Shown here: positions 1 to 48,946 of the stretch, in pieces
Numbering within the stretch: position 1 is the first letter of the stretch
Layout of the letters: the number at the start of each line of letters is the position of its first letter
DNA from: Anaerolineales bacterium
GTDB taxonomy: Bacteria; Chloroflexota; Anaerolineae; Caldilineales; Caldilineaceae
Assembly: GCA_034428255.1 (NCBI GenBank)
Contig: DAOUIC010000080.1
Coordinates: forward strand, 1 to 48,946
Direction of reading: 5' to 3'
Length of the DNA: 48,946 bases
The notes under the pieces: generated by a model
The model's database searches: none
The model's input: only the letters and a program-made list of their open reading frames with translations
What the model was told of the DNA's origin: nothing
Translations under genes and position numbers: made by a program

Positions 1-2255
<2,255 letters not shown>

Positions 2256-2610
2256 GGGGAATCAATTTCCGTAAGTGGGTGGGACGGTGGATTCGCGTGG
2301 GCGCTGGCCCTCGGGTCGGCATGTCCGATCCTATCAGACCCGATTGCCGTCTGTTGTCGCAGACCGACACCCTTCCGGCACTGTTTCAATCCCGTGGATA
2401 CCGGTATCCGATCCCTGTCAACGGGTCGCTTTTCCGAGTGCCATGGCATCCGGTATCGACTGAGTTGATGACATTCGGTACAACGGGCCCATCGCTGCCC
2501 GCAGCTTCCTTGACCAAAATCAACGAAAGTGAAACAGTGCCCACCCTTCCAGCCGGCGGCACCGGGCCTCGATTCCGGGCCGCGGCAAGGTCCGGCCGAT
2601 CGCTGGTGCG

Positions 2611-3720
2611 CTAGATCCCGCCGGTCATCCTGGCCACGGCCTCGAACAACGACAGGCCTGCGGGCGGCCAATGCCAACGGCCCGTGGCATTCAGGACGAT
2701 GCTCCAACAAAAAACGGCGTACAGGCAGACCAGAGGGATGCCCACCGAACGCCGGGCTTGGAATCCGGTCCACCAGACTACGAGGAACGGCAGTGCGCTG
2801 GACAGCAGCATGATCGGATAGTCAAACGCCAGCATGGAGACCGGTGCCGGCATGGGTTTGACCACCGACGTGATGCCGACGATGGCCAGGATATTGAGCA
2901 TGTTGCTGCCCACGAGGTTCCCGACGGCGATTTCGCGTTCCCCTTGGCGGATGGCGATGAGCGTGGTCGCCAGTTCCGGCAGGCTGGTGCCGATGGCGAC
3001 GACGGACAGTCCAATGAACAACTCGCTGATCCCGAACAGGCGTGCCAGGCCACCGGCTCCATTGACCAGTGCGTCGGCGCTGAGCGGCATGCCTACCAGT
3101 GAAAAGCCAAGCACCACCAGAACGGCCGTCAGTCCCCAGCGTCCAAACCGCTGCCAGAAGTCGGAGTCGTCCGCGGACTCGACGGCTTCGGGATGCGCCC
3201 GACCGAAGGCGATGGAGTACGTCATGAAGATCGCCAAACCCACCAACAGAATCGCGCCTTCCCACGGCATCACGGTGCCGTCGATCGAGAACGCGACCAG
3301 CACCACCGAAACCAGAAGCATCGCGGGATACTCCCGGGTCAACAGGCTACGTCGGATGGGGAGCGCTGCAATCAACGAACCCAGTCCGAGAATCAGGCCG
3401 ATGTTGGCGATGTTGCTGCCAACCACATTGCCGATGGCGAGCGTTCCGGAAGTGTTGGGATTGAGATTGTCGAGGATGCTCACCAGCAATTCCGGCAGGC
3501 TGGTGCCCAGAGCCACAATCGTCAGGCCAATCATGATTGGCGACATGCCCAGGCGGGAGGCCAGCTCACTGGCGCTGGAGACCAGGCCGTACCCAGCCAC
3601 AACCAACCCAGCCAGGCCGAGGGCGATTTGCAGGAGCAGAATCGGAAGGGCGGAATCGCTCACAGGGGAACTCGGTTTTGGTACCGGACAGAAGCTGCGG
3701 TCCAGGCAGGCGCAGCCCAT
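2611..3720 (-). CDS. CaCA-family cation/calcium antiporter (YrbG-like)
   Basis: Polytopic membrane protein with the duplicated alpha-repeat signature GTSLPE (ALGTSLPELLVSI and AIGTSLPELATTL). The start is uncertain: ATG 3720, the adjacent TTG 3723, or an internal GTG before SDSALPILLL. It abuts the miaB stop. Confidence 0.85.
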   Translation of the reverse strand: MGCACLDRSFCPVPKPSSPVSDSALPILLLQIALGLAGLVVAGYGLVSSASELASRLGMSPIMIGLTIVALGTSLPELLVSILDNLNPNTSGTLAIGNVVGSNIANIGLILGLGSLIAALPIRRSLLTREYPAMLLVSVVLVAFSIDGTVMPWEGAILLVGLAIFMTYSIAFGRAHPEAVESADDSDFWQRFGRWGLTAVLVVLGFSLVGMPLSADALVNGAGGLARLFGISELFIGLSVVAIGTSLPELATTLIAIRQGEREIAVGNLVGSNMLNILAIVGITSVVKPMPAPVSMLAFDYPIMLLSSALPFLVVWWTGFQARRSVGIPLVCLYAVFCWSIVLNATGRWHWPPAGLSLFEAVARMTGGI

Positions 3721-3723
3721 CAA

Positions 3724-5166
3724 TCAGCAGGCGGACGGGCTGTCCAGAATGGATTCCAGCCGTCCCTGCATGGACCACGGCCCCGCCCAACTGATCCGTG
3801 CGTTCACCATGCACCCCGTCAAGTCCTGATCGTGTTCCACGAATACCAACCGATTCTGGCGGGTGCGCCCGAGCCACCGGCCCTTGTGGCGGCGTTCAAT
3901 CAGCAATTCCACCGAATCGCCGAGCTGGCGGCGGTTCTTGCGCAGGCAGATGTCGCGCATCAGGGAGTCCAGGCAGGCATGCCGCTCGCGCTTCACGGAA
4001 TCGGGAACATCATCCTCCATCCGACGGTCGCTGACCGTGCCCGGCCGGGGACTGTACCGGGCAAGGTGCGCCTTTTCCGGCTGCAGATCGCGCAGCAGGG
4101 CCTCCGTGTCCCGAAACTGACTGTCCGTCTCCCCGCAGAAGCCCACAATGATGTCGGTGTGGATGCTGCAGTCCGGCAGTTTGGCTCGGATGTGTCCAAT
4201 CAGGTCGCGATACTCCTCCTGCGTATAGCCGCGTCGCATGTTGCGCAGGACGTCGTTGTTGCCGGCCTGGGCCGGCACCTCGATTTGCTCGCATACCTTG
4301 GGCAGATCGCGTACGGTGTCCAGGATGCGGTCCGACAGGTAGGTTGGATGGCTGGTCAGGAAGCGGATACGCCACAGGTCGGGAATGTCGTGGATCGCAC
4401 GCAGTAGGTCGGCTAGGTCCGGCACCTTGGAATCCGACAGGCCTCCATGCACCGGAACCTGTCGGCTGTGGCCCAGGGGGCCGCGCAGGTCGTAGCCATA
4501 CCGATCCACGATCTGACCCAACAGTGTTACTTCGCGGGCACCCTGCCGCACCCGGAGTTCCACTTCCCTTCGAATGTCCTCCAAGGACCGGCTGCGTTCG
4601 ACACCGCGCCGGAACGGGATGATGCAGAAGGTGCAGGCATGGCTGCACCCGTACACCACTGGCACGTAGGCGGTCACCCCTTCGTGATGCAGGCTGTCGC
4701 CGCCCGTGCGGCCCGGGATCCTGTGGGTTTCGTCGGTGTCCTGCAGGGTGTGGCGCGCGGAGGTCAGGTCCCTGATCAGCGATTCCGAATCCTGATTGAT
4801 GGTGTCCTGCAGCAGATGGTTGACCAGAGGCAGTGGTTCGCTGGGCGGCATGAACACGTCCACATGGGGAAACCGTTCGATCAGGGCGGGGGACGGGTTG
4901 ACTCCCACCATGCAGCCCATCAGGGCCAGGGTCCGATCCGGCTGTCCCGACTTCCAGCCCTTGAGCGCGCCGAGTTTGCCCGCCGCCTTGTCCTCTGCGC
5001 TTTGGCGAACCACACAGGTATTCAGGACGACTACCTCCGCTTCATTCGGGTCGCGGGTCGCGGTGTAGCCAAGATCGGTGAGCGCGTCCGCCACATGTTG
5101 GGAATCGGCCGTGTTCATCTGGCAGCCGACCGTCCAGATGTGGAATTTCCTGTCCATTGCTGTCAT
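3724..5166 (-). CDS. miaB: Radical-SAM methylthiotransferase, MiaB-like (tRNA ms2i6A synthase)
   Basis: N-terminal UPF0004 block FHIWTVGCQMNTADS, radical-SAM CxxxCxxC motif (YGCSHACTFCIIPFRRG), and a C-terminal TRAM-like segment. I chose ATG 5166 (MTAMDRKFHIW). The track start at 5262 would overlap the upstream SDR gene by 49 nt and add a non-conserved Arg/Pro-rich leader. Confidence 0.85.
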   Translation of the reverse strand: MTAMDRKFHIWTVGCQMNTADSQHVADALTDLGYTATRDPNEAEVVVLNTCVVRQSAEDKAAGKLGALKGWKSGQPDRTLALMGCMVGVNPSPALIERFPHVDVFMPPSEPLPLVNHLLQDTINQDSESLIRDLTSARHTLQDTDETHRIPGRTGGDSLHHEGVTAYVPVVYGCSHACTFCIIPFRRGVERSRSLEDIRREVELRVRQGAREVTLLGQIVDRYGYDLRGPLGHSRQVPVHGGLSDSKVPDLADLLRAIHDIPDLWRIRFLTSHPTYLSDRILDTVRDLPKVCEQIEVPAQAGNNDVLRNMRRGYTQEEYRDLIGHIRAKLPDCSIHTDIIVGFCGETDSQFRDTEALLRDLQPEKAHLARYSPRPGTVSDRRMEDDVPDSVKRERHACLDSLMRDICLRKNRRQLGDSVELLIERRHKGRWLGRTRQNRLVFVEHDQDLTGCMVNARISWAGPWSMQGRLESILDSPSAC

Positions 5167-5213
5167 TATCTCTCGGCCCGGCTGACCGGGCTGGCCCTTC
5201 GTAATCCGAATTC

Positions 5214-5951
5214 CTAGCGTACGTCCGGGTCGGTGGGGTAGACGTCTATGTTTTCCAGGCATACCCGGTAAGGCAGCGAGACCGCAAACACAATCGTGTC
5301 CGCCACATCCTCGGCTTGCAGCATTCGGTTCCGCATTTTCTGGGGAGGGGGATCGGGGCGTCGATCCAGGATTGGCGTTGCGCCAACTCCCGGGTTGACC
5401 AGGATCGCGCGGATGCCGAAGGGATTTCCCTCTTCATTGGCAATTCGGTTGAGCGCCGCCATGCCCAACTTGCTGCTGCTGTACGACACGCCGGCCAACA
5501 GGCTGGGGTAGTTCGCGGCCCGGGAGGCGACGTTGACAATGCTGCCGCGTCCGAGTTCGCGCATGCCCGGCATGGCCAGTTTGGTCAACAGAAACGCCGC
5601 GTCCAGATTCACGGCCAGGACCGTTCGCCACTGGTCAAGACTGGTGTCGGCGTAACGGCGCGGAATAACGTTGGTGCCGGCATTGTTCACCAGGATTTCA
5701 ATTGGACCCAGGCGGTCGGCGGCTTCCTCGTACGCCGCGCCGAGGGCATCCGTGTCGGCTACATCCACCGAAATCGCCAGTGCATGCCCACTCGCGGCCT
5801 CCAACTCCCCGGCCAGTTGCTCCAGCGCGCTCGCCGTGCGTGCCAACATAGCCACCCGCGCGCCCCGGGTTGCCAGTGCCCGCGCGGTGGCCGCCCCGAA
5901 ACCGCTGCTGGCACCGGTGACCACAGCGGTCTTGCCTTGTAGGTTCAGCAC
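5214..5951 (-). CDS. Short-chain dehydrogenase/reductase (SDR) family oxidoreductase
   Basis: Classical SDR signatures: TGASSGFG cofactor loop near the N-terminus, NNAG motif, and SSKLGM around the catalytic Tyr/Lys region. GTG start. Confidence 0.9.
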   Translation of the reverse strand: MLNLQGKTAVVTGASSGFGAATARALATRGARVAMLARTASALEQLAGELEAASGHALAISVDVADTDALGAAYEEAADRLGPIEILVNNAGTNVIPRRYADTSLDQWRTVLAVNLDAAFLLTKLAMPGMRELGRGSIVNVASRAANYPSLLAGVSYSSSKLGMAALNRIANEEGNPFGIRAILVNPGVGATPILDRRPDPPPQKMRNRMLQAEDVADTIVFAVSLPYRVCLENIDVYPTDPDVR

Positions 5952-6397
5952 GTGGTGAATCCGGAATTATCTCGTTGCCACACTTCGGCAATTCGTGGCG
6001 AGGCGCGCCGGTTAAGGACGTCCCCGTACAGGTTTGCCGGGCACCATGACCCGTATGATACATTCATGCTGCGGCGAATTGCCGGCCGTAGGTGCCTGGT
6101 TGGGGGCGCATTGTTTATCCTTGGATCCCACATGACTCAACGGTACTTCGCCTCGGCCCGGGGAAACCGCACTCCTGCCATGGGTTGCATTGAACCCGGT
6201 TGCAGGGTTAGACGGAGCCTTGGGAACCCAGTTCATCCGTCGCAGTGGATTGCGGCTTCCCGGCTGGGAGGCCGGCAAGGTTCGGCTTGCGCATGTCCAC
6301 GGTATGCCCGGACGCCCCCGACGCGCGACTTGGGCGTTGGCTGAACGGCATTTGAAATCGTTTGCATCGGCGCTCACCCCAGGTCCAAGGAACCCCC

Positions 6398-7348
6398 ATG
6401 GCCCGCGTGCTGGCTGCTGACATCACCCCTCCCCGGCGCGTTGACAGTCTGATTTTCGATGTCGATGGTGTTCTGTGGGACACCACCGGGAGCTACGATC
6501 CCGCGATTGTCCAGACCATTGATCTGTTGGCGGAACACATGGGCCGCGACGACCTGTCCGGCAAGGTTGGGGCATCCGATCTGCGGGCGATGAGGTTGGC
6601 CGGTGGATTGAACAGCGACTGGGACCTCACCTATGTCGTTCTGGTTGCGCTGTTGGCCGGTTGGAAGGATCTGGGTGCGGCGGCCGCGGCGACATGCGGA
6701 AGGGGCCGTGCCTGGGCTGAGGAGCAACGCGGGTTCGGCGCAAACCTGGAATTCGAACTGCTGCGGTACTGGTTCGACCTTGTGTATTGGGGCAGCGAAC
6801 GCATCGGCGGCGTGCTGGACACCCCCCCGGTCCACAGTGCAGACCTGCCGGGCACCTGGCATGCCGAACGCCCCTTGGTGACCGCGTCCCTGCTGGACAG
6901 CCTTCGGCATTTGGGCATCGATGTCATGGGCATCGCCACCGGACGGCCCTTGATCGAGTTGCAGACCGTGCTGGACAATGGGCCGTTGCTCGACTACATC
7001 GACTTTGACTGCATGTGCCGTGGCGACATACTGAAAAAACCCGATCCGGCTGTTGTGTCATGGTGCGTGGAGCGCATGCGCTCCCGCCTCCCTGTGCAAC
7101 GCGGCCGCGAATTGACTATTCTGTACTCCGGCGACACGCGGGACGATCTTGATCTGATACTCAACTACGCACGATGGGACGCGCGGGAACCATCCGAGGC
7201 CTTGTGGATTGGCGCGGTCAGCGTCGTACCCGAATCGGAATTCGGGTTGTTTCTAGAGGCAGGGGCGGCCGCCTGCATCGACCACGTTTCAGAATTGCCT
7301 GCCGTCGTTCAGGAATTCCAAGTCCGTACAGGAACCCTACATGAGTGA
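6398..7348 (+). CDS. HAD-superfamily hydrolase-like protein with a large cap insertion
   Basis: HAD motif I FDVDGVLWD, motif II GIATGRP, motif III KKPDP, motif IV GDTRDD. ATG 6398 is preceded by AAGGA. The track start at 6362 adds 12 unsupported residues. Confidence 0.75.
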   Translation: MARVLAADITPPRRVDSLIFDVDGVLWDTTGSYDPAIVQTIDLLAEHMGRDDLSGKVGASDLRAMRLAGGLNSDWDLTYVVLVALLAGWKDLGAAAAATCGRGRAWAEEQRGFGANLEFELLRYWFDLVYWGSERIGGVLDTPPVHSADLPGTWHAERPLVTASLLDSLRHLGIDVMGIATGRPLIELQTVLDNGPLLDYIDFDCMCRGDILKKPDPAVVSWCVERMRSRLPVQRGRELTILYSGDTRDDLDLILNYARWDAREPSEALWIGAVSVVPESEFGLFLEAGAAACIDHVSELPAVVQEFQVRTGTLHE

Positions 7349-8924
7349 CAGCCTCATCATTCCCGGACAACCCAGCGAGCCTGCAGGGCCGGAACAACTG
7401 ATTGTCCCCGGCGGCGGTTCACGGCCGCCGGAACCGGTGCCGTTAACGTCGGACACGCCCCCCGCCGACGTACCGGCATCCGAAACGGGCGGACAGCCAA
7501 CGGAGGATTCGGCAGATGACCGAGGCGCGGCCGCCGGCTTGGAACAGGTTCAACAGTTCCTGAAGAGCCTGCGCTACCCCCCGAGCCAGGTTCAGTTGGA
7601 TTGTCCGCAGTGCAGTGCCGGGGTGACATCGCTGGTCTTCCCGATCCAGGACTATGGAGCGAATCCGACCCTGCTCACCATGTTCCTGTCGGGTCAGCTC
7701 AACACCGCCCAATGCGGAAGCTGCGGCAATCAGCTGATGACCCAGTTTCCCGTGATGGTGCATTGGCCCCAGCAGGATTTTCTGGGGGTGGTCGTGCCGG
7801 AACAGGCCGGAGCCGCGAGTTCACCGCAGGCTGTAATCGGCAGTTTGCAATCGACGTTCCTTGCCCGTGTGCCCGCGGGGGAACGCAAGGGCTACATGCT
7901 GGCCCCGCGCCAGTTCATGGCACTGGACCGCCTGCATGACGCCCTGTGGGAGTTTCAGGGCGTAACCCGTGAGATGCGGGAACACCGGGCCGCCGCCATG
8001 TCGTTGCTGCAGCGCATGCTGGGTGTCGCGGACGACGTTTCCGCCCTGGCTGAACTCGCTCGGTCGGAACCCGCCCTAATCGATCGCGAGTTCCTTCTGT
8101 TGGCCATGCAGTTGGGTTCGCAGGAGGCACCCGAGCAGCACGCAGGCTCGCCGTTGCAGCGGGTCATTTCCTGGCTGTCCGCCAACACGCAAGCCGGATT
8201 GGAAATCAAGCAGCAGCAGGACACGCTCCAGGACATCCTTCAACAACTTCAGGCCGGCATGGACAAGGAGGAGTTGGCGGCCCGGCTGGTCCAACTGTGG
8301 ACGGCCGGAGACGGTCAGGACGTGGTCCTGGCTCTGGTGCAGGCCGTACCGCAGCAGTTCGACTACGAGTTTCTGCTGGAACTGTCAACCCTCATCGAAT
8401 TGGAGACCGATGCTCAGGCCAAGGAGAGTCTGGGCCGGATGCGGGAACAAATCGACAGCCAAATCAAGATGATCCAGCAGCAGGTGGCGACCCTGCAACA
8501 GAACGCCTACCAAGCCTGTGTGGCCATCGTTTCGGCTGCCCTGCAAAGCCAGGATCCCGCCGAGGTACTCCGCCGGCAGAGCCGCATGCTGCGCGGGCCC
8601 TTCTTCAATGTCCTGATGAACATGATGTCCCAAGCCCAGAAGAATCAGGCACCGCAGGTGGTGAACCGCCTGCTCGAAATCCGGGACATTGCTCTCAATA
8701 TCCAGGCGGAGGCCATGTCCGAGGAGGACCGGTTCCTCTTCACCCTAATCTCGGCCCGCACCGTGGGTGAAACGCGTGCGGCGATGGAGCAACACGGCGA
8801 CTTGATCAGCGATTCGTTGCTTGAGAAGCTTGATACGATGGCCAAGGAGCTCGGCGAGAACGACATGGATGTCCAGGCCCGCAAAATTCGCTCGTTGCGC
8901 AATGAGCTTGTGCTGAGGCGCTGA
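7341..8924 (+). CDS. CpXC-domain (double CxxC zinc-ribbon) protein with a long helical C-terminal region; function unknown
   Basis: Pro/Glu-rich N-terminus, then CPQCSAGVTSLVFPIQDYGANPTLLTMFLSGQLNTAQCGSCGNQLM, which matches the CpXC layout (CPxC ... LL.G.L....C..CG). About 350 further residues are helical. Its start overlaps the HAD-like stop (ATGAGTGA), which suggests translational coupling. Confidence 0.7.
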   Translation: MSDSLIIPGQPSEPAGPEQLIVPGGGSRPPEPVPLTSDTPPADVPASETGGQPTEDSADDRGAAAGLEQVQQFLKSLRYPPSQVQLDCPQCSAGVTSLVFPIQDYGANPTLLTMFLSGQLNTAQCGSCGNQLMTQFPVMVHWPQQDFLGVVVPEQAGAASSPQAVIGSLQSTFLARVPAGERKGYMLAPRQFMALDRLHDALWEFQGVTREMREHRAAAMSLLQRMLGVADDVSALAELARSEPALIDREFLLLAMQLGSQEAPEQHAGSPLQRVISWLSANTQAGLEIKQQQDTLQDILQQLQAGMDKEELAARLVQLWTAGDGQDVVLALVQAVPQQFDYEFLLELSTLIELETDAQAKESLGRMREQIDSQIKMIQQQVATLQQNAYQACVAIVSAALQSQDPAEVLRRQSRMLRGPFFNVLMNMMSQAQKNQAPQVVNRLLEIRDIALNIQAEAMSEEDRFLFTLISARTVGETRAAMEQHGDLISDSLLEKLDTMAKELGENDMDVQARKIRSLRNELVLRR

Positions 8925-9031
8925 TTTGTCTCGGCCGCTCGCCAGCGAAGCCGCGCCGGCGAGTATGCGGACCGTACCTTGCTTTTTGGATAGCCCTCCA
9001 CCCCGATTGCGTGGTCAAGGAGTTGTTCGTG

Positions 9032-10282
9032 ATGACCTCGTCTGCCTGGCTCAAGGGTGAAATCGTCACCACCGGAACCGAAATTCTGTTGGGTGAGACG
9101 GTTGACACCAACGCGTCCTGGATTGCCCAGCAGCTGAACGCGGTCGGCATCAACCTGTACTACAAAAGCACTATCGGAGATAACATCGGCCGGGTGACCG
9201 AAGTGTTGCAACGGTGTATTGGCCGGAGCGATGTGGTCATCGTTACCGGCGGCTTGGGGCCTACGGCAGACGACATCACCCGGGATGCCATTGCCTTGGC
9301 GGTGGGTGACGAACTGGTTCTTGACCAGGCAACAGTGGAGGCGTTGCAGGCCCGATTCTCGAACTGGGGTACGCGGATGACGGCGAACAACCAACAGCAG
9401 GCACTGATTCCTGCCACCGCGACCATCGTGCCCAATCCTGTCGGCACGGCTCCGGGCTTTCGGGTTACCAGAGGGAACTGCACGATCTTCGCCCTGCCGG
9501 GGGTTCCGCGCGAAATGAAGCGCATGATGGCCGACAGCGTATTGCCCTGGCTTTCGGAACGGACGGGCGGAACGGGAGTCATTCACGTGCGAACCCTGAG
9601 GACAATCGGAATTGGCGAAAGTGCAATCGACAATGAAATCAGGGATCTGATGGCCGGCGAGAATCCGACGGTGGGGCTGGCCGCGCACACCGGGCAGGCC
9701 GACGTTCGATTGACGGCCCGTGGCCGGGATGCGGACGAGGCTGACCGCCTCCTGGACCAGATGGAAGAACAGGTTCGGAGTCGTCTGGGGGATTACATCT
9801 ACAGCGACATCAAGGGCCTGGACATTGCCAGACACATTGTCGAATTGCTGGAAACCCACAACCAAACCCTCGCGGCGTTCGAACTCAACACGCAAGGCCG
9901 CATTGCGGAGCGCCTGCGGTTGCACGACGGCGACGCGGTGCTTGACGAAAGATCTCGAGGCGAAGAAGTACGGTCCCGCGTCGCCACGCTCCTGCCTCAA
10001 GCAGACGCGTCCGAAGCGGAGTATGAGCAGGCACTGGAAGCCATTGATCTGGTGCTGTCGGCCGCCTGTCCCGACAGCCTGCGCCTAACGGTTCTGGGAA
10101 CTACCGGGGACGATCATGGTGTCTACCAGAACCGGAAAGGCCACACTAGGGTGTTGCTGGGTGATCGGCACGGCGAACGCCGGGCCCGGTTCTCCTTTGG
10201 CGGCACGGACGAACTCACGGCGATTTGGATAGGCAACCGGTGCTTCGATTTGGTCCGGCGATGGTTGTTGGCCCGGGCGTGA
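9032..10282 (+). CDS. cinA: CinA-family competence/damage-inducible protein (MoCF-type N-domain plus divergent PncC-like C-domain)
   Basis: N-domain KGEIVTTGTEILLGETVDTNASWIAQQL...VVIVTGGLGPTADDITRDA is a typical CinA/MoCF fold. ATG 9032 sits 9 nt after AAGGAG (9017-9022). For the C-domain see findings. Confidence 0.85.
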   Translation: MTSSAWLKGEIVTTGTEILLGETVDTNASWIAQQLNAVGINLYYKSTIGDNIGRVTEVLQRCIGRSDVVIVTGGLGPTADDITRDAIALAVGDELVLDQATVEALQARFSNWGTRMTANNQQQALIPATATIVPNPVGTAPGFRVTRGNCTIFALPGVPREMKRMMADSVLPWLSERTGGTGVIHVRTLRTIGIGESAIDNEIRDLMAGENPTVGLAAHTGQADVRLTARGRDADEADRLLDQMEEQVRSRLGDYIYSDIKGLDIARHIVELLETHNQTLAAFELNTQGRIAERLRLHDGDAVLDERSRGEEVRSRVATLLPQADASEAEYEQALEAIDLVLSAACPDSLRLTVLGTTGDDHGVYQNRKGHTRVLLGDRHGERRARFSFGGTDELTAIWIGNRCFDLVRRWLLARA

Positions 10283-10448
10283 CAAGGGTTGCCCGCACCA
10301 TTGGCACCGGTTCCGGACAGATGGGCGTTTGATGTTGACGGAAAACCGGAACGGACTCAAAACAGAGGAAAGTCCGAAGTTCGGGTAGTATCTGTCCAAG
10401 GCCGCAGTGCCATGCGGCCACGTCGTTGCACGCGGCTCCCTGCGGACC

Positions 10449-11873
10449 ATGGGTTCAGGGGAGCCACCATCCCCTGTGCGTGTTTTGTTTATCCGGACCT
10501 TGACGGTCTTTTGTACCGTCGCACTCTGTTTCGGTTTGGTGCGTTTCGCACCGGATCCCGGACAGTTGGATGCTGCCACCCTCAATCCCATGCGCTTGCT
10601 GGAAGGTGTCGCCGACTGGCGACCGCAGTGGTTGCCGTCCGGCAGGGGAACCGTGCCCCGTTTGGGGGAGGCGGTTTCCGCGGCCGCCACACCGACCGCA
10701 ATCCGGATTCCCACGGTAGTCCTGCCTTCCGAAGGCCAGGCTGAACTCCCCAACCAGCCACCCGAACCCGAAACGGACCATGGCACGCCGTCCGGTTCGG
10801 TCAGCATTCCGTATTTTGAGCAGAGGGAACCGTCCGGCCCGGAAGCCGACCTCGCCGAATCGCCGAACCCGGCCAGCAGTCGGCAGGATACGGCACGGGG
10901 TCCGGCAGCGGTTCTGGAAGTGCCCGAAATCGAAATCCCTGCACGGGAAGAACCGGTTGGACCCAGGCCGACACCTGCCGGACTCGGTCCTGTGCCGCAA
11001 CCTCAAGAACCCCAGGCCCCCTTGGTGCGGACCGGCAAGGGAATTCAAACCATTCTTGTGCTCGGCAGCGATCAGCGCCCGGGTGACCCAACCTGGCGAA
11101 CCGACGTGATCATGGTGGCGGTAATCAACAAGGAGTTGCCCAAGGTGGTAGTCGTCTCCATTCCTCGGGACATGTGGGTTGAATCGACCGAGCCGGAGTT
11201 GGCCAGCAAAATCAACACATTCGATTATTGGGGCGAGCAGTGGAAACTCGGTGGGGGCGCCGAACTGCTGGGCCGCGTCATCGACGAGCAATTCGGCATT
11301 CCGATCGATCTGTACGCGAAGCTCAGGTTCGAAGGGTTTGTCAGCGTCGTGGACAGCCTGGGTGGGATCGACATCGACGTGCCCTGCGCCTTGTATGACA
11401 TCAAACCGACGGAGAACATCTACCTCAATCTGCAACCGGGCCGCTACCACTTTGATGGCGCCCAGACACTGGCCTACGTGCGCAGCCGCGCGCAGGGCGG
11501 CGATCTGTCCCGGGTCGATCGCCAGCAACAGGTTCTGCTGGCTCTGCGCAGTCGCTTCCAGGTGCGCAAGCTCGTGTCCCAAATTCCGGCCCTCTACACC
11601 ACGGTGAAAGATGCCGTTGACACCAACATCGGACTTCTCAACGCAATCCAGCTGGCACGGTTGGCGTACGACCTGGATGCGTCACAGGTTGAAATCGTGT
11701 CGCTGTCTCCGCAGCGGCACATGGAGACCGGATGGCAGCAGGGCATGCAGGTGTGGCTGCCGATTTGGGATGTGATCCGCGCGGACATCAGTGCGGCGCT
11801 AGACCGCGAGCCCGGGACCCAGATGGGCGGGCCGATCGTGGGTGCGGCTGCGGCGGCACCTGTCTGTCGCTGA
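10449..11873 (+). CDS. LytR-CpsA-Psr (LCP) family cell-wall glycopolymer ligase, copy 1
   Basis: N-terminal TM helix, a Pro/Glu-rich linker, then LCP core motifs: ILVLGSDQRPGDPTWRTDVIMVAVI, VVSIPRDMWV, FDGAQTLAYVRSR, DLSRVDRQQQVLLAL. I preferred the ATG 10449 start, just before the TM helix. Confidence 0.85.
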   Translation: MGSGEPPSPVRVLFIRTLTVFCTVALCFGLVRFAPDPGQLDAATLNPMRLLEGVADWRPQWLPSGRGTVPRLGEAVSAAATPTAIRIPTVVLPSEGQAELPNQPPEPETDHGTPSGSVSIPYFEQREPSGPEADLAESPNPASSRQDTARGPAAVLEVPEIEIPAREEPVGPRPTPAGLGPVPQPQEPQAPLVRTGKGIQTILVLGSDQRPGDPTWRTDVIMVAVINKELPKVVVVSIPRDMWVESTEPELASKINTFDYWGEQWKLGGGAELLGRVIDEQFGIPIDLYAKLRFEGFVSVVDSLGGIDIDVPCALYDIKPTENIYLNLQPGRYHFDGAQTLAYVRSRAQGGDLSRVDRQQQVLLALRSRFQVRKLVSQIPALYTTVKDAVDTNIGLLNAIQLARLAYDLDASQVEIVSLSPQRHMETGWQQGMQVWLPIWDVIRADISAALDREPGTQMGGPIVGAAAAAPVCR

Positions 11874-11892
11874 CCACCGTCCTCCCATCCGA

Positions 11893-13251
11893 ATGACCTG
11901 CAAGTACGCATCGCACCCGGACCGGTCCGCGCCTCGCGGGCCGCGCGCGGCCGGGATTGGCCGTTGGGTGCACATCGCAATTCTGGTTGTGGGCGCGTGG
12001 TTGAGTGCGGGATGCCTGCCGAGACTGCCTCCCTTTCCGGACCTGCCGATCGTTCCGCCTCGTCCCGATGCAGGAGTCGAAGAAGAGGAACCACTGGCCG
12101 CGCCGGTGACCGAACCGGCGGGTTACGTGCTTTTTTTGGGCACGGATCGGACCGCAACCTTTGGACCGTGGCGTACCGACACCCTAATTCTGGCTTCCGT
12201 CCAACCCGACCACATTGTCCTCATTTCCATCCCGCGGGACCTGCATGTGCAGTTGCCCGGCTATGGCTCCTTGCGCATCAACCAGTTGGACTATCTGGGC
12301 GAGCGGCAGGAATTGGGCATGGGACCCGTGTACATCGCCAATGTCCTGGACGACCTCATGGGCATTCGGGTGGACCACTGGGTGCGGTTTCACATGCACG
12401 GCATGGAGCCGTTGTTCGAGCTGATCGGCACACTGCGCATGGAGTTGCACTGTCCATTCTACGAACGGGTCTGGGATGCCAACACCGCTCGCATGGAATG
12501 GTTGTTCATTCCGTCGGGCATTGTCGACATGGATGCCAACACGGCCTACCTGTACGCCCGGCTGCGCGGCTTTAGCAGCGACTTCGGCCGGATCGCCCGT
12601 CAACGGGCCTTGTTGTGGGCCTTGAGGGAACAGTTGGATTCGGTGAAGGCCTTGCAGCTTTTGCCCTTGGCACTGTCGCTGCTTAGGGACGATCTTTCGA
12701 CCGACTTGTCGTTAGGCGAGCTTGTCCAACTGGTCCAGGTTGGCATGACCCGCCCCAGAGATTCGATCCTGGCGTTGTCCATCGACCGGCGCTTCGTGGT
12801 CGACCACGTTGCGGCCGGGGGAGCAGAAGTGCAGGTGCTGCGCGACCCCGCGGTTTTGCGCGACGTAGCCGCCCAACCCATTCCCTGGGCGGAGCCCATG
12901 GGTCTGCAGGACACGGCGGAGTGTCCCGTTCCACAGCTGTCCGACGACGAACATCAACGTATCGCGCGGCTTGACAATGTTGTCCCGTCCCACATTCCGG
13001 CAGGCCGCACACTGCAAATTGCGGGTTCCGGAGGCGCGATGGTTGCCCTCCGGGAACGCCCGGACCAAAGCAGTGGGGCCATGGCATGGCTGCCCCCGGG
13101 GACCCTGGTCACGAGCGCAAGTGAATCCGACGGTTTGCCGGTTTCCGACGGGGGCCGCCGGTGGCACGCCGTCACCACGGTTGATCAGCGCCACGGTTGG
13201 ATAAGCGACCTCTACCTGAGAATGCTGCCGCGCGACGAGAGGGTCGGCTGA
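11893..13251 (+). CDS. LCP family ligase, copy 2, with a C-terminal SH3b-like domain
   Basis: LCP motifs YVLFLGTDRTATFGPWRTDTLILASV, LISIPRDLHV, DANTAYLYARLRG, DFGRIARQRALLWAL. The C-terminus LQIAGSGGAMVALRERPDQSSGAMAWLPPGTLV...RWHAVTTVDQRHGWISDLYL resembles bacterial SH3. I preferred ATG 11893 over the overlapping GTG 11842. Confidence 0.8.
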   Translation: MTCKYASHPDRSAPRGPRAAGIGRWVHIAILVVGAWLSAGCLPRLPPFPDLPIVPPRPDAGVEEEEPLAAPVTEPAGYVLFLGTDRTATFGPWRTDTLILASVQPDHIVLISIPRDLHVQLPGYGSLRINQLDYLGERQELGMGPVYIANVLDDLMGIRVDHWVRFHMHGMEPLFELIGTLRMELHCPFYERVWDANTARMEWLFIPSGIVDMDANTAYLYARLRGFSSDFGRIARQRALLWALREQLDSVKALQLLPLALSLLRDDLSTDLSLGELVQLVQVGMTRPRDSILALSIDRRFVVDHVAAGGAEVQVLRDPAVLRDVAAQPIPWAEPMGLQDTAECPVPQLSDDEHQRIARLDNVVPSHIPAGRTLQIAGSGGAMVALRERPDQSSGAMAWLPPGTLVTSASESDGLPVSDGGRRWHAVTTVDQRHGWISDLYLRMLPRDERVG

Positions 13252-13258
13252 CCGCGGA

Positions 13259-14041
13259 TCAAGGCAGGTTGGCGACGATTTTCTTTACATAATTCAGGGA
13301 CGCTTCCAGCCACATGCGCTGCCCAAACACCTCAAGTGTCACAGTACCGTCATAGTTGAAGTTCCGCAGCTTGCGGAATTCCTGCTGAACATTCAAGCCT
13401 CCCGATTTTGGCGCGCCGGGAGGAAGGTGGCTGTCCTCCAGGCCGTTGTTGTCGCTGAGGTGGACATGGACCAAGCGGTCCCGCAGGTCGAACAGGTAGT
13501 CTTCTGTCAACGGTCTTTGGGTTTGGACATTCCCGTGGCCGATGTCGTACAGCAAGCCAAGTCCCGGCACTCGGTGCAGGATTTCGCGCAACGGCTTCAG
13601 TTGGTGTTCGTTGCGGGGACTGTTCTCAATCGCGATGCGCACCCCCTTGTCCCTGCCGTGGGTGGTTAAGGCGGACAGGCCCTCCACATACATCGCCACA
13701 CCGTCCTCAAAGGGCACGAAACTGTCCCAGCGCAGAAAGTGCATAGTGCACACCTGGGCACCCATGAACGAGGCAATGTCGACACTGGACCTGAGCTCCT
13801 TCCAGGCCGCCTGCCGCACGTGCCGGGACGGATTGGCAACGGGCAAATAGGGGCCGGTGTGGCCGACCACTCCAAGTCCGCTGTCGTTCAACATCTGTTT
13901 CAGTTGGGGCCAGTCGTCCCGGTGGGGACCCGCCGCCGGTTCCTCCACGGTCAGGTCAAGGAAGTCGAAACCCATATGGGCAAACAACTCGATTTGCGGC
14001 CCGAGGGGTTCAACCGGGTTGTTCATCGCTCCGAACTTCAT
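13259..14041 (-). CDS. Sugar phosphate isomerase/epimerase (xylose-isomerase-like TIM barrel)
   Basis: MKFGAMNNP...GFDFLDL...HTGPYL...IAIEN...YDIGHGNV...VHVHLSDNNG is typical of the AP-endonuclease-2/xylose-isomerase-like TIM barrel family. ATG 14041 is preceded by GGAGGA at 7 nt and overlaps the upstream stop (ATGA). Confidence 0.85.
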   Translation of the reverse strand: MKFGAMNNPVEPLGPQIELFAHMGFDFLDLTVEEPAAGPHRDDWPQLKQMLNDSGLGVVGHTGPYLPVANPSRHVRQAAWKELRSSVDIASFMGAQVCTMHFLRWDSFVPFEDGVAMYVEGLSALTTHGRDKGVRIAIENSPRNEHQLKPLREILHRVPGLGLLYDIGHGNVQTQRPLTEDYLFDLRDRLVHVHLSDNNGLEDSHLPPGAPKSGGLNVQQEFRKLRNFNYDGTVTLEVFGQRMWLEASLNYVKKIVANLP

Positions 14042-14700
14042 CGTTGGTTCCTCCATTCAAGATGGTCGACCGTCCGCGGACGGCTGGCAATCGCCGCAAT
14101 GATTAGCACTGCCAACCCAAGTGCCATTCCATAGAAGCCGGGACCGGGCTGCAACGGCTGCCGGTACAATCTTGCGAATTCAGGCAGGTAGGCCACCAGG
14201 AACGCGGCATGGGCCGTGGCGGCGGCCAGTGCCGCAGGGGGAAGCCACCAACGGGCCAGTGCCGTCAAGGGCGGTGCAGTGAGCGGTGCCAACAGCGCGC
14301 ATCCAGTGCAGAAGGCGAATCCGGCCGTCTGCAGCAGATTGGATGTCCAGAGAAGGTTGGCAGGTTTCCAGTCCAGCGGCAGGATTTGCAGGGCGACATA
14401 CAGCGATGCGATCCACAAGGTTAGGCGCACACTCCAGACGACGGCGCGGTGCCATTGGCCGGGCGCGTCCGCGAACCAGCCCAATTGGCTGAGGGTCAGG
14501 CTGGCTGTCGCCAGCGGCAGGACAAAGAATACGGGATTTTGCCAGGGCCACGGTATCTGCGCGCCGGTGAACAGCTTGCAGAAGGTCAGCAGGTCCACGC
14601 CAAGCACCTTGAGGCCCGCCACCGGGTGAGGTACCCAGACGGAGAGGTAACCCAAGGCCACCAGGAGTGCCGCGGCAGGAATCAACAAGCGGACGGCCAT
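14038..14700 (-). CDS. Polytopic membrane protein, function unknown
   Basis: 219 aa with about 6 hydrophobic helices and coding-like composition. It is translationally coupled to the downstream isomerase and lies within the envelope-glycan cluster. I recognised no family. Confidence 0.6.
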   Translation of the reverse strand: MAVRLLIPAAALLVALGYLSVWVPHPVAGLKVLGVDLLTFCKLFTGAQIPWPWQNPVFFVLPLATASLTLSQLGWFADAPGQWHRAVVWSVRLTLWIASLYVALQILPLDWKPANLLWTSNLLQTAGFAFCTGCALLAPLTAPPLTALARWWLPPAALAAATAHAAFLVAYLPEFARLYRQPLQPGPGFYGMALGLAVLIIAAIASRPRTVDHLEWRNQR

Positions 14701-14777
14701 GTCAAGTACCTGGGTGCGCCCCGCTGAACCTTGGCCATTGGACCTTCACGCGAGGCAGGCAAACGCGGTTCGGTGAT

Positions 14778-15959
14778 CTATGTCCGGATTTGGGCCCAGG
14801 CACGGCGATAGGCCTGCCACAGCTTACGGGCGCTTTGCTCGAACGTGAAGCAGGACGCGTGTCTGAAGCCGTTGCGCCGGAGTTCCTGGCGCAGCGCACT
14901 GTCTTCCAACAGGCGTTTCAGTCCGGCTGCAATGGCGTGTTCATCATGTTCGTCCACGTACAAGGCGCCCGACCCGCCGGCCTCCGCCAGACTGGAGTTG
15001 AGACCGGTCAATACCGGTGCACCACAGGCCATCGCTTCCAGTACAGGTAGTCCGAAACCTTCATACAGGGAAGGATAGGCAACACATTCCGAGGAACTGT
15101 ACAGGGCAGGCAGGTCACAATCCGCCACGAACCCCGGGAACAGTACCTTGTTCTCCAAGCCGGTCTCGGCCACCGCATCGAAAATGCCCTGCGACCGCCA
15201 ACCGCGCCCGCCGCCGATGACCAGGATCAGCTCCGGATGGTTGTCCGCAAGTGCCTGGAAGGCCTTGATGAGACGGGCAAAATTTTTCCGTGGTTGGAGG
15301 GTGGATACTCCCAAAATGAAGGGCCTGCCGCCTATTCCGTATTTGCGGCGCACGGATGCCAACACGCTGCGCTCCTTGACGGGCCGGAACAAGGAGTTGT
15401 CCACGGCGCCGGGCACCACCGAAATCCGGTGCTCGGACACCGACCAGAATTCCTGAAGGTCGCGAGCCGTGCTGTGGCTGTCGGCGATCAGGTGATGGGC
15501 CCTCCGCACGCTGCGCGGAACCACCTGATGCAGGTATCTGGTCAGAGAAGCCGGCAACGTGTCCGGGAATCTTCGAAATGACAGATCGTGGACGGTCAGG
15601 ATTTGGCACGGGGCTCCGGAAGGCGGCAGCACAAAGTCCGTGGCGTGAAAAATATGGGGTTTGACCGGTGTGCACCACTCAACGCGGGGCCACGGACTTC
15701 CGGCGCGGTGCCACAACCGCACCATGTCCCGTTCCCTCAAGGGCGAGTACCAGATTGGGTTGCCGTGGACGTGCCGCAGATCCGGCCGCGGACGACCGTT
15801 GGACCATAGCCATATGCGATGCTCCGGTTCGGCCCAGGGCAAGTGTTCGACCAAGCCGCGCGTGAGGCGGCCAATTCCGGCCTGCTGACGCACGGCCGGG
15901 GTGTAGTCAATCAGGATGTGCACGGGGTGCTCCGTCCCTGGCTGCGGCGGGTGTGGCAA
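14778..15959 (-). CDS. Glycosyltransferase, GT4 / group 1 family
   Basis: C-terminal GT-B signature: FILGVSTLQPRKNFARLIKAF...LVIGGGRGW...LFPGFV...LYSSSECVAYPSLYEGFGLPVLEAMACGAPVLT. The start is uncertain (TTG 15959 or GTG 15923). Both overlap the GtrA stop. Confidence 0.85.
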   Translation of the reverse strand: MPHPPQPGTEHPVHILIDYTPAVRQQAGIGRLTRGLVEHLPWAEPEHRIWLWSNGRPRPDLRHVHGNPIWYSPLRERDMVRLWHRAGSPWPRVEWCTPVKPHIFHATDFVLPPSGAPCQILTVHDLSFRRFPDTLPASLTRYLHQVVPRSVRRAHHLIADSHSTARDLQEFWSVSEHRISVVPGAVDNSLFRPVKERSVLASVRRKYGIGGRPFILGVSTLQPRKNFARLIKAFQALADNHPELILVIGGGRGWRSQGIFDAVAETGLENKVLFPGFVADCDLPALYSSSECVAYPSLYEGFGLPVLEAMACGAPVLTGLNSSLAEAGGSGALYVDEHDEHAIAAGLKRLLEDSALRQELRRNGFRHASCFTFEQSARKLWQAYRRAWAQIRT

Positions 15960-16434
15960 AGGTCCAAAGCCGATTGCCGGTGAAGTTCCAAATCAACACC
16001 ACGGCAATGCTGGTCAGCTTGGCGGCGTTGTAGCTGACGTCGTAACCCGTACCCGGATCCCCCAGCAGAGCGACCCAGTAGTCCAGGGTCAACCGGTGAA
16101 GGCCAAGCAGGACCAACTGGCTCAGCCCCAGGCCAATCATGCTGATGGCGGTGAACAGACCCAACTGGCGGCCGGCGGTATCCCGGCCCTGGTTGGGAAA
16201 GGTAAATCTCCGGTGCAGCATGAAGTTCTGGGCCACCGCACAGTAAAACCCGGCGGCATTTGCCCAGAACAGAGGAAGCCCCGCCACCTTGTGAAGGAGA
16301 TTCAGAATACCCACATCGGTGATCGTCCCCAAGCCGCCAACGAGCGCGAAGCGCAGGAAGCGGAGGAGTTCCTCTCTGACATGAGGGTCGCGCAACAGGT
16401 CCGCCCGGTACTTCCACATGATCACGGCCGGCAT
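15907..16434 (-). CDS. GtrA-family membrane protein (polysaccharide synthesis/translocation associated)
   Basis: LRFLRFALVGGLGTITDVGILNLL...NFMLHRRFTF...VIWNFTGNRLWTF matches the 4-TM GtrA pattern. The start is uncertain (ATG 16434, ATG 16419 or TTG 16470). Confidence 0.75.
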   Translation of the reverse strand: MPAVIMWKYRADLLRDPHVREELLRFLRFALVGGLGTITDVGILNLLHKVAGLPLFWANAAGFYCAVAQNFMLHRRFTFPNQGRDTAGRQLGLFTAISMIGLGLSQLVLLGLHRLTLDYWVALLGDPGTGYDVSYNAAKLTSIAVVLIWNFTGNRLWTFATPAAARDGAPRAHPD

Positions 16435-16483
16435 CGGCACAGGAAAACAGATGCCGCGCGTCTCGTCCAAGTGGCCAGGAGGA

Positions 16484-16570
<87 letters not shown>

Positions 16571-16615
16571 GCGACTTCCGCCGGACAGCATCGAAGGCCT
16601 CCGCCGGAACGCGGA

Positions 16616-17708
16616 TTATAGCCCTATCTGGTGCTTGAGCCACTCTTCCATGAACCTGTCCAAATCCCCGTCGAGCACCGCTCCGGTGTTGCCGGTCTCC
16701 ACCTGGGTGCGGAGGTCCTTGACCAAGTTGTATGGATGAAGGACATAGTTGCGAATCTGGGTGCCGAAATCGGCTTGGACGTTTTCGCCCTTGAGCCTGG
16801 CCCTTTCCCGATCAATCTTCTCCTGCTCCATGGCGTGCAGTTTGCCCCGCAGCACCTTGAGTGCCTGTTCCTTGTTTTGGGTCAGGCTCCTTTCGTTCTG
16901 GCAGGACACGACGATGCCGGTGGGTTTGTGCGTGATACGGCAGGCCGTGTCGTTCTTCTGCATGTGCTGGCCGCCGGCACCGCTGCTGCGGAACGTGTCG
17001 ATGAGGAGGTCGGCCGGTTTGATGTCAATCTCGATGTCGGTGTCGAGGGATGGGATGACCTCCACTTTGGCGAAGCTGGTGTGCCTGCGGTTCCCGGCGT
17101 CGAACGGACTGATGCGCACGAGCCGGTGGGTGCCGCGTTCGGCTTGCAGGTAGCCATAGGCATAATCGCCCTTGACTTCCAGGGTCACACTCTTGACCCC
17201 TGCCGCTTCCCCGTCCGTCCTATCCACAATCGCGTGGTTGAAGGCGCGGCGGTCGCACCAGCGGAGATACATGCGCATCAGCATGTCGGCCCAATCCTGG
17301 GCTTCCGTGCCGCCTGCGCCGGCGTGGATGGAGACCAGAGCATCACCGGCATCGTATTGGCCTCCCAGCGATAGCAGGAACTCCTGGTGTTCGAAGGCGT
17401 CGCCGGCGTCGGCCAGTTCCTCGTCAAGTTCCGCCAGCAGCTCGGGATCGTCCGCGGCCAACTCGGCCAGTTCGATCACTTCGGTCACCTGTTGGCGCAG
17501 GCTGTCCCAACCTTCGACCGTCTTGCGCAGGCTGTCCAGTTCCCGCGACTTGACCCTTGCCTTGGCCTGGTTGTTCCAGAATCCCGGCAGCGCGGCTTCG
17601 TGTTCCAGTTCGTCGATACGCGCCTGTTTGCCGGGCAGGTCAAAGCCGCCCCCTGATCACATCGATGCGGGCTTGCAGGGCCTGGGCGCTGGCTGCGGTC
17701 TGGCTCAT
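16616..17708 (-). CDS. prfB: Peptide chain release factor 2, expressed through a programmed +1 frameshift
   Basis: Frame 0 from ATG 17708 encodes [22 protein letters not shown] and then hits TGA (17642-17640). The +1 frame continues [25 protein letters not shown]... into ORF 16616..17488, which carries the SPF (RISPFD) and GGQ ([10 protein letters not shown]) motifs. Confidence 0.93.
17639..17654 (-). other. prfB +1 recoding site: AGGGGG CGG CTT TGA C
   Basis: An internal SD-like AGGGGG lies 3 nt before the CTT-TGA-C shift site. The layout is the same as the E. coli prfB site AGGGGGUAUCUUUGAC. Confidence 0.9.
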
Positions 17709-17738
17709 GGAGGCGATGTCCGAAAGTGGAGGCAGCAA

Positions 17739-18683
17739 TCAGACCTGTTCGAACAGGCCGGCTGCAAATGCCGCGGGATCAAATCGTAACAAATCGTCGA
17801 GGCCCTCGCCCACCCCGGCAAACCGTACCGGGACGCCGAGTGTGTCCCTGATGCCGATGATCGCTCCCCCCTTGCTGGATCCGTCCAACTTGGTCACCAC
17901 GATGCCTGTGACACCCGCCGCGGCCATAAACTGGCGAGCCTGCTCCAACGCGTTCTGACCAGCGGTGGCATCCAGCACCAAGAGGACTTCGTGGGGTGCG
18001 CCGTGGACCCGTCGGTTGGCCACCTTGCGCATTTTCTGAAGTTCTCGCATAAGGTTTTGGCGCGTGTGTAGCCGGCCTGCGGTGTCCACTAGGACCATGT
18101 CCGCCTGCCGACTTTCCTGGCTCGCCCTGATGGCATCGTAGACCACAGCCCCAGGATCCGATCCCTGCTGCTGCGCGATCAAATCCACCCCCGCCCGTTG
18201 GCACCAGATCCTCAACTGGTCGATCGCGGCCGCTCGGTAGGTATCCGCGGCGGCCACCACCACCCGCTTGCCTTGTTTGCGGTAGTAGTTGGCCAGCTTG
18301 CCGATGGTGGTGGTTTTGCCGGCCCCGTTGATACCAATCACGAAAGCCACCGTGAGCAGGCGCGGGCGCTCCAGTTCAAACGGTTCGGTGGACGTCATCC
18401 TGGTTTGAATCTGGCGCTGCAGGATGCGGTATGCACTGTCCGCAGACACATCCCGTTCCTGCGCCAGGGCATCCCGCGTGTCGGCAATCAACCCCTCCGC
18501 CACGTGGAGGCCGGCATCGCCCATCACCAAGTATTCCTCGATTTCCTCCCAGGTGTCGTCCGCGATGGTGCCGGTGCGGAAAGCGGTCCTGATTCTGCTC
18601 AGCCAACCCTGGCGGGTCTTGGCCAGACTGGCGTTGAGGCCGTCCTGGTTCTCATGGCGCGTTTTGCCAAACAGTGGAGACAG
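17739..18683 (-). CDS. ftsY: Signal recognition particle receptor FtsY (NG domain only); inferred CTG start
   Basis: G-domain motifs [31 protein letters not shown]. The conserved N-domain start [28 protein letters not shown]...[11 protein letters not shown] lies upstream of the first canonical start (TTG 18530). The only initiation candidate is CTG 18683, 8 nt after GGGAGG (18697-18692). Confidence 0.8.
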
Positions 18684-18904
18684 GGTTTGTACCTCCCTCT
18701 GGGAAGTGGTGGCGTCCGGCCGGCATCGCTGCGACAGGCCATCGGGTAGGACTTCGACTGCTCAAGTATAATCCGCGGCATGCCGGCAAGGTCCGTGCTG
18801 TCCCGCAAACCCGTCTGTCCGGAGGCACCGGCGGCCGCCCGTGCCGGGTTGTGCATGTCTCTGCGGATGTCCTGGCAGTCCGCATCCCATGAGGGAAAGT
18901 TGCC

Positions 18905-20020
18905 GTGTATGTCCATTGTCCCTCGAGCGGCTTCCATACCTCCGCCGATTCGTTTCCGTTGACTTGCCCGTCCACCGGCGGGCCCTTGGAGTTCACGGAT
19001 CTCACACATCTGTCACGGGACCTGATCGACGGGACACTGCCTGGCCAGTGGCGCTACTGGCCTTGGTTGTCGGCGTTGCTGCCCATCGAGAAATTCATCA
19101 CGCTGGGCGAAGGTTGGACTCCATTGCTGGCAGAGGAGTGGCAGGGCCATCGGGTTCTGTGGAAGATGGACTCCCACATGCCCACGGGCAGTTACAAGGA
19201 TCGTGGGGTCAGCGTGATGGTCAACTGGTTCAGGCATTACGGTTTCCGAACGGTCATGGACGATTCGAGCGGCAACGCCGGTGCCAGCCTGGCCTGTTAT
19301 GCAGCCCGTGCCCGACTCCGGTCCCGCATATTCGTGCCGGCCGATGCACCGGCGCCCAAACGCAGTCAAATCGCCACCTACGGTGCCGAGCTGATCGAGG
19401 TTGAGGGGCCCCGGCACTTGGCGGGGGCGGCGGCGGCGGCCGACCAGGACCAGGAAACGGGCTATGCCTCCCACGCCTTGCATCCCTGCTTCCTCCTGGG
19501 ACAGATGACCGTAGCCTTTGAAATTTGGGAGCAACTGGACGGCAACGTACCGGACTGGCTGATTGGCCCGGTCGGCAACGGTGGCCTGCTGCTGGGAGCA
19601 TGGCGGGGGTTTGAACTCCTGGTCGAGTCGGGCCTGGCGGATCGGCTGCCCCGCCTCATGGTCGTCCAAGTTGCCAACTTCGACCCGCTGGCACGAGCCT
19701 TCGAAGCCGATGCGCAGAGTGTCAAGCCGGCCCAACGGGCACCTTCCAGCTCCGTCGCGGACGGGATTTCCATCATCAACCCGGCCCGTGGCGACAGTGT
19801 CCTGCAGGCGGTGTATCGGTCCCATGGAACCGTCAAGGTGGTCAACGACCGCGAAGTCCTTGAGGCACGGGCCAAGATGGCGAGCCGCGGCATTTTCGTC
19901 GAAAATACGAGCGCGACGACATGTGCTGCCTACGCCGGTCACACCTCCGACTTCGAACCCGGCACCACCGTGGTGGGCATCCTCAGCGGTTCGGGCCTGA
20001 AAAATGCTCCTGCGACGTGA
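18905..20020 (+). CDS. thrC: Threonine synthase family PLP-dependent enzyme
   Basis: TLGEGWTPLL..., PTGSYKDRG (PLP-lysine motif), DDSSGNAGASLACYAA, GPVGNGGLLLG. GTG 18905 lies 8 nt after GAGGGA. Confidence 0.8.
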   Translation: MYVHCPSSGFHTSADSFPLTCPSTGGPLEFTDLTHLSRDLIDGTLPGQWRYWPWLSALLPIEKFITLGEGWTPLLAEEWQGHRVLWKMDSHMPTGSYKDRGVSVMVNWFRHYGFRTVMDDSSGNAGASLACYAARARLRSRIFVPADAPAPKRSQIATYGAELIEVEGPRHLAGAAAAADQDQETGYASHALHPCFLLGQMTVAFEIWEQLDGNVPDWLIGPVGNGGLLLGAWRGFELLVESGLADRLPRLMVVQVANFDPLARAFEADAQSVKPAQRAPSSSVADGISIINPARGDSVLQAVYRSHGTVKVVNDREVLEARAKMASRGIFVENTSATTCAAYAGHTSDFEPGTTVVGILSGSGLKNAPAT

Positions 20021-20031
20021 GCCGGTCCGGT

Positions 20032-23000
20032 TCAGGGTTCTCCGGTCAAGGGTTCCGTGCGATCCATCCGCATGCTGAGGGTCTGACTGGTACCGTCCAC
20101 AGCCAGGGTCACACCGTAGACGGCGTCTGCGTATTGCAACATTTTTTGGTTGTGGGTAATCACCAGGAACTGGGTGACGACCGCCAGCTCCCGCAGGACC
20201 TCGCCCACGCGGTCGATGTTGGCTTCGTCCAAGGGGGCGTCCACTTCGTCCAGCACGCAAAACGGAGGCTGGTGGAAGCTGAGAATGGCACACGTCAGCG
20301 CCACGGCCGTCAGTGCCTTTTCCCCTCCCGACAAGGCAAACGTCGGCTGTACCGGCCTACCCGGCAGCTGCACAAACAGATGAACGCCGGGCACAACATC
20401 GGGTAGTGGTTCGGCAAACTCCAGCCAAGCCCTGCCACCGCCGAACAGCCGCCCGAAATAGTCCTTGAAGCCCTGATTGATCCGATCGAAGGCGGCCAGG
20501 GTCTTCGTTTCGAGGTCCTCGTCGATGCCGTCGGCGATCGCCTGCAGCCTGTTCTCCGATTCCTCCAAATCCGCCAGCTGTTCGGCCAACAGGTCGAGGC
20601 GTGCCTGCTGCTGCTTGAACGCGAGGTAGATGTCCTGGTCCACGGTTCCACACCGGAGAATGCGCTGTCGCAGTCCCTGCCGTTGCGGAAGGTCGTCCCG
20701 CGGCTGCCAGGTTCCGGCGGCAACCGAGGCCCGACATCGCGCCAACCGCTCCCGGGCCTGGAGCTCGTCCGCCTCGGGCAGCGCCTCGCCCCGCACCAGT
20801 GCCAGGTCGTCTGCCAACATGGCCGGCAGTGCTGCCTGCTCGGTTCCGGCCATGTCCAGTTCCATTTCAAGTCGCGCCAGGCGGGTCTGCACCGCGTTCA
20901 AATCCGTGTTCAGGCGCTGCCGCTCCTCATCCAGTTCCCTTTGCCGGTCCAGAAAGATTCGGGTGGCGTTCCCCAGTTGTTCAAGGCGCGCCGTCTCGCT
21001 TGCAAGGAGGTTGGACCGGTCCTCCTGCTGGTCTGCCAGAATTCGGACCTCCTGCTCCAGTTGGGCAGTCTGGACTTGCAGTGATTCCAGGCTTGCCACC
21101 ACGCGACCTGCCTCTCCCTGCGCAGAGTCTTCCGCGGCCGTCGCCCGCCGTACCTGCTCTGCAACCTTCTGGGCGGCGATTTCGGTCTCGTGGAGGTTCT
21201 GGCGGGCCTCGGCCAACCTGGAAGACGTGTCGTGGGCATCCGCTTGATCGGTGTCTGTTCGCAACTGCGTCAGCCTGGTCTCCAGCTTTGATCGCCGGCC
21301 CTGCAACTCGCGCTCGCTGTCCTGGTGTGCCCGCATTCGTTTGTTGAGATCGTCAACGGCTTGTCGCAATTGGCCCGACTCCTGTGCCGTGGCTTCCTGT
21401 TCAGCCTGCAGGCCGCGCAGCTGGGCTGTCAGATCGCGGATGCGCCGCCTGGCATGTTCCTTGGCAGCTTCTGCCGTCTCCAGTACATGCTTCATGTCGG
21501 CTGCGTGCTGTGCCGCTTCATCCACCTCCCGGCGAGCCTGATCCGTCCGCGCACGCGCCTCGGACAGCCGGAGTTCGATCTGGGCCTCCGCCTTCCGATC
21601 CGCCTCATCCTCATGCACCATGGACAGGAGGCGATCCGCCGCTTCCTCCTCCGTCGCAGGGGTACCGACCACACCCGGAGCCCTGAACAGGCATCCGTCC
21701 CTGGTGGCAATCTGCCATGCCCGGCCGGGTTCGAGTTCATTCCACAAGCGATTGGCGGTCTCGAGGTTTTCGACCACCCAACAGTGGCCAAGCAGCGCCC
21801 GCACCACGGGCCGCAACTCGTTGTTGCAATGCACCAGTTCGCTTGCCACGCCGGCTCCCTCACGCCTGTGCGGTACCGGCCAGGACGCCGGCACGCGGTC
21901 GATTGCCGCGACCATGACACCGAGGTGGCCATCGGCGTTGGGTGGCAAAAGCTGCAAAGCGCCGTTCCAGTGCCGGACCACGAGACACTGTGCCCAGGGC
22001 CCCAGACATGCGGCTACGGCTGCCCTCCATGCGGGTTGCACATCCAGAAGGGCGCCGAGCAGACCTATGGTGTCGAGGGAATTGGCCTGTGCCTGTGACA
22101 GGTTGAAATCCCCGATGCGTGCGTCCAGGTACTCGGCGCGCAGTTGTCGGCGGACCCGGGCTTCAATCTGCCGGCGCTCCAAGTCCTGTTGGAGAGCCAA
22201 TGCCGCCTCGGACGTGTTGCGAAGGTCCAACTCGTTGAATTCCGCCCGTTCAAGCCGCTCCCGCAACTCTATCAGTTCCATCTCGACCGCATCGGCCTGT
22301 GTGCGTTCGCCGGCCAGGGCCTCGGTAGCTGCCTTCTCCCCTGCACCCACCTCCTCCAAGGCTTTCCGATTGGCCTCCAGTCGATCCTCCAGTCGCTGCC
22401 GGTCAAGGTCCGCTTTCAGGTGCCGTTCGGCATGGCGGCGCGCCGTACGGTCCAATTCCCCAAGGGTCCGGTGTACGGTTTCCAGTTCCCGATGCAGGTT
22501 CTGTTGGGTTGTCCGATGATGGTCGTGTACCGTCTGCAATTCCTTCGCTGCTTCTGCCTGCCGGGTTCGGACTGTCTTCAGTTCGGCCAGTTCCGTTTCC
22601 GCGCGTCGCGTTTCCAATCCGGCCATGGCCACCTCGTCGACGAGTTCCTTTTGTCGACGTTCGCGATCCTGACGCAACCCTTTCAACTGGGCCAGACGTT
22701 CCCTGAGAATTGCGTCAAGCTTCAGGACCTCGGCCTGTGCGGCCTGTGCTTCCTGCACCTGCCTTTGCTGGAGAGCGAGTTCCGCGGCCGCGCTCCGATG
22801 GTCGTCCTGCAGCCGTCTGGATCGTTGGTGGTTGTCTTCCAGTTCCGCCTCCAGGGACTGCAACCGTTGTTGGTTCCCCTCGACTGCCTGGCTCAGGGAT
22901 TCGACTTTCCGATCCCGCTGCATGACCATCGCACAGTACCAGTCGTCGAGGCTGGCCGACATCTGTTCGGCCAACGCGTTGCGTCGGGTTACGGTGCGCG

Positions 23001-23625
23001 CCTGGCGGGCCAGGTGTTCGATCGAAACTTCGAGATCCCTCGCTTCCCTGCGCACCGGGGCGAGGCGCGCCCGTACACTCGCCAGCCTGCGTTCGGACGC
23101 TTGCTTGCGCAGCTTGATGCCGTAGACGCCGGCGGCTTCCTCGATGGCCTGGCGTCTGCGCAACGGATCCGCGTCGAGCAGTGCATCCGCATGACCCTGC
23201 CGAATCAGGCTGAAGGTGCGCTGCGACAATCCATAGGGCGCCAGGAGTTCCCGGATCTGCCGCAACAGGACTCGTTGTCCGTTCAGCTGGTATTCGCTGT
23301 CGCCGTCCCGGTATCCCGTACGTCGAACCATGAGTTCCGAGGTGTCGGTCGGCAGAATGTCGGTTGCCTCGTCGACCCGGATTTCCACTTCCGCCAGATT
23401 GCGAGCCGGTGCGCCGTTGAGGGATCGGTGGATCAGGTCCGCTGCACGCTTGATGCGCAGGGCTGTGGGAGCCTGTTCCCCCAGGACCCAGGCCAACCCG
23501 TCCACGACATTGCTCTTGCCGCTGCCGTTGGGGCCGACCAGCACCGTGATCCCGGGCGACAGCCGGATTTCCGTCTTGCGTCCAAAGGTCTTGAATCCTT
23601 GGAGCAGAATGGATTTCAATTTCAT
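20032..23625 (-). CDS. smc: Chromosome segregation protein SMC
   Basis: 1197 aa. N-terminal Walker A head ([44 protein letters not shown]), long coiled coils, a central hinge, and a C-terminal signature/Walker B ([18 protein letters not shown]...[12 protein letters not shown]). Confidence 0.95.
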
Positions 23626-23790
23626 CCGCTGGTCAGGCGCGTGTTCGAATCCAGCAAGCTGTCAACCTTGGACACGGACCAGACCGGTTGCATCCGCGAC
23701 AGCTCCTGCAGTCCATCATAGCGATTCAGGTCCGACATCCGTTTCGAATGCGGCAACAAACGACCGTCGAGACAGTGTCGGGGGACGGCC

Positions 23791-24510
23791 TCATGTTCCC
23801 GTCAACAACCACAGAATCAACCCGCCGACCATGGCCAAGCCACTGGCCCCCAGCAACGGCTTGCGTACGGGCAAGTCCTCTGCAGGTTGGCGGCCGCGCT
23901 TCCATGCAACTCGGGCCAACACCGGATGTGCCATCATTGAACCCCAAAGGAGAAGGGCGGGACCGGCGCGCAGGTTGGCGACTGCCAAGGACAGCGCGGT
24001 ACCCGCTTGCGGTCCGGCAACGTCCGTGCTGAAGACCGCCCATGCCAGGGCGGCCCGGTTGGCTTGCTCAACCATCACGAAGGAACCGGTCAGGCCTCCG
24101 GTCAACAAACTGCCAAGTGTGAGGAGCAGCGAGTTGAGCAGCAGGCTCACCGCCTCGCCATCGGGCCCGAAGCCGAAATTCGGTTCGAGGCCGGCATGGA
24201 ACCGTTGGAGCCAAAGCCCGCGCAGGTCAAAGCCGCCGGGGACCGCGTTGAGGACCGCCACAGGCCCGATCCAGGCCGCAGCCCTGATGGTCATGGCCTG
24301 TACTGCCAGCCACAAGACCGTCACTGCTGCCTGCTGGCCAACCCCGCCGGAAAGAATCGCGGTTGCAGACACAGCGGTCAAGCCAATGACCTGTAGCGAC
24401 ACCATCAGCCAGGGAACCCCCAGCAGTGCGGGCCACAGCGTGGTGAGGCAGGCGAAGAAACCAGCAATCAAGTAAAATGCCGGGTCCGATGCAGGTTTGT
24501 ATCGAGTCAT
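23791..24510 (-). CDS. Polytopic membrane protein, function unknown
   Basis: Only the last 239 codons of track ORF 23791..25599 look protein-like ([37 protein letters not shown]..., several TM helices). The upstream 360 codons are a low-complexity Q/H/R/G/P shadow of the plus-strand genes. Confidence 0.6.
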
Positions 24511-24594
24511 CAAACGAGTTGCAGGGGACGGAGACCGAGGGCTGCCACAGCTCGGCGATCTCCGGTACGGCCGCATACTCCGGACATCTGGATC

Positions 24595-25173
24595 ATGTTT
24601 GAGTTGTTCAGTCCCTTCTTCCTCTGGCGCAACTCGTGGGCGGAAGTTGACGGCATGGTGCCACCCTTGGAACATGTCCTCCTGATGCTGGCTGTCGTGG
24701 TGCTGGTCGAGTTGTTGGTGCGGGGTGCGGAGCAGTTTATGCGGACCCTCACCGGTTGGCGCCTGTTCCGGTTCCAATTGACGGCGGGGGCATTGACCGC
24801 CGCCGCCTATCTGGGGACCAGTGTCGCCGTGTACGCATTGCTGACGCAGGCCTACGGGATCCGCGTCGAGTTTCCCCGGTTTCTGTCCCTGTTCGGCATG
24901 GCAGCCCTGCCCAGGATCCTGATCATCTATCGGCTTCTGCCCTATCTGGGACGAACGTTCGGAGTGCTGCTCAACATCTGGACTGCCGGTTTGCTTTGGC
25001 GCGTGCTCGGTGTCGGGTACGGTCTTGATGCCTGGCAGAACATCTTGACATGTGCCTTGGCATTCGCGGTGTTTTTTCTGGTTCAGCGCCTCATTCCCAA
25101 GGCGGCGGCTTCCGACGCCGGAGATTCCGTAATGCCCGCCGTGGATCCTCGCTTCGCCCATAGCAGTGGATAG
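24595..25173 (+). CDS. Small multi-pass membrane protein (possibly Yip1-like), function unknown
   Basis: 192 aa with about 5 hydrophobic helices and coding-like composition. It is divergent from 23791..24510 and lies 10 nt upstream of the next gene. Confidence 0.6.
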   Translation: MFELFSPFFLWRNSWAEVDGMVPPLEHVLLMLAVVVLVELLVRGAEQFMRTLTGWRLFRFQLTAGALTAAAYLGTSVAVYALLTQAYGIRVEFPRFLSLFGMAALPRILIIYRLLPYLGRTFGVLLNIWTAGLLWRVLGVGYGLDAWQNILTCALAFAVFFLVQRLIPKAAASDAGDSVMPAVDPRFAHSSG

Positions 25174-25182
25174 GGGGATGCC

Positions 25183-26181
25183 ATGCCCGGCATTGCCGAT
25201 GTCCGCTTGGACGCAGCCTTTTGGATTTGGGGGTGCGTGCTGGCGGTGTTCCTGGGATTCGCCATTTACCCAATCCTGACACTGGGACCCTACATACGCG
25301 CCGGCTGCAGGATCAACATCCATCGCAACCGCATCCCACCGGACAATAAGGTTAGGCAGCCCAATCCCGATGGCGACGCCTTCGTGCTGTTCTTGTCCGG
25401 CGTGGGCCGGGTCTCGGCCCTGACCATGAGCCGCCGGGAACAGGGCATCCTGCACCGGCTGGCGGAACTGTGCGGCAGGGCCGTCCTGCTGGACGATGTC
25501 TTCGCGTACTCGATCAACAACCTGCCGCTGGTATCCCACCGCAGTCTCAGTCCGATGTGGCGGTGGGCCCTGCGCCACAAACTGAAGAAACGGCTGCACA
25601 ATTCAGTCCTCGGGTACCTTATCAACCTGCGCAACATCCTGCACATCCTGATTTCCGCCGATAGCCGGTACGCCATGGTATACAACCGTGGCTGTGCCCA
25701 CGTTATCACCGATCATCTGCAACAGTACGGCTACGACCTCAACCAGCCCAAGCCCTTGGTGATCGTCTCCTACAGCGGGGCCGGCCAAATCGCCGCTGGC
25801 GCGGTCCAACATCTGTGGGAAGAGTATCGATTGCCGGTTTACGTTCTCATGCTGGCCTGCTTCTTCACCGCCTCGGGCATTGATCGCGCCAACCACGTCT
25901 GGGAATTCATCGGTACCACGGATCAAGCCTATCGGTTTTGTCTGTTGTTCTCGCCCAGTCGATGGCTGATTCCGCGGCTGTCCCTGTGGCGGCGGTTGAC
26001 GGCTGCCGGGCGGACAACCAGGATCGACATGGGCGCCATGAAACACACCGGGCGCGGCGGCTATCTGGACCGCAACAGCGTCACACCCGAGGGAGTCCCG
26101 TTCATCGATGCCACCGCCCAAGCGATGGCGGATGTGATCAACAGGATCAGGACCGGTCCCGAGTCCCGCAAGGAGGCGTGA
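25183..26181 (+). CDS. Membrane-anchored hypothetical protein, possible alpha/beta-fold
   Basis: N-terminal TM helix (AAFWIWGCVLAVFLGFAIYPILTL). Beta-strand/loop patterns FVLFLSGVG and LVIVSYSGAGQIAAG resemble an oxyanion loop and nucleophile elbow, but this is weak. GGGGGA SD before ATG 25183. Confidence 0.55.
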   Translation: MPGIADVRLDAAFWIWGCVLAVFLGFAIYPILTLGPYIRAGCRINIHRNRIPPDNKVRQPNPDGDAFVLFLSGVGRVSALTMSRREQGILHRLAELCGRAVLLDDVFAYSINNLPLVSHRSLSPMWRWALRHKLKKRLHNSVLGYLINLRNILHILISADSRYAMVYNRGCAHVITDHLQQYGYDLNQPKPLVIVSYSGAGQIAAGAVQHLWEEYRLPVYVLMLACFFTASGIDRANHVWEFIGTTDQAYRFCLLFSPSRWLIPRLSLWRRLTAAGRTTRIDMGAMKHTGRGGYLDRNSVTPEGVPFIDATAQAMADVINRIRTGPESRKEA

Positions 26182-26182
26182 C

Positions 26183-27736
26183 ATCACCACATCCAACACA
26201 CGGCATGCCCAGGCGACCCGAAGTGTCCGCACGCGGTTTGCGCCCAGCCCCACGGGCCAGCTGCATCTAGGCGGGTTGCGCACCGCGTTGTTCACATGGC
26301 TTTGGGCACGGCACAACCAAGGCACCTTCATTCTGCGCATTGAGGACACGGACAGCAAGCGATTCGATCCGGCAAGTGTTGAGTCAATCATTGCGGCCCT
26401 GAAGTGGCTGGAACTTGATTGGGACGAAGGCCCTCAGGTGGGCGGCGGCCATGGTCCCTATGTCCAAAGCGAGCGCGGTGCGATTTATCGAAGCCATGCC
26501 GAGCATCTGATTGGGGCCGGTCATGCCTACCGGTGTTTCTGCTCACCTGCGCGGCTGGCGGATTTGCGCCGCCGACAACAAAAAGCGGGCCGGCCTTCCG
26601 GCTATGACGGCCATTGTCGCCGTTTGTCCAAACGGCAGGCCCAGGCCATGGCGGACCGCGGCCACGAACACACGATCCGCCTTGCCGTGCCCGATTCCGG
26701 ATCCGTCCAGATCGACGATCTGATCCGGGGCCGTATCTCGGTCGACGCGGCAACCCTGCACGACCCCGTGCTACTGAAGAGCGACGGCATGGCGGTCTAC
26801 CACTTGGCCGTGGTGGTGGATGACCACCTGATGGGCATCACCGACGTGCTGCGCGGACAGGAGTGGCTGCCTACCGCACCCTACCATTGGCTGCTGTACC
26901 AGGCTTTTGGGTGGGACGTGCCGGCCTTTGTGCACCTGCCGGTCATCCTCAATCCCAACGGTGCAGGCAAAATGAGCAAGCGCCACCCGCCTTGCGTCGA
27001 CGGAGCCGTCATGCCCGTGCACGTTGACGAGTTCCGGGATGCCGGCTATCTCCCCCAGGCAATGTTCAACTTCCTGGCCTTGTTGGGTTGGACCGCCGAT
27101 GCGTCCGAGGAAGTCTTCGCCCGGGACGAACTGGTTCGACGGTTCGATGTGCGCAGCATTTCCGCGGCTCCGGCAACGATGCCCTACGACAAGCTTGCCT
27201 GGATGAACGGCCTGTATCTGCGCAAGATGGATCGGGAAGCTGTGCTGGCGATGCTGCAACCGTATCTCGCCAAGGCGTTTGGATGTACCCCGTCCCAACT
27301 CTCCGCCATGCCCGGCCTGCGCATTGTGGTCGGAGAATTGGTCGACCGGATTCGCACGCTGTCGGAAGCTCCTGCCTGGCTTGAGTGGTTGTTTGCCGAT
27401 CCGGCCGGGCTGGACTATCCCCATCCGGACATGCTGCTGGCCCGCAAACAGGACAGGGCCACCAGTGTTGCACTGCTGAAGCGCGCGGCAGACACGGTTG
27501 CCACCATGCCGGTGTTCGATGCCGCCTCCCTGGAAACCGCAATCCGCGACGCCGCGGCCCGTACCGACACCAAACCGGGGCTGTACTTCGGCTGCATGCG
27601 GGCAGCCCTGTCGGGTGCCAAGGCATCGCTGCCCCTGTTTCCGATTGCCGAGGCACTGGGGCAGGACAACGTTGTGACTCGCCTGCGGCACGCGGCTCGG
27701 GTGCTTGCTGCAGGCGGCCACGCCACCGGAGCTTAA
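26183..27736 (+). CDS. gltX: Glutamate--tRNA ligase; inferred non-canonical ATC start
   Basis: The frame of ORF 26276..27736 extended upstream reads RTRFAPSPTGQLHLGGLRTALFTWLWAR... (HIGH motif at 26228-26275), then FILRIEDTD and KMSKR. No ATG/GTG/TTG/CTG lies in frame between the upstream stop (26135-26137) and the HIGH motif. ATC 26183 sits 6 nt after AAGGAGG (26170-26176). Confidence 0.85.
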   Translation: MTTSNTRHAQATRSVRTRFAPSPTGQLHLGGLRTALFTWLWARHNQGTFILRIEDTDSKRFDPASVESIIAALKWLELDWDEGPQVGGGHGPYVQSERGAIYRSHAEHLIGAGHAYRCFCSPARLADLRRRQQKAGRPSGYDGHCRRLSKRQAQAMADRGHEHTIRLAVPDSGSVQIDDLIRGRISVDAATLHDPVLLKSDGMAVYHLAVVVDDHLMGITDVLRGQEWLPTAPYHWLLYQAFGWDVPAFVHLPVILNPNGAGKMSKRHPPCVDGAVMPVHVDEFRDAGYLPQAMFNFLALLGWTADASEEVFARDELVRRFDVRSISAAPATMPYDKLAWMNGLYLRKMDREAVLAMLQPYLAKAFGCTPSQLSAMPGLRIVVGELVDRIRTLSEAPAWLEWLFADPAGLDYPHPDMLLARKQDRATSVALLKRAADTVATMPVFDAASLETAIRDAAARTDTKPGLYFGCMRAALSGAKASLPLFPIAEALGQDNVVTRLRHAARVLAAGGHATGA

Positions 27737-27870
27737 CTGCCGCCGGCGTGGCCGGCGCGCCCGTATGCCCCGCCCCGTTTCCCGGGACCGGTGAGGGACT
27801 AGCCGACCCGCGCAACCATTTCCAGCGGACCGTCGCTTATAATGGATTCCCAAGGCCGGTTTCCGGGCCT

Positions 27871-27946
<76 letters not shown>

Positions 27947-27970
27947 TCCTGGCCGCCCGGCCGCCCGATT

Positions 27971-27998
27971 GAAGCCGCGCACGCGGCTTCATTTGTTT
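27971..27998 (+). terminator. Rho-independent terminator candidate after tRNA-Gln
   Basis: Perfect inverted repeat GAAGCCGCG-CA-CGCGGCTTC (27971-27990), followed by ATTTGTTTG. Confidence 0.6.
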
Positions 27999-28019
27999 GC
28001 AAAGCACTTGGACTTGATC

Positions 28020-29093
28020 ATGGATGAAGCTTCCCGCCTCCAAGTTGCGCGCGACGCGGCCGAACGCATGGGGCACCGGCTCACCATGCTGCTGGACGCA
28101 CTGGACGAGGGGCAGCAGAGCTGCCTGTGCCTCGATTTTGCGGACGAGCAGGAGCGAACTTTCTGGAACTACACACCGATTGCCAGGCAAGGCCTGGCAC
28201 TCAGGGACATGACCCGGCCGCAGCACCAGCTCGTGATGCAATTGCTGCATGATGCGCTCAGTCCAACCGGGTACAACACGGTCCAGTTAATCATGGCCAT
28301 GGAAGCAATCCTGGATGGCAAGGAGGGATTTACCCGGCCCCTTCCGGGGCGTGATCCCCAGAACTACTGCCTGTCCCTTTTTGGACGGCCCGATGCGGTC
28401 GAACCGTGGAGTTGGCGGTTCGAAGGCCATCATGTGTCCCTGCACTTTGCCGTGGCGAACGGGCGCCTGCTCTCCCCGTATCCCTTGTTCCTGGGTTCCA
28501 ACCCCGCCGACAGCGCGCTGCGCGGCGGCGCAAGTCTGCGACCGCTGCATGATCTCGAGGACTGTGCCCGCGCCCTGTTCGAGTCGCTTGACGGATCGCA
28601 GCGCCGGACTGCGTTGCTTTCGGCCTACGCACCGCAGGACATCCTCCTGGGGAGCGTGTCCCGGGTGGCCTATGAAATGCCGCCCTCTTTCGATGCCGAC
28701 GGCTGGATGCGGGCGACCGGGGCAGGCCCTGAGGATGTCGACCGGCTGTTGATCCGACGCCACGGAACTGGCGTCAGCCTTGCCAGCCTTAATCCGGACC
28801 AGGCCTCCAGCCTGCAAGCCTTGGTTGGACATTACCTGAGTTGTTTGGCGGACGACGTGGCCGAAGCGGAACAAGCCCGGATTGGCGATCTCGCGGGCGC
28901 ACCCCTGCACTTTGCCTGGTCCGGCAGCGCGCGTCGCCGGGAACCCCACTACTACCGCATTCAGGCTCCTGGATTTCTCATTGAATTCGACAACTATCAG
29001 AACGACGCCAACCATATCCACTCGGTTTGGCGGGATCCCGCCAACGACTTTGGGCGGGACGCATTGGCCTCCCATTACCGCCACAGCCATTGA
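28020..29093 (+). CDS. DUF3500 domain-containing protein
   Basis: Blocks I recognise from DUF3500 proteins: ERTFWNYTP, WSWRFEGHHVSLHF, LFLGSNPA, FLIEFDNYQNDANHIHSVWRDPANDFGRD. I preferred ATG 28020. The track start TTG 27969 would read through the terminator hairpin. Confidence 0.8.
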   Translation: MDEASRLQVARDAAERMGHRLTMLLDALDEGQQSCLCLDFADEQERTFWNYTPIARQGLALRDMTRPQHQLVMQLLHDALSPTGYNTVQLIMAMEAILDGKEGFTRPLPGRDPQNYCLSLFGRPDAVEPWSWRFEGHHVSLHFAVANGRLLSPYPLFLGSNPADSALRGGASLRPLHDLEDCARALFESLDGSQRRTALLSAYAPQDILLGSVSRVAYEMPPSFDADGWMRATGAGPEDVDRLLIRRHGTGVSLASLNPDQASSLQALVGHYLSCLADDVAEAEQARIGDLAGAPLHFAWSGSARRREPHYYRIQAPGFLIEFDNYQNDANHIHSVWRDPANDFGRDALASHYRHSH

Positions 29094-29194
29094 ATGGTTC
29101 TTCCTTGTGACGGGACCTGGATCCCGGTCCATTTGCTAGAATCCGCGCCCTGAGCCGGGGTCATTCCCGACTGCCGCCGCCAAGGAATCAAGGT

Positions 29195-30883
29195 ATGCCC
29201 CACGAAGCCGGGGTCGTTGAACGCCCGGAAGACTTCATTCGCCAGCGCATCAGGGTCGACCTGGACGGCGGCAACCTCGACGGTCCGGTCACGACCCGGT
29301 TTCCGCCCGAACCCAACGGGTTCCTCCACATCGGGCATGCCAAGTCGATATTCCTGAACAGCGACTTGGCGCGGGAAAACAATGGACGCTTCAACCTGCG
29401 GTTCGACGACACCAACCCACTCACCGAGACCCCTGAATTCGTCGCATCGATGCAGGCGGACATTAGCTGGCTGGGTGTGCAGTGGGACGGCGACGTCAAG
29501 TTTGCGTCCGGTTATTTCGAGCAACTGTATGAGTGGGCGGAGGAACTGGTCCGCCGCGGCCATGCCTACGTCGACGATTTGAGTGCCGACCAGATACGGG
29601 AGATGCGCGGCACACTGACCGAACCGGGTCGCAACAGCCCGTTCCGCGACCGATCGCCGGAGGAAAACCTTAGGTTGCTGCGGGAAATGAAGAACGGCCA
29701 GCATCCCGACGGCAGCAAGGTGTTGAGGGCCCGCATCGACATGGCTTCCCCCAACATCAATCTGCGGGACCCGGTTCTGTATCGCATCGCCCATGCCAGC
29801 CATCACCAGACCGGCGACCAGTGGTGCATTTACCCGATGTACGATTGGGCCCACGGCCAGAGTGATTCCATCGAACGGGTCACGCACTCCATTTGCACCC
29901 TCGAGTTTGCCGACCACAACCCGTTGTATCAGTGGTTTCTGGACCGCTTGGGAGTGTACAAGCCGGTTCAGCTGGAATTCGCCCGGTTGGAACTTACCCA
30001 CACGGTACTGCATAAACGAGTCCTGCGCCGCATCATGGCGAAGGGCCTCCTGGACGGCTGGGACGATCCCCGCCTGGGCACGCTGGCAGGACTGCGGAGA
30101 CGGGGAGTCCCGCCGGCCGCCATTCGCAACCTGTGCCGACAGGTCGGTGTGGCCAGAGCCAACACGATGGTCGAAATCCAGAAGTTCGAGTACTGCATCA
30201 GGGAGGAGCTGAACCGGACGGCATGCCGCCGCATGGGGGTTCTGGACCCTGTGAAGCTGGTGGTTACGACCTATCCGGCAGGGGAAACGGACCTGCTGGA
30301 GGCGGTGAACAACCCCGAAGATCCTTCCCAGGGCACCAGGACAGTGTCCTTCAGCCGGGAGGTGTGGGTCGAGCGTGCGGACTACATGGACGATCCGCCG
30401 CGCCGTTTCCACCGTCTTGCCGTCGGCCGCGAAGTCCGGTTGCGCTATGCCTGGCTGGTGACCTGCACCGGCGTCGTGCGCGACAGCGATGGACGGGTCG
30501 TCGAAATCCACTGTACCCATGATCCCGCTTCGCGCGGCGGCACCGCTCCGGACGGGCGCAAGGTGCGGGGCACCATCCACTGGGTGGACTCGCGCACAGC
30601 CGTTCCAGCGGAAGTGCATCTGTTGGAACACCTGTTTGCGGACCCCAACGCCGGGCAGGCCTCCCCGGACGAGGTGATGGACCATTTCAATCCGGATTCC
30701 CGCCGGATCGTGACGGGTGCCAAGTTGGAACCGGGAGCCCTCGAGGATGCCCGTGCCGACACAATTCAACTGGAGCGCGTTGGATACTTCAAGGCGGACT
30801 CGGCCGCGCCGGACAGGCCCGTACTGTTGCGCACCGTTCCGTTGCGCGACAGCTGGAAGAAGATTCAAAACAAGACCGCCTGA
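29195..30883 (+). CDS. glnS: Glutamine--tRNA ligase
   Basis: DFIRQRI..., TRFPPEPNGFLHIGHAKS (HIGH), FNLRFDDTNP, and a class I core plus a C-terminal beta-barrel anticodon-binding region, characteristic of GlnRS. Confidence 0.95.
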   Translation: MPHEAGVVERPEDFIRQRIRVDLDGGNLDGPVTTRFPPEPNGFLHIGHAKSIFLNSDLARENNGRFNLRFDDTNPLTETPEFVASMQADISWLGVQWDGDVKFASGYFEQLYEWAEELVRRGHAYVDDLSADQIREMRGTLTEPGRNSPFRDRSPEENLRLLREMKNGQHPDGSKVLRARIDMASPNINLRDPVLYRIAHASHHQTGDQWCIYPMYDWAHGQSDSIERVTHSICTLEFADHNPLYQWFLDRLGVYKPVQLEFARLELTHTVLHKRVLRRIMAKGLLDGWDDPRLGTLAGLRRRGVPPAAIRNLCRQVGVARANTMVEIQKFEYCIREELNRTACRRMGVLDPVKLVVTTYPAGETDLLEAVNNPEDPSQGTRTVSFSREVWVERADYMDDPPRRFHRLAVGREVRLRYAWLVTCTGVVRDSDGRVVEIHCTHDPASRGGTAPDGRKVRGTIHWVDSRTAVPAEVHLLEHLFADPNAGQASPDEVMDHFNPDSRRIVTGAKLEPGALEDARADTIQLERVGYFKADSAAPDRPVLLRTVPLRDSWKKIQNKTA

Positions 30884-30957
30884 CCTCCGGCACAGTCGAG
30901 TGTTCGCCCAGTGACCGCGGCCACGCCCATCCCGAACCGGCACGGCAATTCAGTGCC

Positions 30958-31803
30958 ATGACACCGGTCATCATTTCTGCTGCCTTGGTCGGTTCGCAGC
31001 CAACCAAGGAAATGAATCCGGCAGTTCCCTACTCTCCCAAGGAAATTGCGCACAGCGCGATTGAGGCACACGCCGCCGGGGCCGCCATCGTGCATGTCCA
31101 CGTCCGCGAACCCGACACCGGGAAGGCAACGTCCGCTCTTGACCTGTTCCGTGAAACCGTGGAGCGCATCCGGGCGGCCTGCCCGGTGCTTGTGAATCTC
31201 ACCACAAGCGGCTACAACCTGGCGGGGCAGGACACTGCGCACCGCCTGGAAGTGTTGGGGCTGGGCCCGGACATCTGTTCCCTGGATGCAGGGACGTTCA
31301 ATCTGGGTGAGAGACCGTTTCTCAACACTCCGGATTGGGCGCGGGAGGCGGCACGGCGCACGCTGGAAGCCGACATCAAGCCCGAGTTGGAAGTGTTCGA
31401 TGTGGGCCACATCGACCAGGCCAATGTCTTGGTGCGCGAAGGATTGGTGTCCGCACCGCCCTGGTATCAGCTGTGCATGGGCATCAGGTGGGGGATTCCG
31501 GCTACCATCGACAACCTGCTCTTCATGCGTCGCCAACTACCGCCGGACGCGGTTTGGTCGGTTCTGGGCGTGGGGCGGCACCAGTTGGAGATGACCACCG
31601 TGGCACCTCTAATGGGGGGCCACATTCGGGTTGGGTTCGAGGACAACCTTTACTACGCGCGCGGCGTTCTGGCAGAGTCGAATGCCCAACTGGTGGCCAG
31701 GGCGGTGCGCATTCTGCAGTTGCTCAACCTGGAACCAGCGACGGTAGCCGAAGCGACCGCCATCCTCGGCCTGCCGGGCCGCAACCGGCTGCCTTCGGAC
31801 TGA
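30958..31803 (+). CDS. BKACE family enzyme (3-keto-5-aminohexanoate cleavage enzyme-like, DUF849)
   Basis: MTPVIISAALVGSQPTKEMNPAVPYSPKEIAHSAIEAHAAGAAIVHVHVREPDTGK...VLVNLTTSG matches the conserved BKACE N-terminal TIM-barrel pattern. Confidence 0.85.
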   Translation: MTPVIISAALVGSQPTKEMNPAVPYSPKEIAHSAIEAHAAGAAIVHVHVREPDTGKATSALDLFRETVERIRAACPVLVNLTTSGYNLAGQDTAHRLEVLGLGPDICSLDAGTFNLGERPFLNTPDWAREAARRTLEADIKPELEVFDVGHIDQANVLVREGLVSAPPWYQLCMGIRWGIPATIDNLLFMRRQLPPDAVWSVLGVGRHQLEMTTVAPLMGGHIRVGFEDNLYYARGVLAESNAQLVARAVRILQLLNLEPATVAEATAILGLPGRNRLPSD

Positions 31804-31850
31804 CAAGACCCGGCCGCTGCCAAACCCGTCCTCAAGAGGAGGGCTGTTGC

Positions 31851-32993
31851 ATGAACCTGCACGAATACCAGACGAAGTCGTTGCTAGAACGGGAAGGCAT
31901 ACCGGTGCCGCAGGGCGCCGTGGCCATGACACCCGACGGCGCAAGGCAAATCGCCATCGACTTCGGTTCAATGGTGGCAGTCAAGGCTCAGGTGCTGACT
32001 GGCGGCAGGGGCAAGACCGGGGGCATTCGGCTTGCCGGGAACCCGGATGAGGCCGAAGATGCGGCGGCGCACATCCTGGGAATGGACATCAAGGGCCACA
32101 AGGTGCAACGGGTGCTGGTGGAGCAGGCGGCGCACATCAAGGCGGAGTTGTACCTGGCGGCTTTGATTGACCGGCCCAGTCAGCAGATTATGGTGATGGC
32201 CAGTTCGGAAGGCGGCATGGAGATTGAGGAGGTGGCAGCCCACCGTCCCGATAAGATCCGAAGGATTTACGCGGATCCGTTCATGGGTATCCGCAGCTAC
32301 CAGTGCACTCGGTTGGCACGCGAGATTGAGTTGCCGGTGGCTCTCTGGCCCGCATTCCACCGATTGGTCTCCAAGTTGCACGCCGCGTTGATCAAGCACG
32401 ATGCGGACCTCCTGGAGATCAATCCTCTCATCATCAACCACAGTGATCACCTGGTGGCACTCGACGGCAAAATGACCTTGGATGATAATGCCCTGTACCG
32501 CCAACCCCAGTTCGGGTCTGAACTGGGCAGCGAAGACCAGCATCCGACTGAAGTTGAGGCCCTCAACGCGGGCCTGAATTTCGTGTATCTGGGAGGCAAC
32601 GTGGCCTGCCTGGCCAACGGTGCCGGTCTTGCCATGGCAACCATGGATGCGGTCAAGTACTACGGTGGTGATCCTGCCAACTTCCTGGATTTGGGAGGCG
32701 GCTCATCGGTGGAGCAGGTCACACAGGCTGTCCGCATCATGGTCAGGGACCCGGACGTGCGCGCCCTGTTGGTCAACGTCGCCGGTGGGATTACCCGGTG
32801 CGACGAAGTGGCTGAGGGCATGGCTGCGGCGATGGACGAGATCGAGACTCGAATTCCCTTTGTCGTGCGCCTGGTGGGCACCAACGAGGCGGAGGCCCAC
32901 CGCATTCTGGAGCCCTACGACGTCGAGTTTGCCTCCCGCTTTTCGGAAGCGGCCATGCGCGTGGTGGAACTGGCCCGGGAGGGCGCAGCATGA
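31851..32993 (+). CDS. sucC: Succinate--CoA ligase (ADP-forming) subunit beta
   Basis: MNLHEYQTKSLLEREGIPVPQG...VKAQVLTGGRGKTGGI... ATG 31851 lies after AGAGGAGGG. The 172 upstream codons of track ORF 31335..32993 overlap the BKACE gene out of frame and were rejected. Confidence 0.95.
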   Translation: MNLHEYQTKSLLEREGIPVPQGAVAMTPDGARQIAIDFGSMVAVKAQVLTGGRGKTGGIRLAGNPDEAEDAAAHILGMDIKGHKVQRVLVEQAAHIKAELYLAALIDRPSQQIMVMASSEGGMEIEEVAAHRPDKIRRIYADPFMGIRSYQCTRLAREIELPVALWPAFHRLVSKLHAALIKHDADLLEINPLIINHSDHLVALDGKMTLDDNALYRQPQFGSELGSEDQHPTEVEALNAGLNFVYLGGNVACLANGAGLAMATMDAVKYYGGDPANFLDLGGGSSVEQVTQAVRIMVRDPDVRALLVNVAGGITRCDEVAEGMAAAMDEIETRIPFVVRLVGTNEAEAHRILEPYDVEFASRFSEAAMRVVELAREGAA

Positions 32994-33874
32994 GTATTCT
33001 GATTGATGCCGACACCCGCATCCTGGTGCAGGGCTTTACCGGTCGACAGGGCAGCTTCCATGCCGAACGGATGCTGGAATACGGCTCCCGGGTCGTCGGC
33101 GGGGTGACCCCGGGCAAGGGCGGTCGGGAAGTATTGGGCCTGCCCGTGTGGAACTCCGTGGCGGAGGCTGTGGCCGAACAGGCCGTTGACGCCTCGATCA
33201 TATTCGTGCCGGCGCGGTTTGCAGGGGATGCGATCATGGAAGCGGCCGATTCCGGCATCGGGTTGATCTGTTGCATAACCGAACACATTCCCGTACACGA
33301 CATGATTAAGGTGCGGGCCTATGTCAGCATGAAGGGGTCCCGTCTTCTGGGTGCCAATTGCCCCGGGGTGATCTCGCCAGGAAAATCCAAGATGGGAATC
33401 ATGCCCAACCAGCTGTTCAGTCCGGGAACGACAGGCATTGTCAGCCGATCCGGCACACTGACGTACGAAGTGGCCGATGCACTGTCGCAGCTGGGGGTGG
33501 GTCAAAGTTCGGTGGTTGGAATTGGCGGTGATCCAATCCAGGGCACAAACTTCATCGATGTGCTGAAGATGTTTGCCGGGGATCCCGACACGGAGCGGGT
33601 TGTGATGATCGGCGAGATTGGCGGAACCGCCGAGCAGACCGCGGCCGAATATCTCAAGGCCCATCATCCCAATCTGCCGGTCTTCGGGTTCATCGCCGGG
33701 GTGTCGGCACCTCCCGGAAAGCGGATGGGGCATGCCGGTGCCATCGTCTCCGGAGGGGGCGGTACTTCGGCGGCGGAAAAGATCAACATGTTCCGCAGCA
33801 TGGGCCTTCCGGTTGCAGACCATGCCGAACAACTGGCCGAAATCGTCAAGGCTTCGCTGGAGGACCGGGACTGA
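32990..33874 (+). CDS. sucD: Succinate--CoA ligase subunit alpha
   Basis: [35 protein letters not shown]...SRSGTLTYE...[11 protein letters not shown] (phosphohistidine loop). ATGA overlap with sucC. Confidence 0.95.
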
Positions 33875-33964
33875 AGAGCCGGCCGGTCCTGCCTACCCAC
33901 AATACATTGCCAACGGTCGGCGCAAGTCCGCCGGCCCCGAATTGCCCCAAGCGCGGAGGAGACT

Positions 33965-35875
33965 ATGACCGAACAGGATTTCACCGCCGACACATCCGAA
34001 GTTCATCATCCGACACCTGCATTGGTGGCCGGACTGGCCCATCCGGACTACTTGGAACAGCGGAGTGCCGCGCTGCGGGACCCCGTGGGTTTCTGGCGCG
34101 ACCGGGCCGTGGAACTCCTGGACTGGTTCGAACCGTTTTCGCAGACCCTGGACGCCTCCGAAGCCCCGTTCTACAAGTGGTTTGCGGACGGCCGGACCAA
34201 CATTTGCCTGAATGCGCTGGATCGCCATGTAGCCGGCGCGCGCCGCGACAAGGTCGCCTTCATCTGGGAGTCCGAACAGGGCGAGACCCAAACCTGGACG
34301 TTCGCCGAACTGGCGGCGGACGTCAACCGGTTCGCCAACGTACTCAAGAGTCTGGGGGTGGCCAAGGGGGATACGGTCACCATCTACATGGGCCGGGTGA
34401 TGGAACTGATCATTGCCATGCTTGCGACCACCAAGCTTGGCGCCGTCCACTCCGTGGTGTACGGCGGGTTCAGTGAACAGGCGTTGGCCAGCCGCATCGA
34501 GGATTGCCAAAGCAAGGTTCTGGTCACCTGCGACGGGGCATGGTTGCGGGGAAAGACCGTGGATCTGAAGGACATCGCCGACGCAGCAATGCAACGATGC
34601 CCAATCGTGCAGTCGGTGGTAGTGTGTCGGCGCACCAGGCAGAACGTTGGCATGGAGACGGGCCGGGACCACTGGTGGCACGACCTGATGGCATCGCCGG
34701 TGGCCTCCGAGGACTGTCCCACCGAAGTGATGGCGGCCGAAGACCCGCTGTTCATTCTTTACACGTCCGGCACGACCGGCCGCCCCAAGGGCGTGCTCCA
34801 CACCCACGGGGGCTACCAGGTCCAGATCGCGACCACCCTCAGCTATGCCTTCGACCTGGGCGACGACGACGTCTGGTGGTGTGCGGCAGACCCCGGCTGG
34901 ATCACCGGTCACAGCTACATCGTGTACGGTCCCCTAATTCTGGGTGCCACCAGCGTTGTCTACGAAGGCGCGCCCGGATACCCCGAACCGGATCGTTGGT
35001 GGGAAATCGTGGACCGGTACAGCGTGTCGATCCTATACACCGCGCCGACCGCCATCCGGGGCCTGATGCGCTTCGGCGACGAGTGGCCCCTTAGACACAG
35101 ACTGGACACGCTCAGGCTGCTGGGCACGGTGGGCGAACCCATCAATCCGGAGGCTTGGCGCTGGTATCACCGCGTCATCGGCAAGGGCAACTGTCCTGTT
35201 ATCGACACTTGGTGGCAGACGGAGACCGGCGGCTTCATGATTACGCCCACGCCGGCCGTGCCACTCAAGCCCGGCAGCGCCACGCTGCCGTTCATCGGGG
35301 TGCTCGCGGATGTCGTCGACGAGGACGGAAATCCTTGTGCCGACAACGAGGAAGGTTCCCTGGTCATCAAGCATCCGTGGCCCGGCATGCTGCGCACGGT
35401 ATGGGGTGATCCGGATCGATATGTGGAGCAATACTGGTCGGAGTTCAGCGAGCAGGGCTGGTACTTTCCGGGTGACAGTGCCCGCCGCGACCCGGATGGC
35501 TACATCTGGGTGATCGGCCGCATGGACGACGTGATCAAAGTGAGCGGTTACCGTTTGGGCACCGCCGAAATTGAAAGCGCACTGGTCAGTCACGAGGTCG
35601 TCGCGGAGGCGGCGGTCATTGGATTGCCGGACGAATTGCGCGGCAACCGAATCAGTGCCCATTGCATTCTCAACGACGGGGTTGAGCCTGCCGACGACTT
35701 GGCAGACCGGCTCAAACGGCATGTCCGCGCGGAAGTGGGACCGATAGCCGTGCCCCAGGAAATCCACTTCACGGCTTCCTTGCCCAAGACCCGCAGCGGC
35801 AAAATCATGCGCCGCCTGCTCAAGGCGCAGGCACTGGGCCAACCGCTGGGGGACACCAGCACACTGGAAGACTAG
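33965..35875 (+). CDS. acs: Acetyl-CoA synthetase (acetate--CoA ligase)
   Basis: FYKWFADGRTNICLNALDRH, AMP-binding motif ILYTSGTTGRPKGVLHTHGGY, WWQTETGG, and C-terminal LPKTRSGKIMRRLLK. GGAGGAG SD before the ATG. Confidence 0.95.
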   Translation: MTEQDFTADTSEVHHPTPALVAGLAHPDYLEQRSAALRDPVGFWRDRAVELLDWFEPFSQTLDASEAPFYKWFADGRTNICLNALDRHVAGARRDKVAFIWESEQGETQTWTFAELAADVNRFANVLKSLGVAKGDTVTIYMGRVMELIIAMLATTKLGAVHSVVYGGFSEQALASRIEDCQSKVLVTCDGAWLRGKTVDLKDIADAAMQRCPIVQSVVVCRRTRQNVGMETGRDHWWHDLMASPVASEDCPTEVMAAEDPLFILYTSGTTGRPKGVLHTHGGYQVQIATTLSYAFDLGDDDVWWCAADPGWITGHSYIVYGPLILGATSVVYEGAPGYPEPDRWWEIVDRYSVSILYTAPTAIRGLMRFGDEWPLRHRLDTLRLLGTVGEPINPEAWRWYHRVIGKGNCPVIDTWWQTETGGFMITPTPAVPLKPGSATLPFIGVLADVVDEDGNPCADNEEGSLVIKHPWPGMLRTVWGDPDRYVEQYWSEFSEQGWYFPGDSARRDPDGYIWVIGRMDDVIKVSGYRLGTAEIESALVSHEVVAEAAVIGLPDELRGNRISAHCILNDGVEPADDLADRLKRHVRAEVGPIAVPQEIHFTASLPKTRSGKIMRRLLKAQALGQPLGDTSTLED

Positions 35876-35907
35876 CCGTTGAACCGATTGGTCCGCGCCG
35901 TCCGGGG

Positions 35908-37068
35908 TCAGGTCGACCACTGGTGGGCCACCACCAGCACAATGTCGTAGACGGCGTGGGCCATGATGGCGGGAGCCAGGCCCAAACGCATTCGGATCAC
36001 ACCGAACAACAAACCCAGCAGGAACACCACAATCAGGCCATCGGCCCCGTATTGCAGGCCGTGCGCCATTGCGAACACCAGATTGGCGAGCACGATTCCC
36101 AGCCTTGGCTGCAGGACGCCCCGCACCAACAGCTCCTCGCTAACCCCGGCACTGAGACCCAACAGGACAGCGCCAATCAGGCTGGTGGGCAGGCTGGCCA
36201 GTTCCTCGAACAGTTCTGCTTCCGTCATGGGCAGACCGGTTTGCGCCACCAGGGAGACAATCCACTGCTCGGCCACCGTGATGAACACGGCCAAGCCGAT
36301 GCCGACCAGAACCCCGATGCTGATGCCGCGCCATTGCACCGATCCCAAACCCAACCGCGCGAGTGCACAGCCCAGGTTGCGCGTGAGCGGAAACCCGATT
36401 GCCAACAGAGCCGTGGGGATGCTCCAAACCAGCGTTGAACACAACGACACAAGGGTGGCCGTTTCCGACGATGCCAGCGACTCCATGTCCGCCTCGAACA
36501 CCGCATACAACAAGGGCCGATTGAACGGTACGAAACTGAGGACGATCCAACCGATCACCTGAACGGTCCAGGCGATGCTGATCGCATGGACGAAATTGTC
36601 GGGTTGGATTGGCAGGACACGGGCCAGGAAGCGGCGCACCGCGGGCACGAAACTGGCCAGGCTGAGGGCCAGAACAGCACAACCGGCGACATATGCGCCG
36701 AGCAGCGGCGGCCTGGAGGGATCAAATGATTGCAACGAGTCCTGTCCGCTCAGGAGGATGAGTCCCATTGCGGCCATTCCCCCCAAGACGAAGGTCGCAC
36801 ATGCCAGCAGGAATCGGGCAGAGCGCCGGACCCGGGCAACCGCGAGTACGGTTCCGCACAAACCCAGACCAAGAATCAACGATCCTCCGAACCAAGGCAG
36901 CCCCAACGAGTTTCCGTTGGCCCCGAGTTGGCTGTCCAACACCGCGAGGGCCGTAGTCGACAGTCCCAATGCCAGGAAGGTCACGGCCCAGACCGGAAAG
37001 ATACCCGGCTGCCAGTGTCTCCAGACGGAGGCCGTGTCCTCCAATCCGGTTGTGCGAACCTCGGTCAT
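35908..37068 (-). CDS. CPBP family (CAAX/Abi-type) intramembrane glutamic endopeptidase
   Basis: Multi-TM protein with a C-terminal CPBP motif set: SEELLVRGVLQPRL (EExxxR), FAMAHG (FxxxH), HAVYD. I preferred ATG 37068 (MTEVRTTGLED). The 112 upstream codons of the track ORF overlap the next gene and are Arg/Pro/Gly-rich. Confidence 0.8.
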   Translation of the reverse strand: MTEVRTTGLEDTASVWRHWQPGIFPVWAVTFLALGLSTTALAVLDSQLGANGNSLGLPWFGGSLILGLGLCGTVLAVARVRRSARFLLACATFVLGGMAAMGLILLSGQDSLQSFDPSRPPLLGAYVAGCAVLALSLASFVPAVRRFLARVLPIQPDNFVHAISIAWTVQVIGWIVLSFVPFNRPLLYAVFEADMESLASSETATLVSLCSTLVWSIPTALLAIGFPLTRNLGCALARLGLGSVQWRGISIGVLVGIGLAVFITVAEQWIVSLVAQTGLPMTEAELFEELASLPTSLIGAVLLGLSAGVSEELLVRGVLQPRLGIVLANLVFAMAHGLQYGADGLIVVFLLGLLFGVIRMRLGLAPAIMAHAVYDIVLVVAHQWST

Positions 37069-37159
37069 GGACCGCACGGCAACCCGTGTCGGGGATCCGT
37101 CCCCTTCAAAGACCGGCGTGGCATCGATACGACCCGCACCTGCGGGCCGGCAACCGGAT

Positions 37160-37735
37160 TCATTGGACCCGCACGCGCCGATACAGGAACCAGTAGTCGG
37201 CTTCGGGGAAGGCGACCCGGACCCGCAGTGGTCCGCAAAATGGCCCCGGCAGGCTGTGGGATTCAATTCGCCGGTCCAGGTCCGCGACTTCGGCCTGGTG
37301 ACCGTACCAGCCGCGGAAGTCGGCCAGTCGCTGAACGCGAGCCCGATGTCCCATCGCGGTGGCAAAGTGCGCCTGGGCGGGTTCGCCTTCCCGGCTCCAC
37401 TCATCCATCGCCCAAGTCAACGACCGGATGCGCGAAGCCAGTTCCCGCTGTGCCAGGGTGTCGGTCTCGGAGGAGAAAATCTCCAGCAGCCTATTGCCTT
37501 CGGCCAGCGGCAGGGAAGAAGCGTGGTGGCCTTCGCCCGGCACCAATCCTTGCCGTTCGAAGCAGCGCCAGATGTCCCGATGTTCGAGATAGTCGGCGAT
37601 CGACATCAGGTGTGCACGGTTGCCCAGGTTGGAGATCGGTACCTGCCTGAAGACATCGCCCTTGAGCAGATAGGCTTCCAGCACTTCGATTTCAGACCGC
37701 AGAATCGCGCCGATCTCGGCGGGATCATCAATCAT
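37160..37735 (-). CDS. Hypothetical cytoplasmic protein
   Basis: 191-aa ORF with balanced composition that fits exactly between dtd and the CPBP gene on the same strand. I recognised no family. Confidence 0.5.
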   Translation of the reverse strand: MIDDPAEIGAILRSEIEVLEAYLLKGDVFRQVPISNLGNRAHLMSIADYLEHRDIWRCFERQGLVPGEGHHASSLPLAEGNRLLEIFSSETDTLAQRELASRIRSLTWAMDEWSREGEPAQAHFATAMGHRARVQRLADFRGWYGHQAEVADLDRRIESHSLPGPFCGPLRVRVAFPEADYWFLYRRVRVQ

Positions 37736-37789
37736 GGGATGCCGGCGGGAAACAATCTTGACAGAAACCGGCGTTTGGCAACGCCACGC

Positions 37790-38251
37790 CTATTCTGGCA
37801 CAGGGCTGAACTCCCTGCGGCTGGATAGCACCATGGTGACCGGACCATCGTTCACGAGGGCCACCTCCATCATGGCTCCAAAGCGTCCCTGGGCCGTTGG
37901 CACCCGTGCCGCCAAACCCGCCACGACGGCATCGTACAGGGCTTCCGCCATGGTCGGGGGCGCGGCCGCCATGAAATTGGGCCGCCTCCCCTTGCGCGTG
38001 TCCCCCAACAGTGTGAACTGGCTGATGGCCAACACGGATCCACCTGCCTCGGCCACACTCAGGTTCATCCGGCCCGCCTCGTCGGCGAAGACTCGCAGTC
38101 CCGCGATCTTGTCAACGAGGTAGGCTGCGTCGGCGTCTGTGTCGCCATGGCCCACGCCCAGCAACACCAGCAGGCCCCGGTCTATTTGACCGACCACTTC
38201 GGCATCCACCGACACGCATGCCTGACTGACGCGTTGTACCACTGCAATCAT
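37790..38251 (-). CDS. dtd: D-aminoacyl-tRNA deacylase
   Basis: [16 protein letters not shown]...[12 protein letters not shown]...[17 protein letters not shown]...NDGPVT, a canonical Dtd pattern at about 150 aa. Confidence 0.92.
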
Positions 38252-38333
38252 GTGTCTTCTTCCCTTCGGAAACGACGGGCCGTGCCACCCGATTTGAGGC
38301 CGCGGCGAACCGGTGATGTTGAGTGTGCCGCCC

Positions 38334-40571
38334 TCATTGGAACGTCTCGCGCTTCAGTCTTAAGAGTTGCACGATGACATCGCCCGCCTGCTCGTCCAAG
38401 AGCAGAATCATGCGACCTCGTTCGAACTCCTGCAGAGTTCCGACGATGACACGCGACGGTCCCAACGCCGGGCCCAGTCGATCGCGCAAACTGATGATCC
38501 GGTTGCCCGTCCGTTCGTACATAAGATCCAGGAACGGTTCGAAGAATCGATCCGTATCCGGTTCGACTTGCCCGTCGGACTGTTCGCTGCCACTGTCGGG
38601 CGGCAGCATTTGCCGGGGGGACACAAAAACATAGTCCCATGCGGAGTAGTTGAAGAAGGGGATGGACGCCCCTTTCACATCCGGTCTTCGGTCCGCATCT
38701 TCGTCCTGCACGGTGGCAACGTACACGCGGTTGGTGTTGACGGCATAAAGGAGCACGCCCCACGTGAATTCCTGAATGTTGACTTTCGGCAACGACTTGG
38801 GGACCTGAGACGGGCACCCGAACTCCAGATGAGCCTCGAACTCATCAAACAGTTCCCGGAAGGCCTCATGCAATTGGAAGTTGGTGCAGGCGTCCCGCCA
38901 CGACTGCGGGGTCGGGGTGGGGGTCACCGTGGCAGTCGGTGTGGCGGTATGGGTTGGCGTAGCCGTGGGGACCGGTGTGGCGGTGGCGGTCGGTGCAGGC
39001 ACGGGGGATACCACGCTCACCGGCTCCAACAGATCCGTATCTCGGGTCTGGACAACCGAACCGGACACCCAGCCTCTGGCTCCTGCCTGTCCCGTCAGCT
39101 GGCTCAGATCCACTTCCCACCAGGACTTGGTCGCATCGTGGCCTGTCAACCTCAGGACCGTGTCGAACCGCTGCTTGGACACCACCGGATATTCGATGCC
39201 GGGGCCGGAGCGGACATTGATCCCTTCTTGGGCCTGGACCACCGCCATCGCCTCGGCGGTGCCGGTTGGGGTGGTCCGCGGCAGGATTGGCACGGCCGGA
39301 GGTTTCGGAAGATCCGACGTCGCGGACTGGTTCCTGGTGGCACCGTCCCCGTTGGTTCCACCGGTACCCGCCTGCACGTTGGGGGGTGCCGTTTCGGCCG
39401 GGGTGGTGCCTGTGGAGTTTGTGCGCCCGCGATCCAGCGGAACGGCCGTGACCACCAGGACGATGACGGCAAGCGCGAGTACCAGCCCCAGTGCCGGGCT
39501 CCAAGGCGATGTCAGCGGCCCTGAGGTTCGCGACCAAACTTTCCGCAGAAGGGATTGGGCGCTTGGTTCCACCTTGAGCTGGGGCGATGTGGCAAGGTGA
39601 GGCATGGTCTGGGTCTCGGCATCGTCCCGGTCCCCTGCCAGATCAAACGGGCCGATGTCGGTGCTCGCGCCGATCTCGGTCAGCTGGTCCGCCATCTCGG
39701 CTGCGGTCTGAATGCGATGCCGCGGATCCTTGGCAAGGCATTTGGTCAACAGTTCGAGAAGTTGTCCTGGCAGCGTGACCTGCTGCAGATCCACATTTTC
39801 GGGATCGAACTCAACATTGACCTGGCTGTACAGCACTTCGGATGTGGAGCCGCCGAAGAGCGTTTTGCCAACCACGCACCGATACAGGACGGAAGCCAAG
39901 GCGTAAACATCCGCCCTGCGGTCCACCGGCACGGCACCGGAGCACTGTTCGGGCGACATGTAGGACGGGGAACCCACGGTGCGGCCGGTAGCTGTCAGTT
40001 CCGGCGTATCAACGGCCGAGGCGATCCCGAAATCCGTCAGCAACGGCACGAACGGGTAGTCGAGCGAAGCAATCTGGATGTGGTGCTCGTCGTACAGTGT
40101 GGACGGCCGCATCAGAATGTTGCTGGGTTTCACATCCCTATGCACCAGTTGTTCCCGATGGGCGTAGTCCAAGGCCCGTGCAATCGGCGCCAGGAGGACG
40201 CAAACCTCCGCAAAATTGAGTTGGCCGACCCGACGAACCATTGATTCCAGCGTTTCCCCGTAGACCAATTCCATCGCCAGGTAGCCGGCGTTGAATTCCG
40301 TAAACTCGCCTACCTGATAGGTTTGGACGATGTTGGGATGGGACAGTCGGCTGGCAATCTGGATTTCCTGCCGAAAACGCTGATGCGCAGTCTCGTCGGA
40401 ACTGGGCAGCATGACTTTCAACGCGACGCTGCGCGCGTTGACCGCGTCATAGGCTTGGTAGACTGTCGAGGCACCACCGCTCCCGATCTGGCGGGAGATG
40501 TGGAAGCGTCCGATGCGCTGGCCTACGAAAGACTGCACGGGACCCCTTGACTTCCAGGCGTACAAGAGCAA
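38334..40571 (-). CDS. Transmembrane Ser/Thr protein kinase with an extracellular SH3b-like domain and an uncharacterised C-terminal domain
   Basis: Hanks kinase motifs [39 protein letters not shown]. One TM helix ([18 protein letters not shown]) and an SH3b-like segment [15 protein letters not shown]...GWVSGSVV. A Thr/Pro linker is followed by about 190 unassigned residues. The start is uncertain (TTG 40571, or GTG 40538 just before FVGQRIGRF). Confidence 0.9.
38907..39008 (-). repeat. Low-complexity Thr/Pro/Ala linker-coding repeat inside the kinase gene
   Basis: Encodes [34 protein letters not shown]. On the plus strand it appears as imperfect GGTG/GGCG-rich tandem units. Confidence 0.6.
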
Positions 40572-40779
40572 CCGCGTGGCATTGTCGGGCGAACCTCGAG
40601 CGGCTCGCCGACATGGCTACCAAGCCCCCTGTTGACCGCCAACAACAATCCGTACACAATAAGGGTTGGTCAGGAGGCAAGACCGGTCAAGCGTCCGGCA
40701 GTCTAGCATATGGCGGGCGGCCTGGACAGCGCGGTTGTGACAGTGCGCCAAACCGGCACTTGCCCAGTGGGAGGGACGG

Positions 40780-41445
40780 ATGTCTTTCAAGATTCACGGA
40801 AAGCTGGTCTGTCTGAACGGCCCCGGCAGCGGCCAGGAGGTAGTTCTGGGCGAAGGCACGAGCGTTGTTGGCCGAGCGCCCAACTGCGACATTGTGCTGG
40901 ATGACAAGTTCGCGTCGCGCCAGCATGCCATGATCGATCGCTTGGACGGCCAATACCTGGTGCGCGACATTGGCAGCAAGAATGGCATTTCGGTCAACCA
41001 GTACCGATTGTCCCGGGATGAATCGGTGGTCCTGACGGACGGCGCGGTTGTCACCTTTGCCAATACCCGGTTCCGATTTGAGGATCCGGCAGCGACGATG
41101 ACCAACCTGAGTCTGGAGAAGTCCGAGACCGCGCCGGTACTCCGGCTGCACGAAGCCAGTCGTCATGTGCTCATCAATGGTGTGCCCCTGAATCCTCCGT
41201 TAAGTCTGAAACAGTTCGACCTGCTGTGTCTGCTGCACGACAGGTTGGGCCAAGCGGTGAGCAAACACGAGATTGCCAGCGCCGTGTGGCCGGAGGAAAC
41301 CGATGGCGTGGCCGACAGCAACGTGGATCGCCTGGTCAGCCGGGTCCGTTCGCGGCTGGCGGACGCCACGGGCGGCAACCAGTTCATCGAAACGGTGCGC
41401 GGTTTTGGATTCCGGATGCTTGATCCCGACGGCAACGGGAAGTAG
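40780..41445 (+). CDS. FHA domain fused to an OmpR/PhoB-type winged-helix DNA-binding domain (transcriptional regulator)
   Basis: The N-terminal FHA is GTSVVGRAPNCDIVLDDKFASRQHAMIDRLDGQYLVRDIGSKNGISVNQ. The C-terminal Trans_reg_C pattern is VLINGVPLNPPLSLKQFDLLCLLHDRLGQAVSKHEIASAVWPEE...NVDRLVSRVRSRL...IETVRGFGFRM. There is no receiver domain. GGGAGGGA SD. Confidence 0.85.
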   Translation: MSFKIHGKLVCLNGPGSGQEVVLGEGTSVVGRAPNCDIVLDDKFASRQHAMIDRLDGQYLVRDIGSKNGISVNQYRLSRDESVVLTDGAVVTFANTRFRFEDPAATMTNLSLEKSETAPVLRLHEASRHVLINGVPLNPPLSLKQFDLLCLLHDRLGQAVSKHEIASAVWPEETDGVADSNVDRLVSRVRSRLADATGGNQFIETVRGFGFRMLDPDGNGK

Positions 41446-41485
41446 GTCCGCGGAGCGACTGGATTGCGGGCCCCCCTGTTTCAAC

Positions 41486-42130
41486 ATGCAACCATCCATC
41501 TTGTCGACAACCACCGCAATGACCTTGCCTGTTCTGGTCATGGCGGCGGGTGCTTCCCGCCGCATGGGGTACCCGAAGCAGTTGCTGCCCCTTGGGACCG
41601 GCACTGTCCTGACAACGGTTGTCGACACGCTGTTGGCTGCCGGCTGCACCCCTGTCGTGTGTGTGTTGGGGGCCTCGGGCACCCAAGTGGCGGCTGTGCT
41701 GGCCGGCCTGTGGGTCGAAACCGTGTACAACCCGGACTGGGACACCGGGGAAATGCTCAGTTCCGTTCAATGCGGCCTTCGCCACCTGTCGCGAACGGAT
41801 ACCCACCCCGGGTGCCTGGTCGCCCTCGGCGACCAGCCGGGCTTGACCACAGCCACGGTGCAGGCCCTGATCGGCACTGTGGCCAACAATCCGAATCGGA
41901 CGGTGTTCTGCAGCCACGGCATGCGACGGCAACATCCCATCTACCTGCCAGTGTCACTATGGCCGCGCATCTGCGAACTGCCGGTCTCCAGCACGCTGCG
42001 GGCCGTGACGGGCGATCCGCAACTGCCGGTCGCGTACGTAAATGTGGATTCGTTTAACGACTTCCGTGATCTGGACACGCCGGAACAGTATGATTCCTAC
42101 CGCGCTCAGGCGATGTCAGACACCGGGTGA
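41486..42130 (+). CDS. MobA-like NTP transferase (molybdenum cofactor cytidylyltransferase MocA-like)
   Basis: LVMAAGASRRMGYPKQLLPL...VLGA...GDQP... is typical of MocA/MobA nucleotidyltransferases. Start is either ATG 41486 or ATG 41519. The earlier part of track ORF 41273.. overlaps the FHA regulator. Confidence 0.75.
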   Translation: MQPSILSTTTAMTLPVLVMAAGASRRMGYPKQLLPLGTGTVLTTVVDTLLAAGCTPVVCVLGASGTQVAAVLAGLWVETVYNPDWDTGEMLSSVQCGLRHLSRTDTHPGCLVALGDQPGLTTATVQALIGTVANNPNRTVFCSHGMRRQHPIYLPVSLWPRICELPVSSTLRAVTGDPQLPVAYVNVDSFNDFRDLDTPEQYDSYRAQAMSDTG

Positions 42131-42133
42131 TGC

Positions 42134-42463
42134 ATGACAGGTTCTCTGTATCCGAAGCTCCAGCAGTTGATTGAGGATGGTACCACGGTCGCCATGGCGA
42201 CCATCACGGTGGTGAAAGGATCGGTCCCCAGGGAAGTGGGGGCGAAAATGCTGATTCATCCGGCCGGGCTCCACGTTGGCACGGTCGGAGGAGGGTGCGG
42301 TGAGGCGGACGTGATCCGCGCCGCCCTGGACGTAATCCGGGATGGGGAACCGCGCACCGTGCGCGTGGATTTGACCGAAGACATTTCGATGGACAGTCTT
42401 GGTGTCTGCGGCGGGATCATGGATGTTTTCATTGAACGCTGTGGTTCGGCGGATGCCGGATAA
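42134..42463 (+). CDS. XdhC/CoxI-family N-terminal domain protein (stand-alone)
   Basis: VAMATITVVKGSVPREVGAKMLIHPAGLHVGTVGGGCGEADVIRAALDVIRDGEPRTVRVDL...GVCGGIMDVFIE is an XdhC_CoxI N-domain only (109 aa). Confidence 0.75.
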   Translation: MTGSLYPKLQQLIEDGTTVAMATITVVKGSVPREVGAKMLIHPAGLHVGTVGGGCGEADVIRAALDVIRDGEPRTVRVDLTEDISMDSLGVCGGIMDVFIERCGSADAG

Positions 42464-42714
42464 CGGACCGCTTTCGTGTGGTGGACTAGTTCGGTTCCCG
42501 GCCTTTGGACAGTAGCCGGGCACTGAATGCAAACCCAAGCCGAGCAGCGCGATTTCGAAACCGGGCGCGGTGGGGCGCACAGCCGCGCCTGCCCACCGTG
42601 GTTGAAACCAAACAGGCAGGCAGGCAGCCGGGATCCGGCTGACGTCGCGTGCCGACCCAAATACGATTTCGAGGGCCTTCTCCGTTTCCGTCGGACGCCG
42701 ACGACTTGATTGGC

Positions 42715-43497
42715 ATGGATCTGTCCCTGCTCCAGGCACTGAATAGGGCGTTGCGCGGACGCAAGTCGGTCGCCGTGGTCACGTTGATCCGTGGAGAAGC
42801 CGCACCGGGGGTGACGGTTGGCGCACAGTGCCTTGTCGATCCTGCCAATGGCACCGCGCAGATGGGCCCACTCCGGTTGCCCGGGGCGATTGTAGAGCAG
42901 GTGTTGGAAATTATCTCCGGTCGGGAAAGCAAGGCCCTGCACATCCGGACCAAGGAGTGGGAGTGTGACCTGTTCGTTGAGGTGCATGCCGCACCTGCCC
43001 ACCTGCTTATTGTGGGTGCCGGCCACATAGCCGTGCCGCTGGCCAGCATGGCAAGCCTTTGCGAATTCCAGGTGACCGTGCTGGATGATCGGCCGCAATA
43101 CGCCAACCACGCCCGGTTCCCCGCCGCCGATCAAGTTCGGGCGGCGCCGTTGGTGTCGACCCTCCAATCAATGCGGAACGCCGGGCAGCTTGATCGGCAC
43201 ACGAGTGTCGTGCTGGTCACCAGAGGCCACCAGCATGACGTTGATTGTCTGACCGAATTGATCGGGGACGACCTGGCCTACATCGGCATGATTGGAAGCA
43301 AGCGACGGATACGCGCGGTGTGGGAACTCCTGGAGTTGGAATACAATCTGGATCGTTCCCTGTTCAGCAAGGTACACGCGCCCATCGGACTGGACATCGG
43401 CGGCAGGACCCCGGCCGAGATTGCGGTGGCCATCTTGGCGGAAATCATCATGGTGCACTACCGGGGACCACAGGCCGCGATGAGCATGCGGAGCTGA
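42715..43497 (+). CDS. XdhC family Moco-insertion accessory protein (N-domain plus Rossmann-like C-domain)
   Basis: VAVVTLIRGEAAPGVTVGAQCLV..., then LLIVGAGHIAVPLASMA...VTVLDDRP...VVLVTRGHQHD...YIGMIGSKRR...HAPIGLDIGGRTPAEIAVAILAEII. I preferred ATG 42715. Confidence 0.8.
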   Translation: MDLSLLQALNRALRGRKSVAVVTLIRGEAAPGVTVGAQCLVDPANGTAQMGPLRLPGAIVEQVLEIISGRESKALHIRTKEWECDLFVEVHAAPAHLLIVGAGHIAVPLASMASLCEFQVTVLDDRPQYANHARFPAADQVRAAPLVSTLQSMRNAGQLDRHTSVVLVTRGHQHDVDCLTELIGDDLAYIGMIGSKRRIRAVWELLELEYNLDRSLFSKVHAPIGLDIGGRTPAEIAVAILAEIIMVHYRGPQAAMSMRS

Positions 43498-43658
43498 CTC
43501 CCGGTTTCCTTTCGGTACCCACCCGAGTTGATCCGCACCGCCGGTGCCTTCAGGCATCGAGCGCTCCGGGCACCCGCCCCTCAGGGGTTTTGCTATGCGA
43601 AATGCTCGATGTCGCCACCCCGGCTGCTTGAACGTGTGCCTGGCGCGTGCCAACCCGC

Positions 43659-43697
43659 AGTCTCAGACCCTGGCATCGCGTGCCAGGGTCTGAGACT
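43659..43697. repeat. Perfect 17-bp inverted repeat (hairpin) between convergent genes; possible bidirectional terminator
   Basis: AGTCTCAGACCCTGGCA-TCGCG-TGCCAGGGTCTGAGACT. The flanking T/A tracts are only weak (TGATTTG on the plus side). Confidence 0.45.
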
Positions 43698-43744
43698 TGA
43701 TTTGCGGCGGTGGCCTTCCCGGTGCGAAAGGCAAGCATGGCACC

Positions 43745-44503
43745 TTATGCGAACGGCATAGGAACCTCTTCGAAATGCCGGTAGGTGTCTTCGCCGCGTA
43801 CCAGGATTGCCTTCCAACTCTTGCCGTGCGAGTTGTCCTCCGTCTGCTTGATCCAGGTTGGAACATATCGCAGCGTAAGGCCACAGCGCCGCCGCGTCGA
43901 GTGGTTCGGCAGGGAGCCGTGAATGAGGGTCCCGTCGTGGAGCGACATCTGGCCGGCCCTCAGCTCCAAGTTCGTTGCGGTGGCGGCCTGGCCCGGCGAC
44001 ACCGAAACCTCCTGGTTGATGCTTAGGAGATTGCCTACCCGTTCAGCCTTCCCGTGTTCCAGCAGACCCAGATCATGGGAACCCGGGATTACCTGCATAC
44101 AGCCGTTTTCAACATCGCTGTCGTCGACCGCGTACCACGCAGTTACCGCCAGCGGCGGTTCAAGGCCCCAGAACGTCACGTCCTGGTGCCATGCAACATA
44201 GGATTCGCCCAACCTGCCTTCACCGTACTTGTTGAAGAAATGCGTGGCCAGCAACAGGATGTCGGGGCCAATCAGGCCTTCGATGCAGTCGAGAATGGTC
44301 TCGTTGGTGGCGAGCCGCCAAATGAACTCTTCCTCGAAGTGATAGTCAATGAGCTCAATCTGGGCCCGTTCACGGCCAACGTGCTGTTCAATCCGGTCGA
44401 ACTCGGTGGCGTACTGCGACGCCTCCTGCGTTTCGATCACGTCGATGGCATTCAGGAAGCCGTCGCGCTTGTATCTGGTGATTTGTTCTTGTGTCAGAGC
44501 CAT
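43745..44503 (-). CDS. Phytanoyl-CoA dioxygenase (PhyH) family Fe(II)/2-oxoglutarate oxygenase
   Basis: YKRDGFLNAIDVI..., WHQDVTFW (HxD facial triad), AWYAVDDS, GSLPNHS...R. Confidence 0.85.
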   Translation of the reverse strand: MALTQEQITRYKRDGFLNAIDVIETQEASQYATEFDRIEQHVGRERAQIELIDYHFEEEFIWRLATNETILDCIEGLIGPDILLLATHFFNKYGEGRLGESYVAWHQDVTFWGLEPPLAVTAWYAVDDSDVENGCMQVIPGSHDLGLLEHGKAERVGNLLSINQEVSVSPGQAATATNLELRAGQMSLHDGTLIHGSLPNHSTRRRCGLTLRYVPTWIKQTEDNSHGKSWKAILVRGEDTYRHFEEVPMPFA

Positions 44504-44638
44504 GACGCATGACCTCGTCTTAATCTTGCGGCGTGCGCGATCGTAGCACTCCCCAATTGTTTATGCGTTCGGATGGTCCGCGCTCCGACCTCCGAAGACC
44601 ACACTGGGCAACGAGCAAACGAGCAGGTGGGCGGGCAG

Positions 44639-45481
<843 letters not shown>

Positions 45482-45579
45482 CCGTTTCTGGGTGCCGGCC
45501 TTGTCTCCGGACGACGAACTCTGGGGTTGACTGTCATCGGGCTGAAGGTGGTTGCCTTCGCCTTCCTGCTGTTCGTCAA

Positions 45580-46707
45580 CTACGCCCGAGTCATCGTCCG
45601 TTTCACTTTTTTTTCATCGGCGGCCTGTGTGCCTTCGACATCCTCGGTCGCCTGTTCGTCGCTGTCAACCATCTGTTGGGCCTGGGCTTCCGCTTCCTCC
45701 AAATTCTTTTGCAGATGGTCCGGATGCAGTCCGGCTTCCATGAAGGGCTGCTTCTTCATGCGGTGCGGAAGTGCCAATTCGGCGGCGTAGTGGATGTCGC
45801 GAGTGGTGATCTGCCGACGACCCTCAAAGGCTGCCTGTGCACACGCCGTCTTGAGGATAACGATGTCGGCCCGGTGTCCGTCCACGCCGAAGTTGGTGGT
45901 CAGAGCAGCGATGGTGAACAAGTCCCGGTCGGTGTACTCCACTTCGTGATAGCACCGGCGAGCCGCGATGACCTGTTTGCCAAGCGCCGTCTCCCTTTCC
46001 TTCCACTCGCACACAAAACCGTCCGGGTTCAGGTCGTACTCCAGCCGGCGCTGGAGTATGGCGACTCGTTCCTCGGCATCCTCGATGCCGGTCACATCCA
46101 CGGCATGGGCAAACCGATCCAACAATTGGGGCCGCAGGTCGCCCTCCTCAGGGTTCATGGAACCAATCAGGACGAAACGCGAGGGGTGCTGCACGCTGAT
46201 GCCTTCGCGCTCCACCGTGTTCACCCCCATGGCCGCGGAATCCAGCAGCAGATCAACCACGTGGTCATCCAGCAGATTCACTTCATCGACATACAGGATC
46301 CCCCGGTTGGCGGCGGCCAGCACTCCCGGTTCGAAATGCTTTTGGCCTTCCTGGATGGCCTTCTCGATGTCCAGGGTGCCCACCACGCGATCTTCGGTTG
46401 CACTCACCGGCAGATCCACAAAGGCGGTGGTTTTTTCAACCGTGGGCGCTGACGCCACGTTCGTCAGTTCACGGCACTGGAAGCAAAATTGTTCGGGCCG
46501 CTCCGGATTGCAACTGAAGGGACAGTCGGCCACGGCCGTGATGGGAGGCAGCAACGCGGCTAGGCCACGCGCGGCCGTGGATTTGGCCGTGCCGCGTTCG
46601 CCCCGGATTAGGACACCGCCAATCTGCGGATTGATGGCGTTCAGAATCAGGGCCCGTTTCATGCGGTTCTGACCGACAATGGCCGTTAAGGGATAGGTGG
46701 TGTGCAT
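45580..46707 (-). CDS. ChlI/BchI-MoxR clade AAA+ ATPase (magnesium-chelatase subunit I-like) with an acidic C-terminal tail
   Basis: YPLTAIVGQNRMKRALILNAINPQIGGVLIRGERGTAKST (Walker A), ILYVDEVNLLDDHVVD (Walker B), LIGSMNPEEGDLRPQLLDRF (sensor/arginine finger region). The tail is LEEAEAQAQQMVDSDEQATEDVEGTQAADEKK. Confidence 0.88.
   Translation of the reverse strand: MHTTYPLTAIVGQNRMKRALILNAINPQIGGVLIRGERGTAKSTAARGLAALLPPITAVADCPFSCNPERPEQFCFQCRELTNVASAPTVEKTTAFVDLPVSATEDRVVGTLDIEKAIQEGQKHFEPGVLAAANRGILYVDEVNLLDDHVVDLLLDSAAMGVNTVEREGISVQHPSRFVLIGSMNPEEGDLRPQLLDRFAHAVDVTGIEDAEERVAILQRRLEYDLNPDGFVCEWKERETALGKQVIAARRCYHEVEYTDRDLFTIAALTTNFGVDGHRADIVILKTACAQAAFEGRRQITTRDIHYAAELALPHRMKKQPFMEAGLHPDHLQKNLEEAEAQAQQMVDSDEQATEDVEGTQAADEKKVKRTMTRA
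45607..45614 (-). other. A8 homopolymer (A_AAA_AAA in the zero frame): candidate -1 slippage site or homopolymer indel
   Basis: Plus-strand T8. The minus strand reads GAT GAA AAA AAA GTG. The -1 frame is closed by TGA immediately 5' of the run and stays open from the run into the VWA ORF. Confidence 0.5.
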
Positions 46708-46821
46708 CGGGCACTTCCGGTTTGCGGGTTCAATACGGTTGGCTAGCGCAATCCGACACGGTTCGGTTTCCCTCCCCGCGTCCGCAACGCAGAGCGCAGT
46801 ATATAATCAGATTCGCCTTCG

Positions 46822-46843
46822 AAACCCAAAGCGCTTTGGGTTT
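46822..46843. promoter_or_regulatory. Perfect 22-bp palindrome in the divergent AAA+/ECF-sigma intergenic region (operator or 5' hairpin candidate)
   Basis: AAACCCAAAGC|GCTTTGGGTTT, lying 15 nt downstream of a TATAAT hexamer (46802-46807). Confidence 0.5.
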
Positions 46844-46845
46844 GC

Positions 46846-46868
46846 AACCTGTTTCCGTCGTGCGGCGT
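46846..46868 (+). promoter_or_regulatory. Candidate ECF-type promoter (AAC-N17-CGT) upstream of the ECF sigma gene
   Basis: GCAACC tgtttccgtcgtgcgg CGTAA. The AAC (46846-46848) and CGT (46866-46868) spacing matches the general ECF -35/-10 pattern. It lies about 40 nt before ATG 46907. This is pattern-level support only. Confidence 0.3.
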
Positions 46869-46906
46869 AAATAGAACAGACCCTCCATCGAATCCGACCG
46901 GTCCCC

Positions 46907-47551
46907 ATGTTCGCCGATGAACAAACCTCAAGACTCCAGGCACGTTGGCTGGCCGCTGCCCGGATTGGCAACGGAGATGCCTACGGCGCTCTGTTCATGG
47001 CCTACCACGCAGCCCTGGTGCGATACGCATGGCCGCTGGTGGGAAGCCGGGAAGATGCCGAGGATGCCGTGCATGACGCCTTTTTGAAATCCTGGCAGCG
47101 ACTGGACCGGTTCGACGAACGGCGCGGAACCTATGGAACGTGGATTTTCGCTGTCACGCGCAATTGTTGTCTTGACCGCCTCAGGGCCCGGAAGCGCCGT
47201 CCGACCTCCCCAACCCCGGATCCCGATGCACAGGCCGATTGGCTTGCCGACGATGCTCCGAACCCTGAACATCAGGCCATGCAGCAGGATCGGCAGTCGG
47301 CCATGATGGCCAGGCTTGCCATGCTGCCGCCAGCTTATCGGGAGACGTTGGTCCTGTTCTACTGGAACGACCTGAGCGTGCACGAAATCGCGCAGGTCAC
47401 CGGAACCTCCGAGTCGAACGTCAAGTCCAGGCTCAGCCGGGGACGCAGTCGCCTGGCAGACATTCTGCGTCGGGAAATAGGCGTGCGCCACGACCGCCAG
47501 CCGTCGTTGGACGCATTGGACCTGCTGTTGGCCGGATCCGGCCAAGTGTGA
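46907..47551 (+). CDS. ECF-subfamily RNA polymerase sigma-70 factor
   Basis: Region 2: DAEDAVHDAFLKSWQRLDRFDERRGTYGTWIFAVTRNCCLDRLR. Region 4: LPPAYRETLVLFYWNDLSVHEIAQVTGTSESNVKSRLSRGRSRL. Confidence 0.9.
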   Translation: MFADEQTSRLQARWLAAARIGNGDAYGALFMAYHAALVRYAWPLVGSREDAEDAVHDAFLKSWQRLDRFDERRGTYGTWIFAVTRNCCLDRLRARKRRPTSPTPDPDAQADWLADDAPNPEHQAMQQDRQSAMMARLAMLPPAYRETLVLFYWNDLSVHEIAQVTGTSESNVKSRLSRGRSRLADILRREIGVRHDRQPSLDALDLLLAGSGQV

Positions 47552-47590
47552 ATGCGGAGGCCGGCTGGGCGGTGCCGACTGCCTTGAGAC

Positions 47591-48193
47591 ATGGAAGTAC
47601 GAATCGTCCATCCGCGGTTTGAGGAGCTGCTGGCCTCCCAGTTGGCAGGTCGTTTGACGAGCGAGGACGCAGCCCGGCTGCAAGAGCACTTGGCAAACTG
47701 CAAAACGTGCCGGGCCCGGCATGCCGAGTTGAGGGCGGTATCTTCGGCCATGGATCGGCTGGAGATGCCAGGCCCCTCGAAACGGCTGGAGGCAAGGCTG
47801 CGCTCCAGCGTTGCGGCTCTGGATCCGGTGCCTGAACGGTTCCGGCCTTTCAAGCTGGCAATTTTGTTGACGGTTCTGGTCATTCCGCCCTTGTTTGCCT
47901 ATGCGCGCCTGCTGCTGGGCCTGGTCGGGTTGCCCGGTATCACTGCATTGGGCACAATTGAAGCTCTGGGATCATGGCTGTCGTATGCATCGCTATGGCC
48001 GCTGTTGTACTGGGTGGGGGCCAATGCGGTGGCTCCGGTCACCACGCAGCTTGCAGAGGCGAATTCCATACTGCAGTTGGTGATGCCTCCCTGGGTTGCC
48101 GCCTTCGCCTGGCTGCTGACGGCCGCGGCCGGTATGGGCGTTGTCTGCCTGCGCAATCTTATTGGAAGGACCCCGGTACCATCGCACGCCTGA
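47591..48193 (+). CDS. Anti-sigma factor (zf-HC2 type) with C-terminal transmembrane region
   Basis: N-terminal HLANCKTCRARHAEL (H-x3-C-x2-C zinc-binding anti-sigma motif) followed by several hydrophobic helices. It lies immediately downstream of the ECF sigma gene. Confidence 0.75.
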   Translation: MEVRIVHPRFEELLASQLAGRLTSEDAARLQEHLANCKTCRARHAELRAVSSAMDRLEMPGPSKRLEARLRSSVAALDPVPERFRPFKLAILLTVLVIPPLFAYARLLLGLVGLPGITALGTIEALGSWLSYASLWPLLYWVGANAVAPVTTQLAEANSILQLVMPPWVAAFAWLLTAAAGMGVVCLRNLIGRTPVPSHA

Positions 48194-48230
48194 CGCCTGC
48201 TCGTGCCGCGTCCACTCTGTTGTTGAACCG

Positions 48231-48917
48231 TCAACGGCGTCCGATGGGTTCGGAACTGCTGGCATCGTACGGAAGCAACTGCTTTCGAATCTTGGCATAA
48301 CGGGATCCGAAGTGGGCCCACCAAGGTCCGACGGTCCCGAACGGAACTGCCTTCTTCAGCACCGCCCGGAATGCATCGGCATGGTTGTCGAACGCGGGCA
48401 GATGGACACCGCAGTGCCCAATTTCCATCGGCATGTGGGCGTCACTCCCGGCCGTAACAGCCTTGCCGTGCCGCTGCGCCAGTGCCAAGGCCCGACGGTT
48501 GTCCCCGGGAAACATGCAACGGGAGTTCAGAACTTCGACGGCGTCCACTCGTTCAACGATTTCCAACGTGTGCTGCAGCCCCAATGCCGAGGAGCGCAGC
48601 CTGTCAACAGGATGTGGGATGGAAACCACGGCTCCCTGCTCTTCCAACAGGTCCAGCGTCTTCAACAACGGAAGCCCTTTGGGCACTTCTTCCTTGACAT
48701 AATACGCGATCACTTCGCCCACATCCGTCCGAACCTCTTCCCCGGGAATGATGAAGTCCGGATCCCGTTCCCACGCGATTTGGGCACCCAGGATGCAGTT
48801 GTGGTCGGTGATTGCGATCCGGTCGAAACCGAGTGTCCGCGCTCGTTCCATGACCCTGTGGATTGGGGCCAGGGAGTCCGGGCTGAAGTGGGTGTGCAGG
48901 TGCAGGTCAACTTTCAT
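48231..48917 (-). CDS. PHP-domain metal-dependent phosphoesterase
   Basis: MKVDLHLHTHFSPDS (HxH motif), AITDHN, GEEV, IPHP, GSDAH, giving a PHP family metal-ligand pattern. Confidence 0.85.
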   Translation of the reverse strand: MKVDLHLHTHFSPDSLAPIHRVMERARTLGFDRIAITDHNCILGAQIAWERDPDFIIPGEEVRTDVGEVIAYYVKEEVPKGLPLLKTLDLLEEQGAVVSIPHPVDRLRSSALGLQHTLEIVERVDAVEVLNSRCMFPGDNRRALALAQRHGKAVTAGSDAHMPMEIGHCGVHLPAFDNHADAFRAVLKKAVPFGTVGPWWAHFGSRYAKIRKQLLPYDASSSEPIGRR

Positions 48918-48946
48918 GACGTGATGCGTTGGGGAGCCAGGGCTCG

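Follow-up and report, generated by a model that had tools for sequence, protein, structure and literature searches.

Does the ATPase-VWA locus described here consist of two adjacent genes, one gene split by an error in the sequence, or one gene that is decoded in two frames? The locus is located on the minus strand of the window (the whole stretch of 48,946 nucleotides that was analyzed). Throughout a large clade of Chloroflexota it is routinely called as an 'ATP-binding protein' and a 'VWA domain protein', and the gap of 120-170 nt between the two calls is left unexplained. The initial annotation had offered two readings, a one-base homopolymer error in the assembly and a genuine recoding event. 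Our analysis indicates that this is very probably one gene that gives rise to two proteins by programmed -1 recoding at a run of adenines, and a member of the published chlD/magnesium chelatase frameshift family. The locus should therefore be annotated as one recoded chlD-type gene with two products. Recoding of chlD-type chelatase genes has already been published, and the present locus adds a member to the family, not a new principle.

The short product is encoded by the zero-frame ORF (46707-45580, minus strand), as defined by the ORF call and its translation, and is a ChlI-type AAA+ ATPase of 375 residues. The Pfam domains found in it are Mg_chelatase, AAA_lid_2, and AAA_5, and the Walker A (GERGTAKST) and Walker B (LYVDEVNLL) motifs can be read directly from the translation. 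At the junction, the minus strand reads GCC GAT GAA AAA AAA GTG AAA CGG ACG ATG ACT CGG GCG TAG, and the C-terminal end of the short product is DEKKVKRTMTRA, followed by the stop. The slippery site, a run of eight adenines (A8, 45607..45614), is located inside the zero-frame codons GAA AAA AAA. It contains the in-phase heptamer A_AAA_AAA (45613-45607), which is of the slippery type listed for the chlD family (A_AAA_AAA, A_AAA_AAG, or A_AAA_AAC). Beyond the run, the zero frame adds only the short tail VKRTMTRA (45580..45606, including the TAG stop at 45582-45580), such that the short product terminates 9 codons past the A8 run. Its mass is about 41 kDa.

The -1 frame is closed upstream by a TGA codon (45616-45614) and stays open from 45613 until the stop at 44639, a length of 324 codons; the +1 frame is closed (KKK and then a stop). 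The whole -1 part of the long product (44639..45613, minus strand) comprises these 324 codons and the stop. It begins with an acidic, Ser/Gln-rich linker, KKSETDDDSGVVDEQQEGEGNHLQPDDSQPQSSSSGDKAGTQKR (45482..45613, minus strand), which runs for 44 codons without a start codon of its own and then continues as VEVGEQFD. The VWA (MIDAS) domain follows at 44732..45187 (minus strand), with Pfam VWA and VWA_2 matches at residues 143-294 of the 324-residue translation and DASWS as its DxSxS motif. A comparison of tblastn frames in the window also places the VWA part at a -1 offset to the AAA+ ORF, on the same strand. The A8 run with its heptamer, the closed and then open -1 frame that enters the VWA ORF in register, and the eight-residue zero-frame tail had all been proposed in the initial annotation, and each was recovered here from the sequence and its translation.

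The A8 run by itself is within chance and is not significant. It is the only A/T run of eight or more in the window, where 0.4 are expected, and at least one such run is present in 30 of 100 shuffles of the window. It is the position of the run exactly at the junction, together with its conservation in relatives, that is far beyond chance.

Joining residues 1-365 of the short ORF to the -1 part gives a ChlD-like protein of 689 residues, with a mass of about 75 kDa. Continuous proteins of 670-700 residues are 57-67% identical to it over 99-100% of their length. The joined product scores 783.8 bits against the NCBIfam model TIGR02442 (putative cobaltochelatase), above the cut-off of 779.45, and the match spans positions 1-640 of the 641 in the model. 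The two halves taken separately score 503.6 and 277.4 bits, and both fail. The family assignment is unambiguous from sequence, and it bears out the earlier proposal of a BchD/ChlD-like domain order with an intact Walker module. The Walker A, Walker B, and MIDAS motifs all fit their patterns (GxxGxGK[ST], hhhhDE, and DxSxS) and are invariant across alignment A1. As in the fused ChlI-ChlD-type subunits with a CobN partner that TIGR02442 describes, the VWA domain comes after an intact ATPase module, and the match to the model is end to end. However, the present protein is encoded in two frames, and no CobN is adjacent to it in the clade with the -1 arrangement.

The BchI/ChlI and BchD/ChlD proteins are also homologous and share the domain order, with an AAA+ motor on the one hand and, on the other, an adaptor made up of an AAA+-like N-terminus, an acidic linker, and a VWA/MIDAS domain. 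True BchD is the product of a separate gene, however, and its ATPase module is degenerate. The equivalog cut-offs are not reached (456.3 bits against 499.55 for TIGR02031, and 434.1 against 466.95 for TIGR02030). The 375-residue ORF taken alone is below the cut-off both for TIGR02030 (434 bits) and for TIGR02442 (504 bits).

A rival reading of the locus is a pair of ordinary genes, in which the ATPase ends at its stop codon, the VWA protein begins at a start of its own (for example the GTG at 45481), and no fusion is made. Gene callers annotate the pair in this way, and stand-alone AAA+ ATPases are commonly found beside VWA proteins (MoxR-VWA, BchI and BchD). The linker argues against this reading. 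From the run to the first candidate start, 44 codons remain open and lack a start codon, and their protein sequence is conserved among the relatives (KKS..GDDSE..GEGG..PD..PQQSSSPGD.KG). Their variability follows the -1 codons, being highest at the third position (0.336, compared to 0.185 and 0.212 at the other two), and upstream of the run the most variable positions are the third positions of the zero frame. These patterns indicate translation of the linker in the -1 frame and show coding constraint in both frames, as judged from the sequence comparison. Moreover, the length of the called VWA protein varies with the start chosen at each locus (262, 272, 278, 280, or 314 residues), in every relative the run leads into the -1 frame, and the TIGR02442 cut-off is reached by the joined product alone. 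The stretch between the two ORFs has no promoter-like or terminator-like site, and the two terminator-like matches of the scanned region are located elsewhere. Two separate genes are therefore an improbable explanation.

Homologs of the short ORF bear on the possibility of a sequencing error. The best 120, drawn from NCBI, JGI, ENA, and Logan, on contigs of up to about 5 Mb and including the isolate Litorilinea aerophila, are all 366-376 residues long and 66-95% identical. In all but one of them (119 of 120), KK is followed by V or A and then by a stop 1 or 9 codons later, giving tails of the form KK[VA]-stop or KK[VA]xRAMTxx-stop. At the DNA level, the A-rich slippery site and the -1 arrangement are kept in 13 other, independently assembled sequences. 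In nine of these loci an A8 run sits precisely on the junction and the VWA part follows in the -1 frame (L015, L042, L069, L070, L082, L084, L088, and L086 and L087, the last two being two assemblies of the cultured isolate L. aerophila), and L049 and L055 have A9 at the same position and the same frame arrangement. A variant lineage, seen in three samples, has CCA AAA AAC (A6 and then C) and keeps both the -1 arrangement and an in-phase heptamer, A_AAA_AAC. The -1 frame of the linker is open at every locus. This alignment of orthologous loci had been proposed in the initial annotation as a check, and it finds the A-rich site and the open -1 linker conserved in the relatives. A metagenome scan with a single protein returned only one true relative, L084.

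If the run were miscalled, the real genome would have A9 and a single fused gene for the 689-residue protein, and there would be no recoding. Continuous fused homologs are indeed common in other Chloroflexota, a related species (L081) has A9 in frame, some of the related contigs appear by their naming to be long-read assemblies, a type that can miscall homopolymers, and the contig of one locus (L082) is a '2x' contig in which further frame errors are apparent. Against this, all 120 of the closest short-ORF homologs, from many projects and databases, have the short form and end in a similar way, and the position of the zero-frame stop is itself conserved. The A8 run recurs in L084 (94% nucleotide identity to the locus in the window), in L088 (95% amino acid identity), and in the two Litorilinea assemblies, and several of the -1 loci are on contigs with names typical of short-read assemblers (k-mer or NODE). 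With the 120 short-form homologs and the 13 independent sequences in the -1 arrangement, the error reading is effectively refuted, and we consider it most improbable. The recoding reading, in which one locus yields a short ATPase as well as a long ATPase-linker-VWA protein, fits all of the comparative evidence, and on the basis of this conservation we infer that the long product is probably made.

The register of the run is not absolutely fixed, as the in-frame A9 of L081 is found in a sequence 87% identical at the nucleotide level to L070, which has A8. Fused relatives carry runs of A7-A10. The KK pair that the run encodes is invariant in 21 aligned fused relatives, within a linker that is otherwise hypervariable, which indicates selection on the run at the nucleotide level. 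An automated test of the linker found KK in 103 of 120 fused relatives; two of its 17 misses, P0045 and P0049, do show KK in the printed linker. In some fused relatives the -1 frame closes rapidly past the run, either at once (KKK and a stop in L007, L081, and L083) or within 2-7 codons (L001, L004, L006, and L013). These stops look dnaX-like, but no weight is placed on them, as TGA codons are in any case frequent in the -1 frame of GA-rich acidic linkers.

Runs of a single base are prone to mutation, and the relatives include A8, A9, and A6C variants. The run could in principle switch the fused protein on and off at the level of the DNA, or the gene could be decaying into a pseudogene. Both seem highly unlikely. 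Across 66-95% identity, most of the clade has the A8, -1 state, which would not be expected of a locus that switches rapidly. Purifying selection acts on both halves, and the protein is cytoplasmic, which is not typical of phase-variable surface functions.

Under programmed recoding, standard decoding of GAA AAA AAA GTG would produce the 375-residue, ChlI-like motor ATPase. In what we infer to be a minority of events, the register would move back by one base on A_AAA_AAA, and the product would continue from EKK into SETDDD, through the acidic linker and into the VWA/MIDAS domain, giving the 689-residue, ChlD-like adaptor. The long product would thus have the same N-terminal 365 residues as the short one. 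If BchI/BchD and CobS/CobT are a guide, both products may assemble into a complex of motor ring and adaptor, and the frequency of slippage would set the ratio of motor to adaptor. Slippage by the ribosome and slippage by RNA polymerase would lead to the same protein.

The surroundings of the run were searched for elements that stimulate either kind of slippage. When the 80 nt past the run were folded for eight loci, no shared stem-loop or pseudoknot-like stem was found at frameshift spacing, and RNAalifold on nine loci downstream of the run gave -2.1 kcal/mol with no covariation. The z-scores of single-sequence folds are between -0.6 and -2.2, mostly no better than shuffles, except for Litorilinea at -4.1. 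An upstream hairpin, as in transcriptional slippage stimulated by a stem-loop, is also not predicted (0 pairs), and Rfam has no match at E <= 1 within 45300-45800. GA-rich stretches resembling Shine-Dalgarno (SD) sequences (GGAGG/GAAGG-like) are present about 19-30 nt upstream of the heptamer. They are not counted as a signal, because they coincide with Glu and Gly codons; in dnaX, the SD-like element is effective at roughly 10 nt, and those seen here are farther away.

It is possible, though on the whole somewhat unlikely, that RNA polymerase alone is responsible for the shift. In this case slippage on the A8/T8 template would add one A, mRNAs with A9 would encode the fused protein, and the ribosome would not slip. 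There is no conserved RNA structure on either side of the run, and both its length and its register toggle among relatives, with A8 in L070 and L082, the in-frame A9 in L081, and A7-A10 in fused proteins. This toggling is expected if transcripts of mixed length supply both products whatever the register of the DNA. In tests of family members in E. coli, the efficiency of frameshifting rises with the length of the run (10% for A7, 40% for A9, and 63% for A11), and dnaX of Thermus works by transcriptional slippage with an A9 run (Antonov et al. 2013 NAR, PMC3711429, and work cited there). Several observations weigh against polymerase slippage as the only mechanism. An in-phase heptamer of the X_XXY_YYZ type is present at every locus, although this is automatic for runs of at least eight. 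In addition, in the three samples with CCA AAA AAC, a canonical ribosomal heptamer accompanies the -1 arrangement, which favors a ribosomal mechanism in that lineage. A run of eight adenines is also close to the shortest on which bacterial RNA polymerase slips efficiently. We slightly favor ribosomal -1 frameshifting, to which transcriptional slippage would contribute.

A cluster of -1 frameshifts in magnesium chelatase genes, with Chloroflexi among the hosts, has been described (PMC3711429), and frameshifted chlD genes were found in Chloroflexi without B12 and chlorophyll pathways (Kuznetsov et al. 2022, PMC9227772). The present locus is like the members of this family in having a ChlI-like ORF upstream of a VWA part that lies in the -1 frame, with a poly-A slippery site at the junction and with the two ORFs, about 1 kb each, annotated as adjacent genes. 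In-frame fused homologs are present in other Chloroflexi in both cases, and the family occurs in Chloroflexi, including species without the large subunit or the B12 or chlorophyll pathway. There are two differences. The papers name Herpetosiphon and several Anaerolineae, and the Caldilineae-type clade is not named in the 2013 and 2022 texts. A downstream structure is described as usual but not obligatory in the published chlD signals (PMC9227772), and no conserved one was found at the present locus. With this locus, a well-sampled and tightly conserved clade joins the chlD recoding family. It includes the culturable L. aerophila, a tractable organism for studying the slippage mechanism, the product ratio, and the role of ChlI/ChlD without a linked large subunit. 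A 2020 article by Antonov in Mol Biol Evol is also said to concern the chlD/magnesium chelatase -1 frameshift family.

The analogy to dnaX tau/gamma that was drawn in the initial annotation is apt. In both systems two AAA+ proteins with a common N-terminal ATPase module come from one gene with an A-rich slippery site, and both registers occur in nature, with the long form being in frame or dependent on the shift according to lineage. Several types of dnaX are known, namely ribosomal -1 frameshifting on A_AAA_AAG in E. coli, transcriptional slippage on A9 in Thermus thermophilus, and a two-ORF type in Chlorobi. The protein family and function are different, however. The shift in E. coli dnaX leads to the short form, whereas here, as in the Chlorobi type, it would lead to the long form. 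Two further elements of the E. coli gene, a downstream hairpin and an SD-like element upstream, are not evident at the present locus.

The initial annotation had noted that a large-subunit partner was missing from the window, and we reach the same result. No CobN or ChlH was found in the 49-kb window, either by a Pfam scan of the large ORFs or by tblastn with two CobN proteins, which gave no match. The sole ORF of more than 1000 residues encodes an SMC protein (1197 residues), and the other large ORFs belong to unrelated Pfam families or have no match (three of ten in one scan). Neither BchH/ChlH nor any photosynthesis gene was seen here. CobN is beside the gene in none of the loci of the -1 clade, and neither CobN nor ChlH is nearby in 15 related sequences; among more distant genome loci that were scanned, CobN is adjacent in 35 of 80.

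In the -1 clade, the gene is always divergently paired with an ECF sigma factor. Together with the absence of CobN and ChlH nearby, this pairing allows a tentative and rather doubtful reading, in which the Caldilineae-type ChlI/ChlD pair serves no tetrapyrrole chelatase at all. The complex would instead act on a different client, as a metal-insertion or remodeling machine like MoxR-VWA, with the frequency of slippage setting the ratio of motor to adaptor. An anti-sigma factor is also present in the loci with Pfam or homology support.

The initial annotation had described a ChlI-type AAA+ ORF joined by an A8 run to a VWA ORF in the -1 frame, and all the elements of this description were recovered by direct re-reading of the sequence, translation and Pfam searches. 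The zero-frame ORF (46707–45580, minus strand; 375 aa; Pfam Mg_chelatase, AAA_lid_2 and AAA_5) ends in ...GCC GAT GAA AAA AAA GTG AAA CGG ACG ATG ACT CGG GCG TAG, with the run, read directly, at 45614–45607. On the same strand, the -1 frame is closed by a TGA just before the run (45616–45614) and is then open for 324 codons (45613 to 44639). The first 44 of these codons form a linker rich in Asp, Glu, Gln and Ser, and a VWA domain (matched by Pfam VWA_2 and VWA) comes after it. The +1 frame is closed immediately past the run. The Walker A, Walker B and MIDAS DxSxS motifs are all intact in the translations. Taken alone, the run is unremarkable (the sole A8 in the window, with 0.4 expected and at least one in 30 of 100 shuffles), and the case must rest on its position and conservation.

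Thousands of continuous proteins of 670–700 aa align from end to end with the joined -1 product (689 aa). The best of these, from Caldilineae, Anaerolineae and Ardenticatenaceae, are 57–67% identical to it and carry the names 'putative cobaltochelatase' or 'magnesium chelatase subunit D'. The joined product scores 783.8 bits against TIGR02442, the NCBIfam putative cobaltochelatase model (cut-off 779.45), and neither half taken alone passes a curated NCBIfam cut-off. The joined product has the architecture of the family. In a 21-sequence alignment the linker is hypervariable, yet it holds a KK that never varies where the run lies, and the in-frame fused relatives read at the DNA level carry A7–A10 here, which indicates nucleotide-level selection on the run throughout the family, whichever the register. 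An automated linker test found KK or KKK at this position in 103 of 120 fused relatives; among the 17 misses, P0045 and P0049 show KK in the printed linker.

Two readings of the junction had been left side by side, a one-base homopolymer error in the assembly and genuine recoding. The short ORF was queried against a collection of 5.8 billion proteins, and the best 120 matches (66–95% identity; from NCBI, JGI, ENA and Logan, on contigs of up to about 5 Mb) are all 366–376 aa long. In 119 of them the C-terminus is [E/Q/S/P]-KK-[V/A], where the codons for E, Q, S and P can end in A, and the stop follows directly after KK[V/A] or eight codons further on. In the DNA of relatives, A8 was read at the junction of nine loci (L015, L042, L069, L070, L082, L084, L086, L087 and L088) and A9 at two (L049 and L055), and in every one of these the run lies exactly at the junction with the VWA part in the -1 frame. 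The gene in L084 is 94% identical to that of the window in nucleotides, and L088 is syntenic, with 95% amino acid identity; the Litorilinea aerophila protein is carried by both L086 (the isolate's assembly, GCA_006569185.2) and L087. The A-run and the open -1 linker are kept in orthologous loci. As the arrangement is clade-wide and conserved in position and stop codon, a single homopolymer miscall cannot account for it, and the assembly-error reading is rejected.

Codon-position variability points to translation in both frames. Before the run, variability peaks at third positions of the zero frame (0.452, versus 0.264 and 0.215), and after it at those of the -1 frame (0.336, versus 0.185 and 0.212). 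The -1 linker is conserved at the protein level among relatives of 68–79% identity (KKS..GDDSE..GEGG..PD..PQQSSSPGD.KG). A separately initiated VWA protein cannot explain this conservation, because in the window the linker opens right behind a stop and its 44 codons include no ATG, GTG or TTG. Gene callers place the VWA start differently from one locus to the next (262–314 aa), and a scan of the region between the two ORFs found neither a promoter-like nor a terminator-like site.

Relatives can differ in the register of the run. L081 (JGI Ga0499340_255547, gene 251–2311) has A9 in place of A8, which puts the whole 686-aa protein in frame, and its -1 frame stops immediately after the run (KKK*). 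Over the gene it shares 87% nucleotide identity with L070, and L070 and L082 have A8. A 717-aa 'fused' call in L082 (ENA ctg138743_2x_l, gene 2248–4401; P0002) is an artefact: its contig has low coverage, and the ORF passes into the -1 frame ahead of the run and then diverges once more at the C-terminus. The run itself is A8 in the -1 arrangement. In the fused L001, L004, L006, L007, L013, L081 and L083, a -1 stop lies 0–7 codons past an A8–A10 run; a dnaX-type shift there would give a short ChlI-like product, although GA-rich linkers are dense in -1 TGA anyway.

Recoding that yields two products from one locus is well supported by these comparisons, through the conserved run, the -1 arrangement and the constrained linker. 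At the locus, the A_AAA_AAA heptamer is in phase, the zero frame adds only a short tail that ends at a conserved stop, and the -1 frame is open and constrained. Most ribosomes would produce the 375-aa ChlI-like motor, and a fraction would shift to -1 and produce the 689-aa ChlD-like adaptor. By analogy with BchI/BchD and with CobS, a ring that has CobT as its adaptor (bioRxiv 10.64898/2026.07.21.739949), the two may assemble together, in a ratio that would be set by the slippage rate.

The same protein results from ribosomal or transcriptional slippage, and sequence alone does not discriminate between them. Slippage of the polymerase is consistent with the A8/A9 toggling between related species (L070/L082 versus L081), with the dependence of published efficiency on run length (63% for A11, 40% for A9 and 10% for A7, A_AAA_AAA, in E. 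coli; PMC3711429), and with folding of the relatives' loci, which found no conserved RNA structure upstream or downstream of the run. However, the canonical ribosomal heptamer is present, and one lineage (L089, L090 and L091, from three JGI samples) has CCA AAA AAC, an A6 run followed by C about 1085–1130 nt into the gene. This lineage keeps the -1 arrangement, with a TGA immediately ahead and the A_AAA_AAC heptamer in phase. With a run of only six A, the polymerase would not be expected to slip efficiently. Ribosomal -1 frameshifting is placed slightly ahead, with both possibly contributing.

Antonov et al. 2013 (PMC3711429) described 23 genes with a -1 frameshift, a 'magnesium chelatase' cluster, in six genera, including the Chloroflexi genus Herpetosiphon. 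Each had been annotated as a pair of neighbouring genes, about 1 kb apiece, and other species have fused homologues. Of the sequence-level features of this chlD/magnesium chelatase family, the window gene shows all but one, the RNA structure that is 'usual' downstream. It is a well-conserved member of a recoding family that is already published, and therefore an addition to it rather than a new principle. The remaining interest is in the step where the shift occurs, and in the role of a ChlI/ChlD pair with no linked large subunit. According to Kuznetsov et al. (PMC9227772), such genes are found in Chloroflexi (Brevefilum and several Anaerolineae) that lack the large subunit and the B12 or chlorophyll pathway, and the substrate of the complex is not known in their 'stage 1' species.

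The reported absence of chlH/bchH or cobN holds for the 49-kb window, as a Pfam scan of large ORFs and tblastn with CobN proteins found no CobN/ChlH-like gene; a cobN may lie farther away in the genome. Among 80 genome loci, 35 (Streptomyces, Dehalococcoidia and several archaea among them) have CobN directly beside the homologous gene, and none of 15 sequences of the clade with the -1 arrangement has it there. In all relatives, the conserved segment FDATLRAAAPxQ, which separates the linker from the VWA domain, is covered by PF26791 ('AAPxQ'), a recently added Pfam family (alignment A1, precomputed Pfam lists); the local scan of the window protein did not return this family, presumably due to an older copy of Pfam. 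In the same window, three long ORFs match no Pfam family at E <= 0.001 (84–2468, plus strand, 794 aa; 23791–25599, minus, 602 aa; 29075–30943, minus, 622 aa). Some of them overlap long ORFs on the opposite strand, and they may not all be genes.

A divergent ECF sigma factor (46907–47551, plus strand) is located upstream of the chelatase gene, with counterparts of 36–94% amino acid identity in every locus of the clade that reaches far enough (L015, L042, L069, L070, L082, L084, L086/L087, L088 and L090). A 200-aa ORF next to it (47591–48193, plus) is a putative anti-sigma factor, assigned from its relatives: Pfam zf-HC2 is found in L082 (weak) and L088, and tblastn matches only the closest relatives, L084 and L088. 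The region downstream (41273–43497, plus, and 43745–44503, minus) encodes a PhyH-family dioxygenase, an XdhC-type accessory protein and a MobA-like nucleotidyltransferase. XdhC is split into two ORFs, the first at 42134–42463 (its syntenic counterpart in L088 has Pfam XdhC_CoxI) and the second at 42649–43497 (XdhC_C). The genes resemble a set for molybdenum-cofactor maturation, and nothing evident ties them to the chelatase. The same set, with the same split of XdhC, is present in L088, and L084 matches as well.
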